This document shows, one piece after another, positions 1-64,000 of a DNA stretch of 64,000 bases. Position numbers and translations under genes: made by a program. The first letter of the stretch is position 1. The number at the start of each line of letters is the position of its first letter. The notes below the pieces were generated by a model. The model was not told the origin of the DNA. It searched no databases and saw nothing but the letters and a program-made list of their open reading frames with translations. Origin of the DNA: Sphyrna mokarran (taxonomy: Eukaryota); contig JAGIQG010000040.1 of the NCBI GenBank assembly GCA_024679065.1, positions 4,898,001 through 4,962,000 of the forward strand, in the 5' to 3' direction.

Positions 1-330
1 ATCTTGGAATGGGTACAGTGCAGAAAGAGATCATTTGGTCCATTGAGTTTGCAATGACTCTGACAGAGAATCCCATCCAGACACCATTCCTATTTACCTA
101 GCCATTTCCTCTCACCTACATATCTTTGGAGCTAAGGGACAATTTAGCATGTTCAATCAGCCTAAGCTGCACATCTTTGGAGTATGGAAGAGAATTGGAG
201 CAATCGGAGGAAGTCCATGAAGACACAGGGAAAATCTGCAGACTCCGCTCAGACAGTGACCCAAGCCGGAGAATCAAACTAATCTTCCTGGATCAGTGAA
301 GCAGCTGTGCAAGCCACTGTGCCGCTGCAA
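1..330 (-). mobile_element. tRNA-derived V-SINE (HE1-like), degenerate
   Basis: Reverse complement shows tRNA-like head (gcggcacagtggcttgcac), V-domain-like core (cttcctccgattgctccaattctcttccatactccaaagatgtgc) and CR1-like tail; boundaries approximate. Confidence 0.7.
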
Positions 331-429
331 CGACGTGTATAATACATGGCAAGAGATATGTGAAAAATGTAAGGAGGATCCTGATTGAGGGAATGAGTGA
401 TGACCTGGAAGTTAAAAATTAAAGTCTAG

Positions 430-1140
430 AATGAGAGAAAAAAAAGTGTTTTACTTCCAGATGTTGGAAACAGAAGGAAGTTTGAGCCTGTCTAAAGCTC
501 AGTCTTCATTCAGAGAGAACAGCAGCTTTGCTGAGCAGGAATGAGCAGCTGAACAAGCTCATTGTCCCATTTCCGCATTCAAACAATGAGGAGCGCTGAT
601 TGGCTGGCGGAACAGAATCTTTCCGGTCCTCCAGAGTTTCCATTGGTCAATCTCCCCGCAACAGACAATGGTGGGTGGAGACCCGCGTAGGGATGGGCGG
701 GGCTTGGCCCTCCAGCCGCGCTGAGCTGCTGTCCAATGGGAAAGGCTGGAAGACTCGGACAGACAATGGTCAGTGCGCCGGTCTGTCCCGGGCCCGGCCC
801 CACGTCTGCACATGCGCATTCACTGCAAAACTCGCACATGCGCATTCCCCAAATTCCACTAATATATGCACTTCCGACTCACTGCCACTCACCATAGCTG
901 GCCAATGGGAAGTGTTGGAACACCGGAAGGATTCTTGTCCTCCAGCCAATCAGAGAGCGGGTTTGGTGTGAATGAAGATTGAGCTTCAGACAGACAGAAA
1001 CTTCCTGCTGTCTCCAACTTCTGTGAGTAAAACACTTCCTTTTCTCCCCCTTCCCATTTCTTTTCCAATTCTGGGGAAATTGGGGATTGCAGCAACTGAA
1101 GGGAAAGGAAGTGAATCCAGGGAGGCTGCAGACTCTAGAA
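430..1140. promoter_or_regulatory. GC-rich head-to-head ZNF promoter cassette with non-coding first exon
   Basis: 451-650 is an inverted copy of ~900-1035; CCAAT boxes, ETS CCGGAAG, NRF1-like GCACATGCGCA (808-844), splice donor gtgagt at 1024; the same cassette precedes other ZNF genes. Confidence 0.65.
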
Positions 1141-1467
1141 AGGTTGGCCCAGGTCTCTCTGTCTCATCTAGATCTGAGAGAGTCATATTCCTTGGGACTG
1201 AATATCATCAGCCTTTGAATCGAGGAGAAATGGTTGTCCGGTCTGTCGATTTGAAAAGATTTCAAATATCAGTGTGACTGGAAAAGGATCAACGTACCAC
1301 CACACTCAGATGGAAGTGTTCCATTGACTAAAAAGCTTTATACGGTTACACAGCCTGAATAAAAATCACACCGTTAATAGCAGGGAGAAACTGAAGTCGT
1401 GTTGTGTGTGTGTTGATGAGGCTTCAACTGATTGTCCACCAGATAGAGAGGCAAGGACACCTCCCCC

Positions 1468-2820
1468 ATGGAGAAACCATGGAAATGTGGGGACTGTGGG
1501 AAGAGATACAGAGCCCCATCAGAGCTGGAGGCTCACCGGCGCAGTCATACTGGAGAGAGGCCATTCACCTGTTCTCAATGTGGGAAGGGATTCAGTGAAA
1601 TATCCCATCTGCGGACACACCAGCGAGTTCACACTGGGGAAAGGCCGTTCACCTGCTCTCAGTGTGGGGAGGGATTCACACAATCATCTCACCTGCAGAC
1701 ACACCAGTGTGTTCACACTGGGGAGTGGCCATTCACCTGCTCTCATTGCGGGAAAGGATTCAGTCAGTTATCCAGCCTGCAGATACACCAGCGAGTTCAC
1801 ACTGGGGAGAGACCATTCACCTGCTCTGTGTGTGGGAAGGCATTCAATCGGTCATTCAGCCTAACATTGCACAAGCGAACTCACACCGGGGAGAAACCGT
1901 TCTCCTGCTGTGTGTGTGGGAAGGGATTCAATCAGTCATCAAACCTAGCAAAACACTAGGGAATACACAGTGAGGACAGACCATTCACCTGCTCCGTGTG
2001 TGGAAAGGGCTTCAAAGCATCATCCATGCTAACAAAACACCAGCGTGTTCACAATGGGGAGAGGCCATTCAGCTGCTCTCAATGTGGGAAGAGATTCGCG
2101 CTCTCAGCCAACCTGCTGACACATCAGCGAATTCACACTGGGGAGAGACCGTTCACCTGCTCTCAGTGTGGGAAAGGATTCAGTCAGTCATCCAGTTTAC
2201 ATATACACCAGAGGACCCACACTGGGGAGAGTCCATTCCCCTGTTCTGTGTGTGGGAAGGCATTCAGTCAGTCATCTAACCTAACATTACACCAGCAAGT
2301 TCACACTGGGGAAAAGCCATTCACTTGCTCCCAGTGTGGGAAGGTTGCTCGCTCATCCAACCTCCTGATACACCTGCGAGTTCACACTGGGGAGAGGCCG
2401 CTAACTTGCTCCCAATGTGGGAAGCGATTCACTGACTCATCTCACCTGCTGGCACACCAGCGAACTCACACTGGGGAGAGGCCTTTCATCTGCTCCCAGT
2501 GTGGGAAGGGATTTGCACACTCAGGCAATCTGTGGACACACCAGCGAGTTCACACCGGGGAGAAACCGTTCATCTGTTCAAAGTGTGGGAAGGGATTCAG
2601 TCAATCATCCAACCTAGCAATACATCAAAGGATTCACACTGGGGAGAGGATGTTCACTTGTTCCCAATGTGGGAAGGGCTTTGCTCACTTACACACGCTG
2701 CAGGGTCACCAACGAGTTCACACTGGAGAGAAGCCATTCACTTGCTCTGTGTGTGGGAAGGGATTCAGTCAGTCATCAAATCTGTTGAAACACCAGCGAA
2801 TTCACAAGGAACTATTCTGA
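1468..2820 (+). pseudogene. Tandem C2H2 zinc-finger gene (16 fingers) interrupted by in-frame TAG at 1957-1959
   Basis: ORFs 1468-1959 (6 fingers) and 1996-2820 (10 fingers) are in the same frame with TGE(R/K)PF linkers; AAA CAC TAG lies inside finger 6. Either a truncated 5-finger protein or a pseudogene. Confidence 0.85.
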
Positions 2821-3039
2821 TTGAATTTTGCTGTGAATCATGTTCAGACTGGACCATGTTCATTTGGGTCTGGTTCTGCTGAATTGAAAAGTGACTCCTG
2901 TCCTGCTATAGGTGTTAATATAGTTGATCTGAGAATGGGAGGTTTGGGATCAGGGAATTCACAGAAAACCTCAGATCAGGATTGGATGGAGCCACACAAT
3001 TTATCGTAACCTAAACTATAGAGAATTTTGAACCTGAAG

Positions 3040-3330
3040 GAAACAGCATTGTTCTCAACCACCGTCACATGAGGGAGAGACCGTGGAAATGTGGAGACTG
3101 TGAGGAGAGACTCAGTTACTTGTCAGAGCTAGAAACACAGTGATGCATTCACACTGTGGGGAGGCCATTCACTCGCTCTGAATGTGGGAAGGGATTTTAC
3201 TCAGTCTTCTGAGGTGATTATAAATCAGTGAGTTCACACTGGGGAGAAACCATTCAACAGCCCTGAGTTTCAGAAGAGATTCAGTCGGCCATCCACACTG
3301 CTGAGTCACCAGCAAGTTTACAACTAACCA
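3040..3330 (+). pseudogene. Decayed C2H2 zinc-finger remnant
   Basis: ccgtggaaatgtggagactgtg and gttcacactggggagaaaccattc linkers, with stops and frameshifts. Confidence 0.75.
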
Positions 3331-4699
3331 TGGTGATTGGATTTATCTGTTAATCACATCAAGGACCGAACTGTGTTCAATGTAAGTGAACTGGTAAATG
3401 ATGTTAAAGGACAGGTTAATAGAGTTGCAGTTATTCTTTTGGATTTTTTCTTTTGGAGAGCTATTACATTATTTCTGCTGTGAAATGGGAACTACTATCA
3501 TCCTCTACCCATTTCAGGATGCCTTATCCAGAATTTTAGTTATTGTGTCTGCATCATTTTTACAAACAGGGAAGGTTACAATCCATCAGGTAAGCATACC
3601 TGTAATTAGCAGGACATACCAGTCTCCTCCTTTTAGTGTGGTGAGTGGGCCTGTATAATCAAGCTGCAATGTTTCCCAGGGAACATCAATAATATGGAAT
3701 GTGTTAATTGGGAAAATGCATTTTGCAGAATCTGATTAATTTGAACACGAGGCACAAATTCAGGTGCTGATGGACATTCTGATGCAGCCTCAGCCACTGA
3801 AAGTATGATCATGTTATATAATATTGAGGAGTCACAAAACAAGAAATATGCCCTGTTTTGATCCACCAAATATACTAATTCCTTTCTAAGCTATTGAGTT
3901 GTGACTAAAGTCAAAGTTAAGCCATATTTGTGAAAGAAAACTTCATTATGTCAGATGAATGAGTTCTTACTTGCTGTGAATGATGAGAGAAAGTTTCCTC
4001 GATGGTGCCCACCCTCTTTGCCCACAATCATCTTAGATCAGTGTCCTGACAGGTTTTTAACTGATATGTAACTGGAGTCTGTTGTACCAGTTCCAATGAT
4101 TGTGTTTTGGGTGGATCTCATGGAATCTCCTGGTGAGTCAGTCTCCTTGCTTATTACCGTCACTCTTCACTAACTCCTGCTGACCTACCTTCACCTGACA
4201 AATAGCAATTTGTCCTGGACATCCAGTAACATTCCCAATCATTCAGAGTTTGGAATGATGAGGAATGATTTCCTTTCTGCTGTGGAGAAGCTGTGTTTTC
4301 TCCCCCAGAGGGGTAGGTTTCTGAGGGAATTACAACCAAAGTAGCTTTCAGAATATTTCGTGATTATGTCGGAAACAGTTTGAAGGGCTGTGATCGCAAT
4401 AACCTCAGAGTTCTGGGCTAAATTTTGCGATCGTGGTGGGTATTTAGTAAGGATACTACAACTGTTGTGGAGAATCAAACATGCAGCTCCACTCTGATAC
4501 AAACCTTGTTCATAAAACCAACATCTGATCGCACAAACCCCAGTGCAATGCAACAGTTGTTTGTCTTTAACAGGTTCATTAGACATGACTGCTTTTGCCT
4601 GACTGAGATGTAGGATTTTTTCATACTGAAACATCCCAGCCAAGAAATAATTATGAAGATTCAGGACATGAATGCTTTTTCTTTGTGGTTCCATAATTC

Positions 4700-6660
4700 A
4701 ACCACTTGAACACATTGTAAAACTCCATTGGCGTTTTAGGATAATGTCACTGCAGTATTTGGGGACTGCCGAAATATACAATTAAACTCTGCCAGGCACT
4801 TTATGTTAAAGAGGTGTAAATTGTCTCCAGCCAAGACAGTGGGATTTTGAAAGGCCAGGCAAGTCGTGGGGGTTAAAGATAATGTGAAATGAACCCAAGA
4901 TCGTGTTGAGGTCATCCTCATGTCTGTGCGGACCTTGGCTATCAGTTTTTGCTCTGCATTCTGCATTGTTGTGCGTTGTGAAGGCCACCTTGGAGAACGC
5001 TTATCTGAAAGATCAGAGGTTGAATGCCTGTAACTGCTGAAGAGTTCCCCGACAGGAGGAGAACACTGCTGCCAGGTGATAGTTGCGTCCATTCATCCGT
5101 TGTCATAGCGTCTGCATGGTCTCCCCGGTGTACCATGCCTTGGGAAATCCTTTCCTGCAGCTTATCAAGTAGAAATGTTGGCTGAATCACAAGAGTATGC
5201 ACTGTGTACCTGGTGGATGGTATTCTCACGTGATATGATTGTATCCATGTTGATAATCCGGCATGTCTTGCAGAGGTTGCTGTGGCAGGTTTGTGTGGTG
5301 TCCTGGTCACTGTTCTCCTGAATGCTGGGTAGTTTGCTGCAGACAGTAGTCTTTTGAGGTTGTTTAAAAGCAAAAAGTGGGGATGTGGGGATGACCTTAG
5401 CGAGATGTTCGTCATCATCGAGGACATGTTGAAGGCTCCAGAAAAGATGTAGCTTCTTCAGTCTGGGAAGTACTGGATGACGAAGGGTACTCTATCTACC
5501 ATGATCCATGTTTGTCTTCTGAGGAGGTCAGTGCGGTTTTTCGCTGTGGTATGTCAAAACTGTCAATCGATGAGGAAAGTGCCAAATCCTGTTCTTTTGC
5601 AGGCATCTGTAAGTGTCTGTTGCGATCCTCTTCATCTGAGCAGATCTTGTGTATGCGGAGGGCTTGTCCATAGGGGATGGCTTCTTTTATGTGTTTAGGG
5701 TGGAAGCTGGAGAAGTAGAGCATCGTGAGGTTATCCGTGGACTTGCGGTACAGTGAAGTGCTAAGGTGACTGTCCTTGATAGAGATGCATGTGTCCAAGA
5801 ATGCAGCTGGTTCTGGAGCGAAGTCCATGGTGAGTCTGATGGTGAGATGAAACTTGTTGATGTCACCATATAGTTGTTTTCAGTAATTGTTCGCTATGAG
5901 TCCAAAGGAAGATGTCATTGAGGTATCTAGTGTACAGTGTTAGTTGAAGGTGCTGTGCATTGAAGAGGTCTTGTTTGAACTTGTGCATGAAGATATTGGC
6001 ATATTGAGGTGTGAATTTGGTCCCCATGGCTGTTCCATGTGCCTGGATGAAGAACTGGTTGTTGAAGGTGAAGACATTGTGGTCCAGGATGAAGCGGATA
6101 AGTTGTAGAATTGCATCTGAAGATTGGCAGTTTTCAACATTGAGTACTGAGGCAGTTGCAACAATACCGTCATTGTGGGGATGCTGGTGTAGAGTGCTGA
6201 GACATCCATTGTGACGAGGAGTGTTCCTAGTTCAACCACTCCATGTGTGCTGAGTTTTGCACGAAGTCCATAGTGTCATGACAGATGCTGGGGGTTCTTT
6301 GTACAGTAGGTTTCAGAATGTCCTTAACGTAGCCGGAGAGGTAATCATATAGGATCCCATTGCCTGATAGGATGGGACTTCTGCGTGTATGGCCTTGTGT
6401 ATCTTCAGGAGGCAGTAGAGATCTCCAACAAGGGGAGTACATGGGATGAGAGCACGGAGGGTGTTCTGAAAGCCTGAATCAAGGTCTTCATCAGTCTGTT
6501 GAGTTGATGGGTGTGTTCTTTGACCAGATCTGCAGATAACTGTTCAATGTTGGTATACTTCTTTGCAGTAATCCATTCCATTTAGTATGACAGTGGCTCC
6601 TCCTTTGCTGATTTGAAACAATGTTGCTGTTGTTCTTGAGAGCACGGATAGCATTGCGTT
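4700..6660 (-). mobile_element. Penelope-like retroelement (RT + GIY-YIG), fragmented
   Basis: Minus-strand ORF pieces TMDVSALYTSIP, FLDTCISIKDSHLSTSLYRKSTD, HIKEAIPYGQALRIHKICS, AEQKLIAK; homologous to 58240-58875. Confidence 0.85.
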
Positions 6661-7455
6661 GTCCGCAGCAAACTATCCAGCCTTTAGGAGTGACTGAGAC
6701 ATCATACAAGCCTGTCACAGCAACCGCTGCAAGACGTGCTGGATCAGCGGCAAGGATACCATCATCTTATGTGAGAGCACCAACCATTAAGTATACGGTA
6801 CATACTCTTGCAGCTCGACCAACATTGTCTACCTGATACAATGCAGGAAAGGATGTCCCGAGGCATGGTACATTGGCAACATCATGCAGACGCTACAACA
6901 GTAGCTGAATGAACACCATTTGACGATCATCAGGCAGGAGTGTTGTCTTCTCGTCAGGGAACACTCACAGGCATTCAGCCTCTGATCTTCAGGTAAGCAT
7001 TCTCCAAGTGGCCTTCATGACACATGGCAATGCAGAATTGCTGAGCAAAGACTGATAGCCAGATTCCGCACACGTGAGGGCGGCCTCAACCGGGATCTTG
7101 GGTTCATGCCACACTACCTGTAACCCAACTCTCATGACTTGCCTGGGCTTGCAAAGTCTCAGTAACTGTACTGCTGGAGATTATTCACATCTCTTTAACC
7201 TGTGCTTAACTCTCTTTCCACTCACATTGTCTGTGCCTGTAAAGACTTGTTTACCTATAAAGATTCGCATTCCAACCGTTATCTTGTAAATTGTGTATCC
7301 ATGTCGGCCTTTTTGTGAACACAACTCTTCACTCACCTGAAGGAGGAACACTGTGAAAGCTTGTGCTACCAAATAAACCTTTTGGACTTTAACTTCTTGT
7401 TGTGAGACCTCTTAATCTGCTTACTCCAGTCTATCGCCAGCATCTCCACATCATG
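6660..7455 (+). mobile_element. Penelope-like 3' end (GIY-YIG remnant + pLTR), inverted relative to 4700-6660
   Basis: acatactcttgcagctcgaccaacattgtctacctgata...gagcaaagactgatagcc matches the 58550-58812 region; ends ccagtctatcgccagcatctccacatca. Confidence 0.8.
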
Positions 7456-7689
7456 ATTGAATCCAGTCAGAATTAGCACCAAATAATACTTTTATTAGTA
7501 TAAAAGTTTTGATACCTCTGTGTGACTCGCAGCAGAACTTCCAGAAATGCAGCACAGCAGATCACCAATTCACAATATTTTGTTAATTTATCTCAAATGT
7601 TAACAATTTTATTTCGTATTACCTGTTTGAAATTGCAGTGGTGCAGTTAACACCCAGCATTCGCTGCGGGTGTGAAAGTGCCCTATTCA

Positions 7690-8020
7690 CTCCAGAGGAT
7701 CTCAGTGCGCAGGCGCGGTGCTGCCTCCGGAGCATGCGCAGTGTCACTTCCCTCGGAGCCCTCCGGGTGCGGGAGACGTTTCCGTTTCCCGGGTGAGAGT
7801 CGGTGGGGCGGAGGGAGGAATGGAGCTGGGAGTCGGGGTGGAGAGGGACCGGAGGCTTCACAAACACCCGCTGTAGGCCGCAAGGTCCGAATCAAAGCCT
7901 GCGGGTCCCGGGTTTGCAGCTCCGGGGATTTTATCCGGGATCCGGTCCAGGGCCGCGGCCGCCATCTTTGTTCAGCGGTGAGCAGAGCGCATGCGCGGCT
8001 AGTGGGCGGAGCTAAAGCAG
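7690..8020. promoter_or_regulatory. CpG-rich promoter-like element (NRF1/YY1 motifs)
   Basis: GCGCAGGCGC, GCATGCGCA, GCCGCCATCTTTG, GCGCATGCGC; paralogous to 37885-38190, which precedes a ZNF gene. Confidence 0.55.
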
Positions 8021-8204
8021 ACAATGCTGGAAAATCTGAGCAGGTCTGACAGCTTCTGGAGAGATTGGAGCCAATGTTTCCAGTCTGGCTGTTCCTTCGT
8101 CAGAGCTAAGGGTAAAGAGATTCAGAGAAAAATAATATTGTGGGATGGAATGGGATGAGGGGAATTAAATAAGGATAAAGATGGCTGAGAAGTTGCTAAA
8201 CATC

Positions 8205-8530
8205 AGAGAATCATAGAATCCTACAGTGCAGATGGCAGACATTTGACCCCCTCGAGTCTGCACCGATCACAATCTCACCCAGGTCCTATCCCATAACCTC
8301 ATATATTTACCAAGCTAGCCACCCCCCCCCACAATGTGAAGGGGCAATTTAGCATGGCCAATCCACGTAACCTACACATCTTGGGACTGTGGGAGGAAAC
8401 CTGAGCATCCAGAGGAAACCTACACAGACATGGGGAGAACATGCAAACTCCAAACAGACAGTGACCCAAGCTGAGAACCGAAACCAGGTCCCTGGTGCTG
8501 TGAAACAACAGTGCAACCACTGCCCATGGT
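8205..8530 (-). mobile_element. V-SINE (HE1-like)
   Basis: Reverse complement has ggagtttgcatgttctccccatgtctgtgtaggtttcctctggatgctcaggtttcctcccacagtcccaagatgtg core and a tRNA-like head. Confidence 0.8.
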
Positions 8531-9028
8531 GGTTAGTAGTGTCCATTAAGAGATCAAAATGTTCTGAATGGCAGAACAGAAGTATAAATGATTAAGACAG
8601 TTGGCCCAGAGAGGGGAGGCACAAGGAGAATGGCCAAAACGAAATGGAAAAAAAATGGGAGCGAGAAAGAAAAATGATGTAATGATGATGGAGATGAAAA
8701 GATGAAACAAAATAAATAAAAATAATGAAATTCTGTGAGGAGGAGAAAAATTAATGCTCCAAAGGTTCACTCAAATTCAATTGGAGGCTTTAAAGTACCC
8801 ATTCGAAGATGAGGTACCGTCCTTTGGATGCTTTGGGGCTCAGTTGAACATTGCAAAAGTCAAGGGTGGATGTATGGACAGGAATTCAAGTAGTGTGTCA
8901 AATGCAACACTTTGATCTTAGAGCTATTTTAAACGACCGCGTTCTAGTTCAAAGTGGGTGTTTCCATCTGCAGAGTTATAGGCGCAGCGTGCGTCATAGA
9001 ATTGTGTTACATTGAGCGAGGCTCTGAC

Positions 9029-9067
9029 AGTTTTTGTGCAGGTTCAGCCCAGCTCTGTGTCTCTGTG
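9029..9067 (-). other. 23-RSS of V1
   Basis: CACAGAG (9067-9061) + 23 nt + ACAAAAACT (9037-9029). Confidence 0.92.
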
Positions 9068-9984
9068 GGTCTCAGTGCACAGTAATACACCCCGGAGTCT
9101 GCCAGCTCTGTTTTAGACACTTTCAACGGGACGGTACGGGTTGTATCATTGAGCTCCGCTAAAAAACGGTCCCCTGAAGGCCTCCCTGTATTCCCGGTGT
9201 ATTTATTTGTCTGCAGCAGATATTCCATGGCTCCGCTGGGATAGTGACGGTACCAGAATAGATAAAAGATGTTGCTCGTAGTTGTGTAATTGCAGGGCAG
9301 TCTAACATCATTTCCTTGAGTGACGGTGACTGCAGCCGCCGTTTGTGAAACAGAATCTCCCCGGGAATGTCCTGTAAGAATCCAAAGAAATATGAAATTA
9401 AACATTGCAATTTCACCCAGTTTTCCCAGATTTTGCCCGTTATCGGCAAAAATAACCTCAGAGAGAAATCAGACAGCAAAATAGAACATTAGAATAGAAC
9501 AAAATAGAAAATAGAAAAATATTTTTCACAGTTCAGTGGATGGAATGGGAAGACGTTTGTGGCGATTAAGTAAACTTCCACCATAAACATTCTCTTCTTT
9601 CTAACGAGATCAGTTTCTCGTCTTCAGTCCCTGTAACTGGAAACTGCTCACGGTCTGTCTGTTTGAAAGGTGATGGTTGCCAAAGGGGTTCACTGGTGTC
9701 AGAGGAGCTTGAATCTGAAGAGAATTGATTCTCTATTAATCCCTCGGGGAAATGTGCCAAATCGCAGCAGTGTTCAGTGTTGAGACCAGCGAGATTCAAA
9801 TAACTTTTCGATGTTGTGATCAATCCATTCCCTGATCAGCCACTTCCCCCCGCTTCCATTGAGAGAACCGCCCGACAGAATATAGTGTGCGGTAATGATG
9901 TGTAACACAAAGTGAGCAACTTGTGAACTTACCGATTAACAGAGCTGCTGCTGTGAGGAATAAGTACAGAGTAACAAGACACAT
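9068..9984 (-). CDS. TCR alpha/delta-like V segment V1 (leader exon 9984-9933, V exon 9371-9068), apparently intact
   Basis: Leader MCLVTLYLFLTAAALLI + phase-1 gtaagt; acceptor ttcttacag; V domain DSVSQ..C..FWYRH..DSGVYYCALR followed by an RSS. Confidence 0.9.
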
Positions 9985-10059
9985 GTTTGCAGAACTGGCG
10001 GCGGATTTGACCAGAATGGGTTGAAGCTGAATTTGTTTCGGTCAAGAGTTGGGAAAAGG

Positions 10060-10112
10060 TTGAGTTATATCCGGCTCCCTGTTGATTGGTTTACTGTTGA
10101 AAACGTCATCAG
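10060..10112 (-). promoter_or_regulatory. V1 promoter (CRE-like TGACGT, CCAAT, TATA-like)
   Basis: Reverse complement shows gatgacgttt...aaccaatcaac...gatataac 80-125 bp upstream of ATG; similar atgacgct...aaccaatcaac upstream of V5 (16881-16910). Confidence 0.55.
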
Positions 10113-11213
10113 ATGAGATTCAATCGACTTCAATCTTCCACGTTCTTCCGTTCAACCAATGACCTCACAGTTCCTTTATCTGCAATTCATCCCACGAAAA
10201 GAACAAGTGAATTTAGTCATCCCACAACAGGGCAAGACTTTCCTCTTCAACTATCATTTCAGGAACCGACCGGTCCCTTGAGGCCTGATGGCTCTGTTCT
10301 GACATGGAGAATGACGATATCCATCCTCACAGCAGCATAAAAATCAGTTTGTTATTAATCATCTTTTGGATAGCAGTTATAGTGCAGGGGAGGATGACTT
10401 TTTTAGTCAAAACATCTACATCATAAGAAGTGATAGAATAGTGAATGATCTAAGATACTTCCATATGCTGTTCTCTCAATTTGCAATTCTGCACTCTGTG
10501 AAATCTTTCAGAGTAGAAATATAGCTTGTCTCCCATTGGACTGCTAATCCAATCAGTACCAAACAGGGAAAAGCAACAAAGATTAATATCTCCAATGAAA
10601 TATCCAAGAAAACAGCACAGGAGAGACGGGTAAGAGTGCGAACAGCACAGGAAAACCATAGGCAGTGTGGTGACAGCTAGGATTTATCTGCGAGGAGTTG
10701 AATTCAATAACAATGTCACATTGGAAATTCTATAACTTTGCCTCTCTATATGAGAGGTAACTGAATGTCCATTCCATATGCGGACAAGGATTCTTGCACC
10801 AAGAGTATCGGATTAGTGTGTGATTCAATGCAAAGCGAAATCCTTATTAGTGATGTGAATGGAAAATGGGACTGAATAGCTGAGCAGTCAGATTGGAGAG
10901 GTTCTGAATTAATGTACAAGGTAATAGAAAAAGCTTTAATGTTTACGTTAAAGACTGGGAAAGCAAATGTACACAATTTCCATAAATCTGCAGACAAGGA
11001 CACTCTGGAGTAAATAGAGAAAGGCATCGAAAACGGAAAAAAAAATGTTGCGGTACCTCAGATCGATATCGCAAATGTAAGTTCCAACCATTAACCAATG
11101 TAACTGCAAGAGGACCATACCAGTTGCTGTTTTTTTGAGAATTATCTTTGGTTGCAATTTTAAGAATCTCCGTCATTCTCTCTGTGGAAAGTGAATGACC
11201 CGCGTGTGTGCGT

Positions 11214-11227
11214 GCGCACCCTTCTGG
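11214..11227 (-). promoter_or_regulatory. Degenerate CTCF-like motif downstream of V2 RSS
   Basis: CCAGAAGGGTGCGC preceded by GCAGTTCCAGTTAGTG, at the same position as in V3/V7/V8. Confidence 0.5.
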
Positions 11228-11252
11228 GCACTAACTGGAACTGCCAGTGTAG

Positions 11253-11292
11253 GGTTTTTGTACGACATTAGCTATAGCTCTGCAGCAGTGTG
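11253..11292 (-). other. RSS of V2 (24-nt spacer)
   Basis: CACACTG (11292-11286) + 24 nt + ACAAAAACC (11261-11253). Confidence 0.85.
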
Positions 11293-11791
11293 GGCTTCAT
11301 GGCACACAAATACACGGCGCTGTCGGAGATCACTGTGTTATTGATCGTTAGCTCGCTAGTCTTGTTCTTTTTATCAAATTTGGAAGAAAACCGATCATTG
11401 AGGTCGGCATTCCCATGCACATTCTTTCCAATAAGCTGAAACATGTACACTGGAGCTTTCCCGGCCTGCTGACTGTACCAGTACACATAAGGGTTGGGAG
11501 CGCTTGTCTTCAAAGCACAGGTTAGTGTGACATCATTTTTTTCTTGAACCTTTATTACAGGATAAGGTTGTTCCACTTTGTCTTGGTGGCTCCATTCTAA
11601 CAGAAACAACAACAATATGACAATCAGAGTTAGCCTCAGATTAAACGATACAATTATCATTGTCACTATTATTTTACCAACAAAAAATATCTGGGTTACG
11701 ACACTCATGAGGAGCTTATAGTTTTACTGGGAAGAAAATACTGACTGAGAAGTGAGATAATGATGAGGATCGGAGTGAGATAATTCACCAT
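11293..11791 (-). CDS. TCR alpha/delta-like V segment V2 (leader 11791-11746, V exon 11596-11293)
   Basis: Leader MVNYLTPILIIISLL, donor gtcagt, acceptor tctgttag; V domain with C, VYWYSQ, DSAVYLCAMK. Confidence 0.88.
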
Positions 11792-13981
11792 GATGCTTTC
11801 TGAGTCTGCAACTCTGTAATGAGAGAAATCCTGTCAGAGATGGAAATACACAGTTCCACTGCGCTGCTGATCCAACCAATGAGAAGAATGGAGCAGCGGC
11901 AGTCATCTGTCCAATCACACAATAGGTTCAGAGTGAGCGCAGAAAACGGAAGTGGGCGGGGATGCGGTAGACAAAATACTGAGTGAAGTGTGCAGCTGCC
12001 TCAGCTGCACCCGGAACGGAAACAGCGTGACTTCAATCTCCGGAATCTGTCACCATTCTGCACCTGCTCAATGTTCAAGTGACTGAGAAAAAGATAGAGA
12101 AGGGAGGGACATAACAGAGCCAGGGACATGAACAGAATGGAAACAGAGCGTATCAATGCAGGAGATGAGGCCACTCGGCCCGTGGTATCTTCGCCTGACA
12201 GAATTCAGAATTGATGTGAAGAATTCAGAATTGACAGAATTCTTCAATTCATCTTTCAAACCCCACATCTCTCACAGTGACTGCATTTTTCTGCTTTCAA
12301 CCTATCTCTCATTCCCTTCTGAAACTTACTATTGCCTCTTCTTCCGCCATCTCTTTAGTCACCGCAGGGATAGGGCCTGGGTAAGAGTCGGTACACATTT
12401 GATGGGCTGAATGGCCTCCTTTTGCACTGTAAGGGTCCTATGACAAATATGACCACCTTCCAAGTTTAACTAATCGCAGAGTAATCAATTAATCTCATCT
12501 TTCCATTGCCCTCTCCCCTCCTAAAGTAGACTCTGGTGTTTTCCAATGTTCTGGCAGAGGAAACTGTCACATGCGATTTACTTTAACAAAACCATATGAA
12601 GTTGAGCACCTCAGTTTGGACTGTCTTATACCTCCTTAGATATTAAGAGATGAACCCTTGAGCCACAATGGATAGTGTTTGTGACTCTGGGGCAGATACT
12701 TCGGCTTCAGTTCGAAAGCCGGTACCTGTTGCTAAGGATATTTATTGAAGCCTTAGCTATTACTACCCCTAACTCCAGATAATAACATGGAAAAAAGGTG
12801 AATTAAGAACATAAAAGTACATAAGGGCTTTGCCGCTGCAACTCAGACTGCTCCACGGGAATGGTTTGAATAGAGAACAGGTTGTTGTAAGAACAAGGAG
12901 CCCTATTCCAATTCGGGCTGTGGTGTATTTGAAACGTGCCTCTTTGTCCTTCCCGTAGTGTAGCTCATCTTTGCAGAGAAAAAAAGAATTGCAGTTTGTC
13001 TAGTCCACCTGCATCGCAATTCCTCATCTCTGCTCAATCCTTTTTCCAATGAAGGCCACTGAGAGGTTTTCAGGTTCGTTCATTTACAAACGAAAACACG
13101 AATATCTTCAGACAGGTCTAAATTTAATTTGGTCGGACTGAGTTAAATTCTTTGACGTTTAAGCTACGTTTTATCACTATTTAGGAACCAGGGAATCACC
13201 ATTTAGTGAGACGGTGAAGACATTGGAGAAAGCAAATGTCCACGGATGACGGCATTCAATGATCAGATGACTTGCTCTTCTTTTATCAAATAATGAAATG
13301 AGTTTCTTAATTTTAGTACTCAGGTTTTTTAAATTGATGGAATAGATTACGCAGAACTGTTTCAATCAGTAGAATATTCGCTAATCCAAGTATGTCAGCG
13401 TAAGAGAAGAAAAGGCATTGAATGATCGTGTTCACTTGTTGCACTGCCAGTTGTTCAAAGCTGGAATCACATTGCTTCAGATGGTGGCAGAATATTAAAC
13501 ATAAATTATTAAAAGGAAATTATATGTATCCTGAACAAAGAATCTGAATGTGGCAAATGCAGGGATGAATGATGATTTGGAGAACTCTTCCAAAGAGATA
13601 TAGATAGAATGAATGGCCTTATTCTGCGCTCAAAGACTCTATAATTTTCGTTGCTTCATGTCCCAGTCGCTCTATTTATTGTTAGAGATTTGAGCAGGTG
13701 CAAAATGGTCAGAGACTTCTGTAGATTTAACCATCGCTATTTCCGCCCCGACTGCAACTGAGAGTCGCCGCACACTTTTGCTCAATATTGAGTCTGCCTA
13801 TTTCCGCCCACAGCTTCCATTTGCTACTCTGACTCTGACCCGATTGCGTGATTGGACAGATTGCTGTCGCTGCTCCATTCCTCTCATTGGTTGGATCAGC
13901 AGTGCAGTGGGACGGGCATCTGTATTTCTGTCTCTGACAGAGGATTTCTCTCACTGCAGAGCTGCAGACTCAGGAAGGATC

Positions 13982-14591
13982 ATGGTGAACTGTTTCACTC
14001 CGATCCTCATCATTATCTCACTTCTCAGTAAGTAGCTCTTGGGGCGAAAGGGATCAACAGATATGGGGGGGGAATCGGGATCAGGTTATTGAGTTGTACG
14101 GGCAGCCATGATCGCAATGAATGGCGGGACAGGAGCAGAGGGCCGAATGGCCCCTTCCTGCTCCGATCTTCTATATAGTCATGTATTTCCTTTCCCATAA
14201 AGGCGTATCTTATTAGTGATCGTTTAAATTGCGATTTTCTTCAGAAAAATACTTTTTTAAAAATTTTTAATACTTATTTTATGTCAGAATGGAGTCACCA
14301 AGACACAGTGGAGCAGCCGGTTGCTGAAATAACAGTTGAAGAGGAAACTAATGTCACATTAACCTGCATCTTGAAGACAAGCAATTCCAACCCGTATGTC
14401 TACTGGTACAGTCAGAGTCCCCGACAGCCTCCACAGTACATGCTTCGTATTCTGAATGGGAAACTACAAAGATATTCCGATATCAGCGACCGCTTTTCAG
14501 CGACATTAAATAAAACTACCAAGATTACCCAGCTAATGATCGGCAACACGCTGTTGACTGACAGTGCGGTGTATTTCTGTGCCTTAGATCC
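13982..14591 (+). CDS. TCR alpha/delta-like V segment V3 (leader 13982-14027, V exon 14288-14591)
   Basis: Leader MVNCFTPILIIISLL + gtaagt; acceptor tgtcag; VYWYSQ..DSAVYFCALD. Confidence 0.9.
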
Positions 14592-14629
14592 CACACTGTT
14601 ACAGATGTAGCAGGTCCCATACAAAAACC
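14592..14629 (+). other. RSS of V3 (22-nt spacer)
   Basis: CACACTG (14592-14598) + 22 nt + ACAAAAACC (14621-14629). Confidence 0.88.
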
Positions 14630-14653
14630 CCAGAGTAAGAGTTCCAGTTAGTG

Positions 14654-14667
14654 TCAGCAGAGGGCGC
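14654..14667 (+). promoter_or_regulatory. CTCF-like motif downstream of V3 RSS
   Basis: TCAGCAGAGGGCGC 24 bp after the nonamer, preceded by GAGTTCCAGTTAGTG. Confidence 0.65.
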
Positions 14668-14824
14668 GCTCACGCCGTTAGACAATAAAGACAAACTCCA
14701 CAAATTTTGCAGTCGAATATCCCGCATTTGGAGACATCGCAGACGTCAGCACACCGGAAGTGCAATGGGTTAGCCTCGTCCTGGGCGAACCACCCGCTTG
14801 ATCATGGTTTCACCCCAGCCGCAG

Positions 14825-14972
14825 AGGCTGGAGTAGATTTAACCTGAGGGTCACATCACACCTCAGGAGAGATGGCGGCAACTTCATGAATAACCTCAGC
14901 TGATGCAGGTATTGAAACTGTGCCATCAGCGCTGCTTTGCATCACAAACCAGATATTCAGCAACTGAGCTAA
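14825..14972 (-). mobile_element. tRNA-derived SINE fragment
   Basis: Reverse complement ttagctcagttgc...tctggtttgtgatgc...tcagctgaggttattcatgaag; related piece at 24455-24540. Confidence 0.5.
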
Positions 14973-15609
14973 ACAACAATAGAACATAGAACATAGATCA
15001 TAGAACATTACAGCGGAGAACAGGCCCTTCGGCCCGCGATGTTGCGCCGACCAATTAAGAAAAAGCAATGACCCTCTAACCTAAACCATTCCTTTTTCAT
15101 CCATAAACCTATCCACGGACCTCTTAAATGCCCCCATTCTCTGGGTTTGCTGTACATGTATCTGAGCATTTATGATTCATGCAGCAGGACACGCAGAGCC
15201 CTCTGGATCTAAGTCCTTTGCAATCTCTTATCATTTGCTTAATAAAATTCCTTGTGTTTCTTCCTGCCAAAATGTATCACATTACATTCGCTGTTTTTGA
15301 CTTTCTTCCTCTTTTTGCATTGTTCCCCAATTGTCTGTGCTCTGTACCTATTCTCGCTGCACGTTTTCGCTTTGTCCTTCACTCATTCTGATTTGCATGA
15401 AATCTCTTCCATTTTTTTCGAACACATTCCCCATTCTCTTCATTTTAACCTTTTTAGAACTTTCTCATTCAAGAAATGTTTTGCTCTCATTCCTCTTACC
15501 ACTAGAATTTAATACCGCACTTCTTGAAACGCTAATATTTCTGTGGAGCGGGTTTTGAAAACGGTGCAGGGTTTTGTATGGACCCCCCTGTGTTTTTTTT
15601 TGCACTGAA

Positions 15610-15938
15610 CCTCATGGCGCAGAGATAGGTGGCACCGTCTGAAACCTGTACGTCTCTCATAGTCAGGAAGTTGAGTTTGTTGCCTTCACCGATCGAAGCA
15701 GTGACCCTCTCGTGTTGATTGGTTCCTCTTGCGGCCATCGCCGGATGCTGGGGCGGCTGATTCGTGAGCTGTTTGTACCAACGCAGGAGTTCAAACGTAA
15801 TGGAGGTGATGCAGTTCATGAGTACATTTCGCGCCTCACTGGCAACCTCCCGTGGAGCAACTCAGCTTCTCCGGTCACCCCCGTGCAGGTCAGAGTGAAA
15901 AACAATAAAAAGTCGATGCAAATCCTGAGCATTCTCAT
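15610..15938 (-). pseudogene. V segment V4, pseudogene of the intronless leader-V family
   Basis: ATGAGAATG leader MRMLRICIDFLLFFTLTCTGVTG continuous with EAE, then a frameshifting deletion; RWYKQ..YLCAMR; heptamer mutated to TTCAGTG (15609-15603), 25-nt spacer, nonamer ACAAAACCC. Confidence 0.85.
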
Positions 15939-17007
15939 TTCACATGCAACACAGAGAACCAGATGAAAATTAACAAGGAGCCAAGTATTTTCTTGGGGTT
16001 CAGTTCAGTGCTGTATTTAGCTTGAACTGACAATATTAGGCGGGTTGTTCTTTAGCCACCCATACTGAGCGTTTCACGCTGACACGGGCTCACACTGCCT
16101 CTGAGTACACATCTGACCCGCCCAGATTAAATATTTCTCACCCACACTTTGCTCTTTGCTGGTGTGCACTGGTAATTGCAGGGTGCAATTCTTGATTTGG
16201 TTCGTCGACAAGTTGCAATTTATACGATAGTTATAAATAAGAACAGCTGTTTCCTCCTTGTTATAGCTCTATTATTGCGGGAGAGCTTAAAATTTTCCTT
16301 TTGTTCTACTATCCAACAATTGCAATGCATTTTGCTGTCTCGTTCTTCCTAAAGTTTCATTCCACACTGTGACTAGTCCGGGTGTGACAAGAAGGTCCTG
16401 ATGTTAGTCCTAAAGTATCGTTCAATAACTTGAGAACTTGTGTAATGGGAAGTGGTCTATCCATCAAATATTTATTACATAACTACAAGAATACCAACAC
16501 TGAAAACTTATATAAAAATATTCCAAAAATTATATGTTCATCAGTGTTAAAATTATCTTTATGCATTTCTTCCTCAATCAGGTTCTCTCCAGTGTAGACA
16601 CTCGCGCCAATGCTGAACTTAATGCAGTGTCCTTCTGTCCTGTCCTGGTGGAAAAAAAGCACTATACTATACAACTTTAAAACAACCTGTTTCACTTCTG
16701 ATTTCAACAACTGCTGATCGTACATTCTCCTCAGTATGGAATATACGTTTAATTTCTCTTCGTTTTGAATGCGCCTGGTGGTAAACAAACCCACTCATTT
16801 CCTTTCTCCAACCCCTGACAGCCAAAGAAGCTGATTGGATCATTTCAAGACATTGGAACTCTAAGCTTGGATGTCAATGAATGACGCTGTCAGCAATGAA
16901 CCAATCAACAACGGTTCAGATAGAACTCAACTTCTTACCAGCTCTTGACGATTAATATTTCGGTTTCAACCCTCTCTGCTCACATCCGCCTCGAAATCTT
17001 TGCAAAC

Positions 17008-18431
17008 ATGTCTCCTGTGACTTTGTGCTTATTCCTCACAGCGGGAGTTCTATTAACAGGTAGGTTCACAAATTACAAACCCTGTGTTTCACATATTTAG
17101 CATTCACTGCATTCAGTTGAGCAATTCGATTAAGAAATTGGTAAAATATATATAAATTGGTTATTTATATATACATATATAAAATATAAAATAAAATATA
17201 CCAATATGAATTAGAATTCACCTTGTCTCAGCAAGGGAGCAAGCAAAATACTTTCGGTGAATAAGAGTGAAGACTGAATGTGGGATTGCAGGCTCCGCTA
17301 GAGCCAGTGGGAGATTTTGACAAACACAATGAAATCTGGATAAAAGCTTTGTCAAGCCTGAGATCTTTAAACCCACAGGCAGTTTTGTTTCCCCATCAAA
17401 TAACGTCAGACGAAGGCGAGGGTCTGATCTCTTTGGAAGATGTTTAAACAAAACAGAAATTTGGATCTATCGAGTCACATTCCAGCCCGGGATATGACTT
17501 GTCCAGTAGTAACATCAATTAGGATCATAACATGTAGACACAACAAGGAGAGCGTGCAAACTTCACACAGGCATGCAGTGAAAGAACTCCCAATGGTACA
17601 GCTCCCACTTTCACCAGTATTGGTGTCAGTTCCATGAATTAATACACATTTCCGCTACAAACGGAAGCCTTTTTCCTAGGATGGAGTAAGCTAGCACGAG
17701 GGGACGCAGCTTTAAATTAAGGGGTGATAGTTATAGGACGGATATCAGAGGTAGGTTCTTTACCCAAAGGGTGGTTCAGGAGTGGAATGCCCTGCCTGCA
17801 GCAGTTGTAGATGCGCCAAGTTTGGTGGCGTTTAAGAGGTTAGTTGATAAGTATATGGAAGAGAAGGGAATGGTTTAGTTTGGAGGGGCATTGCTTTTTA
17901 TATTGGTCGGCGCAACATCGAAGGCCGAAGGGCCTGTTCTGTGCTGTAATGTTCTATGTTCTATAACACGTTCCCGTTACAAACTGCCTGTTGCGGGAAA
18001 TATATTCATTTTTAGATCCTGTGATTCATTTTTCAAATTATTGGCCAGGGTGACGGGCCGTATCCGGCTGTTAAACAAGATGAGCTGACATCATTTAATT
18101 TCTCATTACTCTTGGCTCTTACAGGACAATGTGGAGGAGATTCCGTTTCACAGATACCGGCTACAGTCACAGTGAGTGAAGGAGATGATGTTCAGTTATT
18201 CTGTAATTATACCATTACAAGCATTGATGGTTATTATCTATTCTCGTACCGTCAGTATCCCAGCGGATCCATGGAGTATCTACTGACGAGAAGTAAATAT
18301 ACCGGGAACGCAGAGAGATTCCCAGGGGACCGATTGTCAGCGGAGCTCGATGATACAACCCGAACCGTCCCGTTGAAAGTGTCTAAAACGGAGCAGGCAG
18401 ACTCCGGGGTGTATTACTGCGCACTGAGCCC
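17008..18431 (+). CDS. TCR alpha/delta-like V segment V5 (leader 17008-17059, V exon 18125-18431); open frame but conserved Trp replaced by Ser
   Basis: Leader MSPVTLCLFLTAGVLLT + gtaggt; acceptor tcttacag; LFSYRQ instead of LFWYRQ; DSGVYYCALS. Confidence 0.85.
17660..17965 (+). mobile_element. CR1 LINE 3' fragment in the V5 intron
   Basis: ggtaggttctttacccaaagggtggttcaggagtggaatgccctgcc...ggccgaagggcctgttctgtgctgtaatgttctatgttcta tail. Confidence 0.8.
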
Positions 18432-18470
18432 CACAGAGACACAGAGCTGGGCTGAACCTAAACAAAAACT
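18432..18470 (+). other. 23-RSS of V5
   Basis: CACAGAG (18432-18438) + 23 nt + ACAAAAACT (18462-18470). Confidence 0.92.
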
Positions 18471-18524
18471 CTCAGAGCCTCACTCAACATAACAGTGCGC
18501 TCGGCAAATATTGCGAATAGGGAT

Positions 18525-19585
18525 CATTGTTTTTCAAATTGTAGGCAGTAACTAGTAGGGTGCCACAAGGACCGATGCTGGGACCCCAACTCTATACACT
18601 AATGATTTGGATGAGGAAACAAAATGTAACATCTCAAAGTTTGCAGATGGTACCAAGTTGGGTGAGAAGGTGAACTGCGACAAGGATGCAGAGATCCTTC
18701 AGAATGATCTGTACAGATTGGATGCTAATCAATTGCATAAACAGTATAATTTGGATAAATGTGAAGTTATTCACGTTGGAAACAAAAACAGGAAGGCAGA
18801 TTACAACCCGAATTGCAGTAAATTGGGAGAGGGGAGTGTGCATTGGGATCTGGGTGTCTTGTGCATCAGTCACTGAAGTAAGCATGCAAGTGCAGCAGGC
18901 GGTAAGGAAGGCAAATAGCATGTTGGTCTTCATTTGCGAGAGGTTTCGAGTATAGGGGCAGGGATATGTTTCTACAATTATACAAGGCCTTGGTGAGGCT
19001 ACACCTAAAGCACTGTATGCAGTTTTAGTCTCCTTTTCTGTGGATGGATGTTCTTGCTCTCGAGGGACCGCAGCAAAAGTTTGCCACGCTGATTCCGGAG
19101 ATGGTGGGACTGATGTCTGAGGAGATTGACTTGGTTAAGATTGTTTTCGCTGGAGTTAAGACGAACGAGAGGAAATCCCACGGAGACTTACAAAATTTCG
19201 AACAGGAATAGACAGAGTAGATGCAGAGAGGATATTCCCGATGGTGGGAGGGTGTCGGGGAAGTCTAGGGGTCTAGAACCAAAAGCCTCAGTTTGAGTAT
19301 TCAGCGTTGCCCATTTGGGATGGAGATGAGGAGACAATTCTTCCCCTAAAGAATGGTGAGCCTGTGAAATTCGTTATCATAGGAAAAAATTGATGCCAAA
19401 ACATTGAATGTTTTTAAGAGGTGGCTGGAAATAGCACTTGGGGCGAATGGGGTCAAAGGTGATGGGGAAAACACAGGATTAAACTATTGAGTTAAATGAT
19501 CAGCCGTGATCTTAATGAATGGCACAGCAGGCTTGAAAAGCCAAATGGCCTCATCCTGCTCCTATCTTCTAGTTTCTATGTTTGA
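18525..19585 (+). mobile_element. CR1 LINE ORF2 3' part, degenerate
   Basis: ISKFADGTKLG...DKCEVIHVG RT C-terminal motifs and CR1-type tail. Confidence 0.85.
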
Positions 19586-20227
19586 GCTGCCAGGATATCC
19601 GGTATGCTTAATTTTATTGTTCTAAATTTTTAGAATAAAACTTATTGATGTGAATTGGCTGGTTGTTTAATGAACATAAAATAAATCACAGAGCACTTTC
19701 TTGATGCCTAGAAGTGTTTGACTGTCATGGTTATGATGTACTGGAGACAACACACAGCACAGTATGACACATTAATCACTAATTTTATAATGACCTGTCT
19801 GTTTATAATGGCTAAAGGACAGTCAATGTGGTATCATTATTCCTGAAGAGAGGAAAGGATAAATCAGGAAACTGCAGGCATGACATCAGTGGTAGAAAAA
19901 GATTGGAAGCAATTCTGAGAAACGGAAGTTATCTGCAGTTGCAGAGGCAGAGATTAATCAAGAACAGTCAGCACGGTTTTATTAACGGGAAGTCGTCCAT
20001 TTCCTTCTTGTTCAATAAACGAAATTCAAAATCCAATTGAATTCATTTCACAGTTCGCACATGAGTGGCAAACATATCCAAGCTGACAAGATAAGGCATT
20101 GCATCCCGTTTTGGGAACATAGGAATTAGGAGTGAGAGTAGACAATTCTGAGGTCTCTATCTACTTCAAGAAGACGACCATCATCACAATACCAAAGAAC
20201 AGCCAGCAGCGTGCCTTAATGGCGATC

Positions 20228-20730
20228 ATAGAACATAGAACATAGAAAAACTACAGCACAAACAGGCCCTTCGGCCCACAAGTTGCGCTGATCACATCCC
20301 TAATTACTAGGCCTATCTATAACCTTCAATCCCATTAAATTCCATGGACTCATCCAGAAGTCTCTTAAAAGAGTTCGTCTCCACCACTACCGACGGCAGC
20401 CAATTCCACTCACCCACCACCCTCTGAATGGAAAACTTACCCCGACACCTCCTCTGTACCTATTCCCCAGCACTTTAAATCTGTGTCCCCAGCCCTGGGA
20501 AATAGCCTCTGAGAATCCACCCGATCTATACCTCTCAACATCTTATAAACCTCCATCAAGTCACCTCTCATCCTTCGTCTCTCCAGGGAAGAAAGACCGA
20601 GCTCCCTCAAGTTATCCTCATAAGGCATGCCACCCAATCCAGACAACATCCTTGTAAATCTCCTCTGCGCCTTTTCAATAGCTTCCACATCTTTCTTGTA
20701 ATGAGGCGACCAGAACTGTGCACTCCAAGT
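20228..20730 (-). mobile_element. CR1 LINE 3' fragment
   Basis: AQFWSPHYKKDVEAIEKAQRRFTRML...LERRRMRGDL; (tagaaca)n tail. Confidence 0.85.
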
Positions 20731-20759
20731 CTGACTAGGGACAGTGGGATCGCCCGATG

Positions 20760-22930
20760 GCTCTGACATCCATTTTTGTGAAATGCTTCGAAAGATTAGT
20801 CAAGGCACGAATCAATTCCAGCTTCCCAGACTGCCTGGGTCCACTACAGTCCGCCGAATGGCACAACAGGTCCAAGCAGACGCCATCTCCCTGGCTCTGC
20901 CCTCAAGCCTGGAACATCTAAATAACAAAACACCTATGACAGATTCCTATTCATTCACTATAGCTCGGTATTTAACACCACTATTCCTGCGAAAATCATC
21001 TCCAAACACCGTGACCTGGGTCTCGGCTCCGCCTTTTGCGGCTGGATCCTGAACTTTCAAACCCACAGAAAACAATCAGTAAAGATAGGGAATCAGACTT
21101 CCTCTACGTTCTTCCTTAACACTGATGCCCCACAAGGTTGTGTTCTCAACTCTCTATTATACTTCTTACAAACCTATGACTGTGTGGCCAAATTCCCCTC
21201 CCCCCCCCCACCCGCCCTCACCCCCGCAATTTTCAAATATGCTGAGACACCAGCATAGTGGGTCAGATCTCAAATAATGAAGAGACAGAGTACAGGGATG
21301 AGATAGAGAATGTGGTGAACTGGTGCGGTGACAATAATCTCCCCCTCAATGTCAGCAAAACGACAGAGATTGTATTCGGAGTCAGGAAGCATAGTACAGA
21401 GCAAGCCCCTCTCTACTTCAATGGGGGTGAAGTAGAAATGGTCGGGAGATTCAGGCTTTCCGTTGTCCAAATCACCAACAATCTGCGCTGGTTCTACCCT
21501 ACCCCCCTCCCTACCCCCGCCATTGCCCCCCCCCCTTCCCCCGCCCCGTGCCGACAATATAGTCAAGTAAGATCAATTATTTTCGCAGAAGATTGAGTAA
21601 ATTTGACAAAGAACAAAGAAGAAAACAGCATGGGAAACAGGCCCTTCGGCCCAACGAGCCCACGCCACCACCCCAATGTTCCTATCTCTACCCGTGATCC
21701 CTGTCCATATTTATAGATCTATGGATTAAAAACCAAATTTGAGACAATTTAGGGAGAATTTGTTTTGCCAATTAGCCTAAGAGCACATCTTTGGGATGTG
21801 GGAGGAAACCGGAGCACCCGGAGAAAACCCACGCAAGCACGGGGAGAATGCGCAAACTCCCACAGACACAGGCCCAAATCCATGTATCTGCAAAGCACAG
21901 CGATAGTCACTGAGCTGTCGTGTTGCCCATCAAATGGTCCAGGTCAAGCGTACACTAACGACGTGAAGCAGTAGGATACTCTCGAAAAATCCAAGAGCAG
22001 TCCTCTCACGACCCATCGCGTGTATGCCCCTCGTTAGACAACAAGGTGGACCAAAGCACCTGTAGGATAAAAACAAGTACATCAATATCATCATCTATTT
22101 ACACACTTCCCAGGGACTCCCAAGGCTCATGATCCCTATTTTAAATCAGTTTTCTATACCCCTCCATTCCCATTCTGTTCATGTGCCCATCTAAGTATTT
22201 CTTAAATAACTCCAGAGTACCTGCCTCCAAAACTTTACTTGGCAGCGCATTCCATACCCCCACCACCCTCTGTGTGAAAAAACTCCCTCTAGCATCCAAA
22301 TTATACCTTACCCCCCTCACCCTAAGCCCGTGACCCCTCGTGCTATTTGAGTCCATTCCAGGAAAAGGATGTCAGCTTCGAATCTCACCAACTTTTACAG
22401 ATGCACCATAAAAAGCATTCTTTCTAGTTGTACTCAGAGATTAATCCAGTCCAACACTGGCATCTCCACATCAAAGATTGGTCATGACTCCTGCTCTGCC
22501 CAAGGCCGCAAGAAACTGAAAGAGGGCCTAACCGTAACCCAACATATCATGCAAACCAGCCTCCCATCCATTGACTCTGTTATCACTTTTCGTTGCCTCA
22601 GTAAAGCAGCCAGTATAACTAAGGACCCCACGCACAAGACATTCTCTCTCCCAACTTCTTCCATCGAAAAAACAGTTACAAAAGTCTGAGGTGACGTACC
22701 AACTGACTCAAGAACAGCATTTTCCCTGCTGCCATTAGGCTTTTGAATGGACCTACCTTGCATTAAGTTGATATTTCTCGACACCCTAGCTATGGCTGTA
22801 ACAGTACATTCTGTGTACAATCTCTCATTTCCTTCCCTATGAACGGTATGCTTTATCTGTGCAGCGCACAGGAAAGAATACTTTTCACTGTCTACTAATA
22901 CATATTGCAATAATAATTTAAATCAAATCA
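20760..22930 (+). mobile_element. Rex1/Babar-like LINE, degenerate, interrupted by a CR1 insertion at ~21606-22368
   Basis: gccccacaaggttgtgttctc, YRDEIENVVNWCGDNNLPLNVSKTTEI, LTNFYRCTIKSILSSC motifs; (aatca)n tail. Confidence 0.7.
21606..22368 (-). mobile_element. CR1 3' end with embedded V-SINE-derived 3' UTR
   Basis: FFTQRVVGVWNALP ORF2 end followed by V-domain and ggccgaagggcctgtttccc tail; same architecture as 41820-43097. Confidence 0.8.
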
Positions 22931-23707
22931 ATTCAGCCCTTCGAGACTGCTCCGCCATTCTCAGTGTTCATAATTTCGCTCCATATCATCCTAACTCCAC
23001 TTCCCTACCTTATCCCCATAGCCCTTTTTTCCGCTTTTCAATCAACTTAGTGAATCTGCTCTGCACTCCCTCCAGTGTCAGTATGTCCTTTCTCAAGTAA
23101 GGAGGCCAAAACTGTACACAGTAATAGAATGATCATGGTCACTTGTTGCACTGCCTGTTCTTCAAAGCTGGAAACCCCACTGACTATAATTGCCCAGAAT
23201 ATTAAGCAAAAATATTTAGAAAGAAATGATATTTATCTTGAACAAAAAACCCTGTATGTGCAAAAAATGTAGGGATGAAAGGAGACTTGGAGAACTATTT
23301 CAAAGAGGCACAGATAGGAGGGAATGGCTTCATTTGGCGCTCCGAGATTCTATAATTCTAGTTGCTTAGTGTCCCTGCCGCTCTACTTATTGTTAGACAC
23401 CTGAACAATGAACAGGTGCAGGATGGTCAGACACTTTTGTAGATTCAACCGTCACTATTTCCGCTCCATCAGCTCCGAGTGCAGCTAAGAGCCACCGCAA
23501 CTTCATCCAATAATAAGTCTGCCGTATCCCCGCCCACTGCTTCCGTTTGCTGCCCTCATTCTGTCCCGATTGGGTGATTGGACGGATTGCTGTCGCTGCT
23601 CCATTCCTCTCCTTGATTGGATCAGCAGTGCAGTGGGACGGGCATCTGTATTTCTGTCTCTGACAGAGGATTTCTCTCACTGCCGCGTTACAGACTCAGG
23701 AAGCATC

Positions 23708-24324
23708 ATGGTGAACTATCTCAGTCCGATTCTCATCTTTATCTCACTTCTCAGTAAGTAGCTCTTGGGGGCGAAGGGGATCAAATGATATGGGGCAAAG
23801 CGGATCGAGTTGTGTGATCAACCATGATCACCATGAATGGCAGGACAGTCTCCAAATGCCGAATGGCCTCCTCCTGCTCCTACCTTCGATATGTTAATGT
23901 ATTTCCTTTCCTATAAAGCCAGATGTTATTTTTGACCAATAATAGTGATCGTTTTAATGACGATTTTGTTTAAAATCGGTGCTGACTGATTTTTTTAACT
24001 TTTTCTATTATTTTATATTAGAATGGAGTCACCAAGACACACAGGAGAAGCCGGTTGTTGAAATAACAGTGGAGGAGGGAAGTAATGTCACATTAAACTG
24101 CAACTTGAAGGCAAGCATTTCTAACCCTGGTGTGTACTGGTACAGTCAGAGTCCCGGGAAGCCTCCACAGTACATGCTTTACATTGTTGGAGCGAAGCTG
24201 TTCAAACACACCGACATCAGCGACCGCCTTTCAGCGACATTTAATAAAACTGCTAAGATTACCGAGCTAATGATCGGGAACACGCTGATGACTGACAGTG
24301 CGGTCTATTTCTGCGCCTGGAGTC
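23708..24324 (+). CDS. TCR alpha/delta-like V segment V7 (leader 23708-23753, V exon 24022-24324)
   Basis: Leader MVNYLSPILIFISLL + gtaagt; acceptor atattag; GVYWYSQ..DSAVYFCAWS. Confidence 0.9.
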
Positions 24325-24362
24325 CACAGTGTTACAGATACGGCGAGTCCCATACAAAAACC
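24325..24362 (+). other. RSS of V7 (22-nt spacer)
   Basis: CACAGTG (24325-24331) + 22 nt + ACAAAAACC (24354-24362). Confidence 0.9.
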
Positions 24363-24387
24363 CCGCAGTAAGTGTTCCAGTTAGTGC

Positions 24388-24401
24388 TCAGCAGAGGGCG
24401 C
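24388..24401 (+). promoter_or_regulatory. CTCF-like motif downstream of V7 RSS
   Basis: TCAGCAGAGGGCGC 25 bp after the nonamer. Confidence 0.65.
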
Positions 24402-25262
24402 TTTCACACCGATAGATAGTAACAATAAAGGTAAAGTCACCATCGCCGAGATGTCCAGGGGCTGGTGGTGATTTAACTTGAAGATCACACCAAATCTCAG
24501 GCGAGGGGGTCAAGGTTGAGATAACGCGACTTGATGAAGGACCTTTGACAAAGTGTCATATGGACTCGAAACGTCAGCTCTTTTCTCTCCTTACAGATGC
24601 TGCCCGACCTGTTGCGATTTTCCAGCATTTTCTCTTTTGGTTTCATAGAACACCTCAACACCAGTCATTAGATTGGTTCCACTGGTGGTCGCAGCTTCGA
24701 GGGCCGAAAGGCCTGTACTGCGCTGTAATGTTCTATGTTCAACGGTACAGGGGCGAATTTGTAATGTAAGTGTCTCTTTGGTGTTACAAACCAGACATTC
24801 AGTAAGTGAGCTGGACAACAATATTCTCATTACTTTCTGTACCTGTGTACGATTACTTGAGATTCACACACTAGGACACGCAATCCCTCTGAATCTAGGA
24901 ACTCTGCAATCTCTCACCGTTTAGTTAATAAGCTCCGTGTGTTTCATCCTGCCAAAAAGTCACAACACATTCGCTGGTTTTGACTTTGTCCTTCTCTTTG
25001 CATTGTTTCCTAAATTTTGTGCTTTATAAATTAATAAACCAAAGCGCCTTTTCGTTTTGAATTTCGCTCATTCTGATTTCCATGCAATCTCTTCCATTTT
25101 CTTTGAATACATTTCCAACGCTCTTCATTTTAACCTTTTTAAATTTTTTTTAAATTTAAGAAATATTTTGCTCTCATTCCCTTTACCATTGGAATTTAAT
25201 ACCGCGCTTTTTAAAATGCTGATGCTCCAGGCACGGTGGAGCGGGTTTTGGAGACAGTGCAG

Positions 25263-25301
25263 GGTTTTTGTCCGGGACCTCCCTGTGTTTAACACACTGT
25301 G
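25263..25301 (-). other. Consensus 23-RSS of V6
   Basis: CACAGTG (25301-25295) + 23 nt + ACAAAAACC (25271-25263). Confidence 0.95.
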
Positions 25302-25634
25302 CCTCACAGCGCAGAGATAGGTCGCAGTGTCTGAAACCTGTACGTCTCTCACAGTCAGGACGCTGAGTTTGTTGCCTTCAGCGATTGAGGCAGTGATCCT
25401 CCCGGGTTGATCGGTTCCTCTTGTGGCCATCACCAGATGCTGGGGTGACTGATCCGGGAGCTGTCTGTACCAACGCAGGATGCTAAAAGCAATGGAGATG
25501 GTGCAGTTATGGGATACGTTTCGCGCTTCACTGACAACCATCCGCGGAGGGAATTGCATCACTTCAGCTTCTCCGGTCACCCCCGTACGGGTTAGAGATA
25601 AAAATAGGAGAAAGTCGATGCAAATCCAGAACAT
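25302..25634 (-). CDS. TCR alpha-like V segment V6 with leader and V in one exon
   Basis: ATG 25634: MFWICIDFLLFLSLTRTGVTG|EAEVMQ..C..LRWYRQ..DTATYLCAVR, no intron. Confidence 0.85.
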
Positions 25635-26569
25635 TCTCAATTATCGCGCAAAACCTGAAGATGAGAATTAACCGGGAGCCAAATACTTTATTCGGGTTCA
25701 GTTCAGTTCAGTGTTTAGGTTGAACTGACAATAGGCGGGTTCTCCTTTAACCCCCCACACTGACACCAGCTCACACAACCTCTGAGCACCCACCTGACCC
25801 GCTCATCTTAAATATTCCTCACCCCTCACACTGCTCTCTGCTGGTGTATGCTGGTAAATGCAGGGTGTAATTCTTCACTTGGACCTCGACAAGTTGCCTT
25901 TCACCAAATAATTACAAATGAGAACAGCTGTTCCCTTCTTCCGGTTATAGGTCTTTTATTGCGGGAGAGCTTGCAATTCTCTTTTATTCTACTTTCCAAC
26001 GATTGCAGTGCATTTACTCTTTCATTCTTGCTGAAGTTTTATTCCACTGTGGCCAATTGCGGTGTGCCAAGAAGATGTTAGTCTAAAATAACGTTCCATA
26101 ATTTCAAATTGTTGAACACGAACTGATCCATTTATCGAATATTTGTAACATAACAGTACTGGCAACATTGAAAACATATAAGAATATCTTTAAAATATTA
26201 ATAAGTTTGATATCGGTGTTAAAATGATGTTTCTGCTTCCGCATTTGTTCCTTCAATCAAATATTCCTCAATGAAGAAATGCGTCCGATAATGAACTTAA
26301 TCCATCTGCTCTCTCCTGCAGACAAAAGCAATACAATATACAACATTAAAATCTGTTCCACTTTTGGAACCAAGACTGATTCCAACAATTCCGTTATCTA
26401 CAACAATGACCTCTTGTCCTAGGCTGTTCTAGAAAGGGGAACACTTGGTTAACATTGCCTTTACCAATCTAATTGAGTGTTCTATATGCCTCAATCAAAT
26501 CCCCCTCATTCTTCTGTACTCCAGCGAGTATGAGCCCAAGTTACTAAACCGCTTCTCATATGACAGCCC

Positions 26570-27110
26570 ATTCATGATACTGATGAGAACACATGTGGAA
26601 TACCGTAACCAGTTTTGGGCCTCTTATTTAAGGAGATATATTATTTCATTGGAGGTAGCTCAGAGAAAGTTAACGAGGATGATCCCCGTTGTGGAAGGAT
26701 TGATTTATGAGAAAAGGTTAAACAGGATTGCACTCTACCCATTGCCATTTAGAGAGTGAGAGGTGATTTAACTGAAATATATAGGATTACTGAGGAACTT
26801 GACAAGCTAAATGCTGAGAAGATATTTTCCCTAATGGAAGAGTTTAGAACCAGAGGACAAAGTCTCAGAACAAATGGGCGCCAACTGAAAACTGAGATGA
26901 GGAACAATTTCTTCATACGGAGGATTGTAAATCTTTGGAACTCATTGTTGCAGAGAACCGTGAAGGTAAAGTCATTGTTTATATTTAAGGATGAGATAAA
27001 TAGATTTTTGATCAGTGAGCGAATCAAGAGTTATGGGGAAAGAGCAGTAAAGTCTACGTGAGGAATATTGGGACATCCATGATTCCATTGAATGAGAGAG
27101 CAGACTCGAG
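26570..27110 (+). mobile_element. CR1 LINE 3' fragment
   Basis: QFWASYLRR..LEVAQRKLTRMIP; RGDLTEIYRI..FFIRRIVNLWNSL. Confidence 0.8.
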
Positions 27111-27659
27111 AGGCCTTACCCCGGCCTTTCGTCATTTGGGATTATGGTTACAGCCTGGTTATTTTAAGTCGAAAACACGGGGCTGTCAATTCTGTCAGAA
27201 AACACTCAGTCGAAAGGAAAATAATCATCGATTTAACTAAGGAGTGTAATCAACAAATTGGGAAATGTATTCGTTTTCTACAAACTGTATCTCAACAAAC
27301 AACATGTTCTAATCATATAGAAACTATGCACCGGTTGTGATAAATGGGACTCAGAGAGTAGAGATTGAGAATGTTTTGCTCATTAATTCAAATAGACCGG
27401 AAAATATCATGAAAATACAAAACGTGAGTGAGGGCATAATAAATTGATGTGCGAAATTATTTTGCAGTATACACGTACACGTACTATACACGATAGTTAC
27501 AACGTACCTAATACAATTTCTCTGTTGCTGCTCACCTATTCATAACAACAAAGAACAAAGAGCAAAGAGCAACACAGCACGGCCCTTCATGTTGAATGTT
27601 GTGTTATTTTAGTAACGGCCTGAACTCTCACAGGAATTGCTTCTGTTTATCAGTGGGGC

Positions 27660-27673
27660 GCGCCCTCTGCTGA
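27660..27673 (-). promoter_or_regulatory. CTCF-like motif downstream of V8 RSS
   Basis: TCAGCAGAGGGCGC 25 bp after the nonamer on the minus strand. Confidence 0.65.
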
Positions 27674-27698
27674 TCACTAACTGGAACTCCCAGACTGG

Positions 27699-27738
27699 GG
27701 TTTTTGTCCGGGGTTCGCCATATCTCTGCACCAGTGTG
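27699..27738 (-). other. RSS of V8 (24-nt spacer)
   Basis: CACACTG (27738-27732) + 24 nt + ACAAAAACC (27707-27699). Confidence 0.85.
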
Positions 27739-28147
27739 GGCTTCATGGCACAGAAATACACGGCGCTGTCAGAGAGAAGCGTTCCGGCGATAGTTAAAAG
27801 GACCGTTTTGTTTCCTTTGTGCGAAACGGCAGAAAATCTATCCGGAGAATCTTTAGTGCCTACTGTCAATAAATAATTCGGAGCTTCCCCGTGAGACTGA
27901 ATGTACCAGAGCAGAGTCGGAATAACAGCTGTCGAGTAATTGCAGGACAATGTTACGGTCTGTCCTTCTTTAACCGTTAGTTCAGGGGGATCTTGGAACA
28001 CTTCATCTTTGCCATTGGTTCCTGCAACAAATAACAGAATCTCTTAAATGTCTGATGGAGAACGCTGAGAACAAACAGCAAAAATATAAACTTAAACTTA
28101 CTGGACAGGAAGACCAACAATATTAGTAAAGAAAATTGGAAGAACAT
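27739..28147 (-). CDS. TCR alpha/delta-like V segment V8 (leader 28147-28102, 80-bp intron, V exon 28021-27739)
   Basis: Leader MFFQFSLLILLVFLS + gtaagt; acceptor gttgcag; VTLSCNYS..LLWYIQ..DSAVYFCAMK; TATA-like gatataaaa ~85 bp upstream. Confidence 0.9.
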
Positions 28148-29016
28148 GTTTCCTGTTTAAGAATTCCACAAAAATCAGCAGAATTGTAAAATTCTGTCAG
28201 CTCTTGTACTCTGATGTGAAGAAGTAATTTTATATCATGGGCGGTCCTCGTTTATTGGGAGACTAAAAGGCGTTACCCAGTGACCGGATTGGCTTGTTGC
28301 GCAGTGTTGTCAAGAATTGATCACCGAATAACATTGGTTGCAGCCCAATGACTTTATCTGACAGTTTCTCCGTCTGCCTCTGCTTGTATTCCTTGCGCCT
28401 CTGGTTCTCTGTTCGCCTCCATGTCCATCCTGCACTCTCAATATTTTGGCGACGAGTGCCTGTCTCTTCTCTCTATGTCTCAAAGCTTCTGTCTCCCTCA
28501 ACCGTTTTCCAGGAACGTGCAGAATTTAGAATATGCAATTTCTCTCAGCCTCCCATTTCAATAAATTCCCAAGGCCCATTAGAGGACAGCTGATATGTTA
28601 GCCAAAATATCATAATGACAACACTGAGGATATTTTAAAATTGAAGCAAATACATTAAAATCCGACAATCTTTAAGATAAATGTGAGATTGGAGTCAAAT
28701 TTACGTCCTTCTGATGTGTGAGAGACCTATATTAAGAATTCTAATCTTATCAGTATTGCTCTGATTTCAAATTTTGTAACACGAATATAGTTTAACAGAA
28801 AGGCCTGAAACATTCAAAACAGCTAAAGCAATCAATTGATGAGGATTCAGATTGAAGTTCTTATTAGCTCCGAGCATCGATCCTCCTAAATTTAAGTATA
28901 TTGTAATAAAAATCATGAGAACAAGAAAAAATACAGCAACAAAATTCTGCAACAAGATCCTTCAGTAATCTGAGAATTCACTGATCTTCCCAGAAGAGGC
29001 AATTTACCACACATCA

Positions 29017-29030
29017 CCACCAGAGGGCGA
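29017..29030 (+). promoter_or_regulatory. CTCF-like motif
   Basis: CCACCAGAGGGCGA closely matches the CTCF core. Confidence 0.6.
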
Positions 29031-29040
29031 TCCCTCACCG

Positions 29041-29068
29041 TGTTTTTGTGCTCACTAGCAGGCGTGTG
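29041..29068 (+). other. Candidate J/D-type 12-RSS (orphan)
   Basis: TGTTTTTGT (29041-29049) + 12 nt + GCGTGTG (29062-29068); no FGXG J frame follows. Confidence 0.45.
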
Positions 29069-29379
29069 CTCCATAACACATGGATATGTTGGGGAGCCAT
29101 AATCCAAGAGAACAGAATGAATTATTCAATTACAGAGTGAAATGATAGACACCAGTAATGTAGAAGAACTGCTTTAATTGTTGGAATACACAATGATATG
29201 TTACAGAGGAGTAATCGAGGAGAACTGGATTAGTTGTTAGATTACAGAGAGACATATTACAGAGCAGTAATCAAGGAGAACTTGATTCATTGTTAAAATA
29301 CATGTAAAATGTACAGAGCAGATACAGATGCAAAATCTGCGGATAACACAAAGATGGGTAGAAAAATAAATGAAGTGCA

Positions 29380-29950
29380 TGTGAGGATACGATAAAGGGA
29401 CATAAATGGTTAAATAAATGGGCAACGCCCCGTCAAATTGACTGTAATGCGGTCAAATGTGAAAATGTCCATTTTGGCAGGATGAATATAAAATACGCTT
29501 CATATTTAAACGGTGAAAGGTTACAAAATTCGGAGGTACAGAGAGATTAGGCTGTCCTAGGGCACGAATAGAAAGGGGCTAAGGTGCAGGAATAGTAATT
29601 GAAAACGTCATAAAATTTTATCATTTACGACGAGGGAGCCTATTATAAAATAGGAAGGATGTGTTTCCATTGAAAAAGGCATTGCTGAGTCCACACCTGG
29701 AGTATTGTGTACAATATTTATCTCCTTATCTAAAGAAAGATAGTAATGCGTTAAAAAACGTTCAAAGAATGATTGCTATAATAGCACCCAGGGACTTGTA
29801 GGTTATCTGTATCAGCGGAAAGAATATTGATGTTGGGTTTGTATTCACTTGAGTTTCGAAGATTCAGAGATAACTGCATTGAAACCTTTAAAACGATAAG
29901 GGGTATTACAGCGTGGATGTGGAGCGGATATTTCCTCGTGTCCATGTTGT
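29380..29950 (+). mobile_element. Old CR1 LINE fragment
   Basis: ccacacctggagtattgtgtacaat...tctccttatctaaagaaaga, typical of CR1 ORF2. Confidence 0.6.
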
Positions 29951-30042
29951 AGCTGTATAGATATTTCTGAGTCTTTATATTTCTCAGTCTGTACATATCT
30001 GGGCTCTTGTTTCCGCGTCTGTTCCCAATATAATTGTATTGT

Positions 30043-30056
30043 CCACAGGAGGGCGC
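30043..30056 (+). promoter_or_regulatory. CTCF-like motif
   Basis: CCACAGGAGGGCGC. Confidence 0.5.
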
Positions 30057-30139
30057 TCTCTGATCATTTACCAAACATCACTGTCGCCTTCTGCAGAGAG
30101 TGACTATTTACTGATATAAAAATGGGTGGGAAAATAAAT

Positions 30140-30230
30140 TCAGTAACAGTCTGGCAACACCAATTTTAAATCCAACCGATTTATTTGATAGTAAATCTGC
30201 AAGCTTTCGACTTTCGTCTTCATCAGGCAG
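30140..30230 (-). mobile_element. Penelope pLTR fragment
   Basis: caacaccaattttaaatccaac..atttatttgatagtaaat..gc.agctttcgac shared with 50590-50645 and 58183-58239. Confidence 0.8.
30197..30230 (-). ncRNA. Minimal type I hammerhead ribozyme motif
   Basis: Reverse complement CUGC-CUGAUGA-A-GAC(GAAA)GUC-GAAA-GCUU-GCAG: core boxes, stem II, stem I CUGC/GCAG, palindromic AGCU stem III. Confidence 0.7.
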
Positions 30231-30755
30231 CTGACCCCACTGATCCGCAGAGCACCCTTACCCAGGGCCTTTGCCCTGTACCCTGACATACTGACCCCAC
30301 TAAATAACAGACAACATTTACCCAGACACTACCCCTGTACAGTGATATGCTGATCCCACAAATCAACAGAGCACCTTTCCCCGGGCCCTATCCCTGACCC
30401 TAAAATACTGACCCCACGAATCAGAGCACCTTTGCCCCGGTCCCATTCATCTGCCTTCACATACTGACCTCACTAATCAGGAGAGTAACTTTACCCAGGT
30501 TGTATCCCTGTATCTTGACTTAGAGACCTCATTAACTAATACAGTTCCATTCCTCAGGTCCTAACCCGGTACCCTGACATACTGACCCCACTAATCAGGA
30601 AGGTACCTTTACCCAGGCTGTATCCCTGTATTTTGACATAGAGACCCCATTAATTAATACAGTACTATTCTCCAGGCCCTAACCCGGTACCCTGACATAC
30701 TGACCCCACTAATCAACAGAGCACCTTTACCCAGGCCCTTTCCCTGTACCCTGAT
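30231..30755. repeat. ~60-bp tandem repeat, about 9 diverged copies
   Basis: Unit ctgaccccactaatcaacagagcacctttacccaggccctatccctgtaccctgacata. Confidence 0.85.
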
Positions 30756-30944
30756 TGCCCATCCCTAGTTCCAATCAGGGATGCAACCCTGATCATCCCT
30801 GATCACTGGCCACTGCCAAAGATGTCGAAGAATGCATGGGAAGATCCTTACAGACATCTAGTGTGACTAGGTAGTAAGTTTCAGAATTGTTCATATTCAG
30901 ACAAGTTATATTTTATGTTTCTTTAAGTAAACTTTACTTTTGGG

Positions 30945-31250
30945 GTGATACAGTAGCACATTGGTTATCATTACTGCCTCATAATGCCAAGGATCTATGT
31001 TTAATTCTCATCTTGCGCGACCATCTATGTAGTTTGCACATTCTCCCTGTGCCAATGTGGGTTTCCGGTTTCCTCCCACAGCCCAATATGTGCGGGTTAG
31101 GTTGATTGGCCATGGTAATTTGCTCCTTAGTGTCAGGCAGATTAGCAGAGTAAATATGTGGAGTTACAGGGAAAGGGCACAGGTGTGATTGTTGTCAGTG
31201 CAGGCTCAATGGACCATGGCCTCCTTTTCACTGCAAGAATTCAATGATCC
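30945..31250 (+). mobile_element. V-SINE (HE1-like)
   Basis: cagtagcacattggttatcattactgcctc head, gtttgcacattctccctgtg core, tail. Confidence 0.75.
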
Positions 31251-32669
31251 TGAAAACAGCATTTTGTGTCCAATGATTAACCATTTGTATTAATCAGTGA
31301 ACTATATTAATTAGTCATCGGTCAGAAATTATCAAAAAAAAGTGAGCTTCAGTTAATTATCATTGAAAATTTAATGATCCATTAATAGTTTTTCAGTTAA
31401 ATGTAGTTTCAAAATGTCTTCATTGATCTTGTTAACTTACTTCATAGAATAGAATTATAGAGTCTCTACAGTGCAGAAAAATGCCATTCAGCCCATTGAG
31501 TCTGCACTGACAGCAATCCCACCTATGCACGATCCCCATAACCTTATCCTTGTAACCCCAACAATAATAGTTATATTAAAAGACTGGTTTATTCTTATAA
31601 TTCTATATAATTGCATACTGCAATTTCCATAAGAAGAAATGTATGACCTGATGAGATGATTAACAACGAGTCCATTGTGGCCTGGGTTAAACTTATTTGG
31701 AACTGAAAGGTTACACAATGAATAGAAAGCTTGCCCAGGATCAGATAGGAGGGATGCATTGAATTGTCTCATTCTATCTCTATCTGAGACAATTAACCAA
31801 ATCATTAAAAATCAAGATTTTTGGAGATTTACACAGAGGATGGTAAATGCCTGGAATGTGCTACCAGAGGTGGTAGAAGAAGCATGTTTAAGAGGCATTT
31901 TGACAGATTCATGAACAGGCGGGGAATAGAGGGACATGGACCGCTTCAAGGCAAAAGATCTTTAGTTCAGGAAGGCATCATTTGTCAGCACAGGCTAAGT
32001 GGGCCAAAGGCCTGTTCCTGTGCTGTAATATTCTCTGTTCACCTTTCACAGCTCATATTTCTGTTGATCTATTTTATTTACACATGATAATTAAACTGCT
32101 GCCTCTTCATAAACTACTTTAAAATTATATCAGCTTCATTCCCTCACCTCACTTTGTGGAAAACCTGTGATAAATGTTCATCTATTTGGCATGGTGTGAC
32201 ACCTCTATGGCTGTAAAATGGTAGATCCTTTGGCTCAGTATGAGCTGTGACTTGGTGAATGGGCTATGAATATAATACAAATACAACCTTACAGATGATG
32301 CATTTAGTCCAAATCAACTTGATAGTTAAATGACGAGGGCTGAAGGGACTTCCCAAACTCTCCCATTGCATATTGCTCTTAAAAAATGGGATCATATCTA
32401 TTCAAGCTGTGTAAAAAAAAGGAAACAAGTTCCTAACGTAAATGTTGTTTCTTAACTAGAGGAAGCTCACTTCAAAAGCAACTAACTTGTGTTAAGAAAT
32501 ATTAAAAACATTTGCCACATTTTGTTTGACGCAAAACTGATATGGTTTAATTTTATCCGGAACATTAACACCTATTACAGAGCTGCAGTTTATGAACACC
32601 AGCAGAACAGGATCCCAATGAATGTTGTTCAGTCCTGGGTCTGATTACAGCAAAGTCTAAGTTCTATCT

Positions 32670-33977
32670 TCACTTATGAACTCGCTGATGCGTCAGCAGG
32701 TTGGATTTCCGAGTGAATCCCTTCCCGCACTGGGAGCAGGTGAATGGTTTCTCCCCAGTGTGAACTCGCTGGTGTTCAATTAGTATCGACGATCGACTGA
32801 ACCCAGTCCCACATTGAGAACACCTGAACGGTCTCTCGTCAGTGTGAACACGTTGGTGGGACCTCAGGTCTCCAGATCGTTTGTAGCACTTCCCACAGTC
32901 TGGGCATGTGAAAGGTCTCTCCTCAGTGTGAACCCGCTGGTGAGCCCTGAGTTGGGAGGACTGAGTGAATCCCTTCCCACAACTGGAGCAGGTGAACGGT
33001 CTCTCCCCAGTGTGAATTCGCTGGTGTTCAGTGAGGTGGGACGATTGCCTGAATCCAATTGCACAGTGAGAGCATCTGAACGGTCTCTCGTCAGTGTGAA
33101 CATGCTGATGGGATTTCAGCTCTCCAGAACTTTTATAGTAATTCCCACAGTCTGGGCACTTGAAAGGTCTCTCTCCGGAGTGAACCCGCTGGTGCACCAT
33201 GAGTTGGGATGACCGACTAAATCCCTTCCCACACTGCACGCAGGTGAATGGCCTTTTCCCAGTGTGAATTCTCTGGTGTACAGTGAGCTGAGATGATTGC
33301 CTGAACCCAGTCCCGCAGTGAGAGCACCTGAACGGTCTCTCCTCAGTGTGAACACGTTGGTGGTACATCAGTTCCCAGGAACTTTTATAGCTCTTTCCAC
33401 ATTCTGAACAGTAAAAAGGTCTTTCCTCAGTGTGAACCTGCTGATGGCGCGTCAGTTCCCTGGAACTTTTAAAGCACTTCCCACATGCTGGACATTTAAA
33501 AGGTCTCTTGTCAGTGTGAACTTGCTGGTGTGACAGCAGGTTGCTTGTGTGAATGAATCCCTTCCCGCACTGAGAGCAGGTGAATGGCCTCTCCCCGGTG
33601 TGAACTCTCTGATGTACCAGCAGATTGGAGGACTGAGTGAATCCCTTCCCACATTTGGAGCAGGTGAATGGTCTCTCTCTGGTGTGGACTTGCTGGTGTC
33701 TCAGGAGGTTGAATGACTGAGTGAATCCTTTCCCACACACAGAGCAGGTGAACGGCCTCTCCCCAGTGTGAACTCGCTGGTGAATTTCCAGGTCAGATGG
33801 GGAATGGAATCCTTCCTCACAGTCCCCACATTTCAGCAGCTCCTCTTCAGTGTGACTGCACTTGTGGTTCGTGAGGTCAGATGATTCATGCACAGAACAC
33901 GTGTACAGATTCTGCCCAATGCGATCGATGCCTTTTTCTTCCATGTTCAAAATCCAATAATGATACAATGGGTACAC
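32670..33977 (-). CDS. C2H2 zinc-finger protein, 14 fingers
   Basis: 435-aa ORF with 14 CxxC..HxxxH units; upstream acceptor tttcacag near 34053. Confidence 0.88.
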
Positions 33978-34196
33978 TGGGCGACTCCATCAGATCCTGA
34001 TGTGATGTTCGCTTTCTGTTTCCTGACTGAAAATCCTCCTCTTCTAAAACCCTGTGAAATGGATTGAAATAGAAAAAAGGCAGTGAGAGAGAACTCACAG
34101 AAACACAAAGGCAGATTGTGAAATTAAGCTGAATGAATCTGGTAATTTGTGGGGCTGGTCGTAGGAAAAAGTGAGTGTGGAAACTACTGGATTGTG

Positions 34197-34470
34197 AGTG
34201 GGTGGCACTGTGGTTAGCAATGATGCCTCACAGCATCAGAGACCTGGGTTCAATCCCGGCTTGGGTCACTGTCTATGTGGTGTTTGCACGTTCTCCCAGA
34301 GTTTGCGTGGGTTTCTTTTGGGTGCTCCAGTTTCCTCCACAGTCTGAAAGACATGTGCATTGACAGGTGCATTGACCCGAACAGGTGCCAGAATGAGGCG
34401 ACTAGAGGAATTTCACAGTAACTTCATTGCAGTGTTAATGTAAGCCTAATTGTGACTAATAAATAAACTT
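34197..34470 (+). mobile_element. V-SINE
   Basis: ggtggcactgtggttagc..gggttcaatcccggcttgggtcactgtc..tttgcacgttctccc. Confidence 0.8.
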
Positions 34471-34749
34471 TTAACTTTAAAAAAACTGAACTATTCACTA
34501 ATGCTCTTCAGGGAAGGAAACTTGCTACTTGATCAAGGGCAACACAAGACTCTGGACAATCTGAGAGAAGAAATCGAGGGGGGAAGAGGCAGAGAGAAGA
34601 ATAAGAGAGGGTGAGACAGAATTGGGCAGCACAGGAAAAAAAGGAATTTCAAATATTTCAAACTCCCACAACCTCCACCACCTAGATGGAACAACAAAGC
34701 AGGCGTATGGGAATACCATCATTTCCAAGTTCCTTTTCAACTCACGCAC

Positions 34750-35300
34750 TATCCTGACATGTCTGACATCCAGTACTGGATGAACAGAAACTTCTTCCAA
34801 TTGAATATTAAGAACAAAGCCGTTGTCTTCAGTCCTCACAATGAACTTCACTCCCTCTCCCTGGCAACTGTCTGAGGCTGAACCAGACTTCTCACAACCT
34901 CAGTGTCCTGTCTGATCCCAAACTGAGCTTCCAGTTACATATCCTCATCATCACCCAGAATGCCTATTTCCATCTCAGTAACATCGCCTGAGTCTCAAAT
35001 CATCTTGTTCAGAAATTCCTTTATTCCCTCTGAACTTAACTATCCCAGTGCACTCTTTGCTGGCCTCCCACATTCAGCTTCCCTGCAATCCTGAGGTCAT
35101 CCAAAACTCTGCTGTCTGTGCTCAAGACTTGTTCATTCATCATCCCTTTCCTCACTGACCTACAAAAGTTCCTGTTTAAGAACCACTAACATTTTAAAAC
35201 TCCCGTTCTTGTTTCCAAATTTCTCCATAACTGCGACCACTCCTCTCTCTGTAATATCCTTCACTCACACAATTCTCCATGATCTGTGCTCTCCCCTAAT
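34750..35300 (+). mobile_element. L2-like LINE fragment (second copy at 36220-36680)
   Basis: ctgtctgacatccagtactggatg...ctgtctgaggctgaaccagact...gtcatccaaaactctgctg. Confidence 0.6.
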
Positions 35301-35309
35301 TCCAGACTC

Positions 35310-35750
35310 TCTTCAGTGTGAACACGTTGATGGAACATCAATTCCTGGGAACTTTTATAGCACTTCCCACAGTCTGGACATTTAAAAGGTTTCTCGACAG
35401 TGTGAACTCGCTGTTGTGTCATGGGTAATGATGACTGAGTGAATCATTTCCCTCATGGCCTCTCCTCTGAGTGAACCTGCTGGTGTTTCAACAGATTGTT
35501 CGACTTATTGAATCCCATTTCACACTCAGAGCCGGTTCATGGCCTCTCTCTTGTGTGACTGCGTCACTGAGTTTCCAGTTTAGATGGGTAACTGAAGCCT
35601 TTCTCACAGTCCTTATGTTTCCACAGTTTTCCCCAGTGTGATTGTGTCTCGACAGATTAGATGATTGGTTGAAGCCTCATCCACACATAAAACATGTTTT
35701 TCCCCACGCTGAACAGTGCTTTTTCCTCAATGTTCAAAATCCCATAATTT
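35310..35750 (-). pseudogene. Decayed C2H2 zinc-finger pseudogene
   Basis: Finger/linker sequence with stops; its flank duplicates 33900-34800. Confidence 0.75.
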
Positions 35751-36949
35751 GGACAACTCCATCAGATCTTGATGTGAATGTTTGGCTTGAGTTTCCTGAT
35801 TACATATCCTCCTCTTTCAATACCTCATAAGATTAATTTAAAACAGAGAAAACGGAGTGAGAGAGAGCGCACAAAAACACAAAGACAGGTTATGAAATTG
35901 AGCTGAATGAATCTGGTAATCTATGTGGCCAATACTAGAAAAAAGTGACTGTGGAAGCTCCAAGATTGTCATAAAAACCCAAATGCTTCACTCATGTCCT
36001 TCAGGGAAGGGAACTTTCCACCCAGTCTGGGCCTACACAAGACTCTGGCCTCTACGGGAGGAGAGAGAGATGAAAGAGGCAGGGACAAAGGAGGATGATT
36101 TCTTACTATGATTACTCAAAACTTTAACAAAATTCTCCAAACCTTCAACTTCCACACCAAGGAGGACCAGATGTATGCAAACATCACAAAGTCCAAATTC
36201 CCCTCCAACTTGCACACTGTCCTGCCCTGTCTGATATCCAGTATTGAATGGACAGCGATGTGCTCCATTTAACTATGGGAAGAAGAAAACCATTTCTCTT
36301 CAGCCTTCACTGCAAATTCCATTCCCAAACTACTGACTCCATCCTTCTCCCTGACAACTGTCTGAGACTGAACCGGACTGTTCCCAGCCTCAATAACCAT
36401 TTTCACTCTAAACTGAGCTCCTGACCTCATATCTGCATAATCATCAAGACTACCAATTTCCGGCTCAATCACATCACCTGACCCTGTCCTTGATTCTGCT
36501 CATTTACAGCTGGAACTCTCCTCCATTCCTTCAATAACTCCAGATTTAACTATCCGAATGCATTCCCGGCCTCCTACATTCAATCTCCCTGAAGTCTTGA
36601 AGTCATCCAAATCTCTGCTGGCCATGTGCTTACTCACATCAAGGTTTATTCAATTATCACCCCCGAGCTCACTGACCTGCAAAGCATTTAGTGGATAACA
36701 ATTCCTTGAAATGGCCTGGGAGAGTCTATGACATGGAAGACATATAAATACAGATTGTTATTATTGAGATGTATCACCATTTTTTCATCATCACTGGGTG
36801 AATAACCTATAATTCTTACCTAATGCTTTGTGGAAATACCTTCACCACATGGATTGCAACGGTTCAAGATGGTCAAACATCACCTTGCCCACAGGTACCT
36901 GGGGATGGGGAAAGTTTGCTGCTGGTCCTGTTAGTGAAAGACTATAGTC

Positions 36950-37220
36950 TATTTATTTATTAGCATCACAAGTAGGTTTACATTCACTGCAATGAAATTA
37001 CTGTGAAAACCCCATAGTTACCACACTCTGATGCCTGTTAGGGTACACTGACGGAGAATTTAGCATGGCCAATGCACCTAACCAGCATGTCTTGTGGATT
37101 GTGGGAAGAAACCAGGGCACCCAGAGGGAACCCATGCACACAGGGAGAGAATGTGCAAACTCCACACTGACTCCATAAGGCTGGAAATCGAATCTGGGTC
37201 CCTGGTGCTAACCACCGTCC
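36950..37220 (-). mobile_element. V-SINE
   Basis: Reverse complement ggagtttgcacattctctccctgtgtgcatgggtttccctctgggtgccctggtttcttcccacaatcc. Confidence 0.75.
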
Positions 37221-37309
37221 CATCTTAATTTTCACATCAAAGCAAAAACAGTGACTTAACTATTTGGGACTTTCAAAGGTGGTGATTTTGCCCAACATTC
37301 CCCACGGTG

Positions 37310-37870
37310 GTGAATGTTTAGTATGAAAGTTGGCAAATTGTTACAGTTACATAAAACATTGTTTAGATCACAATTCTTTTTGGCACTCTATCAAAAGGAC
37401 GTGGTGGCTTTGGAGGGAGTACAGAAAATGTTTACCAGGGTGTTGCATGGTATGGAGTGCATTAGCTATGACGAAAGATTGAATAAACTGGAAAGACAGA
37501 GGCCATGGGGTGACCTGACAGAAGTTTATCACATTACAAGGGTGCATAGATAAGATAACAGTTGGAAGCTTTTTCCCTGGGCAGAAATGACAGTCACAAG
37601 TGGGCACAATTCAAAGTCGGTAGGGGTGGTGGTGAAGGTTCAGTGGAGATGTGCGGGGAAAGTTTTTTTTACACAGAGGGTGGTGGGGGCTTGGAATGCA
37701 CTAGCAAGTGAGGTGGTTGAGGAGATACATTAGCAACATTTAAAACCTTTCTGGATAGACACATGAACAGACGGGTATAGAGAGATATAAGCAGTTGTTT
37801 AGCTAGGACAATGTGATGGGAGCAGGTCTGTGGGCTGAAGGCTCTGTTCCTGTTCTTTGTTCTCTATCTA
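37310..37870 (+). mobile_element. CR1 LINE 3' fragment
   Basis: KDVVALEGVQKMFTRVL; tttttacacagagggtggtgggggcttggaatgcact. Confidence 0.8.
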
Positions 37871-37884
37871 CACCATAGGGGGAC

Positions 37885-38190
37885 AGTGCGCAGGCGCAGT
37901 ACCGACACGGTAATGGAGCATGCGCAGTGTTAGTGATGGCGAAGCTGACAGCGGATCCTTTTGTCTCATCCGCAGCCGGTAAAGATGTGGAAACGCGCGG
38001 GGCCGGTAGAGTCGGCGGGTGAACGGAGAGTGTTTCTAAATACCTGCTGGGAGCCTCAAACCGCGAATACGGAGCTGCAGGTTCCGCGTTTCAGCTCCGG
38101 TTTGTTCTCCCGGGGCGAAGACTCCGGTCACCAGCCGCCATCATAGGTCAGCGGAGGGCAGAGCGCATGCGCCGGCGTCTTGGTCACGCC
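37885..38190 (+). promoter_or_regulatory. CpG-rich ZNF promoter (NRF1/YY1-like motifs)
   Basis: GCGCAGGCGCA, GCATGCGCA, GATGGCG, GCCGCCAT; upstream of acceptor ttttacag (~38477) of the ZNF at 38791. Confidence 0.6.
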
Positions 38191-38790
38191 CATTGTGACA
38201 CAACAGAGGCTTCAGGATTTCTGTTTTTAACTGGGTCCTAGTGTCCGTATCCACATCAAACCTTTCAGAGACACTGGTCAGAACTTTCTGATTTAGTTAG
38301 GAAGGTTCCCTTCGGTTTTGCTGAGGCTCGGTTGTTGATTTTTGTCTTTCAATTCGTTTGGACTATATTATTGGAGGGAACAAGAAAGGAAAGAATGTTT
38401 CATCCAAACTAGAATTGTCTGTTCTGAATTTCTAACCTGTATTTACACTGATAACTTCTGTAAACTCCTTTTACAGGGGACTAGGATGGGAGGATTGACA
38501 GGTGGGAAACTTCAATCAAACATCACATTGAGATCTCACAGAGTCAGTCCATTCATCAGGACCTGAATATCAATGTAGAAGGAAAAATATTTGTTGTGTC
38601 TGTGGGAAAGATTTCAAACATCAGTGTGACTGGAAAAGCACCAAGACACACAAGAGAAAATGTTCCAGTGAACTGACTGTGGTAAGAACTTTAACCAGTT
38701 ACACAGCCTGAAAAAATACAGCAACATTCACAGCCTGGAGAAACCGTACATGTGTGTAGCAAACTGGAGAGACACAAGGATATCAGCATC

Positions 38791-39713
38791 ATGGAGAAAC
38801 CATGGAAATGTGAGGACTGTGGGAAGAGATTCAAATGGCCATCCCAGCTGGAAATTCATCAGGGCACTCACACTGGGGAGAGACCATTCACCTGCTCCAC
38901 GTGTGGGAAGGGATTCAGAGAGTCATCCAACCTGCTGCAACACCAGCCAGTTCACACTGACCTGAGACCTTTTAAATGTCCAGACTACGGGAAGTGCTAT
39001 AAAGGTTCTGGAGACCTGATGTCCCATCAACGTGTTCACACTGCCCAGAGACCATCCAAGTGTCCTTATTGCGGGACTGGGTTCAGGAAATCATCTGAAT
39101 TCACTGTACACCAGCGCACTCACACTAGGGAGAGGCCGTTCACCTGCTCCGTGTGTGGGAAGGGGTTCATTAATTCATCCAACCTGTTCAGACACCAGCG
39201 CACTCACTCCAATGTGAGAACTTTTAAATGTCCTGACTGTGAGGACAGTTTTAAAAACAGTAATAATCTGCTGAGGCATCGACGCACTCACACTGGAGAG
39301 AGGCCATTCACCTGCTCAGAATGTGGGAGGGGATTCACTCAATCAGCCGCATTGCTGACACACCGGAGAGTTCACAGTGGAGAGAGGCCATTCACCTGCT
39401 CAGAATGTGGGAAGGGATTCACTCGATCAGCCGCACTGCTGACACGGAGAGTTCACAGCGGAGAGAGGCCATTCACCTGCTCAGAATGTGGGAAGGCATT
39501 CACTCGATCAGCCGCACTGCTGACACACCGGAGAGTTCACAGCGGAGAGAGGCCATTCACCTGCTCCGAGTGAGGGAAGAGATTTACTTGTTCATCTCAT
39601 CTATTGAAACATCAGCGACTCACACTGAGGAGAGACCATTCACCTGCTCCATGCGTGGGAAGGAGCTCACTCAATCTTCTAACCTTCTGACACACCAGCG
39701 AGTTCACAAGTGA
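38791..39713 (+). pseudogene. C2H2 zinc-finger gene with premature TGA (39571) and a downstream frameshift
   Basis: MEKPWKC start, ~9 fingers (some defective), TGC TCC GAG TGA, last fingers in another frame. Confidence 0.8.
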
Positions 39714-40019
39714 CTGCAGAGGTGAGCTCTTCTGTTATTTCTACTGCTAATCACATTTAGTCCTTAATGTGTTGGTTAATCCTGAGGTGTGTAAGAAATG
39801 TGTCCCTGCCACTCTATTCCAAGAGCTCCTGGACGTGGAGCAGAAACTCCTCTACAACTGTATTTAGAGCAAGGAAGAACAACATGAAAGATGCTGTCAG
39901 AGATTGGTGTAAAACTGGGATCTGTTTCTGACTGAGTGAAACAGCAGGTTTAAGTTTCCAGTTGTTCTTCCTTTCTCATCATGGACGCTCATTTCCCATT
40001 CAGTCCTTTCTATTGTCCA

Positions 40020-40450
40020 CTGTATCAGTCACAGCTCAGAGAATCAAACTCTCCGCTCTGAATCAGAAGATTGTTCTTTCAAATCCCAGTCCATTGACAC
40101 GAAGCCAACATTCAAAGCTCCAGCACTGAGGGAGTGCTGCACAATTGGAGCTGCTGTCTTTAGAATGTGATGCCAACCCAGGCATCCCATCTGCATCTTC
40201 AGGTGGACATAGAAGTTACCACAGATATGGTTTTGAAGGAGGGGCTATCCTCGGAGTTCTGGCCAATATTTATCAATCAACATCACTAAAAACAGATCAT
40301 CTGCTCATTATCATGTTGCTGTTTTTGGGATCTTGCTGTGTACACTTTAGCTGCCACATTTCTTGCATTACGACAGTGACCATCCTTCAAACATACTTCA
40401 TGGCTGTAAACACCCTGTGGTCCTGAACGATGCTAAATGCAAGTTTTTAA
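40020..40450 (+). mobile_element. Deu-SINE-like element (SacSINE1/AmnSINE1-type)
   Basis: gcactgagggagtgctgcac...ctggccaatatttatc...catcactaaaacagat.atctg.tcattatca..ttgctgttt.tgggatcttgctgtg, recognised from memory of the Deu domain. Confidence 0.65.
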
Positions 40451-41819
40451 ATTTCAGATTTATGTTACCTGATCTTAATATCTGAATCTTAATTGAATTC
40501 AGCCACCCCCAACTTGCCATTTAATAAATTCACCTAGAAACGAAGAATATTTTAATCAAGTAAGGCAGCAGCAGGATTCTCCATTGAGTAAATTTGAAAA
40601 ATAAGTTTATCCAACAAGAAACATTTACTTCAAACTTTGGCTTTTACAACTTGATGTGGGTGATCAGTCTGTCGAAGGTTAACCCTCTCTGGCTCATTCT
40701 TTGACAGGAGTTCTTGTGGATTTCAACCTCAGAAATCTGGTTCCTTCTTTGACTATAATTTACCTGGAACTTGACCTCATGAATATTCAGTAGTTGGCTG
40801 GCAAGAAAGATGTTGGGAATTTCTACTTTATTCCCAAAGTGATACTAGAGTTGGGCTGATTGTGACATGATGCTTGGTGAATTTGGTTACCAGATTAATT
40901 AAACTGGATTCCCAATTACTCACACCACCTTTTCTTATTAACTTAGACAATAATACAATTGCACAGTTTCATAATCCATTGTCTGATTCTATACAATCAG
41001 GTATTCAGACAATTTCAAATTCTGAGATAAATCAAAGCTTGAAAGTCTTTCTTCCCAGTACATTTATCTTCATTGCACATTCATTACATACACAGCAATT
41101 CAAATGATACATTTTGACAGCAAATAAAACTCAGTTTTTTACTATAAGTCGACTTATGACACTAATAGATAAACAAAAAAAATTGATTTATTAAACTCAA
41201 TTAACTCTCACTACTCTCCAGTTATTTGTTACTGACTGCTAATTAATTAATACAGTGATTTTTAACTAATAAACTTGGTTACTGCAAGATAGACTGGTGC
41301 AAAAACACAGTTTGTTAAAAGACAACAGCTTTCTTTCTTACTAATCCTGACCAGACTGAACAATGAACAATTATTTTCCAGCTGGACTTTGGAAGAATAT
41401 AATACCCTGTAGCATATAAAATTTATAAAATGTTTTCTTTCTTTAAACAATTTCTGCCAGCTCTGCAGTTTCTGGAAACATTTCAGGTTATTCAGTGTTA
41501 AAATTTTAAAATAAAGCTCTAGCCTTTATGATATAATTTGTCTCTTACATTGAGTCACTAACAATACCTTAATCAAGGTTCATTACTGAATAATCATACG
41601 CTTCATGACTGACCGTTAATATTAAATCAACTTGTAGTGAATAAAACAACTGACAGAAGGTGACTAGATTGTTGGAAGCCACATATTTTATTTTAAAATG
41701 GTTTCCTTGACCTTATAGCGATGAATATGGTATGGAAATGGTTGTTTATAAAACTCAATTTGATTACCTAGGCCTGCAGTTTCCTCCATTCCAACAGTCA
41801 CTACAATTCATAGAACAAT

Positions 41820-43097
41820 CCAAGATGCTTGGATTGGCGGGTACAGAAGAGCAGTATCAGGCAATACAACAGGACATAGACAGGTTGGTAGATTGGGCAG
41901 ATAGATGGCAAATGGAATTTAATCCGGAAAAATGCGAGGTGATGCATTTTGGCCGGAAAAATGTAGAAGAGAATTATAGGATAAAAGGTAAAACTATAAG
42001 GAGCATAGAGACGCAGAGAGACTTGGGGGTGCAGGTTCACAAGTCTCTGAAGGTGTCCTCACAGGTGGAGAAGGTGACAAAGAAGGCGTATAGTATGTTA
42101 GCTTTCATAGAAAAGGGTATAGAATACAAGAGTAGGAGTTTGATGTTGCAGTTGTATAGAACTTTGGTTAGGCCTCACTTGGAATACTGCGCCCAGTTCT
42201 GGTCTCCGTACTATCGGAAGGATGTGGAGTCCTTGGAGAGAGTGCAGAGGAGGTTTACCAGGATGCTGCCTGGTATGGAAGGACTGTCTTATGAGGAACG
42301 ATTAGATAGACTGGGGTTGTTTTCCCTTGAAAGACGTCGGCTTAGAGGGGATCTCATAGAGGTGTATAAGATTATAAGGGGTATAGATAGAGTAAATGGA
42401 GGTAAACTTTTTCCACCTTTAGAAATGGATAGGACGAGAGGTCATGGCCATAGGGTGAGGGGGGCTATGTATAGGACGAATATTAGAGGGCAGTTTTTCA
42501 CACAAAGGGTAGTGGGGGTGTGGAATGCACTGCCGAGTAAGGTGGTGGGAGCAGGCACGCTGGGGCTGTTTAAGGGTCTCTTGGACAGCCACATGAGCGG
42601 TATGCAGATAGAGGGATATATTAGGACTGTTTAACTACGGCTTTTTTCCACAGGTAATTCGGTCCATAATTTGAGCACGCATTCGGCAGGTGGTGCGGGT
42701 ACAGCTCTTGGATGTTGATTCATGGGTTGCCTGGTACCTCATGTCGTATATGAGTGCTTTATGTGGACCACCTGAAGGGCACCATGACAGCTCAGAGACT
42801 ATCGATGTGGCTGTGCAGACACTTGGAATTGGGCCGGTGTCTGCGGGAGTTTGCGCGTTCTCCCCGTGGTTGCGTGGGTTTTCTCCGGGCACTCCGGTTT
42901 CCTCCCACAACCCAAAAATTCGCTCTTAGGCTGATTGGGTAACAAATTGTCCCTATGGTGAAAATTTTCCAAATTAGGATTAATATATATATTATTATAT
43001 AGGACTATTAAAATAGGATAATGATTTGGTATTACGGTGGCGCGGGCTCGTTGGGCCGAAGGGCCTGTTTCCCGTGCTGTGTTGCTTAAAAAAAAAC
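41820..43097 (+). mobile_element. Young 5'-truncated CR1 LINE (intact ORF2 C-terminus) with V-SINE-derived 3' UTR and A-tail
   Basis: WQMEFNPEKCEVMHFG..VRPHLEYCAQFWSP..FFTQRVVGVWNALP to stop at 42634; V-domain 42840-42960; tail and A10. Confidence 0.9.
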
Positions 43098-43209
43098 TTC
43101 AATCAGTGTATAATGCTTCAGGACAGAGTTAGATAGATTCCAGATAAATAAGGTTCTGTAAGGTTATCAGAGGAATTGTGGAGTTGAGGTTTCAATCAGA
43201 TCAGCCATT

Positions 43210-43715
43210 TGATTTATTATTGTCTGCAATAATATACAGTAAAAAAATATTGTTTCTTGCGTGTTGTATGAAACATACCGTTCACAAAGAAACAAGAGAG
43301 TGCAGAATGTAGTGTTATAGTCACAGCAGAGAAAGACCAACTTAATGCAAGATAAGTCCAGTCAAAAGTCTGACAGCAGCAGGGAAGAAGTTGTTCTTGA
43401 GTTGGTTGGTGCATAACCTCAGACTTTTGTATGTTTTTCCTGACTGAAGAAGGTGGAAGAGAGAATGTCAGGGGTGCCTGGCTGCTTTACCAAGGCAGTG
43501 TAGACAGAGTCAATGGATGGGAGGAATGTACCCCAATCCATCTATTGCGTGATAGATTGGGCTACATTCATGACCTTTTTGTAGTTCTTTGTGGTTTTGG
43601 GCAGAGCAGGAGCCATACCAAGCTGTGATACAACCAGAAAGAATGCTTCCTATGGTGCATCTGTAAAAGTTGGTAGAAGTCATGGCTGACATGCCAAATT
43701 TCCTTAGTATTGATC
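43210..43715 (-). mobile_element. Rex1/Babar-like LINE 3' fragment
   Basis: TNFYRCTIGSILSGCITAWYGSCSAQ. Confidence 0.75.
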
Positions 43716-44477
43716 ATCTTGAATGGCCGAATAGGTTCCTGCTTCATATGTTCATCTGACACCCTGTGGATGTGAGAGGTGCTATAAAAATGCATTTTTT
43801 TCTTGTTGTCCACAATGTCCCCACATCAAAGTCACTGTTAAAGGTTAAGTCTAAATTTGACACATTTCGAATGATGGGCTGCTTTTTACTAAAGGGAAGA
43901 CTGAAAGGTGACCTGATGGAAGTCTTTAAGATTATGAAGGGGTTCAATAATCCAATAGGGATTTAATAGAAAGCTCTTTACCCAGAGAATGGTGAGAATG
44001 TGGATCTCACTACCACAGTGAGTGGTTGAGGTGAACAGCATGAGTACAGCGAAGGGGAAGCTGGATACGTACTTCAGGGAGGCAGGAATAGAAGGATATG
44101 CTGATGGGGGGAGATGAAGGTGGGGGAGGTGGAGGCTCACGTGGAACATAAATACTGACACAGACCGATTGAGCCGATTGGCCTGGCCCTGTGCTGTAAC
44201 CTCAATGGAACAGAGACAAATGTATTTATTTTAGATCTACCTGTAGTGGTAGGAAAAACATTGTTTACTGTGTAGGATAGAATAAATGTCATCTTCAACT
44301 TTTATGGATCATTTCAGTGGAATGTACACTCAAACAGCACCAGCCCACTGGAGGCAAAGTTGTGAGACGGGCCAGTCCAGGAGAAAGAAACCCTCTGACC
44401 CTCCCAATTCACCCAACAGTCAGAATGAACATCGTTCACTCCTCGATGTGATTAACAGCAGAATCCAATCTCTGTAA

Positions 44478-45656
44478 TCACTTGTGAACTTGCTGGTGTC
44501 TCAGCAGCTGTGACGACTGAATGAATCCCTTCCCACACACACAGCAGGTAAACGGTCTCTCTCCAGTGTGAATTCGCTGGTGTGCCTGCAGGTTGGATGA
44601 ATTACTGAATCTTTTCCCACACTGAGAGCAGGTGAACGGTCTCTCCCCGGTGTGAACCCGCTGGTGTGTCCGCAGGTGGGATGACTGAGTGAATGCTTTC
44701 CCACAATGGGAGCAGGTGAATGGTCTCTGCCCAGTGTGCAATCGTCGGTGTTTCTGCAGATTGGATCCATCAGGGAAACCCTTCCCACACTCAGGACATG
44801 TCAATGGTCTTTCCCCAGTGTGAACTCGCTGATGTGTCAGCAGATGGGATGAATCAGCGAATCCCTTCCCACACTCGGAGCAGGCGAATGGCCTCTCCCC
44901 AGTGTGAACTCGCTGGTGCATCAACAGATGGGATGAGCGACTAAATCCCTTCCCACAGGTAGAGCAGGTGAATGGTTTCTCCCCAGTGTGAACTCGTTGG
45001 TGCATCAGCAGACTGAATGAGTCAAAGAATCTCTTCCCACACGTTGAGCAGGGGAATGGTCTCTCCCTGGTATGAACCTTCTGGTGCATCAGCAGGTTGG
45101 ATGAATCAGTAAATCCTTTCCCACATTCGGAGCAGGCAAACGGCCTCTCCCCAGTGTGAACTCTCTGGTGCCTCAGCAGGTTAGATGAATCACTGAATGC
45201 CTTCCCACACTCGGAGCAGCTGAATGGTCTCTCCCCGGTGTGAATGCGCTCGTGTGACTGTAGGTGGGATAACTGAGTGAATTCCTTCCTGCACTCCGAG
45301 CAGGTGAACCGTCTCTCCCTGGTGTGAACTCGTTGGTGCATCAGCAGGTTGGATGAATCACTGAATCCCTTCCCACAATCAGAGCAGGTGAATGGCTTCT
45401 CCCCACTGTGAACTCTCTTGTGTGTCTGCAAGTGGGATGAACTTGTGAATCCTTTCCTGCACTCAGGGCAGATGAATGGCCTCTCCCCTGTGTGAACTCG
45501 TTTGTGTGTCTGCAGGGAGGACGAATGAGCGAATCCCTTCCCACACTCCAAGCAAGTGAATGGCTTCTCTCCAGTGTGACCACGTCGATGAGTTTCCAGC
45601 TGGTATGGGAAACTGAATCCTTTACCACAGTCTCCACATTTCCACGGTTTCTCCAT
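44478..45656 (-). CDS. C2H2 zinc-finger protein, 14 fingers
   Basis: ATG 45656 MEKPWKC followed by 14 intact fingers. Confidence 0.9.
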
Positions 45657-46249
45657 GTGTCTCTCCCAGTTTGACAGAGAGTTGAAGCCTTGTCCGCACA
45701 TAAAAGGCTGGAACAGTGACTAGTGATGTCTTTTCAAGCTGTGTAACTGATTGAAGTTTTATTCCATATTCAGCGCACTTGAACACTCATTTGTGTCTGT
45801 ATCTCCATGTTTTCCAATACATTTATGGTTGAAATCTCTTGAAGCAGACAGGCACAGAAATATTTCTCTTATAGATTCCAAAGGCCAATGTTGTTCATGT
45901 CCCGATTCATCAAGTTAATCTGTCAAATCACCACAAATATTTGTTTTGAGAAGTCCTATTCTGTTATTCTGTAAAACGAGTTCCAAAATTCATTACTGTC
46001 TGTGCAATTAGAAATTCAGAAAAGACAATTCTAGTTTTCATAGAAAATTCTTTACTCTCTCCCGCCATTCTTACCCTGCATCTAATACACATCAGAGATC
46101 AACACTAGACATATCCCTATCCTACATTAATTTACTGTATCTTTAATGTTAGCTAACTCTTTAATTGCGAATATTAGGAAAATAGACCATCCTTTTAGCC
46201 AGACAAATAAATGTATTAAGCTGAGGGAACTCAAGGATGTTAATGTCTT

Positions 46250-46650
46250 TAAAAGAGCGACCTTGACAACCTTTCCAGAATCTGCACCCTCCCTGGATTC
46301 ACTTCCTTTCCCTTCAGTTTTTGCAAATCCGCAATTTCCCCAGAACGGGAAAAGAAATGGAAAGGAGGAGAAAAGAAAGTGTTTTACTCACAGATATTCG
46401 ACAGGAGGAAGTTTGAGTCTGAATCTCAATCTGCAGTCACACAAAGCCCACGCTCTGATTGGCTGGAGAACCAGAGGGCTTCCGGTCCTCCAACTATTCT
46501 CATTGGTCAACATCTCATGCGACATAATAGACCACCTCTGCACATGCGCACCTTCTCTCCCCCGGATATTTGCATTCCGGGCCGCCGACTAGCGCGGCGA
46601 ATAGAGCGGTTTCCCCAGCGCCGAGGATTGTGGGAATGCGGCGGCATTAT
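46250..46650 (-). promoter_or_regulatory. ZNF promoter/first-exon cassette
   Basis: Homologous to 900-1140 (CCAAT, CCGGAAG, gtgagt donor). Confidence 0.65.
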
Positions 46651-46944
46651 TCAGTTTAAACTAAAGTAACTGAGGGAATTGTTTACAAATACTGGTGGAT
46701 CTGGCTTATTGCAGACAGAATGAGAAGGGCAATGAGACAGAGCTGTGACTGCACCCTGGCAGAGACAGAAATCCTATTGGAAGGTTGAAACATGGAGTTT
46801 CAAGAAAGAAGGGTATGGATTTGGGAAGTAACAAACAAGTTATAGAGGAAAAGATGGTTGGAGATTGGGGTAGGAGTTTACAAGGATGTTGGGAGTTAAG
46901 GGTTGGTTTCATTGGGGAAAAGGGCTGGTGATGATCGCAGATCT

Positions 46945-47138
46945 GAAAGACAGTAAGAAGTCTCACAACACCAGGTTAAAGTCCAATAGGTTTATTTGGT
47001 AGCAAGCACCACTAGCTTTCAGAGTGCTGCTCCTTCATCAGTACCATTTGCTACCAAATAAACCTGTTAGACTTTAACCTGGTATTATGAGACTTCTCAC
47101 TGTGTTTACCTCAATCCAATGCCAGCATCTCCACATCA
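46945..47138. mobile_element. Penelope-type inverted pLTR pair with hammerhead motif on the minus strand
   Basis: Inverted arms aagtctcacaacaccaggttaaagtccaataggtttatttggtagc / gctaccaaataaacctgttagactttaacctggtattatgagactt; reverse complement ctgatgaaggagcagcactctgaaagcta. Confidence 0.75.
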
Positions 47139-47639
47139 GGTGTGAAGGACACAGGAACAGTACCTGAAGGGAAACAGCCATAAACAATATCAGTAAACAT
47201 GGTGAAATTGGGTAATGAGCAGTGTAGTGGGAGTAAGGTTGAGGGAGGAGGTGGGATTGCTGGAAAAGATAAACTCAGAGGATACAAAGAGCAATAGGAG
47301 AGAATCAAAACAAAGAATCAAATTCAGGGTTACAGCAAGGGAGGGTCATTGGAGACAGTTTAGCTTGATGGGCTAGTGGAAGGTTGGGAGGGGAGCAGTG
47401 GAGACAGCGATCAAATTGTCTCAATCTTAATAACAAAGAAGCTCCATGAGCTCCTCACACTTATTGTTGGAGGTAAAGATGAAGAAGACAGGAGGAAGAG
47501 AGACTTTTGTGTTTGAGATATTAAAAAAGTTCAACATTTTTTATGCCTAACACAGTTGCTTTATTTGACTTAATATTAGCATTTATAACTATGCTGTTGT
47601 TTATTAACAGCAATTCAGTAATAACTGTACACACAAATA

Positions 47640-48290
47640 AGACATAAAGTAACAGCAAGAGTAGGCTACTTAGCTCCTCTAGCCTGCTCCACCACTCAAT
47701 AAGACCCTGGTTGATCTGATTGTAACCTCAAATCCACATTCCTTTTATTCCCTGTTAATGAAGAATCTATCCAGCTCTGCCTTCAAAATATTCAAAGTCT
47801 CTGCTTCCAGTGCCTTTTGAGGAAGAGAGTTCCAAAGACACTCTGTCATTTGAGAGAAAACATTTATTGCTCATCTTTGTGTCAACTGGGCAACATTTAT
47901 TTTTAATAATGATTTCTGTATTAGATTCGCTCACATGAGAAAACATTCTCTCTAAATCTATCCAGTGAAAATACCTTAGGAACTGAAAAAGATTTTAATC
48001 AAGTCGCCTCTTACTCTTTTAAGCTCCAGCAGATACAAGCCCAGGCTATTCAATCTTTCCTCATAAGATAACCCTCTCATTTCCATTATTAGTTTTGTGG
48101 ACCTTCTCTGAACTGCTTCTAGCATATTTACATTCTTCTTTAAATATGGAGACCGATTCATCAATAATATTCCAAACATCCAGTGTTCTGTATAGCTGAT
48201 GCATAATCTGTCTTTTGTATTCAATTCCCCTCACAATAAACAATAACATTATGGTAACATTCCAAATTACTTTCTGTACACTATACAGCC
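47640..48290 (-). mobile_element. CR1 LINE fragment
   Basis: SPYLKKNVNMLEAVQRR..YEERLNSLGLY..RVRGDLIK. Confidence 0.75.
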
Positions 48291-48613
48291 TTTTGTGATT
48301 CCTCTGATGGGTAACAGAATTTCTTTTGAAAGTCAGTTTCCACGGTTGCTCCCTAATGTGACTGTGGTTGTCAACGATATTGTTTCCTTCCATGTTTAAA
48401 ATTCTCTGTTGTTCCCATTACAATAAATTGTATGGCTCCATCCAATCCTGATCAAATGTTTTGTGAATGTCCTGACCCCAAATTCTTCCCTTCTAAGCCA
48501 ATTATATTGACATCTATAACAGAGCTGGAGTTATTTTTCAATTCAGCAGAAACAGACACAAACAAACATGGTTAAGTCTGAATATGATTAACAACAAAAT
48601 CCAATCACAATAG

Positions 48614-49321
48614 TTACTTGTGAATTTGCTGGTGTTTTAGCAGCCTGGATGAAGTAATGTATTCCTTCCCACACTGGGAGCAAGTGAATGGCCTCTCCCC
48701 AGTGTGAGTTCGCAGGTGATTTAGCATCGTGCATGAGGTAATGAATCCCTTTCCACACACGAAGCAGGTGAATGGCCTCTCCCCAGTGTGAATTCGCTGG
48801 TGCTTCAGCAGCATGGATGAAGTAGTGAATCCCTTCCCACACTGGGAGCAGGTGAATGGCCTCTCCCCAGTGTGAACTCGTTGGTGATTTAGCAGCGTGG
48901 ATGACTGAGTGAATCCCTTCCCACACTGACAACAGGTGAATGGCCTCTCCTCAGTATGAATTCGCTCGTGTATCGCTAAGTTAGATGACTGATTGAATTC
49001 CTTCCCACACACAGAACATGTGAACGGTCTCTCCCCTGTGTGAATTCGCTGGTGTTTCAGTAGATGGGACGAGGTAGTGAATCCCTTCCCACATTGAGAG
49101 CAGGTGAACGGTCTCTCTCCAGTGTGAATGCGTCGATGAGTTTCCAGGTGGGATGGGTAATCAAACCCCTTCCCACAATCCTCACATTTCCATGCCATCT
49201 CCTTGTTGTTACTGCAATTATATTCTGAAAGGCCAGATGATTGGGTGAAGTCTTGTCCACACACAGAACATGTGTAAAGATTCTCTCCACTGTGCTTTTT
49301 TTCTCTATATTCAAAATACAA
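48614..49321 (-). CDS. C2H2 zinc-finger protein, 7 fingers (first ATG at 49198)
   Basis: MAWKCEDC followed by 7 fingers, ending HQQIHK*. Confidence 0.85.
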
Positions 49322-50570
49322 TGATATTCAGATTACTCAATCAGTTCTGAGATTGCGTTTGATTTCTGTTTACCAACTGCAAATCCTAAAAGGGTGTGAC
49401 ATTGATTTAGAACAGAAAAAAAACCTCATTTTCTCCTCAAGCAACTGCCAAACATTATTTTATCTATAGAGAGAGACACAAAGTTAAAAGACGAAAGCTA
49501 TCAAAGGATCTGGAGGGTTGGGCTATTATCATAATGAATGGAAGAGCAGGCTTGAAGGGGCAAATGGCCTATTCCTAATCCTATTTTCTATGTTTCTATG
49601 GAACTCAATGTCTATGAAGATGATAGAACAGGAAACAAATGGTTTCAAAATGAGATTGGTTCGGCACACAAAAGAAATAAACATGTTGCGCTAATGGAGA
49701 TGTAGAGTGGAATGGGGTTGACTGGATTGATCTGCAGAAAGTCATCATGGATTCAAGTTCCTTCTGACTGTCAAGTTTATGACTGGAAATGTATAATACA
49801 CCTGCAGTATTAGATTGCAAGAATGGAAATAATAAATAAATTATTTTACTGAAATATAGATACACCTAAATATACCTAAACATTAGGTATATCTCTGTTG
49901 TTACGTCCCAAGCCAACTGATATTATAAGCACTATTTCCAGACAATTCCAAGGATAAAATGAGTGAGAATTCACCTTTTAAAATGTTTCATTGTAAAAAT
50001 CAAAATAGAAGCAACATAAATGAATCAGAGATTGACAGACAAATAGTGTTGAATAGTGGGATCCTTCTTACTTTCAATAAAATCAGCTTTCACAAAATCA
50101 CGAGCAGTTTCTCCTTTAGAATTCATAGCACAAATTCAATTTACTATAATTCTCTGTATTTCCCAGCTAGAGAAAAAATACAGGACAATAGCACTCAATC
50201 ATAATGCTCATTTTGAGGGTCTGGTACAAATATGATGTTCTAAATGGCCCATTTATCTATTATATATTTGCATACTTAATGGATAATAAATGTGTGTAAT
50301 GTACAGCACTCTTATGTGATTGAAGAGATAGGATTAATGAGGAACAATTTTTTTTTAGGCCCTGGAACTTCCTCTGATGAGAGTGGTATAACTGGAGATG
50401 ATCAGAGATTTCAAAATGAAATTTGATGAACACTTGAAGGAAATAAACTTTCAGGGAAATGTGGATATAGAGGGGTATGGAATTGACTGACTTTCTCTGC
50501 AGAGTTGGTCTGGATTTAAGTTGCCAAATACATTCATTTTGTGCCACAGTGTCTCTGTGGCTGGAAATAT

Positions 50571-50798
50571 GAACTCAGTAAGAATCTAGCAACACCAATT
50601 TTAAATCCAACCTATTTATTTGATAGTAAATTTGCAAGCTTTCGACACTCTGTGTCTTCGTCAGGCAAATGCCGAAGACACAGAGTGTCGAAAGCTCGCA
50701 AATTTACTATCAAATAAATCGGTTGGATTTAAAATTGGTGTTGCTAGATTCTTACTGAGTTCTTACTACTCCAGTCCAACGCCGGCATCTTTACATCA
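50571..50798. mobile_element. Non-autonomous palindromic Penelope pLTR insertion with 13-bp TSD and hammerhead motif
   Basis: ~90-bp near-perfect inverted arms; direct repeat tggctggaaatat at 50558-50570 and 50799-50811; reverse complement AUUUGC-CUGACGA-A-GACAC(AGA)GUGUC-GAAA-GCUU-GCAAAU. Confidence 0.85.
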
Positions 50799-51109
50799 TG
50801 GCTGGAAATATAAAACAGCAATGCTGCTATATATTTCAAGACAAGAAGTAATTATAATGAACTTTAGAGCATCATAAGTGATTGTGTATATACCCTATGA
50901 CCACACTATCTCTGTCCTCAGTTGATTTACTTTTCCTTTAAACGTCATCCTCTCTTGGGAAAACGTTTTAATTGTAAACATTAGATAGGAGACCATCCTA
51001 TTAACAGGCAAATAAATGTATCAAACAAAGAGCTAGAGGATGTCTTTGAGAGAAAAAGGAAAAGATACCTGGACTTAGTCCTGCTCCTAATTCGGATGTT
51101 CGTCTGTTT

Positions 51110-51830
51110 CCTTACCAGAGTCTGCAGCCTTCCTGGATTCACTTCCTTACCCTTCAGTTGCTGTAATTCCCCCAGAATTAGGAAAGAAATGGAAAAGGGG
51201 AAACATTGATTTCCTCCCAGATGTTGCACAGAGGCGGAAGTTTCACTCGGAAGCTCATCGGCCAACTTCCTGGATGTGACGTCACAATGGAAATAGAGCT
51301 CCGCCTGAATGAGCCAATAGGAATCAGACTGATTCGTGGCGACGTCCTCGGGTTCCAGTGCGCAGGGCCGGGTGTGTGTATCCGAGAGCCCCTCCCCCAC
51401 CCATTGTTCTCCTCCGGGAGCCCCGCCCCCACCTATTGTTCTCCTCCGGGAGCCCCGCCCCCACCCATTGTTCCTCTCCGGGAGCCCCGCCCCCACCCAT
51501 TGTTCCCCTCGGGGAGCTCCGCCCCCACCCATTGTTCCCCTCCCCCTGCCCCTCCTCGAGCCAAGGTTTCCAGACAAGCGGCTGGCGGCTCCGGGCAGAG
51601 CGAGAAGCCGCTCGGTGATCTCCCCCTCCCCCTGGGCCGGGACTGCGCATGTACGCCCACCCCCAACTTCATGCTAATGTGTTGACCAATGGGAAGAGCT
51701 GGCGGACCGGAAGGACAGTCTTCCAGCCAATCAAAGCGCGAGCTTTGTGTGAATGACGATTGAGCTGCAGACAGACTCAATGTTGCTTCTGTCTTCAACA
51801 TCGACGAGTAAAACAGATGTTTATTTTCTA
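51110..51830. promoter_or_regulatory. Bidirectional ZNF promoter cassette
   Basis: Minus-oriented cassette 51110-51360 and plus-oriented cassette 51650-51830, both homologous to 900-1140; CRE TGACGTCA at ~51278. Confidence 0.6.
51385..51545. repeat. GC-box minisatellite, ~32-bp unit x5
   Basis: gagccccgcccccacccattgttctcctccgg repeated. Confidence 0.9.
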
Positions 51831-52989
51831 CCTCTTTCTATTTATTTGTTTCAAGGTATTTGGTCGCCACAAATATTATATCAACAGGGATACATCTAGT
51901 CTTTGTCAAACCTTTCAAAGTCTATCAGGAGGGGAGGATTTACAGAGTGAAATCCCAACAAAGATCACATCCAAAATCTGACATCACTCAGTTACTGGTA
52001 CCTGAATTTCATCTGCATTTGAAACTTCTTCAAATAGTTTAAATGTCAGTGTGACTGGAGAGCACACGTGTGTGCACACACACACACTTTCTATATCATC
52101 CTTGATGAAGATTAAACATTTGTTTAATAATAAATAAGAAATGCTGGACAAATTCAGCAGATCTGGCAGCGTATGTTGAGGAAAAAGTACAGTTAATATT
52201 TTCAGGCCATACGACCTATAGACTGTTCTTTTCTCAGCCATTTCCTCATTCGCTATTATCAATTCTGTAGTAATGAAAACACATTGGTCTTTCTTTTCAC
52301 GCAGCATGTTTTTACAATCAGTTTTTATGCTTTTTACCAGTTCATTCTCATTGTTTTCTTTATCAATTCCTTTATGCCAAATTCTCAAAAGATCCAAATC
52401 TCAGGCTTCTGTTTTTTGGTCACATTGTGAGCCTTTTCCTTTGATTAATGCAAATATTTACTTCTCTTGACAGCCACAGTTGTATCACTACTTCTGCTGG
52501 ATTTTTGTCTTTGAAGGAAAGCACACTTGTAAATCATGTATTAATTCCTGAAATGTTAGGTATTGCCTATCCTCTATCATATCTTTTAACATAGCTTCCC
52601 AATCCACCCAAGCTAACTTTCTCCTCAAATCTTTGAACTTTCCTTTAATGAGGAACTGAAGCTGAATTAAGCTGAATTAAACAAAAGAACCTTTTAAACA
52701 CCACAGCCCATCTCCATGGCAACATGGCATGCTTTGGGTGTTCCAAATAGAAATGCAAACTATATGTCTTTGACCTCCCAAACACCCTTTCATTCTGTGA
52801 TTCAGATGAAAAATCAAATTAGCGTTTTGCAATACTCTAAGAATATCAAACCATTGGAAGCAAAGTTCCAAGATCAGCCAGTCCACCAGAAAGAAACATT
52901 CTGATACTCCCACTTGGCCACCTGTCAAAATATACATGGCTGAGTCCTAGAAGTGATTAATAGCAGGAACAATGGCAGAATCCATTCTC

Positions 52990-53800
52990 TGTAATCAATT
53001 GAGAACTCACTGGTGTGTCTGCAGGTGGGATAACTGAGTGAATCTCTTTCCACACAAGGAGCAGATGAATGGTCCCTCCCCACTGTGAACCCGTTGATGT
53101 GTCATCAAGTTAGATGATTGAGTGAATGCCTTCCCACATTCAGTGCATGTGAACGGCCTCTCTCCAGTGTGAACTCGCTGGTGCATCTGCAGGATGATTG
53201 ATTCAATGAATCCCTTCCCACATTCAGAGTAGGTGAATGGCCTCTCTCCACTGTGAACTTGCTGGTGTGCCAGCAGGTGGGACAACTCTGCTACACTCAG
53301 AGCAGTTGAAAGGTCTGTCCCCAGTGTGAGCCCACTGATGTGTCTGCAAGCTGCATAAGCTACTGAATTCCTTCCCACACTCAGAGCAGGTGAATGGTCT
53401 CTCTCCAGTATGAAGTCGCCGGTGTGTCAACAGATTCCATGAGTGAGTGAAACCCTTCCCACACAGCAAGCAGGTGAATGGCTTCTCTCCACTGTGAACT
53501 CACTGGTGCATCTGTAGGTTGTTTAAATGAGTGAATCCTTTCCCACAGTCAGAGCAGGTGAATGGCCTCAGTTGAAGCCTTGTCCAAAAACAGAACACAT
53601 ACAGTTTTTCCTCATTGTGAATGCTGTGATGTAGTTTCAGGCTGCGTAATTGATTAAAGCTCTTTCCATAGTCAGTCCACTGGTACTCTCTCATTGTTTG
53701 TTTGTGTCTTGGTGCTTTTCCAGTCACACTGATGTTCAAAATATTTTGAAGCAGATACAAGAGAAAAACATTTCTCCTTCTTGACTCAAAGGCCAATGAC
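52990..53800 (-). pseudogene. Frameshifted C2H2 zinc-finger pseudogene
   Basis: Fingers are split over three ORFs (53500-53796, 53224-53469, 53007-53378) by deletions and stops. Confidence 0.85.
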
Positions 53801-54649
53801 TATCAGGACTTGATTAGTTGAGTAACTCTATGAGACCTTGATGTGAAGTTTGGTTTGAGATTTCTTACTGAAAATTCTCACTTCCAGAAATCCTGTAAAA
53901 GAAATTGACAACAGTCATCACTGTCATTCCTGGACGGAAAATCAGAACACAAAATTATGGCTTCTATGGGACAATATTTCCTCACTCTTTCTTTCAAAGC
54001 TGTGAATCTCCATCTGTCACTCTCTCTCCCCCTTTTCCCACTCTGTTGTACTCATTATACACCCTCTCATTGCTCCTGAAGGTGCTGCTTAATGTTCATC
54101 GACAGATTGGTCAGACCCCCCCTTTTTACAGATTCAGGTGTCTCAGCCGCTGAACACCAGCCGGTCTTAGGATAAGTTTAATTCCAACTCATTCCGAGTA
54201 AATATTCTCACCAGGTCCTCTGTCAGGGCCCTGCTAAGCAGCTTTAATGGTCTGTAATTGCAAAAACTGAGCAGTCACAGGAATGTGGTCAAGACAGTCC
54301 AGTCCCATAATGCTTCACATTCAATCTGCACTCATTCAATTGTAACAGAATATGTGGCTGTATGTAGCTGCCTCGGCCATGGTCAACCCCAACACTGCCT
54401 TTCTGAACTGCCACAATGCCTGAGGTGTAAGTATATCCACAGTGCTGTTAGGGAGGGATTTCCAGCTACACATTTCACTAGACCACAGATGGATACCAGA
54501 TTGATATATTCTATTCAACCACACCCAAGGTGAGTTATTTTCAATTCCTTTATTGTCCAGAACAATATATTCACAATATTTTTATAAAAGAAATTAAACA
54601 TTCCCATTTGATTTCACGTATTAACTTATTGTTAGTTTATTCTTTATTA

Positions 54650-54945
54650 ACAATGTTAGGCTGAGGTTGTTTCCCTTGGAGCAAAGGAGGTTGAGGGGAG
54701 ATTTGATAGAGGTGGACAAGATTCTGACAAGTTGAGACAAGCGGGACAAAAAAAAACTGTTCCCATTAGCTGATGGAACAAGGACGAGGGTGGTCACAAA
54801 TTTAAGGTTTTGGGTCAAACATGCGGGGGAGATATGAAGGAGAATATTTTGATGCAGCAAATAGTAATGACCTGGAACTAGGTGCCTACGAAGTGGAGAC
54901 AATAAACAATTACAAAGGAAATCGGATGGGCATTTTGGGAGAGTT
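54650..54945 (+). mobile_element. CR1 LINE fragment
   Basis: ttggagcaaaggaggttgaggggagatttgatagaggtg. Confidence 0.65.
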
Positions 54946-55377
54946 TTCAAACAGAAATGCTGACTACAGCCATTGAATTTTACAGCATAGAAACAGGTCC
55001 TTTGGCCAAACTTGTCCATGCCACCCTCTTTTTTTAAAACCAGTAAGTTAATCACAATTGCCTGCATTTGGCCCATATTCCTCTATCCTCATCGTATCCA
55101 TAGAGTCATGGACTCTATGGAAACAGGCCTTTCTGCCCAACTATCTCTGAACTTCCTAACACCCTGTCAGTCTATGACCCTTCTGAAATTTGAAACCAGA
55201 TATTCATAACAAGACTCAAAGAGCATTATCCCACTGGAGGCAAAGTGATGAGACCAGCCAGTCCAGCAGAAAGAAACCCTCTGATCCTCCCCATTGATCA
55301 ACTGTGAGAATGAACAAAATAGAGTCCTGGATGTAACTGAGAGCAGAAACATTAACAGCAGAATCCCACTTCTGGCA

Positions 55378-56109
55378 TCACTCATGAACTTGCTGGTGTC
55401 TCAACAGCTGAGATGAAGCTCTGAATCCATTCCCAAAGCTGAATGGCCTGTCCTCAGTGTGAACTTGCTGGTGTCTCTGCAAGTCAGATGACTGAGTAAA
55501 TCCTTTCCCACACTGAGAGCAGGTGAACGGTCTCTCGCCAGAATGAAATTGCTGGTGTCTCTTCAAGTCACATGACTGAGTAAATCCCTTCCCACACTGA
55601 AAGCAAGTGTATGGCCTCTCCCCAGTGTGAACTCGCTGGTGTGACTGCAGGTGAGATGACCGAGTGAATCCCTTCCCACACTGGGAGCAGATGAATGGTC
55701 TCTCCCCAGTGTGAACTCGCTGATGTACCCGCAGGTCAGATGACCAAGTGAATTCCTTTCCACACTGAGGGCAGGTGAATGGCCTCTCCCCTGTGTGAGC
55801 TCGCTGGTGTGTCCGCAGGTCAGATGGCCAAATGAATCCCTTTCCACACTGAGAGCAGATGTACGGCCTCTCCCCAGTGTGAACTCGCTCGTGTGTCCGC
55901 AGGCTGGATAACTGAGTGAATCCCTTCTCACACTGAGAGCAGGTGAACGGCCTCTCCCCAGTGTGGCTACGCCGATGAGCTTCCAGCAGAGATGGGGCTT
56001 TGTATCTCTTCCCACAGTCTGCACATTTCCATGGTTTCTCCATGATGCAGGTGTCCTTGCCTCTTTCTTGGTGGACAATCAGTTGTAGCCTCGTCCACAC
56101 ATAGAACAT
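55378..56109 (-). CDS. C2H2 zinc-finger protein, 7 fingers plus a truncated 8th
   Basis: 243-aa ORF, MEKPWKC at 56043. Confidence 0.85.
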   Translation of the reverse strand: MFYVWTRLQLIVHQERGKDTCIMEKPWKCADCGKRYKAPSLLEAHRRSHTGERPFTCSQCEKGFTQLSSLRTHERVHTGERPYICSQCGKGFIWPSDLRTHQRAHTGERPFTCPQCGKEFTWSSDLRVHQRVHTGERPFICSQCGKGFTRSSHLQSHQRVHTGERPYTCFQCGKGFTQSCDLKRHQQFHSGERPFTCSQCGKGFTQSSDLQRHQQVHTEDRPFSFGNGFRASSQLLRHQQVHE

Positions 56110-56799
56110 ATGTATAGTCTCTCTCTGCTGTGAATGGTGAGATAGTTATTCAGGCTGTGTAACTGGTTAAAGCTCTTTAGTAAATGCAATGGAACATTCT
56201 CACTCGACTGTGACAGTGTGTTGGTTCCTTCTGAATCACATCGAAATTTGAAATCTTTTCAAATCAACAGACCGGACAATCATTTCTCTTTCTAGATCCA
56301 AAGGCTCATGTTCCAGGGAATATGATTCTGTCAGATCTAGATGTAGTGTTTGAGATTTCAGCCTGTAATTCCTCTTTCAATATCCTGTAAAACAAGTTGA
56401 CAAAAGTTATTTCTGTCAGTTCAGAATAGAAATTTAGAAGCCAATTCTAGATTTTATTGAATATTCTTTCCTCTTTCTTTCCCCAAAAGCTGGAAGTCTC
56501 CATCCCAAACATTTTCCCTCCATTCCCACTCTGCTGTATCTAATATTCACCATCCCAATTCTCCTAAAGTTGCTGATTGCCTGTCCTGTACACAGAGAGC
56601 TAAAAATCTTCAAGCTGACAGCCACATTAAAGTTTTACATTTGAACATAAATGAGCGCACTGATAATGTGTGCAATACATTGTATTACCTGGTTACAGAT
56701 ACATGAAGAATATGAGTAGGATTTTTATTTTGGCAGCAAGTGGTGACCTAGACGTTGAAAACTGAAGTCCAGAATTTAGCGCTCCTCACAAAACAAGGG

Positions 56800-57040
56800 A
56801 CCCAGCTTGGGTGACTGTCTGCGTGAAGTTTGTACATTCTCCCCATGTCCACGCGGGTTTCTTCCAGCTGCTCCAGTTTCCTCCCACAATCCAAAGGCAG
56901 ATTGGCCATGTTAAATTGTCCCTTAGTGTCAGATGGATTAGCAAGCTAAATATGTAGCGTTACTGGAATAAGGCCTGGATGTGATTGTGATCAGTATGAT
57001 GAGCCGAATGGCCTCCTTCTGCACTGTAGGGATTCCATTT
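56800..57040 (+). mobile_element. V-SINE, 5' truncated
   Basis: ttgggtgactgtctgcgtgaagtttgtacattctccccatgtccacgcgggtttc. Confidence 0.7.
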
Positions 57041-57049
57041 TATGAATTA

Positions 57050-57555
57050 GAAAAGAAAATGGAAAGGGGGAGAAAGTGTTTTACTCACAGATGTTGGAGA
57101 CTGAAGGAAGTTTGAGTCTGTCTGAAGCTCAAGCTTCATTCAGAAAGAGAGCAGCAGCAGCAGCAATAACAATGAACAAAGCTTCATGGAGCCATTCATA
57201 CAAGGCCCGGACCCTGATTGGCTGGAGGATCAGCGCCCATCCGGTCCTCCACGCGTTGCCATTGGTCAATCTGCCGCCTGTCGACAATCAGGGGGCGGAA
57301 CCCAAGCCCACGTGGAGGTGGGCGGGGTTTTGACCGCCGGCCGCGCTGAGCTGGTGTCCAATCCGCAGTGTTTTGCTTCTGTAACCAGTGATATCGCTGC
57401 CAATGGGACAGTGTGTGCTGGGAACGCCCCTCTGAGTCATTGTGACGGCACAATAGAGCTCTGCCTGAATCAGCCAATAGCAATCACTCTGCTCCGCGGT
57501 GACGTCTCCGGGTTCACGCGCAGACCCGGGAGCCCCGCCCCACCCCACCCATTAT
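57050..57555 (-). promoter_or_regulatory. ZNF promoter/first-exon cassette
   Basis: Near-collinear with 440-780 and 51280-51400. Confidence 0.65.
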
Positions 57556-58133
57556 AGAACAGAGAACATTATAGAACATTGTCCCCCAGTCTGTCCATTC
57601 CATACATTGTCAGTCCAGTCAGATAGACAGATATCTGTCTGGCAGCCTGCATGGAGATTTTCAGCTCTCTGTGTCCAGAGCAGGAAGCAGTGAGCATGGA
57701 TCTGTCAATATATAGAACGGGGCAAAGGTTTGATATGCAAAAGGCCAGCATTGAATCAGTGGACCGAATGGCCCCATTCTAGACCCAAATGTCTGACTGA
57801 TATAAGGAGATAAATTTCAGCTGCTCCAGTCTCTCCAACTAACTGAATTGCCTCATCATGAAATCGTACAGTGCAGAAGAGGCCCTTCAGCCCTTTGAAT
57901 CTGCCCCTACATACCAGAAACACCTGAACTCCCACCTAATCCCATTTACCAGCACCTGGCCCATAGTTTTAAATGTTCTGACTTGTCAAGTGTTGATCCA
58001 GGTGCTTTTTAAATGTTGCGAGGTGCCATTCTTGTAAATCTCTGCACCCTCTCTAAGAATTTCACATTTTTCTTAAAGTCTGGAGCTCATTTGTAGGATT
58101 CCATTAGGATCTTACCTGTCTCTTGTGGCTTCA

Positions 58134-59180
58134 TGAGGTAGAGATGCCGGCGTTGGACTGGGGTAAACTCAGTAAAGTTTTGCAACACCAATTTTAAATC
58201 CAACCAATTTATTTGATAGTAAATCCGCGAGCTTTCGACTCTACCTTTGTTGTCCAGTACTTCCCCGGAGCGGAGAAGCTACGACATCTTCTCCGGAGTC
58301 TTCAACATGTCATCGATGACAATGAACATCTCGCTAGGGCCATCCCCACCCCCCCACTTCTTGCTTTCAGACAACCGCACAACCTTAAACAGATCATTGT
58401 TCGCAGCAAACTACCCAACCTTCAGGAGAACGGTGACCACAATACCACACAACCCTGCCACAACAACCTCTGCAAGACATGCCAGATCATAGACATGGAC
58501 GACATAATCAAACGTGAGGATACCATTCACCAGGTACACGGTACATACTCTTGCAACTCGGCCAACGTTGTCTACCTAATACGTTGCAAGAAAGGATGTC
58601 CCGAAGCATGGTACATTGGGGAGACCATGCAGACACTACGACAGCGGATGAATGAGCATCGCTCAACAATCACCAGGCAAAACAGTTCCCTTCCTGTGGG
58701 TGAACACTTCAGCAGTCATGGGCATTCGGCCTCCGACCTGCGGGTAAATGTTCTTCAAGGGGGCTTTCGTGATACACGACAGCGCAGAGTCGCTGAGCAG
58801 AGACTGATAGCCAAGCTCCGCACACATGAGGACGGTCTGAACAGGGATCTTGGCTTCATGACACACTATCTGTAACCCCCGTAACTTGCCTGGGTTAGCA
58901 AAAAACCTCACTTACTGTGCTGTCTGGAGAAAATACACAATTCTCTAACCAATGCTCAGGATTCCCTTCACACACATTGTTAGCCACTTTAACACTTGAA
59001 TAGCAGGTTAGATGTAAGGATTCGCATTCTAATCAGCAATCTGTAACTGTGTGGATATGAGTGCCTCTGCAGATCAGAACACTGCATTTGCCTGATGAAG
59101 GCACAACATAGTGTCGAAAGCTCGCGGATTTACTATCAAATAAATTGGTTGGATTTAAAATTGGTGTTGCAAAACTTTAC
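58134..59180 (+). mobile_element. Young 5'-truncated Penelope-like element with GIY-YIG endonuclease ORF, inverted pLTR and TSD
   Basis: ORF with NVVYLIRCKKGCPEAWYIGETMQTLRQRMNEH; 58170-58239 is the reverse complement of 59113-59182; tcttgtggcttca duplicated at 58121-58133 and 59181-59193. Confidence 0.9.
59086..59129 (+). ncRNA. Minimal hammerhead ribozyme motif in the Penelope pLTR
   Basis: AUUUGC-CUGAUGA-A-GGCAC(AACAUA)GUGUC-GAAA-GCUC-GCGGAU. Confidence 0.7.
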
Positions 59181-60031
59181 TCTTGTGGCTTCACGCATAG
59201 ATGATTTTGTTGATCTTTAAGGGGTCTATTCTCTCTCTCGTTACGCTTTTCCTGTTAATATACTTATAGAATCTCTTTGGATTTTTTTTTACCTTATCTG
59301 CCAAAGCTATGTTCCCTTTTTTGCCCCCTTTTAAGTGTAGTCCTACACTCCCCTATATACTTCATGAGATTCACTTGACACCAGCTATCAATACCTGACG
59401 TATGCTTTGTTTCTATTAACCAGACTCTCAATATCTCTGGTCATTCAATGTTACTTATTCCTGCCAGCTTGTCCTTAACTGTAACAGGAATATGCTGGCT
59501 CTGAACTCTCGCTATCTCACTTTTGAAAATCTCACACATGCCAGACAATCCTGAACCTGTGAATAGCCTCCCCCAATCAACTTTGAAAGTTCCTGTTAAA
59601 TATCAACAAAATTGGCCTTGCCCCAATTTAGAACTTTAACTTGGGAACCAGACCTAGCCTTTTCCATAACTATTTTAAAATTGATAGAATTATGCTCATT
59701 GTTCCCAAAGTGCTCCCATGAACACTTCAGTCACATGCTGCTTTACATCCCGGTTACTTGTTCATATGTATCTTTCCTCAACTTGATATCACAATAAGGA
59801 CTTCAATTAGTCTCTTATCTTTGAGGAAATCAACAGTAAATAAACTTCAAAATTTTAAACTTTTACCCAACAGTATCAAAACGCTGTATGGCTTCTCACA
59901 TAAAACATTAAACTCCAGTCCGGTCACAGAAATTATTTACATCAGAAAAAGAATGAGCCCTGTCAGAATGGACATAATCCAGTCCCGGATGCGATAAAGA
60001 GGAACTATAATATCAGAATCCAACCCTGCTG

Positions 60032-60970
60032 TCACTCATGAACTCGCTGGTGTCTCAGTAGGTGATAGGACTGAGTAAATCCCTTCCCACACTGGCAGCA
60101 GATGAATGGCCTCTCTCCACTGTGAATTCGCTGATGTCTTAGCAGTTGGCATGACCGAATGAATCCCATCCCACACTCAGAGCAGATGAAAGGCCTTGCT
60201 GTGGTATGAACCTGTTGGTGTTTCAGGAGGACAGATGACTGAGTGAATCCCTTCCCACAGATGAAACAGGTGAATGGATTCTGCACAGTGTGAATTTGTT
60301 GATGTCTCTGCAAGGTGCATGACCGAGTGAATCTCTTTCCACATTTAGTGCATGGGAACAGTCTCTCCTCGGTATGAACTCGCTGGTGTCGCAGCAGACT
60401 GAATGACCGAGTGAATCCCTTACCGCACACAGAACAGGAGAATGGGCTCTGACTAGAGTGAATGTATTCGTGTCTCTGTAGGTTCCTTGTGCTTTTGAAG
60501 CTCTTACCACAGTCTGAACATTTGAAAAGTTTCTTGTCAGTGTGAACAAGCTGATGAGAAGTGAGGTTACTTAAACTGGTAAATCCCTTCCCACACACAG
60601 AGCAGATAAATGGTCTTTCCCCAGTGTGAACTTGTTGGTGTACAGTGAGGTGAGATAATTGTGTGAATCCCATCCCACAATGAGAGCAGGTAAATGGCCT
60701 CGCCCCATTGTGAATTCGCTGGTGTCTCAGCAAGGTGGATGTCTGAGCAAATCCCTTGCCACACTTGAAGCAGGTGAATGGTCTCTCCCCCGTGTGACTG
60801 CGTCGATGAATTTCCAGGTCTGATGGGGATCTGATCATCTTACCACAATCTCCACATTTCAGTGGCCTCTGTGTGATGCTGGGGTCAGTATGACTGTGTT
60901 GATGATATTCCAGCTGGGAAGGAGAATTGAATCCCTTCCCAAAGCTCTCACATTTCCACGGTTTCTCCAT
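60032..60970 (-). CDS. C2H2 zinc-finger protein, 10 intact fingers plus 1 degenerate
   Basis: ATG 60970 [10 protein letters not shown]..., 10 CxxC/HxxxH units. Confidence 0.88.
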   Translation of the reverse strand: MEKPWKCESFGKGFNSPSQLEYHQHSHTDPSITQRPLKCGDCGKMIRSPSDLEIHRRSHTGERPFTCFKCGKGFAQTSTLLRHQRIHNGARPFTCSHCGMGFTQLSHLTVHQQVHTGERPFICSVCGKGFTSLSNLTSHQLVHTDKKLFKCSDCGKSFKSTRNLQRHEYIHSSQSPFSCSVCGKGFTRSFSLLRHQRVHTEERLFPCTKCGKRFTRSCTLQRHQQIHTVQNPFTCFICGKGFTQSSVLLKHQQVHTTARPFICSECGMGFIRSCQLLRHQRIHSGERPFICCQCGKGFTQSYHLLRHQRVHE

Positions 60971-61619
60971 GGTGTTGGTGTTCTTGCCTCTCTCCAAGTT
61001 GGATGATCAGCTGAAGCCTCATCCACACACAGAACACTTGTATGGTTTCTCCTTGCTGTGAATGATGTGATTATTTTTCAGGCTGTATAACTTGTTAAAG
61101 CTCTTTCCACAGTCAGTTCACTAGAACACTTTCACTTGTGTGTGTGTTTGTCGGTACTTTTCCAGTCACACTTACATTTGAAATCTTTTCCCACAGACAG
61201 AACAAATATTCTCTTTCTTCCACAGTGTAAGACTGATCATATTCAGATCCAGATAAATCAAGTGATTCTGTTAAATCTTGATGTGATTTTGGTTTGAGAT
61301 TTTTGTCTGCAAATTCTCCCCTTATAGCACACTGCAAAAGAAATTCAGGAAAATGCTAACTAAATATGGGATAGAAATTCTAATTAGACAATTCCAGTTT
61401 CTCTGGGACATTTTTTTTCCCTCTCTTGCCCCTCAAATCTTAAATCCATATCCCACTCGATCTCCCTGCTCCATGGGCTGAAATCTAACCCCATCTATTT
61501 CTTTCCTCCCCTCCCAGTTTTCTCCCTCCCTCTCCTCTGTCTGGGTTCAGTTCTCCAGCTCCTGTCTGCAGACTGACAATAAAACCAATGGGTCTTATTG
61601 GGGGGTGCTGGGGCCTCCA

Positions 61620-62310
61620 GCGGGTGATTTCGAACCCTCCCTGCTCATCTCACAATGCCCCGCGGTGATTGACAGTAGATCCGGACCAATAGGAAGAGGC
61701 GGCGGGACTGGAGGACCTAGCGGGAGCGGCTGGTCCTCCAACCAATCAGACTGAATGAGGGGCGGGGGCCATCTTCAGTGCAGTGCGCATGCGCTGATCC
61801 GCACGGTATCCCGATGAAGATGGGAGCGGGAAATCTGCGCCTGTCTCGGGGAAAAGGCCGAACTGAATTCCCCAGTTCACAGCCCGCATCCGAGCTTTGT
61901 AGTCGGGGCTCGGCGCCGATACGGCGTGTTATTGAAGCCTCCAGCTCACCCGCCGGGCTCCCTCCCTCCGTCATTCCCCACCCGCCGGGCTCCGTCCCTC
62001 CCTCATTCCCCACCCGCCGGGCTCCGTCCCTCCCTCATTCCCCACCCGCCGGGCTCCGTCCTTCCCTCATTCCCCACCCGCCGGGCTCCGTCCCTCCCTC
62101 ATTCCCCACCCGCCGGGCTCCGTCCCTCCCTCATTCCCCACCCGCCGGTTTCTGATGCGATGAGAATTTCCACCGCCTCAATCCCGCGCTCCCAGCGGCA
62201 CTGCGCATGCTCCACGTCACAATGCCCGGGCGGTGATTGACAGCCGCTCCGGACCAATAGGAAGAGGGGGTGTGGCTGGAGCACCGCTCGTGAGCGGCTG
62301 GTCCTCCGAA
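61620..62310. promoter_or_regulatory. CpG-rich ZNF promoter with duplicated CCAAT block
   Basis: cacaatgccc..cggtgattgacag..ccggaccaataggaagagg at ~61651 and ~62218; GCGCATGCGC, AAGATGG. Confidence 0.55.
61947..62147. repeat. 32-bp minisatellite x6
   Basis: cacccgccgggctccgtccctccctcattccc with period 32. Confidence 0.92.
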
Positions 62311-62647
62311 CAGTGGTTAGCACTGTGGATTACCTCTCAAAGAGAAGTCGATGGTGCACTGATACCATATGGACTGCAACTGATCAAAAAGATGGCTCAC
62401 CACCATTTTGAAGTGTTGCTTTTGCCAGCGATACCCACATATTATTAAGTAAATACCCATGTTTGCTCATTTTAACAGCTCGTGAAGTAATCCTCAAAAT
62501 ATCCCACTGATTAAGAGAAGTGTGGAAAGTTAATGTGTAGAAAGTAGCTGCGTTTTGCTTGTTTCTGTATATTATTTAGATTTCACTATATGCACAACTT
62601 TCAGTCAATCAATGCCATAAAATGAATTTCTGAAATTGAGATTCCAA

Positions 62648-62942
62648 GAACAGCACAGTGGTTAGCACTACTGCCTTTCAGCGCCAGCAACCCAGGTTTG
62701 ATTCCTGGCTTGGGGCACTGTCTTTGCAGAGTATGCATGTTCTGCCCGTGTCTGTGTGTTTTCCTTCCTGGTGTTCTGGTTTCCTGCCACTGTGCAAAAA
62801 CATGCTGGTTGGATGCATTAGCCATGCTAAATTCTTCCTCAGCGTACCTGAACAAATGCCAGAGTATGGAGACGAGGGGATTTTCACAGGAACTTCATTG
62901 CAATGTTAATGTAAGCCCAATTGTGAAACTAATAAATAAAAT
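62648..62942 (+). mobile_element. V-SINE
   Basis: agcacagtggttagcactactgcc..ggtttgattcctggcttgg..gcatgttctgcccgtgtctgtgtg. Confidence 0.8.
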
Positions 62943-63469
62943 AAGTTGTGTTATGAGCCCCATTTGAAGATAGTATGCAATATATAATTTAATCCTGGGA
63001 TAATTGCGGTCACTAACTTTCCTCTTGTAATTATGGCAGATCATACATGCTAATTCTGGTCACATTAATGGCCTAGTTGTTGAAGGAAATTCTGAGACAG
63101 GTTACAAGGAGACAGAGCATAATGTTGTTGTGACACTATCATCCAATATTCCCCTAACATTGATCGTAGCTGCTCCAATGTGTTAGAACATTGCACTTTA
63201 TCTAACAGGCACCGTTCACATTGTACATCTTCATAATTAATTGCATTATTCCTGATATTCATGTGCTACTGAGATACCAGTGAATTCACACGTGACTGTA
63301 GGAGAGGGTTTCTGCTCTTATTTCTATCTTTTGGTGGCTTTCGATTTCTGAACAATTCCAATTTCCTTCTCTGAATGGTCTGTGCAATCAGGTCTCTATA
63401 TGATATTATTGGCCCATCAGCTCCAGCTTGCACGCGATATCAACAAAATACAAACCATTTTTCCATTCA

Positions 63470-63830
63470 ATGGCGGGGCGTTTACCCAGCGTCCAAAGCG
63501 CCGAGGAATACCGCCTATCCAGGCAATCACTAAAGCGCAGGCGCAGTAGGGCCGGTGGGCTGAGCATGCGCAGAGGGAGAGCGCGGGACACGAGGTTGTT
63601 GTTTCTTGTCTCTGTGGCGGGTAAAGAAGCGGCGGCTCTGAGGGAGAGATGGGCGCAAAGAGAGGGCGGTAAGGTTTTATGAACACTGCGTGAACTTCAG
63701 ACCCCTAACAGGAAGTTCCTGGGCCAGTCCCGGGTTTGTCCAGAGCCATTCCGCTTCTGCAGAGACAAGCGTGGCTAAAGGGCCGCCATCCTGTCTGGAG
63801 CAGTGCGCATGTGCGGTGCTCCCTGCCAGC
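63470..63830. promoter_or_regulatory. CpG-rich promoter-like element
   Basis: GCGCAGGCGCA, GCATGCGCA, GCCGCCATC, GCGCATGTGCG as in 7690-8020 and 37885-38190. Confidence 0.5.
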
Positions 63831-63849
63831 AGGAGGAGAAAATGTTGGG

Positions 63850-64000
63850 ATTTTCACAGAATCCCCACAGCGCGGGAAGAGGCCATTCGGCCCATTGAGT
63901 CTGCACCCAGCACAATCCCACCCAGGCCCCATCCCCCTTAACCCCATGCATTTACCCTAGCTAGTCCCCCCTGACAGGAAGGGGCAGGTTAGCACGGCCA
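63850..64000 (-). mobile_element. V-SINE 3' part (runs off the window)
   Basis: ggccattcggcccattgagtctgcacc..cccacccaggccc..aggggca..ttagca.ggcca. Confidence 0.65.

Follow-up and report, generated by a model that had tools for sequence, protein, structure and literature searches.

A putative CTCF site beside the RSS in a clan of TCR-alpha-type V genes of the shark Sphyrna mokarran

INTRODUCTION

Mice have, to our knowledge, supplied almost all that is known of the control of V(D)J recombination by CTCF and cohesin. A shark locus in which several V segments carry a CTCF-like motif just past the RSS nonamer raises the question of whether a comparable device serves T-cell receptor genes. RSS-associated CTCF-binding elements are described for mouse D-proximal IgH VH segments and for clan 2/3 VH segments of mouse and human (PMC6746451, PMC4914699; VH81X site data via the review PMC7930373). 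Mutation of the VH81X site is reported to lower use of that V and to raise use of the next one. The mouse proximal VH RSSs are reported to be weak and dependent on these adjacent sites (PMC11153149), and non-functional mouse VH segments typically have no CTCF site (PMC6746451). In mouse Tcra/Tcrd the listed sites lie upstream of V promoters or between genes, and only two of the Tcrb sites described are near an RSS (PMC5859386). Vertebrate CTCF sites can consist of two parts, a core and an upstream (U) motif (PMC12885311, PMC10484683, PMC5504073), and this two-part motif is also the one bound by the CTCF of lamprey (PMC5504073). From this identity of lamprey and mammalian motifs we assume that the CTCF of the present genome has conserved fingers 3–11.

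MATERIALS AND METHODS

The window, that is, the whole stretch of DNA analysed, comprises 64,000 nt of Sphyrna mokarran (GCA_024679065.1, JAGIQG010000040.1, 4,898,001–4,962,000, forward strand); feature coordinates below are those of the window. CTCF matches were scored with a reconstruction of JASPAR MA0139.1 (maximum 27.9 bits), and the scores depend on that version of the matrix. The U consensus used for comparison was CTGCAGTTCC (PMC12885311). V genes bearing the cassette (carriers) were labelled by homology. This replaced a first regular-expression label, rejected as too loose: 13 of its 29 labelled rows were V with 23-bp spacers scoring −4 to −8 bits. Conservation was measured as between-family identity among 13 intact carriers, and paired values below refer to all 63 pairs and to the 40 deep pairs, in that order. 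Contigs of three DNA runs were aligned to positions 9000–18700 only, a range with V7 and V8 outside it.

RESULTS

The cassette and its V genes

V2, V3, V7 and V8 are intact TCR-alpha-type V genes, and the best matches of single V genes are mostly TCR alpha chains. The V8 V exon is 40–46% identical to those of V2, V3 and V7. Their features, and the RSSs of three cassette-free neighbours, are as follows.

11746..11791, minus strand: V2 leader exon; in-frame splice, GT donor and AG acceptor
11293..11596, minus strand: V2 V exon, open, TCR-alpha-type, W24 subfamily; deletional relative to the J array
11253..11292, minus strand: V2 RSS, CACACTG, 24-bp spacer, ACAAAAACC
11237..11246, minus strand: V2 U-like block TGGCAGTTCC, 8/10 to CTGCAGTTCC; 6 bp before the 19-mer
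11214..11227, minus strand: V2 CTCF-type core CCAGAAGGGTGCGC, 12.1 bits
13982..14027, plus strand: V3 leader exon; splice evidence as for V2
14288..14591, plus strand: V3 V exon, open, W22 subfamily; inversional
14592..14629, plus strand: V3 RSS, CACACTG, 22-bp spacer, ACAAAAACC
14636..14645, plus strand: V3 U-like block TAAGAGTTCC, 6/10; 5 bp before the 19-mer
14654..14667, plus strand: V3 CTCF-type core TCAGCAGAGGGCGC, 14.7 bits
23708..23753, plus strand: V7 leader exon; splice evidence as for V2
24022..24324, plus strand: V7 V exon, open, W22 subfamily; inversional
24325..24362, plus strand: V7 RSS, CACAGTG, 22-bp spacer, ACAAAAACC
24369..24378, plus strand: V7 U-like block TAAGTGTTCC, 5/10; 6 bp before the 19-mer
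24388..24401, plus strand: V7 CTCF-type core TCAGCAGAGGGCGC, 15.3 bits
28102..28147, minus strand: V8 leader exon; splice evidence as for V2
27739..28021, minus strand: V8 V exon, open, K24 subfamily; deletional
27699..27738, minus strand: V8 RSS, CACACTG, 24-bp spacer, ACAAAAACC
27683..27692, minus strand: V8 U-like block TGGGAGTTCC, 7/10; 6 bp before the 19-mer
27660..27673, minus strand: V8 CTCF-type core TCAGCAGAGGGCGC, 17.4 bits
9029..9067, minus strand: V1 RSS, 23-bp spacer; control
18432..18470, plus strand: V5 RSS, 23-bp spacer; control
25263..25301, minus strand: V6 RSS, 23-bp spacer; control

A sequence-only reading of the window had reported a CTCF-like motif 24–25 bp past the nonamer of the four V, preceded by a shared block and flipping orientation with the V. 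We find the cores at those places (TCAGCAGAGGGCGC in V3, V7 and V8, CCAGAAGGGTGCGC in V2), 24 bases past the nonamer in V3 and 25 in V2, V7 and V8, each on the strand of its own V and each preceded by GTTCCAGTTAGTG; flank inspection and matrix scoring agree with that reading that V1, V5 and V6 have no such motif. Among carriers generally the 19-mer starts 21–23 bp past the nonamer.

The scores of 12.1–17.4 bits, which that reading had left to a CTCF matrix, are not low (per-site p from 1.3e-5 to 6.6e-7 with the reconstructed matrix). Some 0.3% of random windows of the locus of the same size, on one strand, reach 12 bits, and none of 131 non-carrier V has a same-strand match of 10 bits or more within 64 bp, the highest being 4.1. 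The cores differ from CCASYAGRKGGCRS by one or two mismatches, and their CpG is retained in 15/15 intact carriers, in a region with a CpG o/e of 0.55. Even so, the scores are moderate, and three of the four cores begin with T rather than C. V2, V3, V7 and V8 have 3, 4, 3 and 2 mismatches to the mouse VH 14-mer, so that V8 alone satisfies the two-mismatch rule given in PMC6746451.

The proposed check of core plus upstream motif places GTTCC at the 5/6-bp upstream-motif spacing of CTCF. At a linker of 5–6, 17 of 20 distinct cassette sites match the U motif at 6/10 or better, versus 0–2 of 20 at seven further offsets. The match lies mainly in the 3′ GTTCC half, the 5′ half having 45–50% identity. 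Among CTCF motifs of the locus that are unrelated to the cassette, the U match is likewise highest at 5–6 (mean 4.25 versus 2.7–3.7), with 8/68 reaching 6/10. In several of the non-carrier V families, upstream motifs occur close to the promoter.

Specificity of the cassette

GTTCCAGTTAGTG alone is unspecific (153 genome matches versus 79 in the control), and no CTCF core followed it in the first 30 genome matches examined. Many of these matches share a repeat-like context unlike that of the cassette, so that a repeat origin, considered as a source of the cassette, is unsupported. A strict genome-wide pattern of nonamer plus core gave 20 matches versus 3 in the control, ten of them this cassette and ten scattered singles; it found no cassette cluster elsewhere, being a pattern that can miss weaker sites (e.g. 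in TCR-beta). The cassette was absent from 160 kb sampled of IgH-, IgL-, gamma-like and NAR-TCR-like V loci. Word-index protein searches returned one match each.

Off-size spacers

The earlier reading did not remark on spacer length, which is 24, 22, 22 and 24 bp in V2, V3, V7 and V8 and 23 bp in V1, V5 and V6. More widely, the spacer is 22 or 24 bp in 15/15 intact carriers and 23 bp in 114/123 non-carriers; 14 of 17 carriers have the heptamer CACACTG. Record P0062 and a skate record, by manual reading of codons, have the motif with an apparent 23-bp spacer, and an off-size spacer is therefore unnecessary for the motif.

Locus layout

The J segments form a long 12-RSS array, on the minus strand and at coordinates below those of the cluster. 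A search of 20 kb at 4.36–4.38 Mb recognised no constant exon, and no V genes were found between 4.462 and 4.907 Mb. The cluster is thus placed as the most J-proximal V group, past ∼445 kb of CTCF-poor zinc-finger genes; there is one CTCF motif of at least 15 bits in the 405 kb between J and cluster, and there are four in the 25-kb cluster. The carriers are V ranks 2, 3, 6 and 8 from J, a descriptive count. All eight carriers with an intact ORF, at most one nonamer mismatch and a score of at least 12 are among the first ∼11 V of two J arrays. The links of the motif with spacer length and with J proximity each amount to about one event, because a single clan and a duplicated cluster underlie both. 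In this array, 57 intact V lie on the minus strand and 51 on the plus strand. Given the position and strand of J, V2 and V8 face it in the mouse-like way; in the inverted V3 and V7 the motifs point the opposite way.

One clan, and a conserved element

In a 64-row tree a single branch (support 89/91) separates the 14 carriers from all other rows, from which it follows that the four copies are one inherited element and not four events. With foreign rows added, the carriers fall in one clan (98/99) that also contains a non-carrier subgroup, which implies two changes. The cassette had been described as shared across two V families; it does span distinct families, but in the tree these make up one deep V clan. 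Alignments of a sister subfamily, examined for loss of the cassette by deletion, were mostly not above shuffles.

Between families, GTTCC is 93/92% and the core 74/76% identical, compared with 47/44% for the first 10 bp downstream and 33/31% for +31–60; across paralogs, then, the motif is better kept than its flank, the comparison on which the earlier reading had staked itself. Third codon positions of FR3 are 51/43% identical. The RSS spacer and the nonamer-to-U gap, at ∼60–63%, are also above the downstream flank, and the linker, at 70–72%, is as conserved as the core in this genome. For the V2 and V3 cassettes, pieces from two other organisms are available at ∼97% identity, too close for a test of conservation.

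Other cartilaginous fish

P0111, a horn shark read-through ORF, groups with V2/V3/V7 (100/99), and its tail fits the core 24 nt past the nonamer with a likelihood ratio of 10.1 bits. At a V identity of 62%, the motif fits at equal offset; by manual codon reading its GTTCC is compatible and its linker different. The same reading of the horn shark, Logan and skate tails finds GTT(C/G)C and the core positions compatible and the linker differing. These read-through protein records, with a good fit in horn shark and compatibility in skate, suggest that the cassette is old.

DISCUSSION

As an interpretation of sequence, the CTCF reading holds up on core score, U geometry, conservation, clan restriction, J-proximal position and compatible foreign tails. 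The cassette probably works as a CTCF site next to the RSS, in a variation on the IgH design of mammals. With moderate confidence we favour the reading that this clan-inherited two-part motif binds CTCF and raises recombination of the attached TCR-alpha V. The site would keep the V near the J-alpha recombination centre and its RSS accessible. The deletional V2 and V8 would then resemble mouse VH81X. Linear scanning would be unworkable for the inverted V3 and V7, for which stalling of nearby extrusion with local diffusion, or local nucleosome positioning, may act instead. As a mechanism, the proposal of a mouse-like element in shark TCR V genes carries over only in part: V2 and V8 are oriented as in mouse, V3 and V7 point away from J.

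An unlikely alternative, though the likeliest of three, is that CTCF does bind, but for locus architecture (insulation, spacing of extrusion barriers) and not for recombination of its own V, the site being RSS-adjacent through duplication with the clan. Many broken V copies retain 17–24 bits, whereas in distal intact carriers the motif has decayed (−7.6 to 8.8 bits) or the nonamer is dead; the V array is CTCF-rich regardless (16.1 motifs per 100 kb versus 2.5 shuffled and 5.5 in 30 other places of the genome); half of the motifs in the window point away from J; and two-part sites are described as typical of insulators (PMC12885311). A free site, however, would need no fixed distance to the nonamer, and this distance is held within ∼1 bp across families of 25–45% protein identity and in horn shark; intact strong copies are, moreover, J-proximal.

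We regard it as improbable that the cassette is a neutral 3′ flank which one V clan shares by descent or through homogenising gene conversion, its CTCF-like word being due to chance. Its single origin, the wealth of recent duplications in the locus, and the raised identity of spacer and gap (60%) with a fall just past the core, as a conversion tract might give, fit such a history; identity, however, is highest at GTTCC and in the G-rich core and does not fall evenly from the RSS, the CpG is kept, and the horn shark V fits at equal offset though only 62% identical. Least probable, and very doubtful, is an element mainly for another factor, for instance a Myb-type site (consensus YAACKG) on the opposite strand of CAGTTA with a secondary likeness to CTCF: the poorly matched 5′ half of the U motif, the linker conserved like the core within this genome and a CAGTTA-type word (loosened pattern) in 11/15 intact carriers are in its favour, but the linker differs in the foreign tails where GTT(C/G)C and core are compatible, the GAGGGCGC half and its CpG are retained, and the geometry matches CTCF two-part spacing.

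The putative CTCF site shares with the IgH VH elements, as described in the papers cited above, a short fixed distance past the nonamer, one orientation relative to the V, confinement to a V clan near the D/J end, a link with suboptimal-looking RSSs and a CpG at the 3′ end of the core. It differs in its TCR-alpha-type rather than Ig VH genes and in being known here from sequence. From nonamer to a common reference point there are 22–23 bp here and 17–19 bp in mouse (human 19 or 48), the mouse sites, on Ig VH clans, being 4–5 bp closer. The shark gap holds a U-motif half and a conserved linker, whereas the sequence between RSS and site is described as not conserved in mouse. V here lie in both orientations, so half of the motifs face away from J, and pseudogenes often retain the motif, the reverse of mouse. 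Like mouse Tcra/Tcrd and Tcrb V regions, the array is CTCF-rich with sites in both orientations; unlike those described for mouse Tcra/d, the shark sites are RSS-adjacent. The core with a CTGCAGTTCC-like block 5–6 bp before a TGG-like triplet resembles the two-part vertebrate site as published, although only the 3′ half of the block matches well (5–8/10), and although the linker, expected to be non-specific, is conserved like the core within this genome.

Tentatively, and as a proposal that we rate rather unlikely in full, RSS-adjacent CTCF sites may be an ancestral TCR-alpha V device of jawed vertebrates (in sharks, skates and possibly teleosts, lost from mammalian Tcra), in this genome letting off-size 22/24-bp RSSs, inverted ones among them, be captured across a 445-kb zinc-finger insert free of CTCF barriers, with a convergent CTCF minisatellite at 4.4945–4.4951 Mb, immediately upstream of the J array, serving as anchor. 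If true, conservation of such a site next to the RSS in a TCR-alpha clan of a shark would take the design back to the base of the jawed vertebrates or mean that it arose twice. Within 19 kb the locus offers a natural experiment, with the cassette on deletional V2/V8 and inversional V3/V7 beside the normal-spacer V1, V5 and V6, and the contrast of V2/V8 with V3/V7 could separate scanning from diffusion.

The cassette and its V genes

Four V segments in the window carry, downstream of the RSS nonamer, a cassette made up of a GTTCC-bearing upstream (U) block, a linker and a CTCF-type core. The sequence-only reading had placed the four motifs 24–25 bp from the nonamer, on the strand of each V and behind a common GTTCCAGTTAGTG block, and all of this was found as described. 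Their likeness to CTCF sites was borne out by scoring with the CTCF matrix (JASPAR MA0139.1; maximum 27.9 bits):

11227-11214, minus strand, motif of V2, 12.1 bits
14654-14667, plus strand, motif of V3, 14.7 bits
24388-24401, plus strand, motif of V7, 15.3 bits
27673-27660, minus strand, motif of V8, 17.4 bits

In each of the four V a leader precedes an open V exon, with GT/AG splice sites between them, and the domain encoded is a V-set; the solved structures that V3 matches best over a single domain are for the most part TCR alpha chains. In V2 (11292-11286) and V8 (27738-27732) the heptamer of the 24-bp class contains a second CAC two bases in, whose use would give a 22-bp spacer. V8 (27739-28021) is about eight residues shorter, in frame, around CDR2 than its paralog at C994:3333123 (C994 being the contig that holds the window, at 4898001-4962000). 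V4 (~15535-15900, minus strand) lies tail-to-tail with V3; it is broken, and its heptamer is damaged. More CTCF-type motifs lie upstream of V6 and V8, at 25847 (minus, 13.0 bits), 29014 (plus, 20.5 bits) and 30040 (plus, 17.1 bits), and other V families have family-specific upstream motifs of this type ~550–1500 bp before the heptamer.

Distribution in the genome and in other species

Searched with a nucleotide profile of the flank, a 1.08-Mb sample covering part of the V array and other receptor loci yielded 46 matches, all on C994 at 2.5–6.07 Mb. A whole-genome DNA search yielded 26, confined to C994 and its copy C742. Of the V that have both an RSS and a good protein match, 12/17 carriers score at least 12 bits, a proportion that is partly circular since the profile includes the motif, and 0/131 non-carriers reach 10 bits. 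Spacers of intact carriers measure 22 bp (n = 5) or 24 bp (n = 10, three of them placed by hand, the nonamer being decayed), never the 23 bp found in 114 of 123 intact non-carriers.

Germline read-through ORFs, which carry the V flank in translation, provide protein hints from other species rather than DNA alignments; the closest species-named relatives, horn shark (62% identity) and little skate (60%), point to a cartilaginous fish. Protein record P0001 is 83% identical to the V2 region and its tail repeats that of V2. The tail of P0111 (Heterodontus francisci) ends TKTHTESSTLCSAEGAL and fits a core 24 nt past the nonamer, while in P0062 the fit is to a core 25 nt out and the spacer is apparently 23 bp; the codon-averaged likelihood ratio is 10.1 bits for each (window controls, 4.5–14). 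The tail of P0005 (Leucoraja erinacea) closes with QKVALGVAVSAH-stop; read by eye, its codons allow GTTGC followed by 9 nt and then CCACTAG, provided that TAG is the stop. Eight bits are reached by 13/64 read-through tails, rows that are not independent, versus 2.2% of shuffles; other high-scoring tails include teleost records, with the core ~25–45 nt out. TCR V tails compatible with a CTCF core ~25–45 nt behind the nonamer occur in P0006, P0091, P0120, P0128 and P0151 (four named as teleosts).

Locus layout

The V array around the window spans ~2.5–6.3 Mb of C994 (best 150 of 435 candidates), and the first 100 of 115 matches place J arrays, marked by FGxGT motifs, at 4.385–4.462 Mb and ~3.08–3.13 Mb of the minus strand. 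We infer TCR-alpha identity for the locus; no constant exon was recognised in the 20 kb at 4.36–4.38 Mb. Between the J array and V1 no V was found (4.44–5.115 Mb read continuously), this ~445-kb interval containing C2H2 zinc-finger genes only. CTCF motifs of at least 15 bits number one in 405 kb of the J–V gap versus four in the 25-kb V cluster. The layout recurs in a second locus, where the carriers hold about V ranks 2, 5 and 7 (one fragment counted); it looks like a duplicate and is thus not independent of the first.

In the intervals 3.08–3.31 and 4.385–4.91 Mb of C994, both J-alpha-type arrays are separated from their V by 170–445 kb of C2H2 zinc-finger genes, and no delta-type D-J-C was seen between either array and its V genes. 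Near 3.85 Mb, C994 carries a small plus-strand D/J group, and at C994:5097338-5097789 and 4165573-4166007 the TCR V array includes IgH-like V whose 23-RSS precedes a D-type RSS. C742:44-63 kb is an apparently identical, reverse-oriented copy of the V cluster on a separate contig, either a haplotig or a recent duplicate.

Proposed function

We lean, by a modest degree, towards the cassette being a CTCF site that helps the V to which it is attached. PMC11153149 and PMC7930373 describe most mouse D-proximal VH as having, no more than 20 bp from a weak RSS, a CTCF site that impedes extrusion and raises usage. The mouse-like control proposed earlier holds in geometry for V2 and V8 but not for V3 and V7, which are inverted. 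A minisatellite of 22–25 bp units (C994:4494500-4495100), some 33 kb upstream of the first J, contains a CTCF-type core; its 12 copies of at least 12 bits all face the V array, and it would be a convergent anchor. No such minisatellite was seen in the second, paralogous locus.

Intact V of the array number 57 on the minus and 51 on the plus strand, so the locus must often join by inversion; Igk joins by inversion through diffusion. At the inverted V3 and V7 the predicted site would work via local stalling or accessibility. Intact carriers with a strong motif are J-proximal in 8/8 cases, distal intact carriers have a decayed motif or nonamer, and many broken carriers retain a strong motif. This pattern fits a proximal role but is in keeping with an architectural CTCF site too, a possible though distinctly less probable reading.

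Origin and constraint

In a tree of 64 rows (non-carriers thinned at 75%, non-TCR-alpha rows left out) a single branch (support 89/91) sets the 14 carriers apart from all other rows. Adding seven foreign proteins (37 rows) brings the carriers together with a non-carrier subgroup in one clan (98/99), and the carrier label then needs two changes. The cassette had been described as common to two V families; the W family (V2, V3, V7) and the K/A/M families (V8) do differ, at 25–45% protein identity, but all carriers fall in one clan. From this placement the cassette appears to be one old element, so that its links with spacer length and with J-proximity count as about one event each.

Between families, the 13 intact carriers share 92–93% of GTTCC, 74–76% of the core and 70–72% of the linker, then 60–63% of the RSS spacer and nonamer-to-U gap, 45–50% of the U-block 5′ half, 43–51% of FR3 third positions and 31–47% of the downstream flank. 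The motif is thus kept better than its neighbouring flank, and the sequence-only reading withstands the check proposed for it. Neutral inheritance or gene conversion is an improbable alternative.

From the end of the GTTCC block to the start of the CTCF 19-mer there are 5 bp in V3 and 6 bp in V2, V7 and V8, the 5/6-bp position at which, according to PMC12885311, CTCF fingers 9–11 bind a CTGCAGTTCC-like motif. A match of at least 6/10 to this upstream motif occurs in 17/20 cassette sites at that offset versus 0–2/20 at others, and the match also peaks there in the 68 CTCF motifs of the locus that are unrelated to the cassette. CTCF does not explain the conserved AGTTA linker; that the cassette is the site of another factor is the least probable reading.

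Relation to known RSS-associated sites

RSS-associated CTCF sites are known at mouse and human VH clans 2/3 (PMC6746451, PMC4914699), and mouse Tcra/d CTCF sites are upstream or intergenic (PMC5859386). No report of an RSS-adjacent CTCF site in sharks was found in the titles and abstract openings of the papers that matched. Read as a CTCF site aiding its own V, the shark cassette may, by analogy, work as the VH site does; it differs in locus, in having no uniform orientation and in having no functional-gene bias, and we therefore class it as a variant of the VH RSS-associated site.
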